Made by a program: the position numbers and the translations under genes
DNA from: a virus
Virus record (IMG/VR): IMGVR_UViG_3300019479_000003
Length of the DNA: 64,000 bases
Direction: 5' to 3' (one strand)
Shown: positions 1 to 64,000 of the stretch, one piece after another
Numbering within the stretch: the first letter of the stretch is position 1
Layout: every line of letters starts with the position of its first letter
Notes under the pieces: model-generated
Databases searched by the model: none
Told to the model about the DNA's origin: nothing
The model's input: only the letters and a program-made list of their open reading frames with translations

Positions 1-79
1 TTGTGATCGGATCCAGGCGGTGTATGTATCCGCCAATCTCTTCAGTGAACCCTTCCAAGCTCATGGTTTCCCTCCGAAT

Positions 80-92
80 CGAACGTTTGTTC
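80..92. promoter_or_regulatory. LexA/DinR SOS box upstream of the minus-strand YolD-like gene (copy at 36981-36993)
   Basis: CGAACGTTTGTTC has the GAAC-N4-GTTC core; lies just downstream of a minus-strand TATAAT (94-99). Confidence 0.75.
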
Positions 93-145
93 TTATTATA
101 TCGTATTACCGCTGAAAAAATCTCAAAAAATTTTTCGAAAATGTA

Positions 146-175
146 TTGACATGTAATTACATGTAATGCTACAAT
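146..175 (+). promoter_or_regulatory. Strong sigmaA promoter with a perfect 16-bp palindromic operator
   Basis: TTGACA(146-151)-18nt-TACAAT(170-175); palindrome ACATGTAATTACATGT at 149-164. Confidence 0.8.
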
Positions 176-219
176 GAAGACGAAGATAAGGGAAGGGAAA
201 AAGGAGGAGGGAAAATGAA

Positions 220-308
220 AAGATGAAAGAGCCGCCCAAACGGACGACTCTTCCCCACTCTAAAATGTTCGGTTTGTTTAATTATAACACAATGAAGGGG
301 AGAGTCAA
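220..308 (-). ncRNA. Putative ~55-nt antisense RNA unit (promoter plus terminator) in the accessory operon leader
   Basis: Minus strand TTGACT(308-303)-16nt-TGtTATAAT(286-281), then hairpin AAGAGTCGTCC-GTTT-GGGCGGCTCTT (252-227) that pairs fully only on the minus strand. Confidence 0.45.
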
Positions 309-740
309 ATGAGCAAAAAGCCAAGACAATTCAGAATCGATGCTGATCTATTAGAAAGATTTGACCGGGTCAATGAAAGGCTATACGTAAATGGAAGCGA
401 AGTCGTTCGCCGCCTAATTAAAGAGTACGTCGAAGAAAAAGAAAAAGAATTAGGATGGGGTGGTAACATGAACAAAAAAGAGCGCGTGAAAAAGGCATTC
501 CTCGAAGTCCACGGCCAGGACTCTGACTGGAGCCTGGCGGCCGATAAGTTTGTATCATGGATTGTATCGAAAGACTTCCAGTCCGAATCCTTCGAGAATT
601 TTGTCGAATGGATTTCGGAGGATCAAATCGAAAATACATGGGATTTCTTCTACGGTTATGGCAGCGATTTTGAAAGATTCGCTGCCGATTGGGTGGCCGA
701 AGAAGAGCGGGAAGAATATCTAGCATTTTGCCGGGAGTGA
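309..740 (+). CDS. Ribbon-helix-helix (CopG/Arc-like) DNA-binding domain fused to an acidic 90-aa domain of unknown function
   Basis: N-terminal PRQFRID strand plus two helices (GSEVVRRLIKEYVE); SD GAAGGGGAGAG; internal ATG at 468 with GGGGTGG SD. Confidence 0.75.
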   Translation: MSKKPRQFRIDADLLERFDRVNERLYVNGSEVVRRLIKEYVEEKEKELGWGGNMNKKERVKKAFLEVHGQDSDWSLAADKFVSWIVSKDFQSESFENFVEWISEDQIENTWDFFYGYGSDFERFAADWVAEEEREEYLAFCRE

Positions 741-796
741 AAACGGCCTCCCCGCAGCCGGAATGCGGGGGAGAATTAAAAAAGGAGGGACTAAAA

Positions 797-1336
797 ATGG
801 CACTACAAAAAATCTTTTTGGCAGATCCGATTCCGGATTGGGAAAGAGTTGGAAACTCGATGTCTACGTTCTACCGTTTTGATGGCTCGACACTCACGAT
901 CCGCTGGAAGGGTCGTGAGAAGTCAATGCCGGCACGGGCCGGCGATGGCATCTACGTCAATTGCCATGGAGGGTTCCCATCCTTTGGCAAGATAAAGATG
1001 CCGAAAAATCGGGGTGAAAAAGTTTTGTGGCTCCTCGGTTTTCCGAAGGAGCTACGAAAACAGACGCCCGAGGGTGTCGAAGCGGAAATAAAAGAGCTAG
1101 AAAATTACGCCGAACGAAACGACATGGAATTTGGAACTCACGTGCGAATATGGGAAACATATTCGCGCGGTAAATTCTTCCTGGTATATCACGAAATTTT
1201 CGAAATCCGGCGAGGATGGCTCGCCGGTTGGGTAAACGATAATATTACGAATGAAGACATCCGTGAACTCTTCAAAAAACACTCGCCAGTTTATCCAGTC
1301 TGGTGGGTAGAAAAATGTCTCTTTGTAAATAAATAA
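797..1336 (+). CDS. Hypothetical protein (179 aa), accessory operon gene 2
   Basis: SD AAAGGAGGGA before ATG at 797; the track start at 689 lacks an RBS. Confidence 0.8.
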   Translation: MALQKIFLADPIPDWERVGNSMSTFYRFDGSTLTIRWKGREKSMPARAGDGIYVNCHGGFPSFGKIKMPKNRGEKVLWLLGFPKELRKQTPEGVEAEIKELENYAERNDMEFGTHVRIWETYSRGKFFLVYHEIFEIRRGWLAGWVNDNITNEDIRELFKKHSPVYPVWWVEKCLFVNK

Positions 1337-1384
1337 GAGGGGACCCCACTCCCCTCTCATCAAAAAGATTAAGGAGGAATTCAT

Positions 1385-1975
1385 ATGATTAATAATATCA
1401 ATTTAGTAGAAAAAATCAATTTTGATGAGATTTGGGATTATTTCGATATTCATTATATGCGTCCAGAAGGTTTAAATAACAAAAAGCCGATAAAGGTGAC
1501 TTTGAAAAATCATCTTCCGCGGCTGTATCCCTACAAAGGGGAAACCTATTTACTCCCAGAATTTGTAGAGGGTTATATCGCCGCCAAGGGATACTTCGAT
1601 AACATGATCGAAGGTATCCCTGGAAGATACGGGCAAACACCTTTGCCCGACGGGGATTACGGCGAACCCGTCTTTATAGACGGGTACGCCAATTCGAATA
1701 ACGGGATGAGAATCGAATTCATCCCTAATAAGGCTGACGATTTAAAAATCTTATTCATCAACGGGAAAATGTTGGCAGCTCCGACAAATGTGATCGAAAA
1801 ATGGGAAATAATAAAATCTTTATTTGAAAGGAGAAAATTCGTAGAAAACGGATACCTAACCTTGAAGAACGGGGATCCCGTTGACTTTAATGATTTCGTG
1901 CGTATTGTTTTGGAAGCTCTTCCTGACAGTTGGGGAATTGACGAGTGGAGAGTTAGGAAATTGTTGGAAGAATAA
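1385..1975 (+). CDS. Hypothetical protein (196 aa), accessory operon gene 3
   Basis: SD AAGGAGGAA, AT-rich open frame. Confidence 0.8.
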   Translation: MINNINLVEKINFDEIWDYFDIHYMRPEGLNNKKPIKVTLKNHLPRLYPYKGETYLLPEFVEGYIAAKGYFDNMIEGIPGRYGQTPLPDGDYGEPVFIDGYANSNNGMRIEFIPNKADDLKILFINGKMLAAPTNVIEKWEIIKSLFERRKFVENGYLTLKNGDPVDFNDFVRIVLEALPDSWGIDEWRVRKLLEE

Positions 1976-2000
1976 GAGGGCCCGCTGCCCTCTCTAAATA

Positions 2001-2031
2001 AAAAAAAGAGGGGATTCGCTCCCCTCTTTTT
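2001..2031. terminator. Bidirectional intrinsic terminator between the accessory operon and endolysin
   Basis: AAAAAAAGAGGGGA-TTCGC-TCCCCTCTTTTT. Confidence 0.85.
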
Positions 2032-2729
2032 CATTGCGTAATAAACGCCGGATACCCTTTTTTCTTCAATTCCTCCACAAGTCTTTCCGCGTTTTCTCTC
2101 TCTTTGAAAGCCCCTACCTGGACACGCCAGAGTTTATCGCCACCTTTTGGCGCAGGCTTCGGCGCGGGTTTCGGTTCTGCTTTTTTCTTCAGCCCGAACA
2201 CCTTCACCAGACCGTTCACATGCCCCTGTGCAATCCGATCAAGCCAAGCATCTTGTTTGAGTTTTGCAGCATCCGCCGAATTGTCGATGAACAGGTTTTC
2301 CGTGAGCATGGCGGCCATTTTGGATTCGCGGACCATGTGGAAATTCGCCTGTTTCTTCCCCCTGTCCCGGACGCCGGCGATCTGTTTCATGATCTCATCA
2401 TGGATGATACCCCGTTTCCGGTCGGTTTCGGCTTTACCGCTGTACGAACCGTTGTAGATGTACGACTCGAACCCGGTCCCACCTCCCGCGTTTATATGAA
2501 CGGAAATGAGGTAGTCTGCGCCCCAGGCATTGGCCATGTCGGTACGCTGTTTGAGAGAAAGGGTTTGGTCGCTTTCGCGGCTGAGTTTGACTTGAACGTT
2601 TTGGTATTGTAGTAGTTTGTCGCGGATTTTCTTGGCAATGTTTAACGTCAAATCTTTTTCTTTCAGACCGTTTGCGCACGCGCCCGGATCCGAGCCGCCA
2701 TGGCCCGCGTCGATGAAAATTTTTACCAT
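2031..2729 (-). CDS. Endolysin: N-acetylmuramoyl-L-alanine amidase (Amidase_3) plus C-terminal SPOR domain, CwlC-like
   Basis: IDAGHGGSDPGA, EKDLTL, SVHINA, LTENLFIDN motifs; WRVQVGAFKERENAERL SPOR motif. Confidence 0.95.
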   Translation of the reverse strand: MVKIFIDAGHGGSDPGACANGLKEKDLTLNIAKKIRDKLLQYQNVQVKLSRESDQTLSLKQRTDMANAWGADYLISVHINAGGGTGFESYIYNGSYSGKAETDRKRGIIHDEIMKQIAGVRDRGKKQANFHMVRESKMAAMLTENLFIDNSADAAKLKQDAWLDRIAQGHVNGLVKVFGLKKKAEPKPAPKPAPKGGDKLWRVQVGAFKERENAERLVEELKKKGYPAFITQ

Positions 2730-2974
2730 TATTCATCATCTCCCTTGGTAATAATCTTGGACTGATCAAAAAGCCCAGCGGCCGATAACCCGATTACCAC
2801 GCCATAAAAGACCTTTTCTTTCAATTCCCCGTCCAGATAAATAATCCCGGCAACTAAACCGAACACCAGGGATACCAGCGGCAAGAATTTCGCCGGTACG
2901 ACAGCAATTCTCTTCACCAGTTCCACCAAAGCCACCACAACCGCGATGATCAGCGCAATATCGAACATTTTCAT
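2729..2974 (-). CDS. Holin with Met-Lys-Met dual start
   Basis: 81 aa, 2-3 hydrophobic segments, GLSAAGLFD motif, charged C-terminus, adjacent to endolysin. Confidence 0.85.
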   Translation of the reverse strand: MKMFDIALIIAVVVALVELVKRIAVVPAKFLPLVSLVFGLVAGIIYLDGELKEKVFYGVVIGLSAAGLFDQSKIITKGDDE

Positions 2975-2983
2975 TCACTCCTT

Positions 2984-3259
2984 TTAAAATTGGTTCATTA
3001 GCAAAATAATTAGTGAAATCAAAGCAAAAAGCCATCCGCCCCAATTGCGGATAGCTTCAAATACAGCGTTTTTGCCTTGCGATTTTGCTTCCATTTCCTC
3101 GACTTTATCTTTCACTTTATAGAGCTCTTCCCTCAACCCGTTATACCGCCGGATAATCTCCCGGGTTTCCCGCATTTCCGCCCGCAGGCTTTGAATATCG
3201 TCTTTCATCGATAGCATTTGTTCAAACAATTCCTTGTTTGAATACCATTGTTCAGACAA
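2984..3259 (-). CDS. XhlA/BhlA-like lysis accessory membrane protein
   Basis: Coiled coil plus a single C-terminal TM helix, upstream of holin. Confidence 0.6.
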   Translation of the reverse strand: MSEQWYSNKELFEQMLSMKDDIQSLRAEMRETREIIRRYNGLREELYKVKDKVEEMEAKSQGKNAVFEAIRNWGGWLFALISLIILLMNQF

Positions 3260-3294
3260 ATTTAATCACCCCAATCAAACTAAAAACCCCGCAA

Positions 3295-3441
3295 TCACGC
3301 GGAGCTTTCTTTCTCATTTTTCAATTCCTTTAGTTCCTTTTCATATTGCTGGACAAGGGCCGCCAGAATCGCTTTTTCTCTGCTCAATGCGGCAATCTGA
3401 TTCATTAAGTCCTGAACGACCAGGTTTACATCGACATTCAC
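3295..3441 (-). CDS. Small coiled-coil protein (48 aa, MNVDVNLVVQDLMNQIAALSREKAILAALVQQYEKELKELKNEKESSA)
   Basis: Hand-translated; GTG start overlaps the tail gene stop; SD GGAGG. Confidence 0.65.
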   Translation of the reverse strand: MNVDVNLVVQDLMNQIAALSREKAILAALVQQYEKELKELKNEKESSA

Positions 3442-5852
3442 GAGATTTTCGCCTCCAATTCTGCGATTTTTGCTTCAAGCGTTGCGATACGGTTTTCTTG
3501 TCTCATTTGTATCTCGTCAAGTTCCTGAATCGCCTTCCAGCTCCAAGCATTTAACAAATATTGCTCGACACCATCGCCATCTACGACACCGTCCGGTGTA
3601 TTGAACCCTTCGCCGATGACCAAGCCTTGGCGTTTCCGTTGTATTCCTTGTTCCAATTCAGACTTCAAATAGTATTCATAGATGGTCGTATTACGAATCT
3701 GTTCAAGCGCCGATTCTTCCCACGGACGGATGTCTTCTTTGTACTCCGCAAGCGAACCGGTTGGGAAAGATGATGCGCGAACGGGAACATACGTATCGGT
3801 GGTTCCTGCTTGGGTGGCACGAACTTCACCGCCGCTTTGAGGGCGTATATATATGTTAGAGAGTGACGAATTGGTCAATTCAATGGTGTGACCGTTGAAC
3901 CAGCCATGTTGGGCATTAAGTCTATTTGTATTCACATTGTTCGTTACAAACACATCAGTCGCTGACACATTCCCCGTCATACTTATCCCGTCTTTATTTA
4001 CTGTTAACGATGTCAACACTGCACCGGTTGAATAATGTTTGAATTTAATATCTAATCTTGTTGGATCAACTGTGAAATAAAAATCGGACATGGCGTCCGT
4101 AAGTGAGTCTGTGTATAAATATATCCTTGAACTATCTAAAGTTAATTGTGCAACATATTGCAAATTTCCGAACGCATACTGTTCTTCAGATATAAACTGC
4201 GATGCTGTGATCGTTCCGCCAACAACATTGATACCCTTCGCCGTCAAAATGCCATTTGTGTCGACATAAAACACATCCTGCCACGACTGCGACGTATCTT
4301 CGCGGTTTTGGATTGTGATGCCGGTTGTCGCATTCATGATTGTCTGGACAAGCCGGTCACTGCGGACCACTTTGAATCCGTCTTCCGATGTAATGCTGAC
4401 GCCGTTATAAAGCGCGCCCTTCTGCACCGAATTGTCTGCCGTCTGCTTGGCTTGATTGGCAGTTTGTTGTGCAGCTGTGATGTCATTCAATACGGTTATA
4501 GAAGGCTTCCCGCCTACTTTTGCCGTATCTGCGGCGGTATTCTTTCCAGTTTCGTCTGCGACTAGTATCCATGCCGAACCGTCCCAACGGAAAAAGGCTC
4601 CTGACGCCGGGTTGTACCAAAGGTCGCCGACATTCATTTGTGTTGGCGGTGTTTGTCCCTCGAATGTTTGTGCTTTTTTCTCTGCTATTGTTTTCGCGGC
4701 AGTCCATGAATTCGCATTGCGATAGAGCGTTTTCTGAATCGCTTTTACCTCCGGCGGAACAACAACGGTAACTTGCCGGTAGTTCCCAAACGTGTACGAA
4801 AAGTTTCCGTTCGGGTCGTCCAATTCTGGCATTTCCGTTTCCAATACCCGAGCCTCAAGGTAAATCGGCGGGTCGAACGCTTCGTCTTTGATGCGGACAT
4901 TCATCCCGACACGGACCCGTTCATGTTCGAGCCCAATGACTTGCTCAAGCGCGGCCGCTTGGACTTCCCATTCCACCGCGCTATTTTTTCGTTTTTCCAT
5001 TTCTTTTTTCGTAGCGTCCAAAAGCTGTTGCGGTGTGACTTCCGTATCGCCCTCGGGCTGATACTCGAAAATGCCCCAGATATGGCGCCCGGCATTATTC
5101 CAACGCTGATAGGCATCTTCATCCTCAACGTAGATTTTCCCGCCGTTCACGCTAGCAAAAGTGACAATGTTCCCGTCCTCATCCGCCGGGCCAATGCCAA
5201 CGAGCCGCGTACAGATATTTTCTGAATTCTCTTTCCGCATGATCCCCGTCATGTCTTTGCCGAATACGATTTCTTTTCCGTCGAACACGTCATCCGGCTT
5301 AAGTAAATCAACAATCCGCGTGATAGAACCGTCAGGGTTGACGTTGACCCGGAAACGGATTTCAAGATCAAATTCGCTTGCGATTTTTTGCAGAGCGGCC
5401 AACGGGTTTGTGTATGTGTCGAACGTTATAGTCCGACTGCCGGAAAAGTCGATTTGGCCCGGTTGGTATCGCGTGTTTGCAAGTACAAATTGAACCGCCG
5501 TTTCCGCCGTTTGCCCAGGCAACGTTTGTGGCGGAATAGGCTCATCACTCGCAAGCTCGATATGATCACCAAGCGCCGACACAAAAAGAACTTTCCCATT
5601 CGCATCGTGCGACATTTCGACCGTATCAATAACAAAAAGACGGTGAAAACCGTCTTGGTCTTGGGCCGTCAATTTGTTTTTGGGAATGATATGTTTCGCC
5701 GCCGGGCTGTCGGCCAGCATTCTAAACTCGAATATAAGAACGTTGTCCTCGATCGCCTCGGTCATCTTGGTGTCCCAATAGATTTTTTGGTCGGATTGGT
5801 TCACCATAACGTCGAGAATTTGTTCAGTTTGCCGATCGATGATATGAATCAT
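3438..5852 (-). CDS. Tail-associated (Tal/endopeptidase-family) tail tip protein with C-terminal Peptidase_S74-like chaperone
   Basis: Follows Dit; N-terminal prophage tail region (TRLVGIG), GDLWY motif, C-terminal SLAEYKEDI..ALEQI plus coiled coil. Confidence 0.85.
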   Translation of the reverse strand: MIHIIDRQTEQILDVMVNQSDQKIYWDTKMTEAIEDNVLIFEFRMLADSPAAKHIIPKNKLTAQDQDGFHRLFVIDTVEMSHDANGKVLFVSALGDHIELASDEPIPPQTLPGQTAETAVQFVLANTRYQPGQIDFSGSRTITFDTYTNPLAALQKIASEFDLEIRFRVNVNPDGSITRIVDLLKPDDVFDGKEIVFGKDMTGIMRKENSENICTRLVGIGPADEDGNIVTFASVNGGKIYVEDEDAYQRWNNAGRHIWGIFEYQPEGDTEVTPQQLLDATKKEMEKRKNSAVEWEVQAAALEQVIGLEHERVRVGMNVRIKDEAFDPPIYLEARVLETEMPELDDPNGNFSYTFGNYRQVTVVVPPEVKAIQKTLYRNANSWTAAKTIAEKKAQTFEGQTPPTQMNVGDLWYNPASGAFFRWDGSAWILVADETGKNTAADTAKVGGKPSITVLNDITAAQQTANQAKQTADNSVQKGALYNGVSITSEDGFKVVRSDRLVQTIMNATTGITIQNREDTSQSWQDVFYVDTNGILTAKGINVVGGTITASQFISEEQYAFGNLQYVAQLTLDSSRIYLYTDSLTDAMSDFYFTVDPTRLDIKFKHYSTGAVLTSLTVNKDGISMTGNVSATDVFVTNNVNTNRLNAQHGWFNGHTIELTNSSLSNIYIRPQSGGEVRATQAGTTDTYVPVRASSFPTGSLAEYKEDIRPWEESALEQIRNTTIYEYYLKSELEQGIQRKRQGLVIGEGFNTPDGVVDGDGVEQYLLNAWSWKAIQELDEIQMRQENRIATLEAKIAELEAKIS

Positions 5853-5862
5853 TCGCCACACC

Positions 5863-8415
5863 TCACTTGTAGCGTGGTCTGTATTCTACTTCCACAATAG
5901 CTGCATCGGACGGGTTCACAGCAAATTCTGTTGCGCCAGGGCCCAATGGGAAGAAACGTGCTCCGAAGTCCTTAACCGACATAATTGGCTCGCCGTTTCG
6001 GTAGACAACGGCGTTCTTGTGGTCGAATTGAAGTACATCGTCTGGATATGCGATGTACGGGACTTGATTCGTTGCAGGCTTGTAAAGATCATACACAAAA
6101 ACATGGTTGATGCTCATATGGTTAATCGCTCCATAACCGAGATGTGTTCCGATATGCACTTGAATTTGTGCCAACGGCGCTGTGTATTGGTTTTTCGTAT
6201 CAATAAACGTTTTTTCAACGTAGTCAACGTATACACCTGGTTTGTTTGTAGGTCCGGTGCGTCTTGCCGTATATACTTTCCATCGATTCCCCCTACGTTC
6301 AATCGCGAGAGAACCGTAGTAATCATTGAGCGAACCTGTTTTCTTTCCGTATGTGGTAAAAATGGAATCCGTATTTGGACCAAGCTCCCAAAATGCCTTG
6401 ACGTCTTTAGATTTTGCCGAAAAATCGCCGATACTCATTCTAAATACGATATTGTTCGCGGTATCGAGACCGTAAACTTCTATCCGACCAGTCCCGTTCG
6501 CACTCGATTTAATGTCTATGAGCGCATGAACACGAAAATCTTGAAGTTGGTATGGCAACGACTTCTTCAATGCTGGCCCGCCCCATCCGTTGAAAGTCGG
6601 ACCAAAACTCTGCACAACGAACCGATTGCCGTCCGAAACCATCGTTCCTTGGACAATGCCGCCCACAACGCTAGAACCAGCTCCCCATCCGGTTGTCGTT
6701 GTCATTTCATCTATCATAACGGGTTTATCGCCATCCGTTGGCGTCTGTGATACAGTATATGGTTGACCAACACGCATGTAAGCGTCTGGAGCGATGATGT
6801 CCAAAAACGTGATCGGCTGTTTCACGTACGACGTGAATACCGGATATGTTTCCGCTGTGCCTTCGTTGACCACGATATTCGGCGTTTGGACGTTCAAATC
6901 CCCGTCAAACGGCAAATACGCTGTCGTATATTCGTCCACCGTGAAGCCGTTTTGGTATGCTTCCATGATTTCGGCATCCGAACGGGCGATGCGGGAGAGA
7001 CGGAGAGGGCCAATCAACGAATTGAATTGGTATTCACCAACTATTGTCGAACCAATCGCGGCACTAGAAAAACTATCTAGCAACATCGGGTTTGTGTATT
7101 GAGCAACGAGAACGCCGTCCGCATAACAGGTCAGCCTGTTAAATGACCAAGTGGCTGCAACAAAATGCCACCCAGGTGAGAGAGGATTGTTTCCTGTTGC
7201 AATATATGCCGCGCCCTTCTGTATAACGGCTCTTGGTGTCTTTGAGTAAAGCTCGATAAACAGCCTGTTAGCCCGTGTAGAATCACGGGCGTCCAGCACC
7301 ACAATAGCACGATTAAACGATGTGTCTGGCACATATACCCATGCCTCAATCGTCCCCTCTTCTGGATTCAACACCCCATCCGTCGGCAACGTGAGCGTCT
7401 CGGCGGCGCGGGTGCCGTCCACAAAAGAGGTGGCGTAGGGTTTTTGTTCGAGTTGGACATCATCAATTTCAACCCAATCATTTGCATATACATCGCTACG
7501 CGTACTATCGATCGCTATCATGAGACCATAATTCGAAGCTGTTTTACCTGTCGGAATGGTATAAGTAATAGTATATCTTTGCCAAGTTGTGCCAACATTG
7601 ATATTCGGCAATGGTGTATTTCCTACAGTATTAGACATCAAATACATGTACGTAATGGGAAAATTACTCCGAATCGCACGGGCCCTAAAGCTAATTGTGT
7701 ACGTGGCCCCCTCGCTTAATGTCATGTTACGATTGGAAATAATACCGAATTTGGTATTTTCTTTTGTGATTTCAATTCTAACCGCACTACCTATACCGTT
7801 CCAACCCGGTACTAGCGACACTGTACCATCTGTTGGATTCCAAAGTTCAGACCATACCCCGCCTTCAAAACTTGGATTGCTTACAAGATTCACCGTCCCC
7901 TCCTCGATCAGTATCCCGCCCTGTTCAAACCTCGGCTGATTCGCCGCAACTTGCGTGCCGTCGGAAAGGTACGCCACGGAATTCCGGCTGAAAGAGGCAG
8001 GGGGTACGGCGATCGTTTGCGTGCGGAGGGGGCCGTATTTGTATGGGTCAGGGCAGAGGAAGGAGATAACTCCTTCGCCCCACTCCACCAGTTCGTCGAG
8101 GTTCAATTCCCCGGTCACTTGAGCATAATAAACCCGGTCCGGTTCATCTGTGAAAATAAGCTCTTTCGGCTCATCAGTTATGAGCCATGCCGCAAGGTCT
8201 TCCTTGACCTTTTGTAGACTCTCAAAGGTTTTCGTATATATGCGAACCGGGATATTGATTTGTCTGACCTTGATTTTTTTGCCAGAGATTAGTCCACCAG
8301 GGCGTCCAGGTATCTCCAAAATCTCATGTTCGATCGGAGCCCAGGCTGGACGTTCCAAACCGCGGAGAACCCTTACATAGTCCTTGGTGACCCCGTTAAA
8401 TGAAAAAAAGGCCAT
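5863..8415 (-). CDS. Distal tail protein (Dit) enlarged by carbohydrate-binding and LamG/concanavalin-like insertions
   Basis: N-terminal FSFNG..EPDRVYYA..FLCPDPYKY Dit motif; NLVSNPSFE CBM-like segment; EGTIEAW..WHFVAATW..YADG LamG pattern. Confidence 0.85.
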   Translation of the reverse strand: MAFFSFNGVTKDYVRVLRGLERPAWAPIEHEILEIPGRPGGLISGKKIKVRQINIPVRIYTKTFESLQKVKEDLAAWLITDEPKELIFTDEPDRVYYAQVTGELNLDELVEWGEGVISFLCPDPYKYGPLRTQTIAVPPASFSRNSVAYLSDGTQVAANQPRFEQGGILIEEGTVNLVSNPSFEGGVWSELWNPTDGTVSLVPGWNGIGSAVRIEITKENTKFGIISNRNMTLSEGATYTISFRARAIRSNFPITYMYLMSNTVGNTPLPNINVGTTWQRYTITYTIPTGKTASNYGLMIAIDSTRSDVYANDWVEIDDVQLEQKPYATSFVDGTRAAETLTLPTDGVLNPEEGTIEAWVYVPDTSFNRAIVVLDARDSTRANRLFIELYSKTPRAVIQKGAAYIATGNNPLSPGWHFVAATWSFNRLTCYADGVLVAQYTNPMLLDSFSSAAIGSTIVGEYQFNSLIGPLRLSRIARSDAEIMEAYQNGFTVDEYTTAYLPFDGDLNVQTPNIVVNEGTAETYPVFTSYVKQPITFLDIIAPDAYMRVGQPYTVSQTPTDGDKPVMIDEMTTTTGWGAGSSVVGGIVQGTMVSDGNRFVVQSFGPTFNGWGGPALKKSLPYQLQDFRVHALIDIKSSANGTGRIEVYGLDTANNIVFRMSIGDFSAKSKDVKAFWELGPNTDSIFTTYGKKTGSLNDYYGSLAIERRGNRWKVYTARRTGPTNKPGVYVDYVEKTFIDTKNQYTAPLAQIQVHIGTHLGYGAINHMSINHVFVYDLYKPATNQVPYIAYPDDVLQFDHKNAVVYRNGEPIMSVKDFGARFFPLGPGATEFAVNPSDAAIVEVEYRPRYK

Positions 8416-8419
8416 GGCG

Positions 8420-11400
8420 TCATGACCCCCCTCTTCTGAATCGTTCTATCCTGGATTGCTTAAATTTCAATACCTCGTCAAAATCATCAACCGTTGCATA
8501 GATGAATTCGCGACCGTTCACTTGAATGGATACCGGTCGTTTTGCCACTTCACGGATTGCGGAAACTAAGCTGTAAAACCTCTCGGCCGAAAGCATTCCG
8601 GCCGAAATTCTACCTTGCACATAGCCGCCGCCACTTGCCATTACGGCCGCAGGTGCTAAATTGATAGGCAAACTCGCCCCGCGTAATGGATTCCTTATTA
8701 AGGAATTAGTCAGACTGGACATGGATTTCAAAGCAGTATTCCCGCTTTGATCAATACCCTCCGCAAGGCCCAACCCGATCATTTTCCCGACTTCGTCCCG
8801 CATGACTCTTGATGGAGATTTGATTTTCAGAGTGTTCTTTATGGTCTTTATTAATGTGTTAGCAATACTTTTTGCAGCAGATGCCAACGGGCCGGTCATG
8901 CTCTTTAGTCCATTGATCAATCCTTGGACTGTGTTTTTGCCAAGCACTTTACCCGAATTCCGATAATCTCCTAATTTCTTCACAGTTGACGCAAGGCCTT
9001 TAAGCTGTGCGATCCACTGTGATTTTGCATTTGCTAACTGTTTCTTCGCAGCCTCTGTCAGCGATTTGATCTGTGCTTCCATTTGCTTTTTCGCGTCAGC
9101 TAGCTGTGCGGTCGCTTCTTGTTTGGCCAAGCTGTGTTTTTCTTTCCATTGTTTCACATATTCATCAAGCATAAATTTCGGCATGGACGCAATCGCATGG
9201 ATTTCATCGGCCGCGTCGAGGCCCATCGCCCGGAGTTCTTTGATGAATTCCTTCGGCACGCCCATTTTTTGCAGCCTGGCCAAATCGTTTTGGAATTGCT
9301 TCATGAGCGCGTTTTGGTCTCGCAAATTTTGAAGTATCTTGGCCGGATCCACTCTTTTCGATTTCACTTCATCGAAGAGTCCGAGCTGGCCATAAATCGA
9401 TTGAGTCAGTTCCGAAAGCTGTTTATTGTATTCATTTTTCAGATTTTGAATATTTTTGTTCAAATTATCGTTAATCGATTTAACGCTCTTGAAGTATTTC
9501 TCCGTCGCGCCTTTGATGCCGGAATTCAAGCTCGTTACATTCTTTTGAATGCTCTGGTTTGCGGCGTAAATCTCTTTTTGAATTTTCCGGGCTTGGTCGC
9601 CGGTCAATTTGTAGCGATTTTGGATTTTCTTCAATTCGCTAATATATTTTGTCGCAGAAATTTTTCCAGTATCGTACTTGACTTCAAGATTTTTTAACGC
9701 CTCGGCTACGGCTTTCGATTGCGCTCTTGCCGCAGCTACGGCGCTTTTCGTAGAACGCTTGATGCCTTCTGCGACGCCGGCCCCGATGTTTTTTCCAACC
9801 TGGTCACGCATGACTTTTGACGGAGACGCGATTCCAAGAACCTTTTTTATGCCACCGGTTATTTTTTTGCCAATATCCCTTACGGCATCTACAACGGCAC
9901 TTGCCATGCCGGTTATCCCTCTAATCAGCCCGCGGATTATGTTTTGCCCGACACTCTTTAAATTTATACTTTTTAAGTATTTCACGGACTGATTCCAAAT
10001 GCTTATAATTGCGCTCTTGACGTTGTGCATCAAATTTCGCACACTTGATGCCATGCTGCTGAATCTTGAAACGACACCTTGCCATATAGAGCGTGCAGCG
10101 ACCAAAACTGCCTCTTTCAAAGCGTTCCAAATCGACGCGCCAAATGTGCGAAGCGTCGTAAAAATATTTTTCGCTTTTGTAAACAAATTGCCAAAAAACC
10201 CAACTACACGCGTGACCATGCCGGACACCGTATTTGTTGCGTTCGTTCCTGCATTTTTGAACGTGTTTACAATGTTCGTCCACAGATTTTTGACGATGCT
10301 GACGCCGTTTTTCAGCAGGTTTGTAAGAATCTTTTTAATTCCGCCGAAAAAGTTTAAAGTCATTAGTCCAGCTATGAAGTTGATCGCTCCGCTGAAAAGT
10401 TGTTTAATGCCTTCCCACATTTTTCGGAAGTCGCCCGTGAAAAGACCGGTGAATATTTTGACTAGACCCATAATGCCGTCAAGCGCTCCGCCCACGATAT
10501 CTTTGACCGCGCCCCATAAGGTTTGCACGACAAATTTAATAACCGGCGAGAAAAACTTGAAAATCGCTACCAGAACAGACCAGAAATTACGGACAGCCTC
10601 AATGATCTGCGCGCCGTTTTGGTCCCAAAACGCTTTTATTTCGTTGATTTTAGCCAAAATAAAAGCGCCAACCGCTGTCAGTGCTGGCACAACAAAGGAT
10701 TTGATCGTATTAAAAACGTTCATGAATCCAGTTCTGAATGATTCTAAACGTTGAAAAACCGACGGCGGAAGTATCGCCTCAAACGCGTCTTTGACCGTTG
10801 AAAACGCCGCGGCCACTTTCGGAATTAAACTGACCACCCATGAGAAAAACCCTCGTATGACCGTTTTTAAACTATCAAACATTCCTGCAATGCTTCCTGG
10901 ACCACCAAGTGCTTCATCGATAGCACCAATTACATCAGCCACACCTTTTACAACGGCTGTTCTTACGTTTTGCCAGGAAGTAGCTATTCCCGTAGTGGAT
11001 TTCTTTGCCATTTCGGCAAAACCACCAACGCCTTCGTTCAATTCGACCAGTTTGGCAGTGAACTCATCAAACGTAATTTTTCCGTCTTTTAATGCGGCGT
11101 ATAAGTCATTTTGAGCCGACTTTCCAGCGAATCCAAACGCTTCGGCTGTCTTATTTAATGCAACTGGCATCGTCTCTTGCAACGTGCGCCAGGATTGAAG
11201 GTCTACCGTTCCCGTCGACAACATTTGTACAAATTGTTCTAATCCTCGAGCGGCATCTGCTGAACTTGCCCCACTGGCCAAGAACGCATTGTTTAGCGCT
11301 AGTGTGATATCGACTGCACCGTCTAAGTCCCCGGTCATCAAAGCAATTCTTTGAGTAGTTTTTGCTACGCTATCAAGAGTGGTGGGTAAGCCTTCAATAC

Positions 11401-11707
11401 CTTTTGAAAGCCTATCTATGGCCTTCCGGGATTCTTCTGCATCAAACCCCATTGTTTGAAGAACTCGGGGGAAATTGCTCAATGTATCATACCTAGAAAT
11501 TGCGCCATCAAGAGCACTTTTCACCATGTTGATAGCCTTTGATGCCAATTGAACTAAGCCGAGTGCAGTAGCAATCTCTTTTATCCCAGAAGCAGCTCTT
11601 TTACCAGCTCCAGCAACACCGCCTAACCGTTTATCTATATTTGCCACACCTTTGGTGACTTTCCCATCATCAAGAATGACGTCAATTACAACACGACCGT
11701 CAGCCAT
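8420..11707 (-). CDS. Tape measure protein (1095 aa)
   Basis: Long Ala/Gly-rich helical ORF after the chaperones; tape-measure domain (LGQFVQM-like EQFVQMLSTG, DLQSWRTL); IASPSKVM motifs. Confidence 0.95.
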   Translation of the reverse strand: MADGRVVIDVILDDGKVTKGVANIDKRLGGVAGAGKRAASGIKEIATALGLVQLASKAINMVKSALDGAISRYDTLSNFPRVLQTMGFDAEESRKAIDRLSKGIEGLPTTLDSVAKTTQRIALMTGDLDGAVDITLALNNAFLASGASSADAARGLEQFVQMLSTGTVDLQSWRTLQETMPVALNKTAEAFGFAGKSAQNDLYAALKDGKITFDEFTAKLVELNEGVGGFAEMAKKSTTGIATSWQNVRTAVVKGVADVIGAIDEALGGPGSIAGMFDSLKTVIRGFFSWVVSLIPKVAAAFSTVKDAFEAILPPSVFQRLESFRTGFMNVFNTIKSFVVPALTAVGAFILAKINEIKAFWDQNGAQIIEAVRNFWSVLVAIFKFFSPVIKFVVQTLWGAVKDIVGGALDGIMGLVKIFTGLFTGDFRKMWEGIKQLFSGAINFIAGLMTLNFFGGIKKILTNLLKNGVSIVKNLWTNIVNTFKNAGTNATNTVSGMVTRVVGFFGNLFTKAKNIFTTLRTFGASIWNALKEAVLVAARSIWQGVVSRFSSMASSVRNLMHNVKSAIISIWNQSVKYLKSINLKSVGQNIIRGLIRGITGMASAVVDAVRDIGKKITGGIKKVLGIASPSKVMRDQVGKNIGAGVAEGIKRSTKSAVAAARAQSKAVAEALKNLEVKYDTGKISATKYISELKKIQNRYKLTGDQARKIQKEIYAANQSIQKNVTSLNSGIKGATEKYFKSVKSINDNLNKNIQNLKNEYNKQLSELTQSIYGQLGLFDEVKSKRVDPAKILQNLRDQNALMKQFQNDLARLQKMGVPKEFIKELRAMGLDAADEIHAIASMPKFMLDEYVKQWKEKHSLAKQEATAQLADAKKQMEAQIKSLTEAAKKQLANAKSQWIAQLKGLASTVKKLGDYRNSGKVLGKNTVQGLINGLKSMTGPLASAAKSIANTLIKTIKNTLKIKSPSRVMRDEVGKMIGLGLAEGIDQSGNTALKSMSSLTNSLIRNPLRGASLPINLAPAAVMASGGGYVQGRISAGMLSAERFYSLVSAIREVAKRPVSIQVNGREFIYATVDDFDEVLKFKQSRIERFRRGGS

Positions 11708-11746
11708 TCATTTCACCTGCCTTTCTCAGGCAAATAAAAAAGAGCC

Positions 11747-12313
11747 TTACGGCTCGTCTTCTTTCAGCTTGTAGTATGCTTTAAGCTTTTTGATTCGCTC
11801 TCTTTCCTTCTCCATTCCCTTGCCGGAAGGGAGCTCCATTGTCCGGATCTCGATTACTTCCTTGAATTTTGTGTCTGGCCTAAGGCCAACTAACAGGGCC
11901 TTGAACTTCTCCCAGTGAAGTTTCCCTTGCATTTCAAATAGATCAATCCCATAGTCTTGGTAGAAAGACGCGTAAATATACTCCGCATCCTGTTTGATTG
12001 AATAGACCCTTTTCTGTTCTTCCGGATCCACGGGTAGAGGGTTTCCTTCAATATCAACCGGGATGTTTTCCTCGGCTTCTTTTCCGATCGTTTCACGGAA
12101 AATCTTTTGAAAGATTTCTGCCTTCTTTTCAATCGGATAGTCCAATTCAACGCCAAGAAGCATATATAGCCCGGTCTCAATCTGTGTCACGTCATCAAGC
12201 TCTTTATCGTTGAGCATATCGATCAGCCGGAGAACATTGTCAAATGACAGGTCCAGTTTGTATTTCTTTCCGTCAATCTCAACGGTATCATCCAGCGGGT
12301 AAGCCAAATCCAT
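11747..12313 (-). CDS. Tail assembly chaperone, A118 Gp15-like
   Basis: LSFDNVL, DAEYIYASFYQDYGIDL, LHWEKFKALL motifs. Confidence 0.85.
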   Translation of the reverse strand: MDLAYPLDDTVEIDGKKYKLDLSFDNVLRLIDMLNDKELDDVTQIETGLYMLLGVELDYPIEKKAEIFQKIFRETIGKEAEENIPVDIEGNPLPVDPEEQKRVYSIKQDAEYIYASFYQDYGIDLFEMQGKLHWEKFKALLVGLRPDTKFKEVIEIRTMELPSGKGMEKERERIKKLKAYYKLKEDEP

Positions 12314-12319
12314 GAGCAA

Positions 12320-12706
12320 TCACTTCTTTTTCGCTTGGAGATATTTCTTCGCCTTCTCCGCTTGTGATTCCATGAATCCCATAGCTCGCAACTCTTCCTC
12401 GATTCCTTCGACAACTTGTTGGAAATATTGCATGCAGTAAAGGACTGACGGGGATAATTCGTAAATTTTCTCAAAGGCCCCGTCTCCTAGCATAAAATCA
12501 AATCCTTGGCGCAAAATGTCTTTAATACCTTCCAGCGCCTTGTTTTCGTATTTCTCGTCTACCTCGATCTTTTCGATCGCTTCGATTGCATTTTTTGCTT
12601 TTTCCCGGAAATTCTTGATAGATTCGTCGGATACATCAAAAACAAATTTCAGATCCCCGATTTCAACCGGTATTTCCGGTTTTTTCGTTTGAATTTTAAT
12701 GGCCAT
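12320..12706 (-). CDS. Tail assembly chaperone (A118 Gp14-like position)
   Basis: Position between major tail and Gp15; GDGAFEKIYE motif. Confidence 0.7.
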   Translation of the reverse strand: MAIKIQTKKPEIPVEIGDLKFVFDVSDESIKNFREKAKNAIEAIEKIEVDEKYENKALEGIKDILRQGFDFMLGDGAFEKIYELSPSVLYCMQYFQQVVEGIEEELRAMGFMESQAEKAKKYLQAKKK

Positions 12707-12734
12707 TTTTCAATCACCTCACAAAGAATATGTA

Positions 12735-12764
12735 AAAAAGAGGGTAGAAAGATGCTACCCTCTT
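12735..12764 (-). terminator. Intrinsic terminator after the major tail gene
   Basis: AAGAGGGTAG-CATCTTT-CTACCCTCTTTTT on the minus strand. Confidence 0.7.
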
Positions 12765-13209
12765 AGGACCCAGAACCACCGGGGGTTATGGTCGGTTTCC
12801 GATCCCATGCTATTGTGCAAGAGAATGTTTCGTATTCTGTAGCCTCGCCACCAGTAACCTTGATTTCCGTCACCGTAGCAGGCCCTTCCAATACATCGCC
12901 GTTAGAGCGCTCTTGTTTGAACATGATTTTCCGCCCTTCTCCTGTTTCGAATTCAAGGCTGGCAATAAATTTCATGGCCGGGTCATCATCGTCATAAAAT
13001 CCTTCGAAAGTATATGTCTTCTTCACCGAACGAACGTCAGTTTCCGGAGTCCCATCACCATCGTAGAACCCCGTATCTTCGGTTTCTTCTTCCGAATCAT
13101 CCGTGACCGATGAAATCCATTTCCCGAGGCGGAAATACGTCGGCTGAGATTGGCCATCTGGAATAGCCCCGACATAGTACTTCGTTTTGGCGTTCTTTTC
13201 TCTTGCCAT
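12763..13209 (-). CDS. Major tail (tube) protein
   Basis: 148 aa, FYDGDGTPETDV, FEGFYD..DPA, GGEATEYETF tail-tube motifs; synteny. Confidence 0.85.
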   Translation of the reverse strand: MAREKNAKTKYYVGAIPDGQSQPTYFRLGKWISSVTDDSEEETEDTGFYDGDGTPETDVRSVKKTYTFEGFYDDDDPAMKFIASLEFETGEGRKIMFKQERSNGDVLEGPATVTEIKVTGGEATEYETFSCTIAWDRKPTITPGGSGS

Positions 13210-13616
13210 CAGACCTCAACTCCTTCATAAATGGTTATTTTTGCGACAATGTTCATGGCATAAATAAAAAACCCTTGCTCGTCCTGCGTTACCAAGTTCG
13301 GCAAGGATTGGGTTGTAATCTTTTGAAAGTCATAGCTGCCGTTGGCGCTTGGAAGATCATCGATATTTTCGAGGGTTTGATAGATTGTGGTCAATGCATT
13401 AAAACAGTTAGGCTGGTTTTTGCTTTTTGCATTAACTTGCACTTGGTAGTCTTTATCCCTAACGCCATCAAAATAGACGGTTTCATTCCCACCAGGCATC
13501 GGCATGATGGAGAGGCTCTCTCCGGGCCCGAGCAACCCGATACTACAAGGTGCATACAGCCCAAGACTATTGATTTTTTGATTCAGCCTGTCCAAAAAAT
13601 CCAATTGTATCGCCAT
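13209..13616 (-). CDS. Tail terminator / A118-type minor capsid protein 3
   Basis: Synteny upstream of major tail; YQVQVNAKS, LPSANGSYDF. Confidence 0.7.
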   Translation of the reverse strand: MAIQLDFLDRLNQKINSLGLYAPCSIGLLGPGESLSIMPMPGGNETVYFDGVRDKDYQVQVNAKSKNQPNCFNALTTIYQTLENIDDLPSANGSYDFQKITTQSLPNLVTQDEQGFFIYAMNIVAKITIYEGVEV

Positions 13617-13617
13617 T

Positions 13618-13947
13618 TTATTTCATCGCCTTCTTTACGACGCGAATCCACGAATCTTGGTGAAGAGCCTGGGCCTTTACATCCCACTTCGGGCCTGTTC
13701 CTGGGGTGGTGAATTTCGCGCCGTAATTGTAGTACTGCCGCTTGGCATAGGGAACGTGCCAAATAATTTGCTTGCCATCCGTTGAAATCGATGACTGGTT
13801 CCGCAGATCCCCAGAACGGAAAGGAGCATATTGATTGGCGTCAGCGTGCACTTGATTTACAAGCGCGTATTGACCTTGTTTTACCATTCGGTCTGTCTTA
13901 ACCTTTACGCCTTTCAGATCAATTTTCACCTTGGCCCGGGCCATCAT
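13618..13947 (-). CDS. Head-tail joining protein (A118-type minor capsid protein 2)
   Basis: YAPFRSGDLR, VPYAKRQYY, FTTPGTGPKW; start coupled to the upstream stop. Confidence 0.75.
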   Translation of the reverse strand: MMARAKVKIDLKGVKVKTDRMVKQGQYALVNQVHADANQYAPFRSGDLRNQSSISTDGKQIIWHVPYAKRQYYNYGAKFTTPGTGPKWDVKAQALHQDSWIRVVKKAMK

Positions 13948-14291
13948 ATCACTTCCAGTTCCCAATGATGGATTTCGTTTCGAACAGGAAAATAGCACGG
14001 GACCACCTTTTGCAGTACGAATTCCCTACCACCGAATTCAATGATGGACTGCTCCTTGAACTCAGCCGGAAGTGGTTTGCTGTGCGTTGCATCCACAAAA
14101 ATAACCGCATCCGCCAGGATTTTCGTTTGTGTCGAATCCCGGCTGAATACGGTTGAGTTGTCTACCCTGACGTTTTCAATAGTGATCGGATCCTCGTAGA
14201 CCGGATTTCCCCATCCATCATTTTGTCCTGTATATCCCCTATACACAACTGTGTGAATCAGCCATTTTTTCGGCAGTGGCGGAACTCTCAT
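13944..14291 (-). CDS. Head closure / A118-type minor capsid protein (115 aa, MRVPPLPKK...)
   Basis: ATG at 14291 coupled to the upstream stop; HHWELEV C-terminus; synteny. Confidence 0.75.
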   Translation of the reverse strand: MRVPPLPKKWLIHTVVYRGYTGQNDGWGNPVYEDPITIENVRVDNSTVFSRDSTQTKILADAVIFVDATHSKPLPAEFKEQSIIEFGGREFVLQKVVPCYFPVRNEIHHWELEVI

Positions 14292-14674
14292 CCTACCACC
14301 CCTACACCACGGTACATGAGCCCTGTATCGCTCAAATAAAGGTAGACATCCGGCGCGACGATGGTATTGGTTTTCTTTTGGTTTGCCTCGCCTGTCCAAA
14401 TCTGAGTCCGGCCGATTTGGACGGTAAGCGGATCGTTGATCTCGTGTGTGCTGGTCGCTCCGATGTCGTGGAAATACTCGATTTGACAAGCCAGCGCCTT
14501 CTTGAATTTATCCCGGCGAAAAGGAATGTCGGTTTCCAGGTCATGAAACCGGTAGAAACTACGGGTGACGGAATCCAATACGTCCTCGGCTTTTTTCAGC
14601 AGCTTATCGAATTCCGTTTGGTCTAGTTCGACGAAACCGAGATTTTTATATTCGTCATAGGTCAGATAGGCCAT
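14288..14674 (-). CDS. Head-tail connector (adaptor) protein
   Basis: MAYLTYDEY start, KKALACQIEY, YLSDTGLMYRGV; synteny. Confidence 0.8.
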   Translation of the reverse strand: MAYLTYDEYKNLGFVELDQTEFDKLLKKAEDVLDSVTRSFYRFHDLETDIPFRRDKFKKALACQIEYFHDIGATSTHEINDPLTVQIGRTQIWTGEANQKKTNTIVAPDVYLYLSDTGLMYRGVGVVG

Positions 14675-14707
14675 TTCCTAGCCCCCTTTCAAAAAGAAAG
14701 AGGGCTT

Positions 14708-14884
14708 TTATTTGCCCTCTTTCCCGTTCGACGCAACCTTTTTCAGGCCTTTCTTTTTGATTTCCTCGGCCTCTTTTTTCAATACCTCTTCCGTGACTTC
14801 TTCATATCCCTTGGCCTTCAATTCGGCAATGATGGATTTATTTTCCTCGCGGATGATGACATTTTCTTTCCTCAAAATTGCCAT
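14708..14884 (-). CDS. Small charged head-associated protein (58 aa)
   Basis: Hand-translated MAILRKENVIIREENKSIIAELKAKGYEEV...; SD AAAGGAGG. Confidence 0.7.
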   Translation of the reverse strand: MAILRKENVIIREENKSIIAELKAKGYEEVTEEVLKKEAEEIKKKGLKKVASNGKEGK

Positions 14885-14903
14885 TATTCATCCTCCTTTG
14901 TCA

Positions 14904-15785
14904 TTATGCTTTCGCGACCGTGCCGTGCGACACGACCACGCCATCGGCTTTATTTTTCAGCACAAACAAATCATGATACAGGCGGTTTTGATAGAGATAG
15001 CCGTCTCCTTCGGTGTGTTCCCCGGGTTGGAAGAGATAGACAGAATTTACTTTCGCTTTGGCCACCACAGCGCCACGGAACACGATAACCCAGTTCAAAG
15101 CGTAGGATCCGGGTGCGGCAACGAAGCCGTCAGTGAAATCGAAAGAAGTGTGGAAACGATCAACGTCAAACACTTCGATGAGACGGACCCCATCCAAAGT
15201 CGTAACACGGGTTTCAATCGTCGTACCTTGGTTATCCAGGCTGATTTGCCCTTTTCCTTCTTTGTATTGTTCGATGAGGTCCATTACGTCGCTAGATACA
15301 TAGGCGATCAGGTTCGAAGTTCCGTATTTGCGGACTTTCTTGATGTCTGCTTTCAGGCGGTTGATGATATTATCAACCGTCAGATCTTCGGCCGTGCTGT
15401 TGCCCTGTGCGATCGCTTTTGTAGCCAGCTTGCTGAACCGGTATGCATCAATTTCCGGGCCAGCTTGTTCGGTCAAAAAGATACGGGTGATATTCGCCGC
15501 GCTGGCCGCTTGGTTGGATTCGTCAACATCCATTCGATCAACGAAGAATTCCACATCACGGTCAAATCCCAACGTGTACGGTTCATGGGTGACCGTGACC
15601 GTCCCACGGTTGAATCCGCCATTCCGGCTATGGTTTTTATACCCGGACACAGCGACAGTGGGAACATGGAACGTCCTGGCCCCCATCCAGTTCACGTTGG
15701 GCGTTTCCAATTCATTGGTCAATGTCGCTTGTTTAATCACTTGATCAAGTTCTTGTTGGTATTGTTCAGCGTAGTTAATTGCCAT
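14904..15785 (-). CDS. Major capsid protein
   Basis: 293 aa after scaffold; MAINYAEQY, DRDVEFFVDRMDVDES, PEIDAYRFSKL, YLYQNRLYHDLFV. Confidence 0.9.
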   Translation of the reverse strand: MAINYAEQYQQELDQVIKQATLTNELETPNVNWMGARTFHVPTVAVSGYKNHSRNGGFNRGTVTVTHEPYTLGFDRDVEFFVDRMDVDESNQAASAANITRIFLTEQAGPEIDAYRFSKLATKAIAQGNSTAEDLTVDNIINRLKADIKKVRKYGTSNLIAYVSSDVMDLIEQYKEGKGQISLDNQGTTIETRVTTLDGVRLIEVFDVDRFHTSFDFTDGFVAAPGSYALNWVIVFRGAVVAKAKVNSVYLFQPGEHTEGDGYLYQNRLYHDLFVLKNKADGVVVSHGTVAKA

Positions 15786-15807
15786 TCTCCATCATCCTCC
15801 TAAACTT

Positions 15808-16458
15808 TTATTTTTGGCCCAAAAGGGCCGCTGCGAAGTCATCCAATTTTCCATCTTTTTGGTGCTGCCCCGTCGAGAACATGGGCTTTTGCGGTTGTTG
15901 CCCGTCTTGTTGCTGTTGCTGCGCTTTGAAATGCGGATACTTTTCCAAGACCTTTTGGATGGCCTGGTCCATATCCACATCGTCCGAGATGTAGTTCCTC
16001 GCCAAAACAACAACATCCTCAACTGAGTCGGCTTTTACGCCAGCTTTGAGTGCGGAAAGCTGTGCTTTGAGCCTTTCGTTCTCTTCGGAAAGAGATCCCC
16101 TTTCCTTTTCCAATGCTTGCAAGCGATCAGACAGTTTTTGTGCCTCAGATTTTTGGCTTTCTTGCCATTCTTTGAATTTTTTGAGTCCTTCTTTTGCGGA
16201 ATTGAAGTCTTCAATTCCTAAATCCCGAAGGATTTTTTCAGTCGCCTTCTTTTTTTCTTTGGCAATGAGATTATTGACTTCCGATTGCGGAAGCATCTTT
16301 TCTTGCTGTTGATCTTCCCCCCCGTCTTGCGGGTTTTGTCCCTCCCCAGCATGTTGATTCGCCGGTTGCTGGTCACCGGGTTGGCCGCCGCCTTCTCCTC
16401 CATCTGCGGCGAAGAATTGCAGATTCAGGCGATATGGGAAATGGTTCATAAGATTCAT
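15808..16458 (-). CDS. Capsid scaffold protein
   Basis: LNLQFFA motif, low-complexity acidic N-terminus, coiled coil, LEKYPHF. Confidence 0.9.
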   Translation of the reverse strand: MNLMNHFPYRLNLQFFAADGGEGGGQPGDQQPANQHAGEGQNPQDGGEDQQQEKMLPQSEVNNLIAKEKKKATEKILRDLGIEDFNSAKEGLKKFKEWQESQKSEAQKLSDRLQALEKERGSLSEENERLKAQLSALKAGVKADSVEDVVVLARNYISDDVDMDQAIQKVLEKYPHFKAQQQQQDGQQPQKPMFSTGQHQKDGKLDDFAAALLGQK

Positions 16459-16549
16459 AGTCAAAAACCCTCCATTACGGATGTATTCTCCCGTTTTATT
16501 TAACGCCCACCCCGGGTAAACGGGCAGTAAAAAAGGTCATTATCAATGA

Positions 16550-17677
16550 TTAGACAACGACCTTTTCCTTCTCATATCTTCTCGTCAAGCCGTGTTCAGC
16601 AATAAATTCCCTTATCCTCGCTTGCCTTGCACTTACGAGATTCTTATATTTTCGGATCAGTTCCTCGTCCCCTACTTCCTCGGCCAGTTTTAGGGCCCGT
16701 TTTGCCTTTCTGATTTGCCGTTCGTAATATCGCTGTTTTTGGGAAAGTTCATATCGTTTTTGGGCCTCTCTGATGTTGTATTGACGTTGATTATTCTCAT
16801 TGACGCCTTCAATGAACGGATAGAATTGATGACGGCAATTGATGCCGCGCAGGCCCCACGGCTGACCGTATCCAAATTCATACACGCTTGGATATTTCGG
16901 ATTACTTGAAGGGTTGCTCAAAGATGCGACTTTTCCCTGAATATGCGAACATGCCGGTCGGGGATCCGGAACGCTGCTGACCAGCACCAGATCCACCCCG
17001 TATTCTTGCATTCGTGATGTTCTCAACTCATTGTATGTCCGGTTCACTGTTGTCCGGATGACCATGCTTGCGTAAGGTTCCAAGGACCATGTCCTTCCTG
17101 CCCTATCCACGAACCCTGTGTTCAGGCCCTTTTCTGCCCATCGGATGACGGTTTCGGCCATAGCCCGGTTGACCGTGGTCATCCCTGCCAAAACTTTTGC
17201 CGTCGTTTCTTCGATGATTCGGCGGTACATCCTGGCCACGGTCCCCTCGCCGAACGTGGTAGTGATCAGCGACTGATTCACAAAATTATCGAGTTCCCGG
17301 AAAACTTGCGAAGCATAAGCCGCCAAAATCACGTCCAATTGTGTCGGCTTTGGTAAAGGACTGAATATGCCCTTCAGTTCATTATCCACGCCGGCTATGG
17401 TTTGCTCTGCCACTTCCCGAATAATTCTCCGGATTTCTTTTTCAGCTTTCCCTGTTGCTTTAGCCAAGGCTTTGATGGTCCGTTCGTTTATCATCCTCAA
17501 CTCTTGCATCTTCTCGATTTGCCAATGCAAGACTTGATCACGACCGGCGTCATTCGTAGTTTTCAGACGCTGTGCGATCATTTCAAATATTTCATCTTCA
17601 AGTGCCCGATATATTTCGGCGATCGGGCCGATGACTTCATCAAAATGATCGGGAGTGATTTCGTTTTGGATCGCCAT
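16550..17677 (-). CDS. Minor capsid/head morphogenesis protein (A118 gp4-like)
   Basis: PRPACSHIQGKV, GLRGINCRHQFYPF, QRYYERQIRKAKR motifs. Confidence 0.85.
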   Translation of the reverse strand: MAIQNEITPDHFDEVIGPIAEIYRALEDEIFEMIAQRLKTTNDAGRDQVLHWQIEKMQELRMINERTIKALAKATGKAEKEIRRIIREVAEQTIAGVDNELKGIFSPLPKPTQLDVILAAYASQVFRELDNFVNQSLITTTFGEGTVARMYRRIIEETTAKVLAGMTTVNRAMAETVIRWAEKGLNTGFVDRAGRTWSLEPYASMVIRTTVNRTYNELRTSRMQEYGVDLVLVSSVPDPRPACSHIQGKVASLSNPSSNPKYPSVYEFGYGQPWGLRGINCRHQFYPFIEGVNENNQRQYNIREAQKRYELSQKQRYYERQIRKAKRALKLAEEVGDEELIRKYKNLVSARQARIREFIAEHGLTRRYEKEKVVV

Positions 17678-17681
17678 CTAA

Positions 17682-19169
17682 TCACTCCCTTTGGCCAAAG
17701 AAGCTGACTTCATTTTGCAACTGTTCGAAGTCCGGGGAAGCCTGAAGATTTTCCTGTTGAATCTCCTGTAAAATTTGCAACGCTTCTTCTTCGGTAACCC
17801 CGTGTATCTTCATGATCGCGCGCTTTTTCGAGTTCAAACCCGAGGATACCAGCTTGATCTGCTGGTCAATCTCCGCGTTTTTGTCCTCGACCACCGAATC
17901 ATCGAAAGATACGGTCACCTCGTATTCTGTCGGACCGCTATAGAGCCCATAGAGTTGAGCGACCGCGATAATGGAATCGATGAGCTCTTTAATCCCTTCT
18001 TCGATGATGATTTCGTGTGATTTCATGGACTTGAATGTCTTGCTGTTCTCGCTGATGACTTCTGTTGCTGTTTTTACGGATTTCCCGTCAAAGCTGAACG
18101 TCCCAGCACTGAATCCCGTTTGCATGGCCAGGAGATTCAAAAGGGCATTGATGGCGCTGATGTGTTCCTCAACGCGGAGTTCAACATTAACGTCAATGAG
18201 CTTACTTTCGTCCATTTCCACGTTAAAGGCCTCGTAAACTTCATCTGTTGCATCGAAATACCGTTTCGGTTGCCCGTCCAGCGGGTCAATGACCGTTTTC
18301 ACCATCTGTGCCGGTACGATGATCCGCTTTTTCCCTAGACGGAATTCTCGATGGAAACTATCAAAAGCTGTGTCCAAGGCATGAATTGTATCTAGTGCAT
18401 TGGCAAAGATGCTGATACCCAAAGGGCTTTTTGTATCAATGTTGTTCGCTGTATTCGGCTTGAAGTACACGAACAGCGGTCTTTGTAAGCCGCTGATCCG
18501 GACTTCTTCCTCTAAATCCGGGAACAATGTGGAAAGGGCCACTTTCACTCCCAAATCAGTCCCGTTGGACTCATACAATTCGTTCCGGATCACATATTCC
18601 TTTTCATCCCACCGATGCCATTCCAAATGGGTATAGGTTTTCTGCCCTCTTTTGTATTCGCTGACGAATATCCCTTCGTCGATAGTGTCATTGTGCCAGG
18701 AAATCGGGATAAAGCAGTCCGCGGTGACGTAGGAAAGCCGGACTTTTCCGTCTTGAACAAACGGTTTGATCACCATACCGCCATAAGCAAACATGTATTC
18801 AATATAGTCCTGGAACTCTTTGTAAAACTTGTTATCTTTGAAAACTCCGTCAATGAAATCAGAAAGACTTTGGTCGCTAATGGATATTTCACACTTTTCG
18901 TCGAACACAAGCCCTGCCATTTCCGATGCGACCACTTTGGGCATCTGGAGCGTGTCCATTTTTCGGGTCTTCGGGCCCTCGATCGTATGGTATCTCACCT
19001 TATGCCACGGTTCGTAATATCCCTTGTAAAGTGCTTTCCAAACCTCAATGCTATCGTACATCTCGTTGCTGAGAGGCACGTCCTTCAGTTGTGAAAGGTT
19101 TTCGATGCCCTTCAAAATGCCCATTCGGTACATCACCTGCCTTATCTTGGCGATTAGGTTCCTGAACAT
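17682..19169 (-). CDS. Portal protein (A118/SPP1-type)
   Basis: SPLGISIFANA, EFRLGKKRIIVP, KTATEVISENSKTF, FDDSVVEDK. Confidence 0.92.
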   Translation of the reverse strand: MFRNLIAKIRQVMYRMGILKGIENLSQLKDVPLSNEMYDSIEVWKALYKGYYEPWHKVRYHTIEGPKTRKMDTLQMPKVVASEMAGLVFDEKCEISISDQSLSDFIDGVFKDNKFYKEFQDYIEYMFAYGGMVIKPFVQDGKVRLSYVTADCFIPISWHNDTIDEGIFVSEYKRGQKTYTHLEWHRWDEKEYVIRNELYESNGTDLGVKVALSTLFPDLEEEVRISGLQRPLFVYFKPNTANNIDTKSPLGISIFANALDTIHALDTAFDSFHREFRLGKKRIIVPAQMVKTVIDPLDGQPKRYFDATDEVYEAFNVEMDESKLIDVNVELRVEEHISAINALLNLLAMQTGFSAGTFSFDGKSVKTATEVISENSKTFKSMKSHEIIIEEGIKELIDSIIAVAQLYGLYSGPTEYEVTVSFDDSVVEDKNAEIDQQIKLVSSGLNSKKRAIMKIHGVTEEEALQILQEIQQENLQASPDFEQLQNEVSFFGQRE

Positions 19170-19182
19170 GGTTGTCACCGCC

Positions 19183-20469
19183 TTAATTTACATATCGCTT
19201 GTAGAAATAGTTTGCCGAATATCGGAATTCATCCATAGCATGGTTCCATTCGTCGATCGGCTTCCCTTTTTCGTCCCTGGCATACATCCCAATTTCTTTG
19301 ATGAAGTTGTAATGGTCATATTTGTCGGTTTCGATCAGGAAAAACTGTTCGTTGGTAATCAAGTTTTGGCAACGCTCGATACCGACCTCAATCCCCTTTT
19401 TTGTCCCTTGAATGTCATGAGAATTGTTATCGGCTGCCCTTGTGTAAATCCCTAGTAAATGCAATTCTTCTCTTAGCGATTTGCAGGCTGGATCCACAAA
19501 TACTTCCGTATAGCGCATCTGGAATTTTTCGACGCACCATTGGATGAATTCTTTGATTTCCCTGGCGTAGATGGACATAGCTTTCACTCGCCCGGTTTCA
19601 CGTCCAGAATGATAATAATGGGCCGCTCGGTTTAGGAAATATTTATATCGGCCATTCACTTGTTTTCGGGTAACGATGTTACAACTGCAACTCGTTGGAT
19701 CCGATTGGCCGCCATCTGCCACAAAGTACATTTCGATCGGTTCGCCCTGGAGCGTCGGTTTCATGTTTTTATCCATGTCGAACATGGAATAGATGACGCC
19801 CTCCGGAAGAACCCGTTTCCCATACCAGTCCCGATCAAGCAGGTATTTGTTCTTTTTCAACGTTTCGTAGATTTCTTTTTTCCGCTCTTCCGTAATGATC
19901 GGGTTGTCCTGTATGGTCCAATGCAGCCAAAAAGTATCTTGAACATCAAATACCTTTTCGATGACCGGATGATTCGGAGGCGGAGGATTTAAGTCCGCCA
20001 GATGATAGCGGAACTTGGCCGCAAATGTACGCCGAAAACATTCCTGGATCATGTCCATATGAAGCAGGTTGATCTCACAAAAAACAACGGATCCAAGCGA
20101 CATCCCGGTGATGGCCTTCACACTGTCCGCTTTTCCTCCGCCCTTGTAATAGACTTTTTTCGCGCCGGTTGGTGTGTGAACTTCCAGGTAATCGCCCAAA
20201 TCATCGTGTTTGGTTTTACAAAAACCGTTAAAAATGTGCATTAGGCCCGTGCCATCGCCATCGATAAATAGACGATAAGCCTGCTCTTGGTTATATCCAA
20301 CAATCAGATGATTTTCATCGGGCGTATTGATCAAATACCGGGCATACCGAAAATGGCCTGCCGTTGTTTTCCCTGACCGCGGCGTTCCCTCGTTGACTTC
20401 CAATGTGTGCCGAAAAGGCATCTGAATGAATTTCTTCTGCTTCGGCGAGAATTCGACGAGCTTACTCAT
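19183..20469 (-). CDS. terL: Terminase large subunit
   Basis: Walker [10 protein letters not shown]-terminal nuclease with DPA and NHAMDEFRY. Confidence 0.93.
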
Positions 20470-21199
20470 CGTCATTCACCGCCTTTATTAAGGCTTCCAT
20501 CAGCGAAGTATCTTTCTTCTCGCCCTTAAGCAGCTTGGCTTTTTCTTCGATGAGCTCGGTTTCTTTCTTCGCTTTTTCGATGCCGGCCTGGATTTGTTCA
20601 AGTTTCAAACGGCGTTCATCGTCCTCATTGGCCAATTCATTGAATTGCTTTATCAGTGACCGCAATTCCGACATGGCCCGGGATTGAGCATTTAAAAAGT
20701 TCGCCTGGCGATCCCAAGCGAACTGAAGTTCCCATTCTTTTTCAGAAAAATTCTCTCCGTTTTTGACTTTCCTTAATTCTTTAATAATTTCATCCTTCGA
20801 CTCAACAAACATGATTTGCTGTGCCCGAATGATAGCTGCATATTGGATCAGGATCTGGTCCCAAAGAATGTCCGGTGGGTCCTTTTTTTCTAGGGTTCCC
20901 ATGATTTCCAGTGTTTCTTTGGGAATGTATTTGGAAAAGAACCCGTGCTTCCTTGCGTTTTGGTTCCCTTCCGGGGCCCCACCGTCATTCCCTAAAGCAT
21001 TCTTATTCCCATATGGCGCCCCGCGTTTTCTTTTTGTGTGCACACCCTTTTCTTTTGTATGCACACCATCACGGGACCATTTATATCGGGTTTTCCATGA
21101 CTTGACGGTGTTAATTGTAACCCCGTACTTTTCGGCAATCTCTTTGTACTTCATGCCTTTTAGGTAATCTTGATAAGCTAAATCCTTTTTGTTGGCCAC
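20462..21199 (-). CDS. terS: Terminase small subunit
   Basis: N-terminal HTH ([18 protein letters not shown]), GAPxGNxNA repeats, [10 protein letters not shown]; overlaps terL. Confidence 0.9.
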
Positions 21200-21240
21200 T
21201 ACATTTCACCCACCTCCGCCGGCAAATTTATGTTGTTTCG

Positions 21241-21273
21241 TGCAAAAGAAAAAGCACCGCTAAGGGTGCTTTA
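21241..21273 (-). terminator. Intrinsic terminator after the DUF2513 moron
   Basis: AAAGCACC-CTTAGC-GGTGCTTTTTCTTTT on the minus strand. Confidence 0.75.
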
Positions 21274-21636
21274 TTCTCCAATCCCTAACTTATTTTTAAT
21301 TTGTAATTTGGCAAATTCTTTTAAAACTTCAAAGGATACTTGTCCCAATTCCATACCTTTCGATTTAATGCCTTCTTTTATTTTATTCCAAATAGATTCA
21401 TTAGAGATAGCATCTAAGTAATCATTACCTTCCCAAGTCAAAGTTGGAACATCGTACAAGAGGGCTCCACCTTTAAATTCATTTAATCTAAAGTCTATTA
21501 AATCAGCCTGCTTCATAATTTTTAAATGGTATAAATATTTTTCATCCTCTTCTACTGCACTGTTGAATTCAGTCTTGCATTCCCCGTTAGCAATGTCCAA
21601 CAATAGCTTTCTTACAAAATCCATATCTCGACGCAT
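21271..21636 (-). CDS. DUF2513-family protein (AT-rich moron)
   Basis: MRRDMDFVRKLLLDI, YHLKIMKQADLI, LTWEGNDYLDAI motifs. Confidence 0.8.
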   Translation of the reverse strand: MRRDMDFVRKLLLDIANGECKTEFNSAVEEDEKYLYHLKIMKQADLIDFRLNEFKGGALLYDVPTLTWEGNDYLDAISNESIWNKIKEGIKSKGMELGQVSFEVLKEFAKLQIKNKLGIGE

Positions 21637-21662
21637 ATTTTTCACCTCCTTTCATCTACTGG

Positions 21663-21689
21663 ATTCGACAAAAGGAGGCAAAATCCTTC
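21663..21689 (-). promoter_or_regulatory. Candidate sigmaH-type promoter for the moron
   Basis: AAGGATTTT-N12-CGAAT resembles the SigH consensus AGGAWWT...GAAT. Confidence 0.5.
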
Positions 21690-22872
21690 AAACATAGTAA
21701 ATTGCTTCCAATTCTTCTTCGTTGTATTGAAACAGCATAAACCGCTTATGATTCCCGATGAACCCGTTGTCCTTGTGCCACTGATCGGTCTTGTTTCGTG
21801 TAGCTAAAGTCCGAACCATCATTCCAAAGATGTCTTTTCCGTCCTCGCGGTGATAATGACCGGTATGAATCTCTCTCGTTTTGGCCTGGGCCCATTCAAG
21901 AGGGAATTCGACAGGGAAAATGTTGTGCAAATCCTTGCGGCCTTTGTCGCCGTGTGTGATGCCGATAAACACTTTCCCGAACGTATGGGTCTTCCTTTCT
22001 TCGAAACTGTCGTCCACCTCGGCATCCGGATATAAATGCTTGAGCATCTTCACGAACGCCCAAGCCAGGGATTCGTCATGATTCCCCTTTGAATACTTGA
22101 TGCATGTTTTGTTCGACCGTTCGATCGAAGCATCTATAATCGGGAAGAAAAACCTTTCCGCATCCTTCCACGCTTTTTCCATATCTACCTTTTCTATTTG
22201 CGTTCCGTTGGATGTCGTACCCCGATGATTGTCATTGTGGAACATGTCTTGGCCAATCACAAGCAGAATTTCTTCCCAATGTCGGCTATAAATCAAATCT
22301 AGGATTCTTTCTTGTGTTGGCTTATAATATTCATAATCGCTTATTGGAAAATGTTGATCGAACAACGGGATCTCCAATAAGCGTTTCGTATCGACCTCTC
22401 TATATGTGCGTTTTACTTTAAAAGGCTTAACGTTCGATATGGCTTCAATGAGCCGTTCGAGGTTAAGCCCTTCTTTTTTCGGTTTCACCGTGATCTTGCT
22501 GCTATACAATGTTTGGATGCCATCCTGTTTTGAATAGACGTTCCAAATGTTATTCCTGGCGCTGACGAGCTCCCACTCATTTACGTCAAATCCATGCGCC
22601 TTGAGCAGGAATTCCACATCTTTTGCTTGTTCCGAATTCATCCGGATCAGCTTGTCCGACTGGTGGCTGCCGTCTGGCAAAATCTCATGTGTTTCCTTGT
22701 ATTCGATAGGCTTTTCTTTTTCAGGATACATCCGAAATCTCGCCCGACATTGCTCCGCGCGAAATCTTTTCCCGAATTTTTCCGTCATCAATTGCGCGAT
22801 ATATTTCCACTGCGTCCCATGCTTCTGTACGAGTTCCAGCAGGTGGTTGTGTTCTTCGCTCGTCCACTTCAT
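21688..22872 (-). CDS. Myb/SANT-like domain plus calcineurin-like metallophosphoesterase (394 aa)
   Basis: Start MKWTSEE at 22872 with SD GGTGAGGG; motifs DQH, GQD, GNHDE, THGD, GHYH. Confidence 0.8.
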   Translation of the reverse strand: MKWTSEEHNHLLELVQKHGTQWKYIAQLMTEKFGKRFRAEQCRARFRMYPEKEKPIEYKETHEILPDGSHQSDKLIRMNSEQAKDVEFLLKAHGFDVNEWELVSARNNIWNVYSKQDGIQTLYSSKITVKPKKEGLNLERLIEAISNVKPFKVKRTYREVDTKRLLEIPLFDQHFPISDYEYYKPTQERILDLIYSRHWEEILLVIGQDMFHNDNHRGTTSNGTQIEKVDMEKAWKDAERFFFPIIDASIERSNKTCIKYSKGNHDESLAWAFVKMLKHLYPDAEVDDSFEERKTHTFGKVFIGITHGDKGRKDLHNIFPVEFPLEWAQAKTREIHTGHYHREDGKDIFGMMVRTLATRNKTDQWHKDNGFIGNHKRFMLFQYNEEELEAIYYV

Positions 22873-22888
22873 TCCCTCACCACTTTCC

Positions 22889-22921
22889 AAAAGAAAAAGC
22901 CACTCATCAACGATGAATGGC
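22889..22921 (-). terminator. Terminator-like hairpin in the late leader
   Basis: GCCATTCATC-GTT-GATGAGTGGC-TTTTTCTTTT. Confidence 0.6.
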
Positions 22922-23045
22922 CAGTATGGTCCTACTTCCGGATCCGCAGCCGGTTTCAGACCGAATGAATTTTCTGAACCAGGAGCTTTTGGCCGCCCCG
23001 GTCCTACCTCCGATTTTACACTCAAATTTTTAAAATCAAAAATTC

Positions 23046-23078
23046 GTCAAGAACGTCAAGTTGGTCAAGTATGTCAAG
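23046..23078. promoter_or_regulatory. Four GTCAAG repeats with 9-bp period; candidate late-activator (ArpU) site
   Basis: GTCAAG at 23046, 23055, 23064 and 23073, immediately after the arpU-like stop. Confidence 0.65.
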
Positions 23079-23082
23079 TATA

Positions 23083-23526
23083 TCATCTACTCAAATACAT
23101 CTTGACCGCCAACTTCCGAACCGCTCGTTCTTTAATTTCAAACACCGCTTGTTTTGACATGCCAAGTATTTTCCCGATTTCACTAAAACTCATACGATCC
23201 ATGCAACCTTCAATCACAATTCGTTCTTTTTCATCATCTAAACTTGCTACAGCTTCTTCCAAACGCTTTACGGTTTCGACGTATCTTTTGATGCGGTTTT
23301 CTTCTCTCATTTTCCTTTGCACCGCCCCGTATGTCGGGTCGCTCGTTTTTCCTTTTGGTTTCGGAAGAGAGGCTTCAATTCCATATTGCGCCGTCCCACT
23401 TGTTATATATTCTTCTATGTCTTTTTGAGTAATTTGATTGGCCATCCAGTAGTAATTTTTGATATCTCGGTTCACTTTTCGGATCGCTTCAACGGTTGCC
23501 TCCACTACCTGGACCGTTGTGGTCAT
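23083..23526 (-). CDS. ArpU/RinA-superfamily late transcriptional activator (sigma70 region 4-like HTH)
   Basis: AQYGIEASLPKPKG..SDPT motif, C-terminal EIGKILGMSKQAV HTH; last early gene before packaging. Confidence 0.8.
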   Translation of the reverse strand: MTTTVQVVEATVEAIRKVNRDIKNYYWMANQITQKDIEEYITSGTAQYGIEASLPKPKGKTSDPTYGAVQRKMREENRIKRYVETVKRLEEAVASLDDEKERIVIEGCMDRMSFSEIGKILGMSKQAVFEIKERAVRKLAVKMYLSR

Positions 23527-23665
23527 CTTTTCGCCCCTCCTTCGCCTTTTTCTCCGCCACCCAACCATAACCCCTCACACACCTCAAAAACGGGCATAGA
23601 CGGCCATCTACGAGCCAAATACAGCCTTTGCAGTAGCTGGTTTTGATGATGTTCTTCTTTCTCAT
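23489..23665 (-). CDS. Small Cys-rich protein (58 aa; CKGC..CPFLRC)
   Basis: Hand-translated; SD AAGGGGGT. Confidence 0.5.
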   Translation of the reverse strand: MRKKNIIKTSYCKGCIWLVDGRLCPFLRCVRGYGWVAEKKAKEGRKDDHNGPGSGGNR

Positions 23666-23683
23666 TTTCCGACCCCCTTACAA

Positions 23684-23746
23684 AGAGAAAAGGGCACTCA
23701 ATGACTTGTTAGTCATCAAGTGCCCCTCGGTTGTTCCGATAGGACG
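23684..23746 (-). terminator. Strong intrinsic terminator with an overlapping upstream alternative hairpin
   Basis: 15-bp stem GGGCACTTGATGACT-AACA-AGTCATTGAGTGCCC followed by TTTTCTCTTT. Confidence 0.8.
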
Positions 23747-23758
23747 AATATTTATGCT

Positions 23759-23944
23759 TTAATTACCCTTAATAATCGCTTCTGCTTTTTCTTTACCAAT
23801 CTCGTTTAATTCAAAAATAGCTAATCCTCCATTGGTATCCTTGCAAAGCTGATTTAGCGCTTTGCTTAGATGGACTCTCCAATCTTTGGCGTCCGTTTGA
23901 AATTTCATGATAAAAGTGTGTTCCACTTTAAATTCCCCCTTCAT
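23759..23944 (-). CDS. Hypothetical protein (start may be GTG at 23926)
   Basis: ORF track, in-operon orientation. Confidence 0.5.
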   Translation of the reverse strand: MKGEFKVEHTFIMKFQTDAKDWRVHLSKALNQLCKDTNGGLAIFELNEIGKEKAEAIIKGN

Positions 23945-24120
23945 TTCTTCGTATAATTAATTTCATACCGTTCCGGCCGTCCGTCTTGCCAATGGATTAT
24001 TTGTTTTCCAAAGCCAACGCCAGGTGTGTCAATCTTATCGATTTTTCCGTCCTTCACTCTATATACAGCATTTTCTAAAAGGCTTATCTCTGCTATCATT
24101 TTCTCGGTATCTATTTTCAT
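23941..24120 (-). CDS. DUF3954-like small Bacillus phage protein (59 aa)
   Basis: VYRVKDGKI..PGVGFGKQIIHWQDG pattern; SD GGAGGGG. Confidence 0.65.
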   Translation of the reverse strand: MKIDTEKMIAEISLLENAVYRVKDGKIDKIDTPGVGFGKQIIHWQDGRPERYEINYTKK

Positions 24121-24186
24121 ATGGACCCCTCCCGTGCTAAAATTGAGATAGAACATGTGTTTCCGCCGGGAGTGGGCCCGGATTTT

Positions 24187-24456
24187 TTATTTTCGCTTCC
24201 GCATTTCAACAAGAGTCAATATCGCATACCCAGCCAAATCTCTGATTGAATCCTCAATGCTTTCATCCACTTTCGCATCTCTTTTCATCAAATTTTCAAT
24301 TCTACTCATTTTGTCATCCATCCGAATGATGCCGGACAAAAGCCCATACTTTTCAAACTGCTTCGAAAATGAATCGCCATAATCATGATTCTTTCGGATT
24401 AGCAAATCCCTCACTTCATCACAAACCACTGAGATCAAATCAGCTTGTCCAACCAT
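24187..24456 (-). CDS. DUF1599 / nucleotide-modification-associated domain 1 protein
   Basis: RKNHDYGDSF, IRMDDKMSR, ESIEDSIRDLAGYAIL motifs. Confidence 0.8.
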   Translation of the reverse strand: MVGQADLISVVCDEVRDLLIRKNHDYGDSFSKQFEKYGLLSGIIRMDDKMSRIENLMKRDAKVDESIEDSIRDLAGYAILTLVEMRKRK

Positions 24457-24617
24457 CTGACGATTCCCCTCACTATCTTCATGAATTGCTCACTTTATTT
24501 TTCCTCTTCCACTTCCAATTCACATGTCGAATACCTTTTGGTCGATCCTCCAAATCACATTTCGCACCCCAGCGAATCTTTTCCAGATCTTCTTTTGATA
24601 AATAATAAGTTTTCACT

Positions 24618-24926
24618 TCACTGTGCAGACTCTTTTTCATCGCCAACCAACTCCAGGAATTTATTTAATTCCATTACTACAAGCCATGGCTTCCGGTCCA
24701 CTTTTATTGCTAACGCATCCGGTTTTTCCCGTTCGTCAAGGATCCAATCATATATCGTTTTGAATCCATCCTTGCGGGCCTTGACTTCCCACTTCAACCC
24801 GAGCCCCTGCACGTCATTTTCAAATCCCGTCTGCGCCCCGGAGAGAGGAATCCTACGTCCTTCAATCAGCTTCGCAAACTCCCTCTCCCGGCGATTCCCT
24901 TTCTGTTTCGACTTCTTCCCGCCCAT
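24618..24926 (-). CDS. Hjc-like PD-(D/E)xK Holliday junction resolvase
   Basis: SKQKGNRRERE, PLSGA, D..WEVK motifs. Confidence 0.75.
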   Translation of the reverse strand: MGGKKSKQKGNRREREFAKLIEGRRIPLSGAQTGFENDVQGLGLKWEVKARKDGFKTIYDWILDEREKPDALAIKVDRKPWLVVMELNKFLELVGDEKESAQ

Positions 24927-25573
24927 CAGTATCCTTCCTCTTGTCTCTTGAAATTCTCCTGATTCTTTTGAAGATAGGCTCCCTCTATCTCTTCCCATGT
25001 GAAGCCGAGCATTTGGCCTAATTCCAAATACAAGTCAAGAAGAATCGAGTAATGAACTCTATGAACGTTATATTCCGGAGTATCCTTGAAGCGATATTTT
25101 AAATCGTTTATGCATAAATCGAAAACCGATACCTGTTTAAAAACATCTTTAAACATATCAATTAGAGAATCTCTTCTAGGTACATTTCCAATTGTCAAAT
25201 TTTGATCACAGCCTATTTCAAGACCGATGCTCAGCAATAAATAGAGACCGTCCACGTATTTCTCGAGGAGTGGGTTGATAAAATAACTCCCCGCACCGTC
25301 GCATTGGTAGCAATCCACTCCCGATTCTTCAGGTATTCCTAACGGTGTTCCTGTTCCATCACATACGGTGCAAAATACTTCTTTTTCCATTCTCGGTTCT
25401 TGGTCATGGCTCCAAAATTTGAAAAATCTAGCCTCATTCGCCAGCTCCCCAAGCTCAACCAACAGGGCCAGAATCTTCTTCGCCAGCCGATCTTCGCCGG
25501 GTTGCCGGGGATGCTCTTGCTCAATTCGTTCATCCAGCTGGCGTTGTAATTGAAAAAGCTTAGCTAAATCCAT
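24926..25573 (-). CDS. dut: Dimeric (all-alpha) dUTPase-family protein with Zn-finger insertion
   Basis: LFQLQRQLD, ALLVELGELANE..FKFWS, YVDGL, AYLQKNQENFKRQEEGY. Confidence 0.8.
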   Translation of the reverse strand: MDLAKLFQLQRQLDERIEQEHPRQPGEDRLAKKILALLVELGELANEARFFKFWSHDQEPRMEKEVFCTVCDGTGTPLGIPEESGVDCYQCDGAGSYFINPLLEKYVDGLYLLLSIGLEIGCDQNLTIGNVPRRDSLIDMFKDVFKQVSVFDLCINDLKYRFKDTPEYNVHRVHYSILLDLYLELGQMLGFTWEEIEGAYLQKNQENFKRQEEGY

Positions 25574-25616
25574 TCGTTCTCACCTCAACCATTGAACATT
25601 TTCTTCGTGATGTGCA

Positions 25617-25868
25617 TTAATAATCCTCATCGTCTACTTTTTCGTCGTATTCCTCTTGGCTGATGCACTCGATTAAGTCAACGTCTATGTCAATCTGTTC
25701 CGCTAACATTTCTCTGAAAACTTCGTGTAACCTGTCATACTCGTCTTTGGTTAGGCTCTTATCCCCTGCTTTAATCTGCGTATAACAAGCGGCTTTTTCT
25801 CCTGTTTCAATGTCGTATGCAAGACCAGCTTCAGCAGAGATTCGAAAGCAAAATCTAGGTTCTAACAT
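25617..25868 (-). CDS. Hypothetical acidic protein (83 aa)
   Basis: ORF track; G-rich SD. Confidence 0.65.
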   Translation of the reverse strand: MLEPRFCFRISAEAGLAYDIETGEKAACYTQIKAGDKSLTKDEYDRLHEVFREMLAEQIDIDVDLIECISQEEYDEKVDDEDY

Positions 25869-25928
25869 TCCCTTCCCCCCCCATGTTGAACATCATTGGT
25901 CTTATACACATCATCTACGTGATGTTCA

Positions 25929-26192
25929 TTAGTAGACTTCTTCTCTATACTCCCAATACGTTTCGTCCTCTCGTTCAAACTCATTTCCTTCTTCGTCATA
26001 ATCAATGACTTTTTCTCCTGTATCTCGCACATAGACTTGTTTTTCAATCTTTGCCAGAATTACTCTCTCATCTCCGTAAACTTCATCTTCCGGCTCATAA
26101 AACTTTTTCTGCTTCTCATACTCTTTTTCTGCTTATTCTCTCGTTCTAAAAATCCCACAAATTCCGTCCCCACCAGTACAAACAATCCACAT
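25929..26192 (-). pseudogene. 87-codon acidic gene interrupted by an in-frame TAA at codon 20
   Basis: SD AAGGAGG then MWIVCTGGDGICGIFRTRE*AEKEYEKQ...YREEVY*; stop at 26133-26135; the frame continues for 67 codons. Confidence 0.65.
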
Positions 26193-26246
26193 GTCTCTTT
26201 CCTCCTTACATCATTGGTCTGCTGCCCCTTGTCTACGAAATGCGTA

Positions 26247-26486
26247 TTAACCCCAATGACCGTTTTTCTTCAATATTTCTACAATTTCGTGTGCATAAGG
26301 TTCATCTGTATTAATAACAATGTAATTATTAAAAGGTGGTTTCCCATCCATTTTGCGGCCATTTTCAATCCAATCAGCAACTTGATTAAGTTTGACTCTA
26401 AATTCTTCTCGCAAAAGAGCAGGAACATATTGTCGAAAGTCTCTCTCATTAATAACAGTAAATCTCCGTTCCTTATAAGTGTTCAT
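26247..26486 (-). CDS. Conserved-looking hypothetical phage protein (79 aa)
   Basis: ORF track; NNYIVINTDEPYA..KNGHWG. Confidence 0.7.
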   Translation of the reverse strand: MNTYKERRFTVINERDFRQYVPALLREEFRVKLNQVADWIENGRKMDGKPPFNNYIVINTDEPYAHEIVEILKKNGHWG

Positions 26487-26749
26487 TCTTCTTCACACCC
26501 CAACGCTTTCCTCGCCAATTCCCCCTCGTCCTTCATAACTTCCGAAGGATGGTACCATTCATGATTTCGCGGATCAGCATAAAACTTCAAAACACTTTCA
26601 TACCTGCCTGCCTTTTCTGCTTGCTCAATCAACCATTCCAGCGTATTCAATCGCTTTTGATACAATTTTTCATCTTTAGCCAGCCCGGCAAGTTTTTTGA
26701 TTTCTTCCAACCACTCCCGGGCCTCGGCTAGGTATTCGCGGTCAGTCAT
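26483..26749 (-). CDS. Hypothetical phage protein (88 aa)
   Basis: SD GGAGGTGGAAGGAG before MTDRE. Confidence 0.7.
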   Translation of the reverse strand: MTDREYLAEAREWLEEIKKLAGLAKDEKLYQKRLNTLEWLIEQAEKAGRYESVLKFYADPRNHEWYHPSEVMKDEGELARKALGCEEE

Positions 26750-27071
26750 CTCCTTCCACCTCCACACCTACCGCTTTGAGAGCGGCTAGACAAATTTGCA
26801 AACAAAAGCCTTCTCCTTCGGCAAAATATACTCCATCATTGTGGTGAATAGATATCAAGTAAGAATCTTTTGTTTTCTGAATATCTACCAAGTCGAATTT
26901 TTGTAGAACCATAAATGTGTTCTTGATATCTTCCGTTGGGCGAAAATTTATGTGCCAAAACCCCTTTTCATCCCTAAATCCATATCTATCTATCTTTTCG
27001 ATATATTCCCATTTCCAACCCATCACCCTTTCGGCGACAAGGCGATCGATTTCATGATTGTTCATTTCCAT
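26742..27071 (-). CDS. Phage ABA-sandwich domain-like protein
   Basis: EIDRLVAERVMGW..FRPTEDI..ICLAALKAVGV pattern. Confidence 0.65.
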   Translation of the reverse strand: MEMNNHEIDRLVAERVMGWKWEYIEKIDRYGFRDEKGFWHINFRPTEDIKNTFMVLQKFDLVDIQKTKDSYLISIHHNDGVYFAEGEGFCLQICLAALKAVGVEVEGDD

Positions 27072-27098
27072 TCGCCTCCTTTCGTTGGCATTATTCCG

Positions 27099-27401
27099 TC
27101 AACTCCCCTCAGGTTGACACTTTTCCGTCTTCCCGAAAAGCTGTTTTAGATCAATCCCGGGGATCCGCCCCTTCTTCCACAAATGAATCAACGCCAAAAG
27201 GATTTCCAATTCATTCTCCCGCTGAAACACTTCGTTCATTTGCCAGATGTTTGCGCCATCCGCATACATTTCCCGGAGCCGGATCAAGTCTTTTTCGTCC
27301 CAAACGAAATCAAGATCTTCCAGTATGACGACGACTTTCTGCCTGCTTTTGGTCATGTATTGGTTTTCCAGCGCTGTGATAGCCATGCTTTCTTGTAGCA
27401 T
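27099..27401 (-). CDS. Hypothetical Bacillus phage protein (probable HTH)
   Basis: ILEDLDFVWDEKDL motif; SD GAGGTGG. Confidence 0.7.
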   Translation of the reverse strand: MLQESMAITALENQYMTKSRQKVVVILEDLDFVWDEKDLIRLREMYADGANIWQMNEVFQRENELEILLALIHLWKKGRIPGIDLKQLFGKTEKCQPEGS

Positions 27402-27410
27402 ACAACCACC

Positions 27411-27599
27411 TCAAAACCACTCATTTTCCGGGCTTTCGATTTTCACTAGCGCCGCGGCAAGCAGCTGTTTGATGTCGTGGTAGTCTTTTTCCGCCAATGC
27501 CGCCGGATTTTTGATTATGCCCATTTTGACCAACTCGTCGATCATAGCTTGCTTTTTCAAATCTTGCATGAGTGTCGCTGCCTTGTAGAGCGTGCCCAT
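27411..27599 (-). CDS. FbpA-like small basic protein
   Basis: KQAMIDELVKMGI..DYHDIKQLL pattern; SD GGAGGTGA. Confidence 0.5.
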   Translation of the reverse strand: MGTLYKAATLMQDLKKQAMIDELVKMGIIKNPAALAEKDYHDIKQLLAAALVKIESPENEWF

Positions 27600-27779
27600 T
27601 CAGATCACCTCCGCCATTTTGAATTTTTTCTCTGCTTCTTTGATCTTCCGTTCCAGTTCGTCCATCATTTTCTGGAATTTTTCTTCCGGCATCGGGCCAC
27701 AATTTGGGCAGTCGTAAAATTCGATGATGGCGCCGATCCGGACCGGTACAACGTGGGAACCACAGCAAAGTTCACACAT
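27600..27779 (-). CDS. Small Zn-ribbon protein (59 aa; CELC..CPNC)
   Basis: Hand-translated MCELCCGSHVVPVRIGAIIEFYDCPNCGP...; SD AAGGAGG. Confidence 0.65.
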   Translation of the reverse strand: MCELCCGSHVVPVRIGAIIEFYDCPNCGPMPEEKFQKMMDELERKIKEAEKKFKMAEVI

Positions 27780-28625
27780 TCACTTCGCCTCCTTCAAAAA
27801 CTTCCGTCGCCTGTAGTCCGTCCCGTTCATAATGATTGGCTCTGAATTCATCAGCATCCGGGAAAATATCCGCTGCAATTCTTTCGTTCTTTCAAACTCG
27901 GCCGATGTGAGATTTGTGGTATAGATATTGTGCTTTCCGGCCCTTTGGTCGATGATTTCGAACAGCTTTTGAAGGGCCCATCCAGAAATTCTCCCGTTTT
28001 CTTCGTATATACCTTCTGCTCCGATATCGTCGAAAACCACCAAATCAGCATTCGCGAGAGCGTTAATCACTTGTTCCTCGTTGATCTCGCTATCTTTGTT
28101 GTATGTGTTCCGGATTTTTGTTAATAATTTAGGTGTGGAGATAAAAATTGCGGTATAACCTTTTTCCGTAAGTGCTTTTGCAATCGACACGGACAGATGG
28201 CTTTTCCCCGTTCCGAACGTGCCCTGAAATAAGAGATTCCGGGGCTTGTTTATGTCGAATTCATCAACGTATTTCTTGGCTTTTTCGTATGCCAGCCGGA
28301 ATTCACCCGGTTCAAAGTTTTCAAAGGTCGCCTCCCGCAAAGCCGGATTGATTAAGCTATTTTCCTCGAAAATCCGGTTTATGCGGGATTTTTTCGCTTC
28401 TTGCTGTTGTTTTTGGATCAACTCAATGACTTCGCAGTCGCAACCCTTTTTGGATTCGAACCATTCCCCTTTTTTCGGCCCGAGCAGGGCTTTTGTTCGA
28501 ATTACCTGCACCTTATTCCCGCAACCCTCACAAACATATTCCCGTACGATCTGAAAATTAGAATCCATAGTCGTATTGAGGACCTTCTGGATTGCTTGAT
28601 TGATAGCCTCCAACGCCTCCACCAC
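27780..28625 (-). CDS. DnaC/IstB-like helicase loader ATPase
   Basis: Walker A GTFGTGKSHL, Walker B LVVFDDIG, IYTTNL, RIFSRM. Confidence 0.9.
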   Translation of the reverse strand: MVEALEAINQAIQKVLNTTMDSNFQIVREYVCEGCGNKVQVIRTKALLGPKKGEWFESKKGCDCEVIELIQKQQQEAKKSRINRIFEENSLINPALREATFENFEPGEFRLAYEKAKKYVDEFDINKPRNLLFQGTFGTGKSHLSVSIAKALTEKGYTAIFISTPKLLTKIRNTYNKDSEINEEQVINALANADLVVFDDIGAEGIYEENGRISGWALQKLFEIIDQRAGKHNIYTTNLTSAEFERTKELQRIFSRMLMNSEPIIMNGTDYRRRKFLKEAK

Positions 28626-29394
28626 CTTTATTTCTCAGCTTGATCAGACCACGCCTGGCCTCGTGTTCATCCGTGTTTCGCATGATCCCGATGGTATACT
28701 CTTCCCTTTTCCCAGCATGCAAAAGGATATGAGATTTAAGCGCATATTCAATGACCACCGGCGGATATTTTTTCCATTTCGCCATCGTTTTGTAGATGAC
28801 GCTTTTAGAGACCTCGCCAGACTTCCGTGTTTCTCGAATTACGTCCCAATATTTTTTGTTCAATTCTATGAATCCATTAATTTGAGCTGAGAAGTACGCA
28901 ACCAAATCTTTGATTTGGTGTGTATATTCTTTATTATTCTTTGCATTCTTGTTTATATATGCATTCTTGTTATTGTTCCCAGTTTCGGCGTTTTGCGTTC
29001 TCTCTTCGTTCTCACTTCCGTTCACAGTTTTATTTTCACCGTCCGACAAACCTTGATATTTCGCATAGTTTACGATGGTGAATAGTGTTCCCAGTTCAGT
29101 TTCCTGTACAGTAACCATTCCGGCTTTTTGGAGTTTACCGATCGCTTTGTGAATTGTGTTGATAGAATATTCCTTCAACCCCCTTCCCTCTTTGTAGGCA
29201 AGGTCTTTGGCGAGGTTTCGATAAGAGCGCAGCCATTGGCCTCTTTTGAGTTCGATTCCATTGACTTGGACACCGTCCTCATGTGACGCTTTAATCAACA
29301 AATAGAAAAATAATCTGAAAGTCGTCACGTCATGCCATATATCGCTGTCCAAAATTTTTCGATAGATTTTGATCCACCCTTGGCCTTGCTGCAT
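28558..29394 (-). CDS. Replication initiator (replisome organizer)
   Basis: GWIKIYRK, ELKRGQW, FTIVNYAKYQ motifs; upstream of the loader. Confidence 0.85.
   Translation of the reverse strand: MQQGQGWIKIYRKILDSDIWHDVTTFRLFFYLLIKASHEDGVQVNGIELKRGQWLRSYRNLAKDLAYKEGRGLKEYSINTIHKAIGKLQKAGMVTVQETELGTLFTIVNYAKYQGLSDGENKTVNGSENEERTQNAETGNNNKNAYINKNAKNNKEYTHQIKDLVAYFSAQINGFIELNKKYWDVIRETRKSGEVSKSVIYKTMAKWKKYPPVVIEYALKSHILLHAGKREEYTIGIMRNTDEHEARRGLIKLRNKGGGGVGGYQSSNPEGPQYDYGF
28935..29025. other. Candidate replication origin repeats within the initiator gene
   Basis: TGCATTCTTGT at 28942 and 28960, plus CGTTC repeats, in AT-rich sequence. Confidence 0.4.
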
Positions 29395-29425
29395 AACCTC
29401 GCCTCCTTTTGGAGCGCTTAAGAAG

Positions 29426-29587
29426 TTATTTCCTCTCACATATCGCGAAATCGCCTACTACCTTTTTCACACGGTATTCCGGGTATCGCTGCATATACTC
29501 TAAAACAAACCTCTTAAACTCTTCTTGATTCCGCGCCTTCTCCCGGATCCAACCGGGAAGAAGGACGCGGTAGGGAACTTGCTTCAT
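29426..29587 (-). CDS. Small hypothetical protein (53 aa, MKQVPYRVLLPGWI...)
   Basis: Hand-translated; start coupled to the recT stop. Confidence 0.6.
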   Translation of the reverse strand: MKQVPYRVLLPGWIREKARNQEEFKRFVLEYMQRYPEYRVKKVVGDFAICERK

Positions 29588-30411
29588 CATTCAAAATCGA
29601 TCTCCGCTTGTTCTGGTACTTCTTTTTCTTCTTGCTGCTCCTGTGCTTCCGGTTCAACGTTGCCTTCATAGTCAATGATGTTTTCTTGATCTACTTCGTT
29701 GGTGATATCTTTGACTTCTCGCGGTTCTTCATCCTCGATGAAGGCCTTTTGCATTTCAATCGAGAGGATGCCCCATTTCGCCAGCATATTTTTGAGGACC
29801 GTTTTCTTCGCCATCGCGTCCCAATCGTTTTTCCAGCCGAAATCCGATTTTGAGAAGCGTTGACGATGGCGTTCTACCTCTTCTTTTGTCCAATAGACAG
29901 TCTTTTTGAATCCGTTGATAAGTTCGAAATATGCGGCATAACCGACAACGTTATCCGAAACCTTTTTGTCGAAGTCGATCTCAAATTCTTCAGTCAACCG
30001 ATTCCATTTTTGGAGCTCGCCTTCGTAGACCTCGATAACGTTAATGTGCTTATATTGGCCGGTACGGAGGGCTAGCTGGATATATCCCTTATACCCCAGT
30101 TGGAATTGCGCGCGGTTGCCATAAGGGATGATCCACGCATACCCAAGGTTTTTGTCAACTGGTAAATCAAGGGATGCAGCCACCATCGCCGAACTAATGA
30201 TAGACATCGGCTCGCATTTTTGAAGCTGTGTTTCGCTGTTGTATAGGTTCAGGATGGACGTTGCGAATTGTTGAGACCGTTTGCCCAAGACCTCTTCAAA
30301 ACGTTTTTTGACGGAATCAGAATTGAGCAAAGCCTTTAAAGTGATTCCTTTTTGCACATCTTGGTTTTGGCGAGTAGCCAGCTTATTTTTCAGGCTTGTA
30401 TTTGTTGCCAT
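29587..30411 (-). CDS. recT: RecT-family single-strand annealing recombinase
   Basis: AASLDLPVDKNLGYAWIIPY, AQFQLGYKGYIQLALRTGQY, AMAKKTVL. Confidence 0.92.
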   Translation of the reverse strand: MATNTSLKNKLATRQNQDVQKGITLKALLNSDSVKKRFEEVLGKRSQQFATSILNLYNSETQLQKCEPMSIISSAMVAASLDLPVDKNLGYAWIIPYGNRAQFQLGYKGYIQLALRTGQYKHINVIEVYEGELQKWNRLTEEFEIDFDKKVSDNVVGYAAYFELINGFKKTVYWTKEEVERHRQRFSKSDFGWKNDWDAMAKKTVLKNMLAKWGILSIEMQKAFIEDEEPREVKDITNEVDQENIIDYEGNVEPEAQEQQEEKEVPEQAEIDFE

Positions 30412-30423
30412 GAATATTCCTCC

Positions 30424-31371
30424 TTAACTGATTTGCTTAATTCCGAATTTCCTGTAACTTGTATGTTTCAATACTTGCTCGTACACTTGCGGGAATTTTT
30501 CTTTCAAAACCTTGGAATCAACGGTTGTTCGTGTGACCGGTTTCCAAGTGATTTGATAGTTTCCAGCGAATCCATATTCAGCGTCCTTCAACTCGTTCTT
30601 AATCTCGTTTTCCAGCGCTTTAGCTTGGATTTGCAGCTCATTGATTGTTTCTTTCAACGAAAGCAATTCCTCGATCTTGTCTTTGTATTCGTTTTTCAGA
30701 TCGATGGATTTTCCGTCCTCTGCCTTCGAATACCGTTTTTTCAGGTATTCTTCAGCCGCCGAAGACCCATCCAAAGTAGGTGGAACATTTTTCTCGACAT
30801 ATTCATGCCAGAAATGGCGTTCGGCTTGGAAAATCATGTCGATGAGTTCGTCGTCCCGGGTGACTTCTTTCCAGACAAATTTCTGGCCTCCAATCAGGAC
30901 GGCGATATAGGCTTTTTCATATTCAGGGCCTAAAACCCCGAGATAATGTTGGACTTGGACGATATATGGCTCTGGAATCTCGTCATCCTGCCATTCTTTT
31001 TCGTTGAACGCGGATGTAGTCTTGCACTCCAATATTGCTTTCTCACCGACTACCATCCGGTCAATATTTGCGATGATAAATGGTTCGTCTGGGTGCCGGA
31101 ACATAGCATTCCGACGTCGGACCTTCTTTCCTGTTCGAAGTTCGAATTCCTTCGCGACCATGTCCTCAAGCATCGTTCCCCAATACGCGGCTTCACTCTG
31201 TGTTTCTTCCGGGATGATCTGTCCTGTTTTTTCCAGCCACAATTCGAATGAGGTTTTCCATTTGCTCAAGCCCAAAATGGCCGCCGCATCGGATCCGCCG
31301 ATTCCATGTGTTCTTTCTTTCAGCCATTCCTCATGGGTCATGTCTGACGTGTTGGCCAATACTTTCGCCAT
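30424..31371 (-). CDS. YqaJ-like viral recombinase exonuclease
   Basis: WLKERTHGIGGSD, ANIDR, LECKT, YIVQVQHY. Confidence 0.92.
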   Translation of the reverse strand: MAKVLANTSDMTHEEWLKERTHGIGGSDAAAILGLSKWKTSFELWLEKTGQIIPEETQSEAAYWGTMLEDMVAKEFELRTGKKVRRRNAMFRHPDEPFIIANIDRMVVGEKAILECKTTSAFNEKEWQDDEIPEPYIVQVQHYLGVLGPEYEKAYIAVLIGGQKFVWKEVTRDDELIDMIFQAERHFWHEYVEKNVPPTLDGSSAAEEYLKKRYSKAEDGKSIDLKNEYKDKIEELLSLKETINELQIQAKALENEIKNELKDAEYGFAGNYQITWKPVTRTTVDSKVLKEKFPQVYEQVLKHTSYRKFGIKQIS

Positions 31372-31465
31372 TTTGCACACCACCTCTTTCGTGGTATAAT
31401 GAAAACAAAGCTATTTTTCATATGGGTTTTAACTGGGCCCCTGCTGCAACAGGGGCTTTTATTTT
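31372..31465 (+). ncRNA. Putative ~55-nt antisense RNA unit
   Basis: TTGCAC..TGgTATAAT(31395-31400), then GCCCCTG-CTGCAA-CAGGGGC-TTTTATTTT. Confidence 0.4.
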
Positions 31466-31674
31466 GCGATTTTTTCTTCAGCGCCAAGTATTTCTAAAAC
31501 CTGAACCGTTTCATAGAAAAGCTCATCTTTTACGAACTTATAGTCATCAATGACTAAAAGCTCGTCCCCCGGGTAAATGGTGTTTCCTAAGTCGTCCATT
31601 CCCACGGGCTCTTTCTTTGGTTCCGGGTATCCATGCCGGCGGATTGCGGTTACAACAGGATGTTCCAGATCCAT
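31459..31674 (-). CDS. YqaI-family protein
   Basis: EHPVVTAIRRHGYP, D..GNTIYPGD motifs. Confidence 0.75.
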   Translation of the reverse strand: MDLEHPVVTAIRRHGYPEPKKEPVGMDDLGNTIYPGDELLVIDDYKFVKDELFYETVQVLEILGAEEKIAK

Positions 31675-31832
31675 GGTTTCACCTCCTTTCAAGTAAACAG
31701 GTGACTCCGGATAAAAGCGGATAAGCTCTGGACCTAATGCTATTAACTCCAGACCTATCGGTTGGGCCGGCTCAAGCCGATCAACACGGCCGGGATGGGA
31801 GAGGGGAAGGAAGGAGGGATTTCCCGGCCATA

Positions 31833-31901
31833 TTGACGGGCTCGAACCCGTCAGGTAGAATAGAATTGAGGGTTTGCGGTAGCTCAGCTATCGCTTTTTT
31901 T
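31833..31901 (+). ncRNA. Putative ~35-nt antisense RNA unit with a consensus sigmaA promoter
   Basis: TTGACG-17nt-TAGAAT, then GCGGTAGC-TCA-GCTATCGC-T7. Confidence 0.45.
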
Positions 31902-31960
31902 GTGCTTTTTTTCTGTTTCAAGAAGATCTTTTATACAAATGGCAAGCGTCGCCACAGTCA

Positions 31961-32272
31961 TTAGGAAGGTATAGATGTAGAAGAACAATTTATTTCACGC
32001 TCCCATAACCGATCCATGGCCTCGAGGGACTTTTCGCAATCGGCCCTGGTGAAACGGTGCATGTCGATGATTATTTGTTTTTCCGCATTAACTTCGAAAA
32101 TCACCGTGCTGCCGGATGTGGAAAAGAATATCTTGTCAACGACCCAACCGCGATCGACCCAAAAGTCATAGTGATAGCCATTTTCCTCGCAGATTTTGAT
32201 TCTCCGTATGATCATCTCAGCAACTTTTTTGCCGTATTTCTCTTCGATTTCGTTTAGAATCGTCGCTTTCAC
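31961..32272 (-). CDS. Hypothetical protein (103 aa)
   Basis: ORF track; SD GGAGTTGGGA. Confidence 0.65.
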   Translation of the reverse strand: MKATILNEIEEKYGKKVAEMIIRRIKICEENGYHYDFWVDRGWVVDKIFFSTSGSTVIFEVNAEKQIIIDMHRFTRADCEKSLEAMDRLWEREINCSSTSIPS

Positions 32273-32544
32273 AATCCCAACTCCTTCCGATATGTTTCAA
32301 AGCCCTTGGATTTCGATAGTTCAGAGATCAATTTTTCTAGTTTCTCGTGGTTTTTTTTCTTCTCGTTCAGTCTTGCCAATTCTCTAATGGATCTTGTTGC
32401 GTTTTCGAAGTATGCCAACGCTTTTTTGTAGTCTTCTCGAAGCACTGCATATCTCGCTTGATCTAAGCAGTATGTAGCGCACATCATTTCAGCTGTTGCT
32501 TCTCGTTCGTCTTGGGGAAGAAAATGCTCCTTGATTAAATCCAA
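32269..32544 (-). CDS. Hypothetical Bacillus phage protein (91 aa, TTG start)
   Basis: SD GGAGGG before TTG at 32544; the track start overlaps the HTH gene. Confidence 0.65.
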   Translation of the reverse strand: MDLIKEHFLPQDEREATAEMMCATYCLDQARYAVLREDYKKALAYFENATRSIRELARLNEKKKNHEKLEKLISELSKSKGFETYRKELGL

Positions 32545-32798
32545 CTGATAAACCCTCCTATCATTGGTAAAAGATTTTGAATCATAGACATACCATCCAT
32601 CCCATATAGAAAAGCAACCATCACTTCCTGTGCGCTCGTTTGTTGAATCCACTGGATGAATGTCAACACATCAGGGACCTTCCTGTCATTCTCGAATTTG
32701 CTCACATCAGACTGATTGATGTTCAATCTGTGTGCAAGTTCTTCTTGTGATAATCCGGCCCTTTGTCTTGCCGCTTTCAATATCCCCCCAAAACGCAA
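32535..32798 (-). CDS. XRE/HTH_3 transcriptional regulator
   Basis: LKAARQRAGLSQEELAHRL..VSKFEN. Confidence 0.85.
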   Translation of the reverse strand: MRFGGILKAARQRAGLSQEELAHRLNINQSDVSKFENDRKVPDVLTFIQWIQQTSAQEVMVAFLYGMDGMSMIQNLLPMIGGFISWI

Positions 32799-32867
32799 AC
32801 TGTTCTCACCTCCCTATTCCGAGTTGGAATACTCTTGTTTGTTGGGAGGAATTAAAATAGAAATAGA

Positions 32868-33098
32868 CTAAGGCATCAAAACACGAAGCTTTCCGTAATC
32901 TGGCTGTTTGTTGTTGATGTAAACTTCAGGCTGTGACCGACGCTCTATCCATTCGTCGATCAGATCCTTCCGGAAAATCCATTTGCGCCGTCCCGGAAAT
33001 CTAAGCACCGGCAACCCTTCTTCGTGGACATATCGCCGAAGGGTATTCACACAAACACCGAGATATTCAGCTGCTTCTTTTGTGGTCATGGTTTGCAT
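32868..33098 (-). CDS. Excisionase-like HTH_17 protein
   Basis: MTTKEAAEYLGV..LP..WIFRKDLIDEW. Confidence 0.8.
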   Translation of the reverse strand: MQTMTTKEAAEYLGVCVNTLRRYVHEEGLPVLRFPGRRKWIFRKDLIDEWIERRSQPEVYINNKQPDYGKLRVLMP

Positions 33099-33189
33099 GA
33101 CCTTTCACCTTCTTTCCTTGTTTTTCAAGTTCCCGCCGCACCCACTGTTCTAATAGGATGCGGTTCATCTTGCGATCCAAAATTCTCAA

Positions 33190-33420
33190 TCAGATTACCT
33201 CCTTTTTTGTATGAGTTTCTTGTACTTTATAGCCAAATAAAAATGCAACATCTTTTTCCAAAACTTCTGCAACTTTAAGAGCGATTGCCAACGGAGGGGT
33301 TGAATATCCATTTTCCCAGTTGGAAACAGCTTGTCTTCCCTTGCATCCCACAATGTGTGCTAATTGCTCTTGCGTTAACCCTTTTGACTTACGAGAGTTT
33401 ATAAGATTTATGTTTTTCAA
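33190..33420 (-). CDS. Cro-like XRE repressor (76 aa, TTG start)
   Basis: RKSKGLTQEQLA..VSNWENGYSTP; first gene of the lytic operon. Confidence 0.85.
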   Translation of the reverse strand: MKNINLINSRKSKGLTQEQLAHIVGCKGRQAVSNWENGYSTPPLAIALKVAEVLEKDVAFLFGYKVQETHTKKEVI

Positions 33421-33437
33421 TATCCCACCACCTTTTG

Positions 33438-33552
33438 TATGAACATCTTGTACTTTTATTATATGTACAAGAATCTTGTATGTCAATAAAAAAGTACAAG
33501 TTTTTTGTATCAATGTTTAAATTTATTCTGGATATTGTACAATATACTTGTA
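33438..33552. promoter_or_regulatory. Genetic switch: consensus leftward promoter plus operators TACAAG-N3-CTTGTA
   Basis: Minus TTGACA(33486-33481)-17-TATAAT(33463-33458); operators at 33438, 33466, 33495 and 33538 (also 33210). Confidence 0.85.
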
Positions 33553-33577
33553 CTTAAATGAAAAAAAGGGTGATCAC

Positions 33578-34021
33578 ATGTTGCCCCAAAGGCTTAAATA
33601 CATCAGAAAACTTAGAAAGTATACTCAAGAAGAGCTTGCGAAAAAAGTGAATACTACAAAAGGGACGATAAGTAATTACGAAAATGGATATAGTACGCCA
33701 TCAAATGAAATGCTAACTCTACTCGCAGATGCACTTGACACCACAACGGACTTTTTGCTCGGGAGAACCGATAATCCTTACTCTAAAAACAACCTTCCAC
33801 CATTAACAGAAAAGGATGAAAAAGACATAAAAAAAGATTTGGAAAAAATATTGCAGAGTTTGAAGCACGAGGATGGTTATGCACATTTTGACGGACAATC
33901 TATAGAAGATATGGACGAAGAGGATCGAGAATTGCTTATAGCGTCTTTAGAAACTTCTATGCGGATTGCCAAACAAATCACCAAGAAAAAATTCACTCCC
34001 AAAAAACACAGAAAAAACTGA
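33578..34021 (+). CDS. CI/ImmR-like immunity repressor
   Basis: RLKYIRKLRKYTQEELA..ISNYENG..LADALDTTTDFLLGRT; divergent from cro. Confidence 0.9.
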   Translation: MLPQRLKYIRKLRKYTQEELAKKVNTTKGTISNYENGYSTPSNEMLTLLADALDTTTDFLLGRTDNPYSKNNLPPLTEKDEKDIKKDLEKILQSLKHEDGYAHFDGQSIEDMDEEDRELLIASLETSMRIAKQITKKKFTPKKHRKN

Positions 34022-34035
34022 CGGGAGTTGTGTGT

Positions 34036-34443
34036 ATGGTTGATAAAGTCCATGATCTTGTCAAGAAACATGGAACAAACGATCCATACAAATTGGCAAG
34101 AGCACTGAAGATTTTTGTGCTATTTCACAGGTTGGGGAAAACTTATGGATACTATCATTCGTATAAAAGAATTAAAATGATAATTATTAATTGCGACTTG
34201 GATGAGTGGATGAAACGTTATGTGTGTGCCCACGAGCTTGGGCACGCCATACTTCATCCGGACATTAATACTGCATTTTTAAAAAGGAATACATTTTTTT
34301 CGATTGGGAGGTTTGAAAGAGAAGCAAATGAATTCGCTATCAATCTTCTTTTATATGGGGAAAAATTAGAAGATTATGAAACGAAATATGATATCTTGAG
34401 AGCAAATGGAATCCCATATGAAATGGAACGCTTTCTTGTTTAG
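34036..34443 (+). CDS. ImmA/IrrE-family metalloprotease (anti-repressor)
   Basis: CAHELGHAILH (HExxH) and EREANEFA. Confidence 0.9.
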   Translation: MVDKVHDLVKKHGTNDPYKLARALKIFVLFHRLGKTYGYYHSYKRIKMIIINCDLDEWMKRYVCAHELGHAILHPDINTAFLKRNTFFSIGRFEREANEFAINLLLYGEKLEDYETKYDILRANGIPYEMERFLV

Positions 34444-34496
34444 TTTAGGAACATCCTTCTAGGATGTTTAAATAAAAATATAAGGGGGAAGTAAAT

Positions 34497-35006
34497 TTGA
34501 AAAAGTTTGTAACATTATTATCCACTGTGTTTCTAGTACTGGCCTTGGCAGCATGTGGGGGAGAATCAGACACCAGCGGAAGTGAATCTAACAACAAATC
34601 ATCAGGAGAAAAACAAAAGACGGAAAAGAAGGAAGAGAAGAAAACATACGGTATTGGCGACACTGTAGAGATCGATGGGGTAAAATTCACGCTGAAGAAT
34701 GTCTCTCTGACTGATGAAAGGAACGAATTCGCAGAAACGAATCCTAAACAAGTCGTGAAAATTGAATATGAGATCGTAAATAATACAGAAGAAGAAATTG
34801 CTGTCGGAGGTGACTTACAAGTATACGACGGAACGGGAAACCAAGTGGAGTCCTATCCGCTTGACAATACGATGGGAAGCTTGCAGCCGGGAAAGAAAAT
34901 GCAATGCGTCGAACATTATGGGATTGAAAAAGGACCTATTGAAATTTATTTCCAACCTCTATTCTCTATGGAAGATCCGGCTATATTTAAAGCGGATGTT
35001 AAATAA
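34497..35006 (+). CDS. DUF4352-like lipoprotein
   Basis: Signal peptide with lipobox LAAC, Ser/Lys/Glu linker, YGIGDTVEI..Ig-like domain. Confidence 0.75.
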   Translation: MKKFVTLLSTVFLVLALAACGGESDTSGSESNNKSSGEKQKTEKKEEKKTYGIGDTVEIDGVKFTLKNVSLTDERNEFAETNPKQVVKIEYEIVNNTEEEIAVGGDLQVYDGTGNQVESYPLDNTMGSLQPGKKMQCVEHYGIEKGPIEIYFQPLFSMEDPAIFKADVK

Positions 35007-35020
35007 CAATTTACTGAAAA

Positions 35021-35047
35021 AAATGAGCCCTATTGGGCTTTTCTTTT
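35021..35047 (+). terminator. Terminator after the lipoprotein gene
   Basis: AGCCC-TATT-GGGCT-TTTCTTTT. Confidence 0.6.
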
Positions 35048-35092
35048 AATCCAAAAACAGAACATACATTCTATAAAATGGGGGATAAAAAA

Positions 35093-36370
35093 ATGGCAAG
35101 GGGATATTGCCGACAACGAGGAAAAGACAAATGGCAACTGGAGGTGGACCTTGGATACTACATTGATCCGAAAACGGGAAAAAAGAAACGGCATAAGAAA
35201 TACAAAACCATCACGGCTACCGGACAAAGACAAGCAGAACTAGAGCTAGCTCGCTTTGTTGCAGAGGTGACCGGTGGAAGCTATTTTGAACCTGAAAGAG
35301 TAAATTTTGTAGAATTTGTGCAGAATGAATGGATCCCGAAATGTGCGAAAAAGAGGTTGGCCCCGACTACCTATGATCGATATCTCGAATGTGTGAACAA
35401 CCGGATCCTGCCAGCATTTCAATACCTTCGCATGGACCAAATCAAACCAAAACATATTATTGATTTTCTGCATAATCTCGAAGAAGAAGGAATGAGGCTC
35501 GACGGAAAGAAAGGAAAATTGTCTCGATCGCGAATTTACTACCATTATCGGGTCTTAAATAATATATTTAACTTCGCGGTAGAACTCCAGATTCTTCAAG
35601 AAAACCCTGTCAAAAAGATCGAAAAGCCAAAGGTCGAATATAAAGAACCCGAAATTTATACAGATGAAGAGGTTGCTCACCTGCTGGAATGTTTGGAGAA
35701 AGAAACGGATGTTCCGCATTGGCAAATTATCATCAAATTAGCGATCATTACTGGCATGCGCCGTTCGGAACTCTGCGGACTGGAATTTAAACACTTTGAT
35801 TACGAAAAAGGTATCGTCCGCGTCCGACAAGCCCTCACCTATACCAAAACTAACGGATACGAAATCCACGAGATCAGGAAGGGAAACCGGATGGCCAGGC
35901 AAAGAGAGATCCATATCCCACTCTCTCTTGCTGCAGAAGTCGAAAAGCTGTATGCCCAGAGGGAACAGGAACGGTTCGCCATAGGGAAGGAAAAACTTTG
36001 GGAAAAAGGAAAATATAATTTCATCCTGGCACACGAGGATGGAAGACCATATCATCCCCGAACAGTTCAAAGGTGGTGGGAAAGGTTCTTAAAACGTCAT
36101 AATCTAAAATACATTAATATTCATGCTCTTCGGCATACGTCGGCAACATTGCTACTAAACCAGGGCGTTCATGCTAAAATCATATCCGAACGTCTAGGAC
36201 ATTCTAGCACTACAGTCACGATGGGAATTTACGGCCATGCTATCCAAGAGGCTGATAAACTGGCCACAGAAAAACTGGAAAGCGTGATAAATAGATCAAC
36301 AAAAATCAATATGAACCATCAAAACACATCGAATTTCATGATTTTGTCGGCAAAATGTCGGCAAAAATGA
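35093..36370 (+). CDS. int: Tyrosine integrase
   Basis: TGMRRSEL, HALRH, RLGHS, IYGH catalytic motifs; adjacent to attP. Confidence 0.95.
   Translation: MARGYCRQRGKDKWQLEVDLGYYIDPKTGKKKRHKKYKTITATGQRQAELELARFVAEVTGGSYFEPERVNFVEFVQNEWIPKCAKKRLAPTTYDRYLECVNNRILPAFQYLRMDQIKPKHIIDFLHNLEEEGMRLDGKKGKLSRSRIYYHYRVLNNIFNFAVELQILQENPVKKIEKPKVEYKEPEIYTDEEVAHLLECLEKETDVPHWQIIIKLAIITGMRRSELCGLEFKHFDYEKGIVRVRQALTYTKTNGYEIHEIRKGNRMARQREIHIPLSLAAEVEKLYAQREQERFAIGKEKLWEKGKYNFILAHEDGRPYHPRTVQRWWERFLKRHNLKYINIHALRHTSATLLLNQGVHAKIISERLGHSSTTVTMGIYGHAIQEADKLATEKLESVINRSTKINMNHQNTSNFMILSAKCRQK
36345..36366 (+). repeat. Integrase arm-type repeats (2x TGTCGGCAAAA)
   Basis: Tandem 11-mers, also present on the other side of the core. 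Confidence 0.7.
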
Positions 36371-36380
36371 CACAGAGAAA

Positions 36381-36414
36381 GAAAGACGCGATTCTTGGAT
36401 CACCAAGAACCGCG
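36381..36414 (-). terminator. Hairpin/terminator downstream of the tRNA core
   Basis: GACGCGGTTCTTGG-TGAT-CCAAGAATCGCGTC-TTTCTTT on the minus strand. Confidence 0.65.
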
Positions 36415-36435
36415 TCATATCAAGGATTTTGATAG

Positions 36436-36482
36436 TGATTCCGACTGGGCTCGAACCAGCGACCCCCACCCTGTCAAGGTGG
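36436..36482 (-). other. attP: attP core = 3' half of tRNA-Val(GAC)
   Basis: CCACCTTGACAGGGTGG anticodon arm, GCTGGTTCGAGCCCAGT T-arm, CGGAATCA acceptor strand; no D-arm or 5' half. Confidence 0.9.
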
Positions 36483-36584
36483 GGTGGTAGGTGAAATCGG
36501 GAATTAGTTTATTTTAAAATATGTGATTTTACAACATTCTAAAGTCATCATGAACCATAAAAAAATTAAATGAACAAAAAATTT

Positions 36585-36617
36585 GGTCGGCAGAATGTCG
36601 GCAAAATGTCGGCGAGA
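36585..36617 (+). repeat. Integrase arm-type repeats (3x ~TGTCGGCARAA)
   Basis: GGTCGGCAGAA TGTCGGCAAAA TGTCGGCGAGA. Confidence 0.7.
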
Positions 36618-36793
36618 AAATCGTTACTGCTATAAAAAATGGCACGGCTTCAACTGTTCCCCTCAATTTTCCCTAAAAAAATTAAAAAATTGGGTTGATT
36701 TCAGGCCGCAATTTTAAAAATTTTCGATTTGAAATACAATTTTTGCTTCTGTTATTTTATTCATGGGTAATGATTAGAACTAGGGGGTTTTTG

Positions 36794-36818
36794 GCACGGC
36801 TCCGGCCGTGCTGTTTTT
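36794..36818. terminator. Hairpin after the YolD-like gene
   Basis: GCACGGC-TCCG-GCCGTGC flanked by T tracts. Confidence 0.55.
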
Positions 36819-36965
36819 TTATTCCTCAATCTGCACGTCAATTATATCCTCAAATTTAACCCGCTTCACCCTCCCCACTTCGTCCCTGATCCGGATTTCT
36901 TTTGTGATCGGATCCAGGCGGTGTATGTATCCGCCAATCTCTTCAGTGAACCCTTCCAAGCTCAT
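36819..36965 (-). CDS. Short YolD-like protein (48 aa); its 5' part is also at 1-64
   Basis: Hand-translated MSLEGFTEEIGGYIHRLDPITKEIRIRDEVGRVKRVKFEDIIDVQIEE; SD GGAGGG; SOS box upstream. Confidence 0.6.
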   Translation of the reverse strand: MSLEGFTEEIGGYIHRLDPITKEIRIRDEVGRVKRVKFEDIIDVQIEE

Positions 36966-37209
36966 GGTTTCCCTCCGAATCGAACGTTTGTTCTTATTAT
37001 ATCGTATTACCGCTGAAAAAATCTCAAAAAATTTTTCGAAAATGTATTGACATGTAATTACATGTAATGCTACAATGAAGACGAAGATAAGGGAAGGGAA
37101 AAAGGAGGAGGGAAAATGAAAAGATGAAAGAGCCGCCCAAACGGACGACTCTTCCCCACTCTAAAATGTTCGGTTTGTTTAATTATAACACAATGAAGGG
37201 GAGAGTCAA

Positions 37210-37641
37210 ATGAGCAAAAAGCCAAGACAATTCAGAATCGATGCTGATCTATTAGAAAGATTTGACCGGGTCAATGAAAGGCTATACGTAAATGGAAGCG
37301 AAGTCGTTCGCCGCCTAATTAAAGAGTACGTCGAAGAAAAAGAAAAAGAATTAGGATGGGGTGGTAACATGAACAAAAAAGAGCGCGTGAAAAAGGCATT
37401 CCTCGAAGTCCACGGCCAGGACTCTGACTGGAGCCTGGCGGCCGATAAGTTTGTATCATGGATTGTATCGAAAGACTTCCAGTCCGAATCCTTCGAGAAT
37501 TTTGTCGAATGGATTTCGGAGGATCAAATCGAAAATACATGGGATTTCTTCTACGGTTATGGCAGCGATTTTGAAAGATTCGCTGCCGATTGGGTGGCCG
37601 AAGAAGAGCGGGAAGAATATCTAGCATTTTGCCGGGAGTGA
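37210..37641 (+). CDS. RHH-acidic domain fusion (copy 2)
   Basis: Identical to 309-740. Confidence 0.75.
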   Translation: MSKKPRQFRIDADLLERFDRVNERLYVNGSEVVRRLIKEYVEEKEKELGWGGNMNKKERVKKAFLEVHGQDSDWSLAADKFVSWIVSKDFQSESFENFVEWISEDQIENTWDFFYGYGSDFERFAADWVAEEEREEYLAFCRE

Positions 37642-37697
37642 AAACGGCCTCCCCGCAGCCGGAATGCGGGGGAGAATTAAAAAAGGAGGGACTAAAA

Positions 37698-38237
37698 ATG
37701 GCACTACAAAAAATCTTTTTGGCAGATCCGATTCCGGATTGGGAAAGAGTTGGAAACTCGATGTCTACGTTCTACCGTTTTGATGGCTCGACACTCACGA
37801 TCCGCTGGAAGGGTCGTGAGAAGTCAATGCCGGCACGGGCCGGCGATGGCATCTACGTCAATTGCCATGGAGGGTTCCCATCCTTTGGCAAGATAAAGAT
37901 GCCGAAAAATCGGGGTGAAAAAGTTTTGTGGCTCCTCGGTTTTCCGAAGGAGCTACGAAAACAGACGCCCGAGGGTGTCGAAGCGGAAATAAAAGAGCTA
38001 GAAAATTACGCCGAACGAAACGACATGGAATTTGGAACTCACGTGCGAATATGGGAAACATATTCGCGCGGTAAATTCTTCCTGGTATATCACGAAATTT
38101 TCGAAATCCGGCGAGGATGGCTCGCCGGTTGGGTAAACGATAATATTACGAATGAAGACATCCGTGAACTCTTCAAAAAACACTCGCCAGTTTATCCAGT
38201 CTGGTGGGTAGAAAAATGTCTCTTTGTAAATAAATAA
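37698..38237 (+). CDS. Hypothetical protein (copy 2)
   Basis: Identical to 797-1336. Confidence 0.8.
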   Translation: MALQKIFLADPIPDWERVGNSMSTFYRFDGSTLTIRWKGREKSMPARAGDGIYVNCHGGFPSFGKIKMPKNRGEKVLWLLGFPKELRKQTPEGVEAEIKELENYAERNDMEFGTHVRIWETYSRGKFFLVYHEIFEIRRGWLAGWVNDNITNEDIRELFKKHSPVYPVWWVEKCLFVNK

Positions 38238-38285
38238 GAGGGGACCCCACTCCCCTCTCATCAAAAAGATTAAGGAGGAATTCAT

Positions 38286-38876
38286 ATGATTAATAATATC
38301 AATTTAGTAGAAAAAATCAATTTTGATGAGATTTGGGATTATTTCGATATTCATTATATGCGTCCAGAAGGTTTAAATAACAAAAAGCCGATAAAGGTGA
38401 CTTTGAAAAATCATCTTCCGCGGCTGTATCCCTACAAAGGGGAAACCTATTTACTCCCAGAATTTGTAGAGGGTTATATCGCCGCCAAGGGATACTTCGA
38501 TAACATGATCGAAGGTATCCCTGGAAGATACGGGCAAACACCTTTGCCCGACGGGGATTACGGCGAACCCGTCTTTATAGACGGGTACGCCAATTCGAAT
38601 AACGGGATGAGAATCGAATTCATCCCTAATAAGGCTGACGATTTAAAAATCTTATTCATCAACGGGAAAATGTTGGCAGCTCCGACAAATGTGATCGAAA
38701 AATGGGAAATAATAAAATCTTTATTTGAAAGGAGAAAATTCGTAGAAAACGGATACCTAACCTTGAAGAACGGGGATCCCGTTGACTTTAATGATTTCGT
38801 GCGTATTGTTTTGGAAGCTCTTCCTGACAGTTGGGGAATTGACGAGTGGAGAGTTAGGAAATTGTTGGAAGAATAA
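38286..38876 (+). CDS. Hypothetical protein (copy 2)
   Basis: Identical to 1385-1975. Confidence 0.8.
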   Translation: MINNINLVEKINFDEIWDYFDIHYMRPEGLNNKKPIKVTLKNHLPRLYPYKGETYLLPEFVEGYIAAKGYFDNMIEGIPGRYGQTPLPDGDYGEPVFIDGYANSNNGMRIEFIPNKADDLKILFINGKMLAAPTNVIEKWEIIKSLFERRKFVENGYLTLKNGDPVDFNDFVRIVLEALPDSWGIDEWRVRKLLEE

Positions 38877-38931
38877 GAGGGCCCGCTGCCCTCTCTAAAT
38901 AAAAAAAAGAGGGGATTCGCTCCCCTCTTTT

Positions 38932-39630
38932 TCATTGCGTAATAAACGCCGGATACCCTTTTTTCTTCAATTCCTCCACAAGTCTTTCCGCGTTTTCTCT
39001 CTCTTTGAAAGCCCCTACCTGGACACGCCAGAGTTTATCGCCACCTTTTGGCGCAGGCTTCGGCGCGGGTTTCGGTTCTGCTTTTTTCTTCAGCCCGAAC
39101 ACCTTCACCAGACCGTTCACATGCCCCTGTGCAATCCGATCAAGCCAAGCATCTTGTTTGAGTTTTGCAGCATCCGCCGAATTGTCGATGAACAGGTTTT
39201 CCGTGAGCATGGCGGCCATTTTGGATTCGCGGACCATGTGGAAATTCGCCTGTTTCTTCCCCCTGTCCCGGACGCCGGCGATCTGTTTCATGATCTCATC
39301 ATGGATGATACCCCGTTTCCGGTCGGTTTCGGCTTTACCGCTGTACGAACCGTTGTAGATGTACGACTCGAACCCGGTCCCACCTCCCGCGTTTATATGA
39401 ACGGAAATGAGGTAGTCTGCGCCCCAGGCATTGGCCATGTCGGTACGCTGTTTGAGAGAAAGGGTTTGGTCGCTTTCGCGGCTGAGTTTGACTTGAACGT
39501 TTTGGTATTGTAGTAGTTTGTCGCGGATTTTCTTGGCAATGTTTAACGTCAAATCTTTTTCTTTCAGACCGTTTGCGCACGCGCCCGGATCCGAGCCGCC
39601 ATGGCCCGCGTCGATGAAAATTTTTACCAT
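38932..39630 (-). CDS. Amidase_3-SPOR endolysin (copy 2)
   Basis: Identical to 2031-2729. Confidence 0.95.
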   Translation of the reverse strand: MVKIFIDAGHGGSDPGACANGLKEKDLTLNIAKKIRDKLLQYQNVQVKLSRESDQTLSLKQRTDMANAWGADYLISVHINAGGGTGFESYIYNGSYSGKAETDRKRGIIHDEIMKQIAGVRDRGKKQANFHMVRESKMAAMLTENLFIDNSADAAKLKQDAWLDRIAQGHVNGLVKVFGLKKKAEPKPAPKPAPKGGDKLWRVQVGAFKERENAERLVEELKKKGYPAFITQ

Positions 39631-39875
39631 TATTCATCATCTCCCTTGGTAATAATCTTGGACTGATCAAAAAGCCCAGCGGCCGATAACCCGATTACCA
39701 CGCCATAAAAGACCTTTTCTTTCAATTCCCCGTCCAGATAAATAATCCCGGCAACTAAACCGAACACCAGGGATACCAGCGGCAAGAATTTCGCCGGTAC
39801 GACAGCAATTCTCTTCACCAGTTCCACCAAAGCCACCACAACCGCGATGATCAGCGCAATATCGAACATTTTCAT
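39630..39875 (-). CDS. Holin (copy 2)
   Basis: Identical to 2729-2974. Confidence 0.85.
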   Translation of the reverse strand: MKMFDIALIIAVVVALVELVKRIAVVPAKFLPLVSLVFGLVAGIIYLDGELKEKVFYGVVIGLSAAGLFDQSKIITKGDDE

Positions 39876-39884
39876 TCACTCCTT

Positions 39885-40160
39885 TTAAAATTGGTTCATT
39901 AGCAAAATAATTAGTGAAATCAAAGCAAAAAGCCATCCGCCCCAATTGCGGATAGCTTCAAATACAGCGTTTTTGCCTTGCGATTTTGCTTCCATTTCCT
40001 CGACTTTATCTTTCACTTTATAGAGCTCTTCCCTCAACCCGTTATACCGCCGGATAATCTCCCGGGTTTCCCGCATTTCCGCCCGCAGGCTTTGAATATC
40101 GTCTTTCATCGATAGCATTTGTTCAAACAATTCCTTGTTTGAATACCATTGTTCAGACAA
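39885..40160 (-). CDS. XhlA/BhlA-like protein (copy 2)
   Basis: Identical to 2984-3259. Confidence 0.6.
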   Translation of the reverse strand: MSEQWYSNKELFEQMLSMKDDIQSLRAEMRETREIIRRYNGLREELYKVKDKVEEMEAKSQGKNAVFEAIRNWGGWLFALISLIILLMNQF

Positions 40161-40195
40161 ATTTAATCACCCCAATCAAACTAAAAACCCCGCAA

Positions 40196-40342
40196 TCACG
40201 CGGAGCTTTCTTTCTCATTTTTCAATTCCTTTAGTTCCTTTTCATATTGCTGGACAAGGGCCGCCAGAATCGCTTTTTCTCTGCTCAATGCGGCAATCTG
40301 ATTCATTAAGTCCTGAACGACCAGGTTTACATCGACATTCAC
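40196..40342 (-). CDS. Small coiled-coil protein (copy 2)
   Basis: Identical to 3295-3441. Confidence 0.65.
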   Translation of the reverse strand: MNVDVNLVVQDLMNQIAALSREKAILAALVQQYEKELKELKNEKESSA

Positions 40343-42753
40343 GAGATTTTCGCCTCCAATTCTGCGATTTTTGCTTCAAGCGTTGCGATACGGTTTTCTT
40401 GTCTCATTTGTATCTCGTCAAGTTCCTGAATCGCCTTCCAGCTCCAAGCATTTAACAAATATTGCTCGACACCATCGCCATCTACGACACCGTCCGGTGT
40501 ATTGAACCCTTCGCCGATGACCAAGCCTTGGCGTTTCCGTTGTATTCCTTGTTCCAATTCAGACTTCAAATAGTATTCATAGATGGTCGTATTACGAATC
40601 TGTTCAAGCGCCGATTCTTCCCACGGACGGATGTCTTCTTTGTACTCCGCAAGCGAACCGGTTGGGAAAGATGATGCGCGAACGGGAACATACGTATCGG
40701 TGGTTCCTGCTTGGGTGGCACGAACTTCACCGCCGCTTTGAGGGCGTATATATATGTTAGAGAGTGACGAATTGGTCAATTCAATGGTGTGACCGTTGAA
40801 CCAGCCATGTTGGGCATTAAGTCTATTTGTATTCACATTGTTCGTTACAAACACATCAGTCGCTGACACATTCCCCGTCATACTTATCCCGTCTTTATTT
40901 ACTGTTAACGATGTCAACACTGCACCGGTTGAATAATGTTTGAATTTAATATCTAATCTTGTTGGATCAACTGTGAAATAAAAATCGGACATGGCGTCCG
41001 TAAGTGAGTCTGTGTATAAATATATCCTTGAACTATCTAAAGTTAATTGTGCAACATATTGCAAATTTCCGAACGCATACTGTTCTTCAGATATAAACTG
41101 CGATGCTGTGATCGTTCCGCCAACAACATTGATACCCTTCGCCGTCAAAATGCCATTTGTGTCGACATAAAACACATCCTGCCACGACTGCGACGTATCT
41201 TCGCGGTTTTGGATTGTGATGCCGGTTGTCGCATTCATGATTGTCTGGACAAGCCGGTCACTGCGGACCACTTTGAATCCGTCTTCCGATGTAATGCTGA
41301 CGCCGTTATAAAGCGCGCCCTTCTGCACCGAATTGTCTGCCGTCTGCTTGGCTTGATTGGCAGTTTGTTGTGCAGCTGTGATGTCATTCAATACGGTTAT
41401 AGAAGGCTTCCCGCCTACTTTTGCCGTATCTGCGGCGGTATTCTTTCCAGTTTCGTCTGCGACTAGTATCCATGCCGAACCGTCCCAACGGAAAAAGGCT
41501 CCTGACGCCGGGTTGTACCAAAGGTCGCCGACATTCATTTGTGTTGGCGGTGTTTGTCCCTCGAATGTTTGTGCTTTTTTCTCTGCTATTGTTTTCGCGG
41601 CAGTCCATGAATTCGCATTGCGATAGAGCGTTTTCTGAATCGCTTTTACCTCCGGCGGAACAACAACGGTAACTTGCCGGTAGTTCCCAAACGTGTACGA
41701 AAAGTTTCCGTTCGGGTCGTCCAATTCTGGCATTTCCGTTTCCAATACCCGAGCCTCAAGGTAAATCGGCGGGTCGAACGCTTCGTCTTTGATGCGGACA
41801 TTCATCCCGACACGGACCCGTTCATGTTCGAGCCCAATGACTTGCTCAAGCGCGGCCGCTTGGACTTCCCATTCCACCGCGCTATTTTTTCGTTTTTCCA
41901 TTTCTTTTTTCGTAGCGTCCAAAAGCTGTTGCGGTGTGACTTCCGTATCGCCCTCGGGCTGATACTCGAAAATGCCCCAGATATGGCGCCCGGCATTATT
42001 CCAACGCTGATAGGCATCTTCATCCTCAACGTAGATTTTCCCGCCGTTCACGCTAGCAAAAGTGACAATGTTCCCGTCCTCATCCGCCGGGCCAATGCCA
42101 ACGAGCCGCGTACAGATATTTTCTGAATTCTCTTTCCGCATGATCCCCGTCATGTCTTTGCCGAATACGATTTCTTTTCCGTCGAACACGTCATCCGGCT
42201 TAAGTAAATCAACAATCCGCGTGATAGAACCGTCAGGGTTGACGTTGACCCGGAAACGGATTTCAAGATCAAATTCGCTTGCGATTTTTTGCAGAGCGGC
42301 CAACGGGTTTGTGTATGTGTCGAACGTTATAGTCCGACTGCCGGAAAAGTCGATTTGGCCCGGTTGGTATCGCGTGTTTGCAAGTACAAATTGAACCGCC
42401 GTTTCCGCCGTTTGCCCAGGCAACGTTTGTGGCGGAATAGGCTCATCACTCGCAAGCTCGATATGATCACCAAGCGCCGACACAAAAAGAACTTTCCCAT
42501 TCGCATCGTGCGACATTTCGACCGTATCAATAACAAAAAGACGGTGAAAACCGTCTTGGTCTTGGGCCGTCAATTTGTTTTTGGGAATGATATGTTTCGC
42601 CGCCGGGCTGTCGGCCAGCATTCTAAACTCGAATATAAGAACGTTGTCCTCGATCGCCTCGGTCATCTTGGTGTCCCAATAGATTTTTTGGTCGGATTGG
42701 TTCACCATAACGTCGAGAATTTGTTCAGTTTGCCGATCGATGATATGAATCAT
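40339..42753 (-). CDS. Tal-like tail tip protein with S74 domain (copy 2)
   Basis: Identical to 3438-5852. Confidence 0.85.
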   Translation of the reverse strand: MIHIIDRQTEQILDVMVNQSDQKIYWDTKMTEAIEDNVLIFEFRMLADSPAAKHIIPKNKLTAQDQDGFHRLFVIDTVEMSHDANGKVLFVSALGDHIELASDEPIPPQTLPGQTAETAVQFVLANTRYQPGQIDFSGSRTITFDTYTNPLAALQKIASEFDLEIRFRVNVNPDGSITRIVDLLKPDDVFDGKEIVFGKDMTGIMRKENSENICTRLVGIGPADEDGNIVTFASVNGGKIYVEDEDAYQRWNNAGRHIWGIFEYQPEGDTEVTPQQLLDATKKEMEKRKNSAVEWEVQAAALEQVIGLEHERVRVGMNVRIKDEAFDPPIYLEARVLETEMPELDDPNGNFSYTFGNYRQVTVVVPPEVKAIQKTLYRNANSWTAAKTIAEKKAQTFEGQTPPTQMNVGDLWYNPASGAFFRWDGSAWILVADETGKNTAADTAKVGGKPSITVLNDITAAQQTANQAKQTADNSVQKGALYNGVSITSEDGFKVVRSDRLVQTIMNATTGITIQNREDTSQSWQDVFYVDTNGILTAKGINVVGGTITASQFISEEQYAFGNLQYVAQLTLDSSRIYLYTDSLTDAMSDFYFTVDPTRLDIKFKHYSTGAVLTSLTVNKDGISMTGNVSATDVFVTNNVNTNRLNAQHGWFNGHTIELTNSSLSNIYIRPQSGGEVRATQAGTTDTYVPVRASSFPTGSLAEYKEDIRPWEESALEQIRNTTIYEYYLKSELEQGIQRKRQGLVIGEGFNTPDGVVDGDGVEQYLLNAWSWKAIQELDEIQMRQENRIATLEAKIAELEAKIS

Positions 42754-42763
42754 TCGCCACACC

Positions 42764-45316
42764 TCACTTGTAGCGTGGTCTGTATTCTACTTCCACAATA
42801 GCTGCATCGGACGGGTTCACAGCAAATTCTGTTGCGCCAGGGCCCAATGGGAAGAAACGTGCTCCGAAGTCCTTAACCGACATAATTGGCTCGCCGTTTC
42901 GGTAGACAACGGCGTTCTTGTGGTCGAATTGAAGTACATCGTCTGGATATGCGATGTACGGGACTTGATTCGTTGCAGGCTTGTAAAGATCATACACAAA
43001 AACATGGTTGATGCTCATATGGTTAATCGCTCCATAACCGAGATGTGTTCCGATATGCACTTGAATTTGTGCCAACGGCGCTGTGTATTGGTTTTTCGTA
43101 TCAATAAACGTTTTTTCAACGTAGTCAACGTATACACCTGGTTTGTTTGTAGGTCCGGTGCGTCTTGCCGTATATACTTTCCATCGATTCCCCCTACGTT
43201 CAATCGCGAGAGAACCGTAGTAATCATTGAGCGAACCTGTTTTCTTTCCGTATGTGGTAAAAATGGAATCCGTATTTGGACCAAGCTCCCAAAATGCCTT
43301 GACGTCTTTAGATTTTGCCGAAAAATCGCCGATACTCATTCTAAATACGATATTGTTCGCGGTATCGAGACCGTAAACTTCTATCCGACCAGTCCCGTTC
43401 GCACTCGATTTAATGTCTATGAGCGCATGAACACGAAAATCTTGAAGTTGGTATGGCAACGACTTCTTCAATGCTGGCCCGCCCCATCCGTTGAAAGTCG
43501 GACCAAAACTCTGCACAACGAACCGATTGCCGTCCGAAACCATCGTTCCTTGGACAATGCCGCCCACAACGCTAGAACCAGCTCCCCATCCGGTTGTCGT
43601 TGTCATTTCATCTATCATAACGGGTTTATCGCCATCCGTTGGCGTCTGTGATACAGTATATGGTTGACCAACACGCATGTAAGCGTCTGGAGCGATGATG
43701 TCCAAAAACGTGATCGGCTGTTTCACGTACGACGTGAATACCGGATATGTTTCCGCTGTGCCTTCGTTGACCACGATATTCGGCGTTTGGACGTTCAAAT
43801 CCCCGTCAAACGGCAAATACGCTGTCGTATATTCGTCCACCGTGAAGCCGTTTTGGTATGCTTCCATGATTTCGGCATCCGAACGGGCGATGCGGGAGAG
43901 ACGGAGAGGGCCAATCAACGAATTGAATTGGTATTCACCAACTATTGTCGAACCAATCGCGGCACTAGAAAAACTATCTAGCAACATCGGGTTTGTGTAT
44001 TGAGCAACGAGAACGCCGTCCGCATAACAGGTCAGCCTGTTAAATGACCAAGTGGCTGCAACAAAATGCCACCCAGGTGAGAGAGGATTGTTTCCTGTTG
44101 CAATATATGCCGCGCCCTTCTGTATAACGGCTCTTGGTGTCTTTGAGTAAAGCTCGATAAACAGCCTGTTAGCCCGTGTAGAATCACGGGCGTCCAGCAC
44201 CACAATAGCACGATTAAACGATGTGTCTGGCACATATACCCATGCCTCAATCGTCCCCTCTTCTGGATTCAACACCCCATCCGTCGGCAACGTGAGCGTC
44301 TCGGCGGCGCGGGTGCCGTCCACAAAAGAGGTGGCGTAGGGTTTTTGTTCGAGTTGGACATCATCAATTTCAACCCAATCATTTGCATATACATCGCTAC
44401 GCGTACTATCGATCGCTATCATGAGACCATAATTCGAAGCTGTTTTACCTGTCGGAATGGTATAAGTAATAGTATATCTTTGCCAAGTTGTGCCAACATT
44501 GATATTCGGCAATGGTGTATTTCCTACAGTATTAGACATCAAATACATGTACGTAATGGGAAAATTACTCCGAATCGCACGGGCCCTAAAGCTAATTGTG
44601 TACGTGGCCCCCTCGCTTAATGTCATGTTACGATTGGAAATAATACCGAATTTGGTATTTTCTTTTGTGATTTCAATTCTAACCGCACTACCTATACCGT
44701 TCCAACCCGGTACTAGCGACACTGTACCATCTGTTGGATTCCAAAGTTCAGACCATACCCCGCCTTCAAAACTTGGATTGCTTACAAGATTCACCGTCCC
44801 CTCCTCGATCAGTATCCCGCCCTGTTCAAACCTCGGCTGATTCGCCGCAACTTGCGTGCCGTCGGAAAGGTACGCCACGGAATTCCGGCTGAAAGAGGCA
44901 GGGGGTACGGCGATCGTTTGCGTGCGGAGGGGGCCGTATTTGTATGGGTCAGGGCAGAGGAAGGAGATAACTCCTTCGCCCCACTCCACCAGTTCGTCGA
45001 GGTTCAATTCCCCGGTCACTTGAGCATAATAAACCCGGTCCGGTTCATCTGTGAAAATAAGCTCTTTCGGCTCATCAGTTATGAGCCATGCCGCAAGGTC
45101 TTCCTTGACCTTTTGTAGACTCTCAAAGGTTTTCGTATATATGCGAACCGGGATATTGATTTGTCTGACCTTGATTTTTTTGCCAGAGATTAGTCCACCA
45201 GGGCGTCCAGGTATCTCCAAAATCTCATGTTCGATCGGAGCCCAGGCTGGACGTTCCAAACCGCGGAGAACCCTTACATAGTCCTTGGTGACCCCGTTAA
45301 ATGAAAAAAAGGCCAT
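42764..45316 (-). CDS. Enlarged distal tail protein Dit (copy 2)
   Basis: Identical to 5863-8415. Confidence 0.85.
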   Translation of the reverse strand: MAFFSFNGVTKDYVRVLRGLERPAWAPIEHEILEIPGRPGGLISGKKIKVRQINIPVRIYTKTFESLQKVKEDLAAWLITDEPKELIFTDEPDRVYYAQVTGELNLDELVEWGEGVISFLCPDPYKYGPLRTQTIAVPPASFSRNSVAYLSDGTQVAANQPRFEQGGILIEEGTVNLVSNPSFEGGVWSELWNPTDGTVSLVPGWNGIGSAVRIEITKENTKFGIISNRNMTLSEGATYTISFRARAIRSNFPITYMYLMSNTVGNTPLPNINVGTTWQRYTITYTIPTGKTASNYGLMIAIDSTRSDVYANDWVEIDDVQLEQKPYATSFVDGTRAAETLTLPTDGVLNPEEGTIEAWVYVPDTSFNRAIVVLDARDSTRANRLFIELYSKTPRAVIQKGAAYIATGNNPLSPGWHFVAATWSFNRLTCYADGVLVAQYTNPMLLDSFSSAAIGSTIVGEYQFNSLIGPLRLSRIARSDAEIMEAYQNGFTVDEYTTAYLPFDGDLNVQTPNIVVNEGTAETYPVFTSYVKQPITFLDIIAPDAYMRVGQPYTVSQTPTDGDKPVMIDEMTTTTGWGAGSSVVGGIVQGTMVSDGNRFVVQSFGPTFNGWGGPALKKSLPYQLQDFRVHALIDIKSSANGTGRIEVYGLDTANNIVFRMSIGDFSAKSKDVKAFWELGPNTDSIFTTYGKKTGSLNDYYGSLAIERRGNRWKVYTARRTGPTNKPGVYVDYVEKTFIDTKNQYTAPLAQIQVHIGTHLGYGAINHMSINHVFVYDLYKPATNQVPYIAYPDDVLQFDHKNAVVYRNGEPIMSVKDFGARFFPLGPGATEFAVNPSDAAIVEVEYRPRYK

Positions 45317-45320
45317 GGCG

Positions 45321-48300
45321 TCATGACCCCCCTCTTCTGAATCGTTCTATCCTGGATTGCTTAAATTTCAATACCTCGTCAAAATCATCAACCGTTGCAT
45401 AGATGAATTCGCGACCGTTCACTTGAATGGATACCGGTCGTTTTGCCACTTCACGGATTGCGGAAACTAAGCTGTAAAACCTCTCGGCCGAAAGCATTCC
45501 GGCCGAAATTCTACCTTGCACATAGCCGCCGCCACTTGCCATTACGGCCGCAGGTGCTAAATTGATAGGCAAACTCGCCCCGCGTAATGGATTCCTTATT
45601 AAGGAATTAGTCAGACTGGACATGGATTTCAAAGCAGTATTCCCGCTTTGATCAATACCCTCCGCAAGGCCCAACCCGATCATTTTCCCGACTTCGTCCC
45701 GCATGACTCTTGATGGAGATTTGATTTTCAGAGTGTTCTTTATGGTCTTTATTAATGTGTTAGCAATACTTTTTGCAGCAGATGCCAACGGGCCGGTCAT
45801 GCTCTTTAGTCCATTGATCAATCCTTGGACTGTGTTTTTGCCAAGCACTTTACCCGAATTCCGATAATCTCCTAATTTCTTCACAGTTGACGCAAGGCCT
45901 TTAAGCTGTGCGATCCACTGTGATTTTGCATTTGCTAACTGTTTCTTCGCAGCCTCTGTCAGCGATTTGATCTGTGCTTCCATTTGCTTTTTCGCGTCAG
46001 CTAGCTGTGCGGTCGCTTCTTGTTTGGCCAAGCTGTGTTTTTCTTTCCATTGTTTCACATATTCATCAAGCATAAATTTCGGCATGGACGCAATCGCATG
46101 GATTTCATCGGCCGCGTCGAGGCCCATCGCCCGGAGTTCTTTGATGAATTCCTTCGGCACGCCCATTTTTTGCAGCCTGGCCAAATCGTTTTGGAATTGC
46201 TTCATGAGCGCGTTTTGGTCTCGCAAATTTTGAAGTATCTTGGCCGGATCCACTCTTTTCGATTTCACTTCATCGAAGAGTCCGAGCTGGCCATAAATCG
46301 ATTGAGTCAGTTCCGAAAGCTGTTTATTGTATTCATTTTTCAGATTTTGAATATTTTTGTTCAAATTATCGTTAATCGATTTAACGCTCTTGAAGTATTT
46401 CTCCGTCGCGCCTTTGATGCCGGAATTCAAGCTCGTTACATTCTTTTGAATGCTCTGGTTTGCGGCGTAAATCTCTTTTTGAATTTTCCGGGCTTGGTCG
46501 CCGGTCAATTTGTAGCGATTTTGGATTTTCTTCAATTCGCTAATATATTTTGTCGCAGAAATTTTTCCAGTATCGTACTTGACTTCAAGATTTTTTAACG
46601 CCTCGGCTACGGCTTTCGATTGCGCTCTTGCCGCAGCTACGGCGCTTTTCGTAGAACGCTTGATGCCTTCTGCGACGCCGGCCCCGATGTTTTTTCCAAC
46701 CTGGTCACGCATGACTTTTGACGGAGACGCGATTCCAAGAACCTTTTTTATGCCACCGGTTATTTTTTTGCCAATATCCCTTACGGCATCTACAACGGCA
46801 CTTGCCATGCCGGTTATCCCTCTAATCAGCCCGCGGATTATGTTTTGCCCGACACTCTTTAAATTTATACTTTTTAAGTATTTCACGGACTGATTCCAAA
46901 TGCTTATAATTGCGCTCTTGACGTTGTGCATCAAATTTCGCACACTTGATGCCATGCTGCTGAATCTTGAAACGACACCTTGCCATATAGAGCGTGCAGC
47001 GACCAAAACTGCCTCTTTCAAAGCGTTCCAAATCGACGCGCCAAATGTGCGAAGCGTCGTAAAAATATTTTTCGCTTTTGTAAACAAATTGCCAAAAAAC
47101 CCAACTACACGCGTGACCATGCCGGACACCGTATTTGTTGCGTTCGTTCCTGCATTTTTGAACGTGTTTACAATGTTCGTCCACAGATTTTTGACGATGC
47201 TGACGCCGTTTTTCAGCAGGTTTGTAAGAATCTTTTTAATTCCGCCGAAAAAGTTTAAAGTCATTAGTCCAGCTATGAAGTTGATCGCTCCGCTGAAAAG
47301 TTGTTTAATGCCTTCCCACATTTTTCGGAAGTCGCCCGTGAAAAGACCGGTGAATATTTTGACTAGACCCATAATGCCGTCAAGCGCTCCGCCCACGATA
47401 TCTTTGACCGCGCCCCATAAGGTTTGCACGACAAATTTAATAACCGGCGAGAAAAACTTGAAAATCGCTACCAGAACAGACCAGAAATTACGGACAGCCT
47501 CAATGATCTGCGCGCCGTTTTGGTCCCAAAACGCTTTTATTTCGTTGATTTTAGCCAAAATAAAAGCGCCAACCGCTGTCAGTGCTGGCACAACAAAGGA
47601 TTTGATCGTATTAAAAACGTTCATGAATCCAGTTCTGAATGATTCTAAACGTTGAAAAACCGACGGCGGAAGTATCGCCTCAAACGCGTCTTTGACCGTT
47701 GAAAACGCCGCGGCCACTTTCGGAATTAAACTGACCACCCATGAGAAAAACCCTCGTATGACCGTTTTTAAACTATCAAACATTCCTGCAATGCTTCCTG
47801 GACCACCAAGTGCTTCATCGATAGCACCAATTACATCAGCCACACCTTTTACAACGGCTGTTCTTACGTTTTGCCAGGAAGTAGCTATTCCCGTAGTGGA
47901 TTTCTTTGCCATTTCGGCAAAACCACCAACGCCTTCGTTCAATTCGACCAGTTTGGCAGTGAACTCATCAAACGTAATTTTTCCGTCTTTTAATGCGGCG
48001 TATAAGTCATTTTGAGCCGACTTTCCAGCGAATCCAAACGCTTCGGCTGTCTTATTTAATGCAACTGGCATCGTCTCTTGCAACGTGCGCCAGGATTGAA
48101 GGTCTACCGTTCCCGTCGACAACATTTGTACAAATTGTTCTAATCCTCGAGCGGCATCTGCTGAACTTGCCCCACTGGCCAAGAACGCATTGTTTAGCGC
48201 TAGTGTGATATCGACTGCACCGTCTAAGTCCCCGGTCATCAAAGCAATTCTTTGAGTAGTTTTTGCTACGCTATCAAGAGTGGTGGGTAAGCCTTCAATA

Positions 48301-48608
48301 CCTTTTGAAAGCCTATCTATGGCCTTCCGGGATTCTTCTGCATCAAACCCCATTGTTTGAAGAACTCGGGGGAAATTGCTCAATGTATCATACCTAGAAA
48401 TTGCGCCATCAAGAGCACTTTTCACCATGTTGATAGCCTTTGATGCCAATTGAACTAAGCCGAGTGCAGTAGCAATCTCTTTTATCCCAGAAGCAGCTCT
48501 TTTACCAGCTCCAGCAACACCGCCTAACCGTTTATCTATATTTGCCACACCTTTGGTGACTTTCCCATCATCAAGAATGACGTCAATTACAACACGACCG
48601 TCAGCCAT
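45321..48608 (-). CDS. Tape measure protein (copy 2)
   Basis: Identical to 8420-11707. Confidence 0.95.
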   Translation of the reverse strand: MADGRVVIDVILDDGKVTKGVANIDKRLGGVAGAGKRAASGIKEIATALGLVQLASKAINMVKSALDGAISRYDTLSNFPRVLQTMGFDAEESRKAIDRLSKGIEGLPTTLDSVAKTTQRIALMTGDLDGAVDITLALNNAFLASGASSADAARGLEQFVQMLSTGTVDLQSWRTLQETMPVALNKTAEAFGFAGKSAQNDLYAALKDGKITFDEFTAKLVELNEGVGGFAEMAKKSTTGIATSWQNVRTAVVKGVADVIGAIDEALGGPGSIAGMFDSLKTVIRGFFSWVVSLIPKVAAAFSTVKDAFEAILPPSVFQRLESFRTGFMNVFNTIKSFVVPALTAVGAFILAKINEIKAFWDQNGAQIIEAVRNFWSVLVAIFKFFSPVIKFVVQTLWGAVKDIVGGALDGIMGLVKIFTGLFTGDFRKMWEGIKQLFSGAINFIAGLMTLNFFGGIKKILTNLLKNGVSIVKNLWTNIVNTFKNAGTNATNTVSGMVTRVVGFFGNLFTKAKNIFTTLRTFGASIWNALKEAVLVAARSIWQGVVSRFSSMASSVRNLMHNVKSAIISIWNQSVKYLKSINLKSVGQNIIRGLIRGITGMASAVVDAVRDIGKKITGGIKKVLGIASPSKVMRDQVGKNIGAGVAEGIKRSTKSAVAAARAQSKAVAEALKNLEVKYDTGKISATKYISELKKIQNRYKLTGDQARKIQKEIYAANQSIQKNVTSLNSGIKGATEKYFKSVKSINDNLNKNIQNLKNEYNKQLSELTQSIYGQLGLFDEVKSKRVDPAKILQNLRDQNALMKQFQNDLARLQKMGVPKEFIKELRAMGLDAADEIHAIASMPKFMLDEYVKQWKEKHSLAKQEATAQLADAKKQMEAQIKSLTEAAKKQLANAKSQWIAQLKGLASTVKKLGDYRNSGKVLGKNTVQGLINGLKSMTGPLASAAKSIANTLIKTIKNTLKIKSPSRVMRDEVGKMIGLGLAEGIDQSGNTALKSMSSLTNSLIRNPLRGASLPINLAPAAVMASGGGYVQGRISAGMLSAERFYSLVSAIREVAKRPVSIQVNGREFIYATVDDFDEVLKFKQSRIERFRRGGS

Positions 48609-48647
48609 TCATTTCACCTGCCTTTCTCAGGCAAATAAAAAAGAGCC

Positions 48648-49214
48648 TTACGGCTCGTCTTCTTTCAGCTTGTAGTATGCTTTAAGCTTTTTGATTCGCT
48701 CTCTTTCCTTCTCCATTCCCTTGCCGGAAGGGAGCTCCATTGTCCGGATCTCGATTACTTCCTTGAATTTTGTGTCTGGCCTAAGGCCAACTAACAGGGC
48801 CTTGAACTTCTCCCAGTGAAGTTTCCCTTGCATTTCAAATAGATCAATCCCATAGTCTTGGTAGAAAGACGCGTAAATATACTCCGCATCCTGTTTGATT
48901 GAATAGACCCTTTTCTGTTCTTCCGGATCCACGGGTAGAGGGTTTCCTTCAATATCAACCGGGATGTTTTCCTCGGCTTCTTTTCCGATCGTTTCACGGA
49001 AAATCTTTTGAAAGATTTCTGCCTTCTTTTCAATCGGATAGTCCAATTCAACGCCAAGAAGCATATATAGCCCGGTCTCAATCTGTGTCACGTCATCAAG
49101 CTCTTTATCGTTGAGCATATCGATCAGCCGGAGAACATTGTCAAATGACAGGTCCAGTTTGTATTTCTTTCCGTCAATCTCAACGGTATCATCCAGCGGG
49201 TAAGCCAAATCCAT
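48648..49214 (-). CDS. Gp15-like tail chaperone (copy 2)
   Basis: Identical to 11747-12313. Confidence 0.85.
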   Translation of the reverse strand: MDLAYPLDDTVEIDGKKYKLDLSFDNVLRLIDMLNDKELDDVTQIETGLYMLLGVELDYPIEKKAEIFQKIFRETIGKEAEENIPVDIEGNPLPVDPEEQKRVYSIKQDAEYIYASFYQDYGIDLFEMQGKLHWEKFKALLVGLRPDTKFKEVIEIRTMELPSGKGMEKERERIKKLKAYYKLKEDEP

Positions 49215-49220
49215 GAGCAA

Positions 49221-49607
49221 TCACTTCTTTTTCGCTTGGAGATATTTCTTCGCCTTCTCCGCTTGTGATTCCATGAATCCCATAGCTCGCAACTCTTCCT
49301 CGATTCCTTCGACAACTTGTTGGAAATATTGCATGCAGTAAAGGACTGACGGGGATAATTCGTAAATTTTCTCAAAGGCCCCGTCTCCTAGCATAAAATC
49401 AAATCCTTGGCGCAAAATGTCTTTAATACCTTCCAGCGCCTTGTTTTCGTATTTCTCGTCTACCTCGATCTTTTCGATCGCTTCGATTGCATTTTTTGCT
49501 TTTTCCCGGAAATTCTTGATAGATTCGTCGGATACATCAAAAACAAATTTCAGATCCCCGATTTCAACCGGTATTTCCGGTTTTTTCGTTTGAATTTTAA
49601 TGGCCAT
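49221..49607 (-). CDS. Tail assembly chaperone (copy 2)
   Basis: Identical to 12320-12706. Confidence 0.7.
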   Translation of the reverse strand: MAIKIQTKKPEIPVEIGDLKFVFDVSDESIKNFREKAKNAIEAIEKIEVDEKYENKALEGIKDILRQGFDFMLGDGAFEKIYELSPSVLYCMQYFQQVVEGIEEELRAMGFMESQAEKAKKYLQAKKK

Positions 49608-49663
49608 TTTTCAATCACCTCACAAAGAATATGTAAAAAAGAGGGTAGAAAGATGCTACCCTC

Positions 49664-50110
49664 TTAGGACCCAGAACCACCGGGGGTTATGGTCGGTTTC
49701 CGATCCCATGCTATTGTGCAAGAGAATGTTTCGTATTCTGTAGCCTCGCCACCAGTAACCTTGATTTCCGTCACCGTAGCAGGCCCTTCCAATACATCGC
49801 CGTTAGAGCGCTCTTGTTTGAACATGATTTTCCGCCCTTCTCCTGTTTCGAATTCAAGGCTGGCAATAAATTTCATGGCCGGGTCATCATCGTCATAAAA
49901 TCCTTCGAAAGTATATGTCTTCTTCACCGAACGAACGTCAGTTTCCGGAGTCCCATCACCATCGTAGAACCCCGTATCTTCGGTTTCTTCTTCCGAATCA
50001 TCCGTGACCGATGAAATCCATTTCCCGAGGCGGAAATACGTCGGCTGAGATTGGCCATCTGGAATAGCCCCGACATAGTACTTCGTTTTGGCGTTCTTTT
50101 CTCTTGCCAT
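49664..50110 (-). CDS. Major tail protein (copy 2)
   Basis: Identical to 12763-13209. Confidence 0.85.
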   Translation of the reverse strand: MAREKNAKTKYYVGAIPDGQSQPTYFRLGKWISSVTDDSEEETEDTGFYDGDGTPETDVRSVKKTYTFEGFYDDDDPAMKFIASLEFETGEGRKIMFKQERSNGDVLEGPATVTEIKVTGGEATEYETFSCTIAWDRKPTITPGGSGS

Positions 50111-50517
50111 CAGACCTCAACTCCTTCATAAATGGTTATTTTTGCGACAATGTTCATGGCATAAATAAAAAACCCTTGCTCGTCCTGCGTTACCAAGTTC
50201 GGCAAGGATTGGGTTGTAATCTTTTGAAAGTCATAGCTGCCGTTGGCGCTTGGAAGATCATCGATATTTTCGAGGGTTTGATAGATTGTGGTCAATGCAT
50301 TAAAACAGTTAGGCTGGTTTTTGCTTTTTGCATTAACTTGCACTTGGTAGTCTTTATCCCTAACGCCATCAAAATAGACGGTTTCATTCCCACCAGGCAT
50401 CGGCATGATGGAGAGGCTCTCTCCGGGCCCGAGCAACCCGATACTACAAGGTGCATACAGCCCAAGACTATTGATTTTTTGATTCAGCCTGTCCAAAAAA
50501 TCCAATTGTATCGCCAT
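50110..50517 (-). CDS. Tail terminator (copy 2)
   Basis: Identical to 13209-13616. Confidence 0.7.
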   Translation of the reverse strand: MAIQLDFLDRLNQKINSLGLYAPCSIGLLGPGESLSIMPMPGGNETVYFDGVRDKDYQVQVNAKSKNQPNCFNALTTIYQTLENIDDLPSANGSYDFQKITTQSLPNLVTQDEQGFFIYAMNIVAKITIYEGVEV

Positions 50518-50518
50518 T

Positions 50519-50848
50519 TTATTTCATCGCCTTCTTTACGACGCGAATCCACGAATCTTGGTGAAGAGCCTGGGCCTTTACATCCCACTTCGGGCCTGTT
50601 CCTGGGGTGGTGAATTTCGCGCCGTAATTGTAGTACTGCCGCTTGGCATAGGGAACGTGCCAAATAATTTGCTTGCCATCCGTTGAAATCGATGACTGGT
50701 TCCGCAGATCCCCAGAACGGAAAGGAGCATATTGATTGGCGTCAGCGTGCACTTGATTTACAAGCGCGTATTGACCTTGTTTTACCATTCGGTCTGTCTT
50801 AACCTTTACGCCTTTCAGATCAATTTTCACCTTGGCCCGGGCCATCAT
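50519..50848 (-). CDS. Head-tail joining protein (copy 2)
   Basis: Identical to 13618-13947. Confidence 0.75.
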   Translation of the reverse strand: MMARAKVKIDLKGVKVKTDRMVKQGQYALVNQVHADANQYAPFRSGDLRNQSSISTDGKQIIWHVPYAKRQYYNYGAKFTTPGTGPKWDVKAQALHQDSWIRVVKKAMK

Positions 50849-51192
50849 ATCACTTCCAGTTCCCAATGATGGATTTCGTTTCGAACAGGAAAATAGCACG
50901 GGACCACCTTTTGCAGTACGAATTCCCTACCACCGAATTCAATGATGGACTGCTCCTTGAACTCAGCCGGAAGTGGTTTGCTGTGCGTTGCATCCACAAA
51001 AATAACCGCATCCGCCAGGATTTTCGTTTGTGTCGAATCCCGGCTGAATACGGTTGAGTTGTCTACCCTGACGTTTTCAATAGTGATCGGATCCTCGTAG
51101 ACCGGATTTCCCCATCCATCATTTTGTCCTGTATATCCCCTATACACAACTGTGTGAATCAGCCATTTTTTCGGCAGTGGCGGAACTCTCAT
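50845..51192 (-). CDS. Head closure protein (copy 2)
   Basis: Identical to 13944-14291. Confidence 0.75.
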   Translation of the reverse strand: MRVPPLPKKWLIHTVVYRGYTGQNDGWGNPVYEDPITIENVRVDNSTVFSRDSTQTKILADAVIFVDATHSKPLPAEFKEQSIIEFGGREFVLQKVVPCYFPVRNEIHHWELEVI

Positions 51193-51575
51193 CCTACCAC
51201 CCCTACACCACGGTACATGAGCCCTGTATCGCTCAAATAAAGGTAGACATCCGGCGCGACGATGGTATTGGTTTTCTTTTGGTTTGCCTCGCCTGTCCAA
51301 ATCTGAGTCCGGCCGATTTGGACGGTAAGCGGATCGTTGATCTCGTGTGTGCTGGTCGCTCCGATGTCGTGGAAATACTCGATTTGACAAGCCAGCGCCT
51401 TCTTGAATTTATCCCGGCGAAAAGGAATGTCGGTTTCCAGGTCATGAAACCGGTAGAAACTACGGGTGACGGAATCCAATACGTCCTCGGCTTTTTTCAG
51501 CAGCTTATCGAATTCCGTTTGGTCTAGTTCGACGAAACCGAGATTTTTATATTCGTCATAGGTCAGATAGGCCAT
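51189..51575 (-). CDS. Head-tail connector (copy 2)
   Basis: Identical to 14288-14674. Confidence 0.8.
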   Translation of the reverse strand: MAYLTYDEYKNLGFVELDQTEFDKLLKKAEDVLDSVTRSFYRFHDLETDIPFRRDKFKKALACQIEYFHDIGATSTHEINDPLTVQIGRTQIWTGEANQKKTNTIVAPDVYLYLSDTGLMYRGVGVVG

Positions 51576-51608
51576 TTCCTAGCCCCCTTTCAAAAAGAAA
51601 GAGGGCTT

Positions 51609-51785
51609 TTATTTGCCCTCTTTCCCGTTCGACGCAACCTTTTTCAGGCCTTTCTTTTTGATTTCCTCGGCCTCTTTTTTCAATACCTCTTCCGTGACTT
51701 CTTCATATCCCTTGGCCTTCAATTCGGCAATGATGGATTTATTTTCCTCGCGGATGATGACATTTTCTTTCCTCAAAATTGCCAT
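51609..51785 (-). CDS. Small head-associated protein (copy 2)
   Basis: Identical to 14708-14884. Confidence 0.7.
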   Translation of the reverse strand: MAILRKENVIIREENKSIIAELKAKGYEEVTEEVLKKEAEEIKKKGLKKVASNGKEGK

Positions 51786-51804
51786 TATTCATCCTCCTTT
51801 GTCA

Positions 51805-52686
51805 TTATGCTTTCGCGACCGTGCCGTGCGACACGACCACGCCATCGGCTTTATTTTTCAGCACAAACAAATCATGATACAGGCGGTTTTGATAGAGATA
51901 GCCGTCTCCTTCGGTGTGTTCCCCGGGTTGGAAGAGATAGACAGAATTTACTTTCGCTTTGGCCACCACAGCGCCACGGAACACGATAACCCAGTTCAAA
52001 GCGTAGGATCCGGGTGCGGCAACGAAGCCGTCAGTGAAATCGAAAGAAGTGTGGAAACGATCAACGTCAAACACTTCGATGAGACGGACCCCATCCAAAG
52101 TCGTAACACGGGTTTCAATCGTCGTACCTTGGTTATCCAGGCTGATTTGCCCTTTTCCTTCTTTGTATTGTTCGATGAGGTCCATTACGTCGCTAGATAC
52201 ATAGGCGATCAGGTTCGAAGTTCCGTATTTGCGGACTTTCTTGATGTCTGCTTTCAGGCGGTTGATGATATTATCAACCGTCAGATCTTCGGCCGTGCTG
52301 TTGCCCTGTGCGATCGCTTTTGTAGCCAGCTTGCTGAACCGGTATGCATCAATTTCCGGGCCAGCTTGTTCGGTCAAAAAGATACGGGTGATATTCGCCG
52401 CGCTGGCCGCTTGGTTGGATTCGTCAACATCCATTCGATCAACGAAGAATTCCACATCACGGTCAAATCCCAACGTGTACGGTTCATGGGTGACCGTGAC
52501 CGTCCCACGGTTGAATCCGCCATTCCGGCTATGGTTTTTATACCCGGACACAGCGACAGTGGGAACATGGAACGTCCTGGCCCCCATCCAGTTCACGTTG
52601 GGCGTTTCCAATTCATTGGTCAATGTCGCTTGTTTAATCACTTGATCAAGTTCTTGTTGGTATTGTTCAGCGTAGTTAATTGCCAT
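51805..52686 (-). CDS. Major capsid protein (copy 2)
   Basis: Identical to 14904-15785. Confidence 0.9.
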   Translation of the reverse strand: MAINYAEQYQQELDQVIKQATLTNELETPNVNWMGARTFHVPTVAVSGYKNHSRNGGFNRGTVTVTHEPYTLGFDRDVEFFVDRMDVDESNQAASAANITRIFLTEQAGPEIDAYRFSKLATKAIAQGNSTAEDLTVDNIINRLKADIKKVRKYGTSNLIAYVSSDVMDLIEQYKEGKGQISLDNQGTTIETRVTTLDGVRLIEVFDVDRFHTSFDFTDGFVAAPGSYALNWVIVFRGAVVAKAKVNSVYLFQPGEHTEGDGYLYQNRLYHDLFVLKNKADGVVVSHGTVAKA

Positions 52687-52708
52687 TCTCCATCATCCTC
52701 CTAAACTT

Positions 52709-53359
52709 TTATTTTTGGCCCAAAAGGGCCGCTGCGAAGTCATCCAATTTTCCATCTTTTTGGTGCTGCCCCGTCGAGAACATGGGCTTTTGCGGTTGTT
52801 GCCCGTCTTGTTGCTGTTGCTGCGCTTTGAAATGCGGATACTTTTCCAAGACCTTTTGGATGGCCTGGTCCATATCCACATCGTCCGAGATGTAGTTCCT
52901 CGCCAAAACAACAACATCCTCAACTGAGTCGGCTTTTACGCCAGCTTTGAGTGCGGAAAGCTGTGCTTTGAGCCTTTCGTTCTCTTCGGAAAGAGATCCC
53001 CTTTCCTTTTCCAATGCTTGCAAGCGATCAGACAGTTTTTGTGCCTCAGATTTTTGGCTTTCTTGCCATTCTTTGAATTTTTTGAGTCCTTCTTTTGCGG
53101 AATTGAAGTCTTCAATTCCTAAATCCCGAAGGATTTTTTCAGTCGCCTTCTTTTTTTCTTTGGCAATGAGATTATTGACTTCCGATTGCGGAAGCATCTT
53201 TTCTTGCTGTTGATCTTCCCCCCCGTCTTGCGGGTTTTGTCCCTCCCCAGCATGTTGATTCGCCGGTTGCTGGTCACCGGGTTGGCCGCCGCCTTCTCCT
53301 CCATCTGCGGCGAAGAATTGCAGATTCAGGCGATATGGGAAATGGTTCATAAGATTCAT
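52709..53359 (-). CDS. Scaffold protein (copy 2)
   Basis: Identical to 15808-16458. Confidence 0.9.
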   Translation of the reverse strand: MNLMNHFPYRLNLQFFAADGGEGGGQPGDQQPANQHAGEGQNPQDGGEDQQQEKMLPQSEVNNLIAKEKKKATEKILRDLGIEDFNSAKEGLKKFKEWQESQKSEAQKLSDRLQALEKERGSLSEENERLKAQLSALKAGVKADSVEDVVVLARNYISDDVDMDQAIQKVLEKYPHFKAQQQQQDGQQPQKPMFSTGQHQKDGKLDDFAAALLGQK

Positions 53360-53450
53360 AGTCAAAAACCCTCCATTACGGATGTATTCTCCCGTTTTAT
53401 TTAACGCCCACCCCGGGTAAACGGGCAGTAAAAAAGGTCATTATCAATGA

Positions 53451-54578
53451 TTAGACAACGACCTTTTCCTTCTCATATCTTCTCGTCAAGCCGTGTTCAG
53501 CAATAAATTCCCTTATCCTCGCTTGCCTTGCACTTACGAGATTCTTATATTTTCGGATCAGTTCCTCGTCCCCTACTTCCTCGGCCAGTTTTAGGGCCCG
53601 TTTTGCCTTTCTGATTTGCCGTTCGTAATATCGCTGTTTTTGGGAAAGTTCATATCGTTTTTGGGCCTCTCTGATGTTGTATTGACGTTGATTATTCTCA
53701 TTGACGCCTTCAATGAACGGATAGAATTGATGACGGCAATTGATGCCGCGCAGGCCCCACGGCTGACCGTATCCAAATTCATACACGCTTGGATATTTCG
53801 GATTACTTGAAGGGTTGCTCAAAGATGCGACTTTTCCCTGAATATGCGAACATGCCGGTCGGGGATCCGGAACGCTGCTGACCAGCACCAGATCCACCCC
53901 GTATTCTTGCATTCGTGATGTTCTCAACTCATTGTATGTCCGGTTCACTGTTGTCCGGATGACCATGCTTGCGTAAGGTTCCAAGGACCATGTCCTTCCT
54001 GCCCTATCCACGAACCCTGTGTTCAGGCCCTTTTCTGCCCATCGGATGACGGTTTCGGCCATAGCCCGGTTGACCGTGGTCATCCCTGCCAAAACTTTTG
54101 CCGTCGTTTCTTCGATGATTCGGCGGTACATCCTGGCCACGGTCCCCTCGCCGAACGTGGTAGTGATCAGCGACTGATTCACAAAATTATCGAGTTCCCG
54201 GAAAACTTGCGAAGCATAAGCCGCCAAAATCACGTCCAATTGTGTCGGCTTTGGTAAAGGACTGAATATGCCCTTCAGTTCATTATCCACGCCGGCTATG
54301 GTTTGCTCTGCCACTTCCCGAATAATTCTCCGGATTTCTTTTTCAGCTTTCCCTGTTGCTTTAGCCAAGGCTTTGATGGTCCGTTCGTTTATCATCCTCA
54401 ACTCTTGCATCTTCTCGATTTGCCAATGCAAGACTTGATCACGACCGGCGTCATTCGTAGTTTTCAGACGCTGTGCGATCATTTCAAATATTTCATCTTC
54501 AAGTGCCCGATATATTTCGGCGATCGGGCCGATGACTTCATCAAAATGATCGGGAGTGATTTCGTTTTGGATCGCCAT
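53451..54578 (-). CDS. Minor capsid protein (copy 2)
   Basis: Identical to 16550-17677. Confidence 0.85.
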   Translation of the reverse strand: MAIQNEITPDHFDEVIGPIAEIYRALEDEIFEMIAQRLKTTNDAGRDQVLHWQIEKMQELRMINERTIKALAKATGKAEKEIRRIIREVAEQTIAGVDNELKGIFSPLPKPTQLDVILAAYASQVFRELDNFVNQSLITTTFGEGTVARMYRRIIEETTAKVLAGMTTVNRAMAETVIRWAEKGLNTGFVDRAGRTWSLEPYASMVIRTTVNRTYNELRTSRMQEYGVDLVLVSSVPDPRPACSHIQGKVASLSNPSSNPKYPSVYEFGYGQPWGLRGINCRHQFYPFIEGVNENNQRQYNIREAQKRYELSQKQRYYERQIRKAKRALKLAEEVGDEELIRKYKNLVSARQARIREFIAEHGLTRRYEKEKVVV

Positions 54579-54582
54579 CTAA

Positions 54583-56070
54583 TCACTCCCTTTGGCCAAA
54601 GAAGCTGACTTCATTTTGCAACTGTTCGAAGTCCGGGGAAGCCTGAAGATTTTCCTGTTGAATCTCCTGTAAAATTTGCAACGCTTCTTCTTCGGTAACC
54701 CCGTGTATCTTCATGATCGCGCGCTTTTTCGAGTTCAAACCCGAGGATACCAGCTTGATCTGCTGGTCAATCTCCGCGTTTTTGTCCTCGACCACCGAAT
54801 CATCGAAAGATACGGTCACCTCGTATTCTGTCGGACCGCTATAGAGCCCATAGAGTTGAGCGACCGCGATAATGGAATCGATGAGCTCTTTAATCCCTTC
54901 TTCGATGATGATTTCGTGTGATTTCATGGACTTGAATGTCTTGCTGTTCTCGCTGATGACTTCTGTTGCTGTTTTTACGGATTTCCCGTCAAAGCTGAAC
55001 GTCCCAGCACTGAATCCCGTTTGCATGGCCAGGAGATTCAAAAGGGCATTGATGGCGCTGATGTGTTCCTCAACGCGGAGTTCAACATTAACGTCAATGA
55101 GCTTACTTTCGTCCATTTCCACGTTAAAGGCCTCGTAAACTTCATCTGTTGCATCGAAATACCGTTTCGGTTGCCCGTCCAGCGGGTCAATGACCGTTTT
55201 CACCATCTGTGCCGGTACGATGATCCGCTTTTTCCCTAGACGGAATTCTCGATGGAAACTATCAAAAGCTGTGTCCAAGGCATGAATTGTATCTAGTGCA
55301 TTGGCAAAGATGCTGATACCCAAAGGGCTTTTTGTATCAATGTTGTTCGCTGTATTCGGCTTGAAGTACACGAACAGCGGTCTTTGTAAGCCGCTGATCC
55401 GGACTTCTTCCTCTAAATCCGGGAACAATGTGGAAAGGGCCACTTTCACTCCCAAATCAGTCCCGTTGGACTCATACAATTCGTTCCGGATCACATATTC
55501 CTTTTCATCCCACCGATGCCATTCCAAATGGGTATAGGTTTTCTGCCCTCTTTTGTATTCGCTGACGAATATCCCTTCGTCGATAGTGTCATTGTGCCAG
55601 GAAATCGGGATAAAGCAGTCCGCGGTGACGTAGGAAAGCCGGACTTTTCCGTCTTGAACAAACGGTTTGATCACCATACCGCCATAAGCAAACATGTATT
55701 CAATATAGTCCTGGAACTCTTTGTAAAACTTGTTATCTTTGAAAACTCCGTCAATGAAATCAGAAAGACTTTGGTCGCTAATGGATATTTCACACTTTTC
55801 GTCGAACACAAGCCCTGCCATTTCCGATGCGACCACTTTGGGCATCTGGAGCGTGTCCATTTTTCGGGTCTTCGGGCCCTCGATCGTATGGTATCTCACC
55901 TTATGCCACGGTTCGTAATATCCCTTGTAAAGTGCTTTCCAAACCTCAATGCTATCGTACATCTCGTTGCTGAGAGGCACGTCCTTCAGTTGTGAAAGGT
56001 TTTCGATGCCCTTCAAAATGCCCATTCGGTACATCACCTGCCTTATCTTGGCGATTAGGTTCCTGAACAT
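54583..56070 (-). CDS. Portal protein (copy 2)
   Basis: Identical to 17682-19169. Confidence 0.92.
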   Translation of the reverse strand: MFRNLIAKIRQVMYRMGILKGIENLSQLKDVPLSNEMYDSIEVWKALYKGYYEPWHKVRYHTIEGPKTRKMDTLQMPKVVASEMAGLVFDEKCEISISDQSLSDFIDGVFKDNKFYKEFQDYIEYMFAYGGMVIKPFVQDGKVRLSYVTADCFIPISWHNDTIDEGIFVSEYKRGQKTYTHLEWHRWDEKEYVIRNELYESNGTDLGVKVALSTLFPDLEEEVRISGLQRPLFVYFKPNTANNIDTKSPLGISIFANALDTIHALDTAFDSFHREFRLGKKRIIVPAQMVKTVIDPLDGQPKRYFDATDEVYEAFNVEMDESKLIDVNVELRVEEHISAINALLNLLAMQTGFSAGTFSFDGKSVKTATEVISENSKTFKSMKSHEIIIEEGIKELIDSIIAVAQLYGLYSGPTEYEVTVSFDDSVVEDKNAEIDQQIKLVSSGLNSKKRAIMKIHGVTEEEALQILQEIQQENLQASPDFEQLQNEVSFFGQRE

Positions 56071-56083
56071 GGTTGTCACCGCC

Positions 56084-57370
56084 TTAATTTACATATCGCT
56101 TGTAGAAATAGTTTGCCGAATATCGGAATTCATCCATAGCATGGTTCCATTCGTCGATCGGCTTCCCTTTTTCGTCCCTGGCATACATCCCAATTTCTTT
56201 GATGAAGTTGTAATGGTCATATTTGTCGGTTTCGATCAGGAAAAACTGTTCGTTGGTAATCAAGTTTTGGCAACGCTCGATACCGACCTCAATCCCCTTT
56301 TTTGTCCCTTGAATGTCATGAGAATTGTTATCGGCTGCCCTTGTGTAAATCCCTAGTAAATGCAATTCTTCTCTTAGCGATTTGCAGGCTGGATCCACAA
56401 ATACTTCCGTATAGCGCATCTGGAATTTTTCGACGCACCATTGGATGAATTCTTTGATTTCCCTGGCGTAGATGGACATAGCTTTCACTCGCCCGGTTTC
56501 ACGTCCAGAATGATAATAATGGGCCGCTCGGTTTAGGAAATATTTATATCGGCCATTCACTTGTTTTCGGGTAACGATGTTACAACTGCAACTCGTTGGA
56601 TCCGATTGGCCGCCATCTGCCACAAAGTACATTTCGATCGGTTCGCCCTGGAGCGTCGGTTTCATGTTTTTATCCATGTCGAACATGGAATAGATGACGC
56701 CCTCCGGAAGAACCCGTTTCCCATACCAGTCCCGATCAAGCAGGTATTTGTTCTTTTTCAACGTTTCGTAGATTTCTTTTTTCCGCTCTTCCGTAATGAT
56801 CGGGTTGTCCTGTATGGTCCAATGCAGCCAAAAAGTATCTTGAACATCAAATACCTTTTCGATGACCGGATGATTCGGAGGCGGAGGATTTAAGTCCGCC
56901 AGATGATAGCGGAACTTGGCCGCAAATGTACGCCGAAAACATTCCTGGATCATGTCCATATGAAGCAGGTTGATCTCACAAAAAACAACGGATCCAAGCG
57001 ACATCCCGGTGATGGCCTTCACACTGTCCGCTTTTCCTCCGCCCTTGTAATAGACTTTTTTCGCGCCGGTTGGTGTGTGAACTTCCAGGTAATCGCCCAA
57101 ATCATCGTGTTTGGTTTTACAAAAACCGTTAAAAATGTGCATTAGGCCCGTGCCATCGCCATCGATAAATAGACGATAAGCCTGCTCTTGGTTATATCCA
57201 ACAATCAGATGATTTTCATCGGGCGTATTGATCAAATACCGGGCATACCGAAAATGGCCTGCCGTTGTTTTCCCTGACCGCGGCGTTCCCTCGTTGACTT
57301 CCAATGTGTGCCGAAAAGGCATCTGAATGAATTTCTTCTGCTTCGGCGAGAATTCGACGAGCTTACTCAT
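56084..57370 (-). CDS. terL: Terminase large subunit (copy 2)
   Basis: Identical to 19183-20469. Confidence 0.93.
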
Positions 57371-58100
57371 CGTCATTCACCGCCTTTATTAAGGCTTCCA
57401 TCAGCGAAGTATCTTTCTTCTCGCCCTTAAGCAGCTTGGCTTTTTCTTCGATGAGCTCGGTTTCTTTCTTCGCTTTTTCGATGCCGGCCTGGATTTGTTC
57501 AAGTTTCAAACGGCGTTCATCGTCCTCATTGGCCAATTCATTGAATTGCTTTATCAGTGACCGCAATTCCGACATGGCCCGGGATTGAGCATTTAAAAAG
57601 TTCGCCTGGCGATCCCAAGCGAACTGAAGTTCCCATTCTTTTTCAGAAAAATTCTCTCCGTTTTTGACTTTCCTTAATTCTTTAATAATTTCATCCTTCG
57701 ACTCAACAAACATGATTTGCTGTGCCCGAATGATAGCTGCATATTGGATCAGGATCTGGTCCCAAAGAATGTCCGGTGGGTCCTTTTTTTCTAGGGTTCC
57801 CATGATTTCCAGTGTTTCTTTGGGAATGTATTTGGAAAAGAACCCGTGCTTCCTTGCGTTTTGGTTCCCTTCCGGGGCCCCACCGTCATTCCCTAAAGCA
57901 TTCTTATTCCCATATGGCGCCCCGCGTTTTCTTTTTGTGTGCACACCCTTTTCTTTTGTATGCACACCATCACGGGACCATTTATATCGGGTTTTCCATG
58001 ACTTGACGGTGTTAATTGTAACCCCGTACTTTTCGGCAATCTCTTTGTACTTCATGCCTTTTAGGTAATCTTGATAAGCTAAATCCTTTTTGTTGGCCAC
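57363..58100 (-). CDS. terS: Terminase small subunit (copy 2)
   Basis: Identical to 20462-21199. Confidence 0.9.
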
Positions 58101-58171
58101 TACATTTCACCCACCTCCGCCGGCAAATTTATGTTGTTTCGTGCAAAAGAAAAAGCACCGCTAAGGGTGCT

Positions 58172-58537
58172 TTATTCTCCAATCCCTAACTTATTTTTAA
58201 TTTGTAATTTGGCAAATTCTTTTAAAACTTCAAAGGATACTTGTCCCAATTCCATACCTTTCGATTTAATGCCTTCTTTTATTTTATTCCAAATAGATTC
58301 ATTAGAGATAGCATCTAAGTAATCATTACCTTCCCAAGTCAAAGTTGGAACATCGTACAAGAGGGCTCCACCTTTAAATTCATTTAATCTAAAGTCTATT
58401 AAATCAGCCTGCTTCATAATTTTTAAATGGTATAAATATTTTTCATCCTCTTCTACTGCACTGTTGAATTCAGTCTTGCATTCCCCGTTAGCAATGTCCA
58501 ACAATAGCTTTCTTACAAAATCCATATCTCGACGCAT
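58172..58537 (-). CDS. DUF2513-family protein (copy 2)
   Basis: Identical to 21271-21636. Confidence 0.8.
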   Translation of the reverse strand: MRRDMDFVRKLLLDIANGECKTEFNSAVEEDEKYLYHLKIMKQADLIDFRLNEFKGGALLYDVPTLTWEGNDYLDAISNESIWNKIKEGIKSKGMELGQVSFEVLKEFAKLQIKNKLGIGE

Positions 58538-58588
58538 ATTTTTCACCTCCTTTCATCTACTGGATTCGACAAAAGGAGGCAAAATCCT

Positions 58589-59773
58589 TCAAACATAGTA
58601 AATTGCTTCCAATTCTTCTTCGTTGTATTGAAACAGCATAAACCGCTTATGATTCCCGATGAACCCGTTGTCCTTGTGCCACTGATCGGTCTTGTTTCGT
58701 GTAGCTAAAGTCCGAACCATCATTCCAAAGATGTCTTTTCCGTCCTCGCGGTGATAATGACCGGTATGAATCTCTCTCGTTTTGGCCTGGGCCCATTCAA
58801 GAGGGAATTCGACAGGGAAAATGTTGTGCAAATCCTTGCGGCCTTTGTCGCCGTGTGTGATGCCGATAAACACTTTCCCGAACGTATGGGTCTTCCTTTC
58901 TTCGAAACTGTCGTCCACCTCGGCATCCGGATATAAATGCTTGAGCATCTTCACGAACGCCCAAGCCAGGGATTCGTCATGATTCCCCTTTGAATACTTG
59001 ATGCATGTTTTGTTCGACCGTTCGATCGAAGCATCTATAATCGGGAAGAAAAACCTTTCCGCATCCTTCCACGCTTTTTCCATATCTACCTTTTCTATTT
59101 GCGTTCCGTTGGATGTCGTACCCCGATGATTGTCATTGTGGAACATGTCTTGGCCAATCACAAGCAGAATTTCTTCCCAATGTCGGCTATAAATCAAATC
59201 TAGGATTCTTTCTTGTGTTGGCTTATAATATTCATAATCGCTTATTGGAAAATGTTGATCGAACAACGGGATCTCCAATAAGCGTTTCGTATCGACCTCT
59301 CTATATGTGCGTTTTACTTTAAAAGGCTTAACGTTCGATATGGCTTCAATGAGCCGTTCGAGGTTAAGCCCTTCTTTTTTCGGTTTCACCGTGATCTTGC
59401 TGCTATACAATGTTTGGATGCCATCCTGTTTTGAATAGACGTTCCAAATGTTATTCCTGGCGCTGACGAGCTCCCACTCATTTACGTCAAATCCATGCGC
59501 CTTGAGCAGGAATTCCACATCTTTTGCTTGTTCCGAATTCATCCGGATCAGCTTGTCCGACTGGTGGCTGCCGTCTGGCAAAATCTCATGTGTTTCCTTG
59601 TATTCGATAGGCTTTTCTTTTTCAGGATACATCCGAAATCTCGCCCGACATTGCTCCGCGCGAAATCTTTTCCCGAATTTTTCCGTCATCAATTGCGCGA
59701 TATATTTCCACTGCGTCCCATGCTTCTGTACGAGTTCCAGCAGGTGGTTGTGTTCTTCGCTCGTCCACTTCAT
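58589..59773 (-). CDS. Myb-like plus metallophosphoesterase (copy 2)
   Basis: Identical to 21688-22872. Confidence 0.8.
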   Translation of the reverse strand: MKWTSEEHNHLLELVQKHGTQWKYIAQLMTEKFGKRFRAEQCRARFRMYPEKEKPIEYKETHEILPDGSHQSDKLIRMNSEQAKDVEFLLKAHGFDVNEWELVSARNNIWNVYSKQDGIQTLYSSKITVKPKKEGLNLERLIEAISNVKPFKVKRTYREVDTKRLLEIPLFDQHFPISDYEYYKPTQERILDLIYSRHWEEILLVIGQDMFHNDNHRGTTSNGTQIEKVDMEKAWKDAERFFFPIIDASIERSNKTCIKYSKGNHDESLAWAFVKMLKHLYPDAEVDDSFEERKTHTFGKVFIGITHGDKGRKDLHNIFPVEFPLEWAQAKTREIHTGHYHREDGKDIFGMMVRTLATRNKTDQWHKDNGFIGNHKRFMLFQYNEEELEAIYYV

Positions 59774-59983
59774 TCCCTCACCACTTTCCAAAAGAAAAAG
59801 CCACTCATCAACGATGAATGGCCAGTATGGTCCTACTTCCGGATCCGCAGCCGGTTTCAGACCGAATGAATTTTCTGAACCAGGAGCTTTTGGCCGCCCC
59901 GGTCCTACCTCCGATTTTACACTCAAATTTTTAAAATCAAAAATTCGTCAAGAACGTCAAGTTGGTCAAGTATGTCAAGTATA

Positions 59984-60427
59984 TCATCTACTCAAATACA
60001 TCTTGACCGCCAACTTCCGAACCGCTCGTTCTTTAATTTCAAACACCGCTTGTTTTGACATGCCAAGTATTTTCCCGATTTCACTAAAACTCATACGATC
60101 CATGCAACCTTCAATCACAATTCGTTCTTTTTCATCATCTAAACTTGCTACAGCTTCTTCCAAACGCTTTACGGTTTCGACGTATCTTTTGATGCGGTTT
60201 TCTTCTCTCATTTTCCTTTGCACCGCCCCGTATGTCGGGTCGCTCGTTTTTCCTTTTGGTTTCGGAAGAGAGGCTTCAATTCCATATTGCGCCGTCCCAC
60301 TTGTTATATATTCTTCTATGTCTTTTTGAGTAATTTGATTGGCCATCCAGTAGTAATTTTTGATATCTCGGTTCACTTTTCGGATCGCTTCAACGGTTGC
60401 CTCCACTACCTGGACCGTTGTGGTCAT
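59984..60427 (-). CDS. ArpU-family late activator (copy 2)
   Basis: Identical to 23083-23526. Confidence 0.8.
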   Translation of the reverse strand: MTTTVQVVEATVEAIRKVNRDIKNYYWMANQITQKDIEEYITSGTAQYGIEASLPKPKGKTSDPTYGAVQRKMREENRIKRYVETVKRLEEAVASLDDEKERIVIEGCMDRMSFSEIGKILGMSKQAVFEIKERAVRKLAVKMYLSR

Positions 60428-60841
60428 CTTTTCGCCCCTCCTTCGCCTTTTTCTCCGCCACCCAACCATAACCCCTCACACACCTCAAAAACGGGCATAG
60501 ACGGCCATCTACGAGCCAAATACAGCCTTTGCAGTAGCTGGTTTTGATGATGTTCTTCTTTCTCATTTTCCGACCCCCTTACAAAGAGAAAAGGGCACTC
60601 AATGACTTGTTAGTCATCAAGTGCCCCTCGGTTGTTCCGATAGGACGAATATTTATGCTTTAATTACCCTTAATAATCGCTTCTGCTTTTTCTTTACCAA
60701 TCTCGTTTAATTCAAAAATAGCTAATCCTCCATTGGTATCCTTGCAAAGCTGATTTAGCGCTTTGCTTAGATGGACTCTCCAATCTTTGGCGTCCGTTTG
60801 AAATTTCATGATAAAAGTGTGTTCCACTTTAAATTCCCCCT

Positions 60842-61021
60842 TCATTTCTTCGTATAATTAATTTCATACCGTTCCGGCCGTCCGTCTTGCCAATGGATTA
60901 TTTGTTTTCCAAAGCCAACGCCAGGTGTGTCAATCTTATCGATTTTTCCGTCCTTCACTCTATATACAGCATTTTCTAAAAGGCTTATCTCTGCTATCAT
61001 TTTCTCGGTATCTATTTTCAT
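60842..61021 (-). CDS. DUF3954-like protein (copy 2)
   Basis: Identical to 23941-24120. Confidence 0.65.
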   Translation of the reverse strand: MKIDTEKMIAEISLLENAVYRVKDGKIDKIDTPGVGFGKQIIHWQDGRPERYEINYTKK

Positions 61022-61087
61022 ATGGACCCCTCCCGTGCTAAAATTGAGATAGAACATGTGTTTCCGCCGGGAGTGGGCCCGGATTTT

Positions 61088-61357
61088 TTATTTTCGCTTC
61101 CGCATTTCAACAAGAGTCAATATCGCATACCCAGCCAAATCTCTGATTGAATCCTCAATGCTTTCATCCACTTTCGCATCTCTTTTCATCAAATTTTCAA
61201 TTCTACTCATTTTGTCATCCATCCGAATGATGCCGGACAAAAGCCCATACTTTTCAAACTGCTTCGAAAATGAATCGCCATAATCATGATTCTTTCGGAT
61301 TAGCAAATCCCTCACTTCATCACAAACCACTGAGATCAAATCAGCTTGTCCAACCAT
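61088..61357 (-). CDS. DUF1599 protein (copy 2)
   Basis: Identical to 24187-24456. Confidence 0.8.
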   Translation of the reverse strand: MVGQADLISVVCDEVRDLLIRKNHDYGDSFSKQFEKYGLLSGIIRMDDKMSRIENLMKRDAKVDESIEDSIRDLAGYAILTLVEMRKRK

Positions 61358-61518
61358 CTGACGATTCCCCTCACTATCTTCATGAATTGCTCACTTTATT
61401 TTTCCTCTTCCACTTCCAATTCACATGTCGAATACCTTTTGGTCGATCCTCCAAATCACATTTCGCACCCCAGCGAATCTTTTCCAGATCTTCTTTTGAT
61501 AAATAATAAGTTTTCACT

Positions 61519-61827
61519 TCACTGTGCAGACTCTTTTTCATCGCCAACCAACTCCAGGAATTTATTTAATTCCATTACTACAAGCCATGGCTTCCGGTCC
61601 ACTTTTATTGCTAACGCATCCGGTTTTTCCCGTTCGTCAAGGATCCAATCATATATCGTTTTGAATCCATCCTTGCGGGCCTTGACTTCCCACTTCAACC
61701 CGAGCCCCTGCACGTCATTTTCAAATCCCGTCTGCGCCCCGGAGAGAGGAATCCTACGTCCTTCAATCAGCTTCGCAAACTCCCTCTCCCGGCGATTCCC
61801 TTTCTGTTTCGACTTCTTCCCGCCCAT
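61519..61827 (-). CDS. Hjc-like resolvase (copy 2)
   Basis: Identical to 24618-24926. Confidence 0.75.
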   Translation of the reverse strand: MGGKKSKQKGNRREREFAKLIEGRRIPLSGAQTGFENDVQGLGLKWEVKARKDGFKTIYDWILDEREKPDALAIKVDRKPWLVVMELNKFLELVGDEKESAQ

Positions 61828-62474
61828 CAGTATCCTTCCTCTTGTCTCTTGAAATTCTCCTGATTCTTTTGAAGATAGGCTCCCTCTATCTCTTCCCATG
61901 TGAAGCCGAGCATTTGGCCTAATTCCAAATACAAGTCAAGAAGAATCGAGTAATGAACTCTATGAACGTTATATTCCGGAGTATCCTTGAAGCGATATTT
62001 TAAATCGTTTATGCATAAATCGAAAACCGATACCTGTTTAAAAACATCTTTAAACATATCAATTAGAGAATCTCTTCTAGGTACATTTCCAATTGTCAAA
62101 TTTTGATCACAGCCTATTTCAAGACCGATGCTCAGCAATAAATAGAGACCGTCCACGTATTTCTCGAGGAGTGGGTTGATAAAATAACTCCCCGCACCGT
62201 CGCATTGGTAGCAATCCACTCCCGATTCTTCAGGTATTCCTAACGGTGTTCCTGTTCCATCACATACGGTGCAAAATACTTCTTTTTCCATTCTCGGTTC
62301 TTGGTCATGGCTCCAAAATTTGAAAAATCTAGCCTCATTCGCCAGCTCCCCAAGCTCAACCAACAGGGCCAGAATCTTCTTCGCCAGCCGATCTTCGCCG
62401 GGTTGCCGGGGATGCTCTTGCTCAATTCGTTCATCCAGCTGGCGTTGTAATTGAAAAAGCTTAGCTAAATCCAT
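61827..62474 (-). CDS. dut: Dimeric dUTPase-family protein (copy 2)
   Basis: Identical to 24926-25573. Confidence 0.8.
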   Translation of the reverse strand: MDLAKLFQLQRQLDERIEQEHPRQPGEDRLAKKILALLVELGELANEARFFKFWSHDQEPRMEKEVFCTVCDGTGTPLGIPEESGVDCYQCDGAGSYFINPLLEKYVDGLYLLLSIGLEIGCDQNLTIGNVPRRDSLIDMFKDVFKQVSVFDLCINDLKYRFKDTPEYNVHRVHYSILLDLYLELGQMLGFTWEEIEGAYLQKNQENFKRQEEGY

Positions 62475-62517
62475 TCGTTCTCACCTCAACCATTGAACAT
62501 TTTCTTCGTGATGTGCA

Positions 62518-62769
62518 TTAATAATCCTCATCGTCTACTTTTTCGTCGTATTCCTCTTGGCTGATGCACTCGATTAAGTCAACGTCTATGTCAATCTGTT
62601 CCGCTAACATTTCTCTGAAAACTTCGTGTAACCTGTCATACTCGTCTTTGGTTAGGCTCTTATCCCCTGCTTTAATCTGCGTATAACAAGCGGCTTTTTC
62701 TCCTGTTTCAATGTCGTATGCAAGACCAGCTTCAGCAGAGATTCGAAAGCAAAATCTAGGTTCTAACAT
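62518..62769 (-). CDS. Hypothetical acidic protein (copy 2)
   Basis: Identical to 25617-25868. Confidence 0.65.
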   Translation of the reverse strand: MLEPRFCFRISAEAGLAYDIETGEKAACYTQIKAGDKSLTKDEYDRLHEVFREMLAEQIDIDVDLIECISQEEYDEKVDDEDY

Positions 62770-62829
62770 TCCCTTCCCCCCCCATGTTGAACATCATTGG
62801 TCTTATACACATCATCTACGTGATGTTCA

Positions 62830-63093
62830 TTAGTAGACTTCTTCTCTATACTCCCAATACGTTTCGTCCTCTCGTTCAAACTCATTTCCTTCTTCGTCAT
62901 AATCAATGACTTTTTCTCCTGTATCTCGCACATAGACTTGTTTTTCAATCTTTGCCAGAATTACTCTCTCATCTCCGTAAACTTCATCTTCCGGCTCATA
63001 AAACTTTTTCTGCTTCTCATACTCTTTTTCTGCTTATTCTCTCGTTCTAAAAATCCCACAAATTCCGTCCCCACCAGTACAAACAATCCACAT
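62830..63093 (-). pseudogene. Nonsense-interrupted gene (copy 2)
   Basis: Identical to 25929-26192. Confidence 0.65.
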
Positions 63094-63147
63094 GTCTCTT
63101 TCCTCCTTACATCATTGGTCTGCTGCCCCTTGTCTACGAAATGCGTA

Positions 63148-63387
63148 TTAACCCCAATGACCGTTTTTCTTCAATATTTCTACAATTTCGTGTGCATAAG
63201 GTTCATCTGTATTAATAACAATGTAATTATTAAAAGGTGGTTTCCCATCCATTTTGCGGCCATTTTCAATCCAATCAGCAACTTGATTAAGTTTGACTCT
63301 AAATTCTTCTCGCAAAAGAGCAGGAACATATTGTCGAAAGTCTCTCTCATTAATAACAGTAAATCTCCGTTCCTTATAAGTGTTCAT
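63148..63387 (-). CDS. Hypothetical protein (copy 2)
   Basis: Identical to 26247-26486. Confidence 0.7.
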   Translation of the reverse strand: MNTYKERRFTVINERDFRQYVPALLREEFRVKLNQVADWIENGRKMDGKPPFNNYIVINTDEPYAHEIVEILKKNGHWG

Positions 63388-63650
63388 TCTTCTTCACACC
63401 CCAACGCTTTCCTCGCCAATTCCCCCTCGTCCTTCATAACTTCCGAAGGATGGTACCATTCATGATTTCGCGGATCAGCATAAAACTTCAAAACACTTTC
63501 ATACCTGCCTGCCTTTTCTGCTTGCTCAATCAACCATTCCAGCGTATTCAATCGCTTTTGATACAATTTTTCATCTTTAGCCAGCCCGGCAAGTTTTTTG
63601 ATTTCTTCCAACCACTCCCGGGCCTCGGCTAGGTATTCGCGGTCAGTCAT
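63384..63650 (-). CDS. Hypothetical protein (copy 2)
   Basis: Identical to 26483-26749. Confidence 0.7.
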   Translation of the reverse strand: MTDREYLAEAREWLEEIKKLAGLAKDEKLYQKRLNTLEWLIEQAEKAGRYESVLKFYADPRNHEWYHPSEVMKDEGELARKALGCEEE

Positions 63651-63972
63651 CTCCTTCCACCTCCACACCTACCGCTTTGAGAGCGGCTAGACAAATTTGC
63701 AAACAAAAGCCTTCTCCTTCGGCAAAATATACTCCATCATTGTGGTGAATAGATATCAAGTAAGAATCTTTTGTTTTCTGAATATCTACCAAGTCGAATT
63801 TTTGTAGAACCATAAATGTGTTCTTGATATCTTCCGTTGGGCGAAAATTTATGTGCCAAAACCCCTTTTCATCCCTAAATCCATATCTATCTATCTTTTC
63901 GATATATTCCCATTTCCAACCCATCACCCTTTCGGCGACAAGGCGATCGATTTCATGATTGTTCATTTCCAT
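63643..63972 (-). CDS. Phage ABA-sandwich-like protein (copy 2)
   Basis: Identical to 26742-27071. Confidence 0.65.
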   Translation of the reverse strand: MEMNNHEIDRLVAERVMGWKWEYIEKIDRYGFRDEKGFWHINFRPTEDIKNTFMVLQKFDLVDIQKTKDSYLISIHHNDGVYFAEGEGFCLQICLAALKAVGVEVEGDD

Positions 63973-64000
63973 TCGCCTCCTTTCGTTGGCATTATTCCGT

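Follow-up and report, generated by a model that had tools for sequence, protein, structure and literature searches.

A modular RHH-headed accessory cassette, very probably self-regulated, in a temperate siphophage of thermophilic Bacillaceae

The window, i.e. the whole stretch of 64,000 nucleotides that was analyzed, covers a 36,901-bp circular sequence 1.7 times over, so that position 309 recurs as 37210. The circle is the genome of a temperate siphophage that infects thermophilic Bacillaceae; two scans of genome contigs yielded no match to a sequenced host or prophage. Immunity is of the ImmR/ImmA type, with an HTH_3 repressor and a Peptidase_M78 protein, and a tyrosine integrase is encoded at 35033-36370. 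A weak tRNA-like fragment (15.6 bits, below threshold) is located at 36436-36498 on the minus strand, which makes attP plausible. The locus studied here comprises the following features (window coordinates; related loci and proteins are referred to by L and P numbers):

36819-36965 in the second copy, its start at 1-63, minus strand: truncated YolD-like gene, 48 aa (PF08863, E 3.5e-7)
81-92, unstranded: Cheo/LexA-like box GAACGTTTGTTC, found by pattern search in the divergent intergenic region
141-165, unstranded: putative RHH operator with the perfect 16-bp palindrome ACATGTAATTACATGT (149-164; core TGTAATTACA), covering the -35 element and the spacer
146-175, plus strand: sigmaA-type cassette promoter TTGACA-18-TGcTACAAT, 11/12 consensus with extended -10
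176-308, plus strand: leader of about 130 nt, nearly identical in an alignment with L012, L013 and L015
281-308, minus strand: antisense promoter-like site TTGACT-16-TGtTATAAT facing the cassette promoter, 11/12 with TG (consensus match only)
309-458, plus strand: RHH head of ORF1 (aa 1-50), putative autorepressor (PF01402 RHH_1)
468-740, plus strand: domain C of ORF1 (aa 54-143 and stop codon), acidic, about 90 aa
797-1336, plus strand: ORF2, 179 aa, predicted soluble, basic (pI 9.0)
1385-1975, plus strand: ORF3, 196 aa, predicted soluble, acidic (pI 5.0), a near-orphan
2002-2032, unstranded: bidirectional terminator, a G+C-rich hairpin between A and T runs, common to the cassette and the endolysin gene
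2031-2729, minus strand: endolysin (Amidase_3 and SPOR), convergent with the cassette
2729-2974, minus strand: Hol118-like holin, next after the endolysin

The first-pass annotation had placed the cassette between the endolysin and attP. The endolysin side of this placement holds, as both transcription units converge on a common terminator, while the attP side did not stand up beyond being plausible, given the weak tRNA-like fragment. Between the integrase/tRNA-like site and the cassette lies the truncated yolD gene, which is full-length in L015. The Cheo/LexA-like box, kept unchanged in L015, probably serves this minus-strand gene and not the cassette. An equivalent slot, convergent on the lysin and adjoining the integrase, is occupied in AP45, A403, L005 and L006. 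A DNA search of the cassette against phages gave a match at its endolysin end only.

The cassette promoter is composed of a -35 element (TTGACA, 146-151), an 18-nt spacer, the TG of an extended -10 motif (167-168) and a -10 element (TACAAT, 170-175), with an UP-like A/T-rich tract upstream at 108-140. It is identical base for base in L012 and L015 and is one of only three sigmaA sites matching at least 11/12 positions in the whole 36.9-kb genome; random genomes contain a mean of 0.64 such sites, or 0.02 if the TG is also required. Around the palindrome, ATGTA repeats occur at 141, 151 and 161 and hence in 10-bp phase. The palindrome itself is present once per genome copy, a count reached by 0 of 100 shuffles. 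As a palindrome of at least 16 bp arises somewhere in about half of all random genomes, the weight of this element rests on its position and conservation. Coordinates and letters thereby agree with the near-consensus sigmaA promoter and perfect palindrome on -35 and spacer described before, and the arrangement, in which an inverted repeat lies across the -35/-10 region of a strong promoter, is that of acr-aca loci. Within the leader, a hairpin spans 225-254 and a vestigial start is found at 215-226 (MKR*); no Rfam family was matched, and the ATG at 215 aligns with the codon at which the first cargo gene of L005 and L008 starts. The -35 element of the antisense site is weaker (TTTACT) in L012 and L015.

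ORF1 (309-740, 143 aa) is the first gene of the cassette. Amino acids 8-43 belong to RHH_1 (PF01402; 22.5 bits compared to a gathering cut-off of 20.5), and the head also matches PHROG repressor families and, at E 0.02, CopG regulators in the PDB. The heads of P0010-P0023 share 65-98% identity with it. The remainder of the protein, domain C, has a pI of 4.4, is 20% aromatic and is predicted to be helical; the structure model of ORF1 is poor, with a pLDDT of 50. A relationship of domain C to domain A, which is found behind HTH_59, was considered and rejected (BLASTP E 0.85). The promoter thus drives an RHH-domain gene as previously proposed, yet not a bare RHH gene, since the product is a fusion to an acidic domain.

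We then compared regulators and promoters among related loci. In all five RHH loci with the promoter on the contig (the window, L012, L015, L008 and L005), the TGTAATTACA core is present at the promoter, and in 155 kb of loci it occurs in only one place outside of these promoters. L002, L007 and the isolated, culturable phages AP45 and A403, each of them an HTH_59 locus, instead carry TGATACG-N4-CGTATCA in the spacer and a second copy downstream. Both types of loci use one common A/T-rich promoter scaffold. A co-encoded regulator is therefore tied to its repeat across loci, as in acr-aca systems (five RHH and four HTH_59 loci). This covariation of regulator class and operator, which is directly observed, supports autorepression, and from it we infer DNA binding and repression by ORF1. 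It provides comparative backing for the earlier proposal that the RHH protein regulates itself through the palindrome. The covariation rests on two regulator classes and shows no graded changes, because the palindrome does not vary among loci with near-identical RHH-C heads. In L005, L006 and L008, moreover, another gene precedes the RHH gene. We count both points against the explanation favored below, a self-repressed counter-defense cassette.

Sequence comparisons further indicate that the cargo is made up of three independent modules, domain C, ORF2 and ORF3. A metagenome variant and L015 both lack precisely domain C (deletion 462->736), and ORF2 is likewise exactly deleted (772->1340) in a metagenome variant. 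Elsewhere, domain C is fused to HTH_59 and domain A (P0014-16), to RHH and domain B (P0013) or to another head (phage JGon-2020a), and domain B is found alone (P0009) or in fusions. Altogether, four mutually unrelated acidic domains (pI 4.3-4.6) are shuffled onto RHH or HTH heads. As in fusions of the AcrIIA1/AcrIE10/AcrIF25 type, a head is joined to a putative effector domain that is also found apart from it. The genes behind the fusion are exchanged as well: in L012 and L013, different genes stand behind RHH-C; in L002, an HTH_59 protein precedes ORF2-ORF3; and in L004, ORF3 occurs without ORF2, there behind a domain-B protein. Small variable cargo behind a conserved regulator module in mobile elements is a further property of acr-aca loci. 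Toxins and antitoxins would be expected to be inherited together; here, the modules occur separately.

ORF2 and ORF3 had been described as two unassignable proteins of 179 and 196 aa. The sizes agree, and neither profile searches nor searches with the ORF2 structure model matched a characterized family. Against Pfam, PHROGs, PADLOC and NCBIfam, no family was obtained for ORF2, ORF3 or 58 relatives of ORF2. Among these four collections, no toxin family matched ORF2 or ORF3 by sequence, leaving the RHH gene without a recognizable adjacent toxin. The three cassette proteins gave no match in PADLOC-DB at E<=1, no usable match in the ESM Atlas when searched with each of them and no match in IMG/VR when searched as single proteins. 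They contain no transmembrane segment, no enzymatic or nucleotide-binding motif and, as judged by Pfam, no ANT, KilAC or Bro domain, such as would mark an antirepressor of the P22 type. A metatranscriptome contains pieces of domain C and ORF3 together with late genes of relatives, a sample that does not distinguish lysogenic from lytic expression.

The unnamed family that includes ORF2 comprises 86 representative clusters (E<=1e-3). The structure model of ORF2 is confident (pLDDT 95.3, pTM 0.86), but nothing above noise was found in the PDB (Foldseek), VIA-align wide, AFDB clusters, BFVD or Atlas; the best hit of the fold searches had a Z of 5.7 over 64 residues. Residues 86-147 resembled a glyoxalase-type half-domain (Z 4.5), which we rejected as a common topology. 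Neither isolated phages nor PLSDB plasmids contained a tblastn match to ORF2. The family is also found in prophage accessory arrays, and one relative (L018) is situated in an ordinary chromosomal context; the latter we count against a self-repressed counter-defense cassette, as we do the basic pI of ORF2 (9.0), which is unlike typical DNA mimics. An ArdC-N fragment (anti-restriction) lies 1.4 kb upstream of a 53%-identical ORF2 homolog and is the sole association with an anti-restriction gene. ORF3 has only two relatives (91% and 79% identity), so that three near-identical sequences exist in all. It did not match the PDB, and the sole match of a metagenome search was a contig already known; a weak match to DUF1801 (E 0.007) remained below the cut-off.

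Taken together, it is very likely that the locus is a self-regulated modular accessory cassette in a variable slot extending from the lysis genes to the integration end. The layout ascribed to it before, which resembles that of acr loci, is recovered throughout: strong promoter, inverted repeat on the -35 element and spacer, co-encoded RHH protein, small unassignable cargo and a position between lysis and integration genes. A role in counter-defense, as a cassette of the acr-aca/AcrIE10 kind, would follow by analogy; we favor this reading tentatively and place it just short of probable. The claim of a new Acr or anti-defense cassette did not carry over as such, since the cargo has no match to a known Acr or anti-defense protein by sequence or fold (Pfam, PHROGs, NCBIfam and PDB), and 'anti-CRISPR' serves as an analogy.

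Such a cassette may work as follows. When phage DNA enters an RHH-free cell, the host sigmaA RNA polymerase would fire the extended -10 promoter and produce a transcript of leader, ORF1, ORF2 and ORF3 that ends at the terminator common with the endolysin gene. With rising amounts of ORF1, the palindrome centered on TGTAATTACA would be occupied by RHH dimers, probably a pair bound to the 10-bp-phased ATGTA repeats, and occupancy of the -35 element and spacer would shut the promoter. Expression is predicted to peak in a short burst early on and then to settle at a low, constant level in the lysogen. As cargo, domain C, ORF2 and ORF3 would be soluble in the cytoplasm and would most likely inhibit host defense; we infer this timing and, above all, the counter-defense role. 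A more specific version appears rather doubtful at present: domain C, ORF2 and/or ORF3 might be new thermostable proteins that inhibit CRISPR (types I-B, II-C or III), restriction or other defenses in thermophilic Bacillaceae, and the RHH-C fusion might act as an AcrIE10-like target-sensing switch, in which a target bound to domain C loosens the dimer-of-dimers and re-opens the promoter.

The cassette may alternatively benefit the host as a moron, with low homeostatic expression from the prophage protecting or altering the lysogen by superinfection exclusion, a small defense protein or another lysogenic conversion. The slot beside the lysin in Firmicute prophages also houses lysogenic-conversion genes. 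A position at the prophage end by the lysis genes, an orientation opposite to the late genes and an own promoter and terminator would all suit a moron, and negative autoregulation would provide steady expression. An HEPN_Swt1 gene adjoins the equivalent cassette in L008, and the presence of ORF2 relatives in accessory arrays of prophages and, in one case, in a chromosome points in the same direction. We nevertheless regard a moron as unlikely, as PADLOC gave no match and the proteins lack both an enzymatic or nucleotide-binding motif and the transmembrane segment typical of most exclusion proteins. In addition, small, mostly acidic proteins are shuffled singly here, whereas defense systems usually move as fixed multi-gene sets, and the near-consensus extended -10 promoter exceeds what a housekeeping moron needs.

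In phage P22, the RHH gene arc is the first gene behind the strong promoter Pant, Arc binds the Pant operator, and an antisense RNA, sar, is made. By likeness to P22 immI, an Arc-like RHH protein could autoregulate a strong promoter that drives an antirepressor or a protein acting on resident or competing prophages, with the antisense promoter as a second control. Gene order and promoter indeed correspond to the arc/Pant arrangement, with an RHH gene first behind a strong promoter and a putative operator, and the promoter-like site reading 308->281 (11/12 with TG) would make a facing antisense promoter possible. Unlike in P22, no antirepressor homolog (ANT, KilAC or Bro domain) is present, and the ImmR/ImmA-type switch needs none. 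The cargo also varies between phages, while a single function would be conserved, and L012 and L015 have a degraded antisense -35. A P22-like system is therefore improbable.

The weakest alternative, which we consider very improbable, is an addiction or abortive-infection module of the toxin-antitoxin or omega-epsilon-zeta type, in which ORF1 would be the RHH antitoxin and regulator whose C-terminal domain neutralizes ORF2 or ORF3 as toxin: the compact operon with an RHH head bearing a C-terminal extension, the RHH-first, effector-next order and the predicted operator autorepression are classic for type II systems, the omega regulator is itself an RHH protein, and the head has weak NCBIfam similarity to RelB/DinJ and VapB antitoxins (E 0.03-0.2), but neither ORF2 nor ORF3 has a recognizable toxin match by sequence, the confident ORF2 model has no solved-structure match, and the partners are not co-inherited (unlinked in L012, L013, L002 and L004 and in the variants deleting domain C alone or ORF2 alone). 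Defense or toxin-antitoxin function, named as the alternative in the first-pass annotation, is thus weakened by the missing PADLOC and toxin matches and the independence of the modules.

A literature search turned up no description of an anti-defense protein from a phage of Geobacillus, Parageobacillus, Anoxybacillus or Aeribacillus; in the literature found, Geobacillus was named mainly as the Cas9 source for inhibitor tests. The two regulator-operator pairs, RHH with TGTAATTACA and HTH_59 with TGATACG-N4-CGTATCA, permit guilt-by-association mining, and the HTH_59 anchor occurs in the culturable phages AP45 and A403. The resulting short list of candidates consists of the four acidic domains, the ORF2 family with its 86 clusters and ORF3. 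If the reading as thermostable inhibitors is true, the RHH and HTH_59 promoter-operator-regulator heads would anchor the mining of an unexplored anti-defense repertoire of phages from compost and hot environments, and inhibitors that withstand heat would make useful tools. Should the cargo protect the lysogen instead, the anchors would mark new small prophage-encoded functions.

Among known systems, Aca10 had been cited before as an RHH protein, a statement that does not hold: Aca1-10 are HTH proteins (PMC9410906). Published RHH cases are Aca14 (PMC13551039) and AcrIE10 (PMC13530269), and PMC13551039 cites AcrIF25 as a further one. The RHH protein Aca14 binds an inverted repeat over the promoters of anti-defense operons (PMC13551039), but it is a stand-alone protein of Proteobacteria, usually last in the operon, and is probably distinct from the RHH family found here. 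For AcrIF25, PMC13551039 describes one effector domain behind RHH in one homolog and behind HTH in another; domain C is likewise found behind either head (P0001 with RHH versus P0014-16 with HTH_59).

As the regulator is an RHH-domain fusion and not a bare RHH protein, AcrIIA1 and AcrIE10 are the closest analogs. In AcrIIA1 of temperate Listeria phages, an anti-Cas9 domain is joined to an HTH autorepressor (10.1101/787200). Here, too, the first gene encodes a putative repressor-effector fusion with a palindrome in its own promoter and variable cargo after it, and the carrier is again a temperate Firmicute siphophage, in the present case with a Hol118-like holin. The head differs, being RHH (or HTH_59 in the sister loci) and not the AcrIIA1 HTH, and the cargo is without homology to AcrIIA proteins in Pfam or PHROGs. 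AcrIE10 from Klebsiella plasmids is bifunctional, with an RHH Aca domain and an Acr domain (PMC13530269). It has no detectable sequence similarity to ORF1, and the fusion differs in being the first gene and in residing in a Bacillaceae phage. Nevertheless, both proteins have an RHH domain at the N terminus and, joined to it, a small C-terminal domain predicted to be all-helical, both have an inverted repeat overlapping the -35/-10 region of their own strong promoter, and a dimer-of-dimers as in AcrIE10 would fit the 10-bp-phased repeats of the putative ORF1 operator.

ORF coordinates recur every 36,901 bp across the whole window (309 = 37210), which indicates that the window is one circular phage genome read about 1.7 times. 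Its closest relatives in a DNA search are Caldibacillus and Geobacillus phages, with the match confined to the endolysin end, and pieces of the three-gene cassette (ORF1 309-740, ORF2 797-1336, ORF3 1385-1975) are present in compost, manure and bioreactor metagenomes.

Gene order around the cassette
HTH_3 repressor, Peptidase_M78 (ImmA-type) protein and DUF4352 lipoprotein, at the head of the order
35033-36370, tyrosine integrase, after the lipoprotein
36436-36498, minus strand, weak tRNA-like fragment (15.6 bits, below threshold)
36819-36965, minus strand, truncated YolD-like gene (48 aa; C-terminal half of PF08863 only), between the tRNA-like fragment and the cassette
Plus strand, the cassette, then a shared terminator
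Minus strand, Amidase_3+SPOR endolysin and Hol118-like holin, beyond the shared terminator

A Cheo/LexA-like box, GAACGTTTGTTC, is found at 81-92, just upstream of the truncated YolD-like gene, a full-length version of which occurs in comparison locus L015.

The first-pass annotation had described an RHH-autoregulated, acr-like cassette. Both its promoter (TTGACA 146-151, an 18-nt spacer, TG, TACAAT 170-175) and its palindrome (ACATGTAATTACATGT at 149-164) were recovered. SigmaA-like sites matching at least 11 of 12 positions occur only three times in the whole genome, compared to a random-genome mean of 0.64, or 0.02 with the TG as well. The palindrome occurs once in the phage genome; as about half of random genomes contain some 16-bp palindrome, its weight derives from its placement on the -35 and spacer and from its conservation, not from its mere existence. 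ATGTA repeats at 141, 151 and 161 are spaced by one helical turn, which suits two RHH dimers. Two of the three sigmaA-like promoters face each other 130 bp apart, at 146-175 (+) and 281-308 (-). The latter overlaps the ORF1 start, has a weaker -35 in L012 and L015, and may provide added antisense control or transcriptional interference. In alignments with L005 and L008, a 'uORF' (MKR-stop, 215-226) that has a strong Shine-Dalgarno sequence coincides with the start codon of their first cargo gene; it resembles a remnant left by the loss of a first gene more than a regulatory mini-ORF. Elsewhere, a perfect 12/12 promoter at 33486 (-) lies between the cro-like and cI-like genes together with ATATTGTACAATAT (33532-33545), the sole other perfect palindrome of at least 14 bp in the genome; the two probably constitute the immunity switch.

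All three ORFs of the first-pass annotation exist, with the first gene corrected to 143 aa. The RHH domain of ORF1 was likewise borne out (RHH_1 over aa 8-43, 22.5 bits versus a cut-off of 20.5). It is followed C-terminally by an approximately 90-aa domain, C, with a pI of 4.4 and 20% aromatic residues, which is helical in a low-confidence model of ORF1 (pLDDT 50). The relatives of ORF1 reveal domain shuffling among RHH or HTH_59 heads and the domains A, B, C and D, which are mutually unrelated and all acidic (pI 4.3-4.6).

Domain architectures of ORF1 and its relatives
RHH+C: P0001 (ORF1), P0010-12
RHH+B+C: P0013
RHH+B: P0019-23
RHH+D: P0018
HTH_59+A+C: P0014-16
HTH_59+A, with B as a separate gene: L002
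Unrelated head+C: Parageobacillus phage JGon-2020a

The deletable domain-C module has its left boundary at 462/463, immediately ahead of an in-frame ATG at 468 (Met54 of ORF1), and in most homologues domain C begins at a Met or within a few residues of one. Domain C therefore looks like a once-separate gene fused in frame.

The head covaries with the operator. The core TGTAATTACA is located at or beside the -35 TTGACA in every RHH locus with a promoter on the contig (the window, L012, L015, L008 and L005), while the HTH_59 loci L002, L007, Aeribacillus phage AP45 and Anoxybacillus phage A403 share the promoter TTGACT-[TGATACG N4 CGTATCA]-TATAAT and a second repeat copy about 20 bp downstream. 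An A/T-rich upstream tract is common to both kinds of locus (L008 vs L002), so one promoter scaffold carries either of two operator types, matching the encoded DNA-binding head. This two-class association, rather than graded covariation, is the best bench-free evidence that the head binds the repeat. AP45 and A403 are isolated, culturable phages whose HTH_59 module is annotated solely as hypothetical proteins; the double operator TGATACGAATTCGTATCA lies in and after the consensus promoter (AP45, 1823-1880; A403, 3394-3445). The module in these phages is a directly testable system.

Other phages use the same slot for an equivalent cassette, which is convergent on the lysin in L005, L006, AP45 and A403, in the last also directly after a recombinase gene. 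The L007 cassette comes after the integrase, and that of L008 is downstream of the lysin, adjoining the integrase. A 117-aa Swt1-like HEPN protein (PF18731, E 3e-8) is encoded at 6479-6832 of L008, an IMG/VR phage, with an RHH-B cassette on one side and the integrase on the other; it is a candidate for a small RNase or defence gene carried by prophages.

When 1.84 billion representatives were searched with a profile, ORF2 fell into a family of 86 clusters at E<=1e-3 (32 at E<=1e-10), with the N-terminal motif VGNSMST..Y.FDG...WKG...GD...V.C.GG.P followed by PK...WL.GF.K..R; none of the members examined had a significant Pfam or PHROG family. An AlphaFold2 model from the family alignment was confident (pLDDT 95.3, pTM 0.86) and shows a beta-rich domain (1-67) joined through a helical linker to an alpha/beta domain. 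Searches with it gave no match in the PDB (by Foldseek, E > 0.05; top VIA-align Z 5.7, under the tool's own stated noise level), BFVD or the ESM Atlas, and only its own family in AFDB. Relatives of ORF2 occur at a prophage end beside YolD and an HNH_repeat protein (L016), in Vallitalea within an SPbeta-like small-gene array (L020) and at a plain chromosomal site of a Clostridia contig (L018). The HNH_repeat-like protein of L016 lies two genes past the ORF2 relative. In L001 (2-268 and 2599-4364), a 53% identical homologue sits amid small same-strand genes, with an ArdC-N anti-restriction fragment 1.4 kb upstream and zinc-ribbon and HNH_repeat proteins downstream. ORF3 has two relatives only (91% and 79% identity) and no match in the PDB. 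No cargo protein resembles any known inhibitor, and none of the three cassette proteins has a transmembrane stretch.

The cargo modules also occur separately. ORF2 and ORF3 lie behind an HTH_59 module in L002, ORF3 lies behind a domain-B protein in L004, and the genes after RHH-C in L012, L013 and L015 differ from those of the window; over promoter, palindrome and 130-nt leader, L012 and L015 are nearly base-for-base equal to the window, with different cargo downstream. Metagenomic variants have exactly lost domain C (462->736) or ORF2 (772->1340). Each cassette gene has a G+C-rich hairpin behind it (744-776, 1337-1358, 1976-1992, 2002-2032). The variants' deletion or replacement junctions (743, 772/1340, 1981) coincide with these hairpins, as would be expected of recombination joints between modules. 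This separate occurrence speaks against both an obligate toxin-antitoxin-type pair and a multi-gene defence system of fixed composition.

The most economical reading of the cassette is a burst-then-shut-off operon. Phage DNA would enter a naive cell with the promoter unrepressed, the RHH fusion would then close it, and the cargo would act in the cytoplasm; layout, composition and shuffling suggest that the cargo may serve counter-defence. The main alternative, possible if somewhat unlikely, is a moron that benefits the host through defence, exclusion or conversion. We regard an immI-like antirepressor module as improbable, given that the phage has an ImmA-type switch and that the cargo is variable. 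A toxin-antitoxin module is more improbable still, as the modules are independent and a toxin is lacking. The remaining weight falls on functions not yet imagined.

Taken together, the observation behind the first-pass annotation holds and its interpretation is supported in part. Its 'RHH protein Aca10' is wrong: PMC9410906 describes ten Aca families as HTH proteins. The cassette belongs to a known kind, the self-repressed operon of accessory or anti-defence genes in which regulator and effector are fused; its RHH family is new, it has a sister in the HTH_59 family, and its cargo is wholly without assignment. Published precedents fit the burst-then-shut-off reading closely: AcrIE10 binds as a dimer of dimers to an inverted repeat spanning the -35 and -10 (PMC13530269), Aca14 belongs to the RHH Acas, a homologue of AcrIF25 carries an HTH where AcrIF25 itself has its RHH head (PMC13551039), and a Listeria acr promoter is autorepressed via a palindrome by the N-terminal domain of AcrIIA1 (10.1101/787200).
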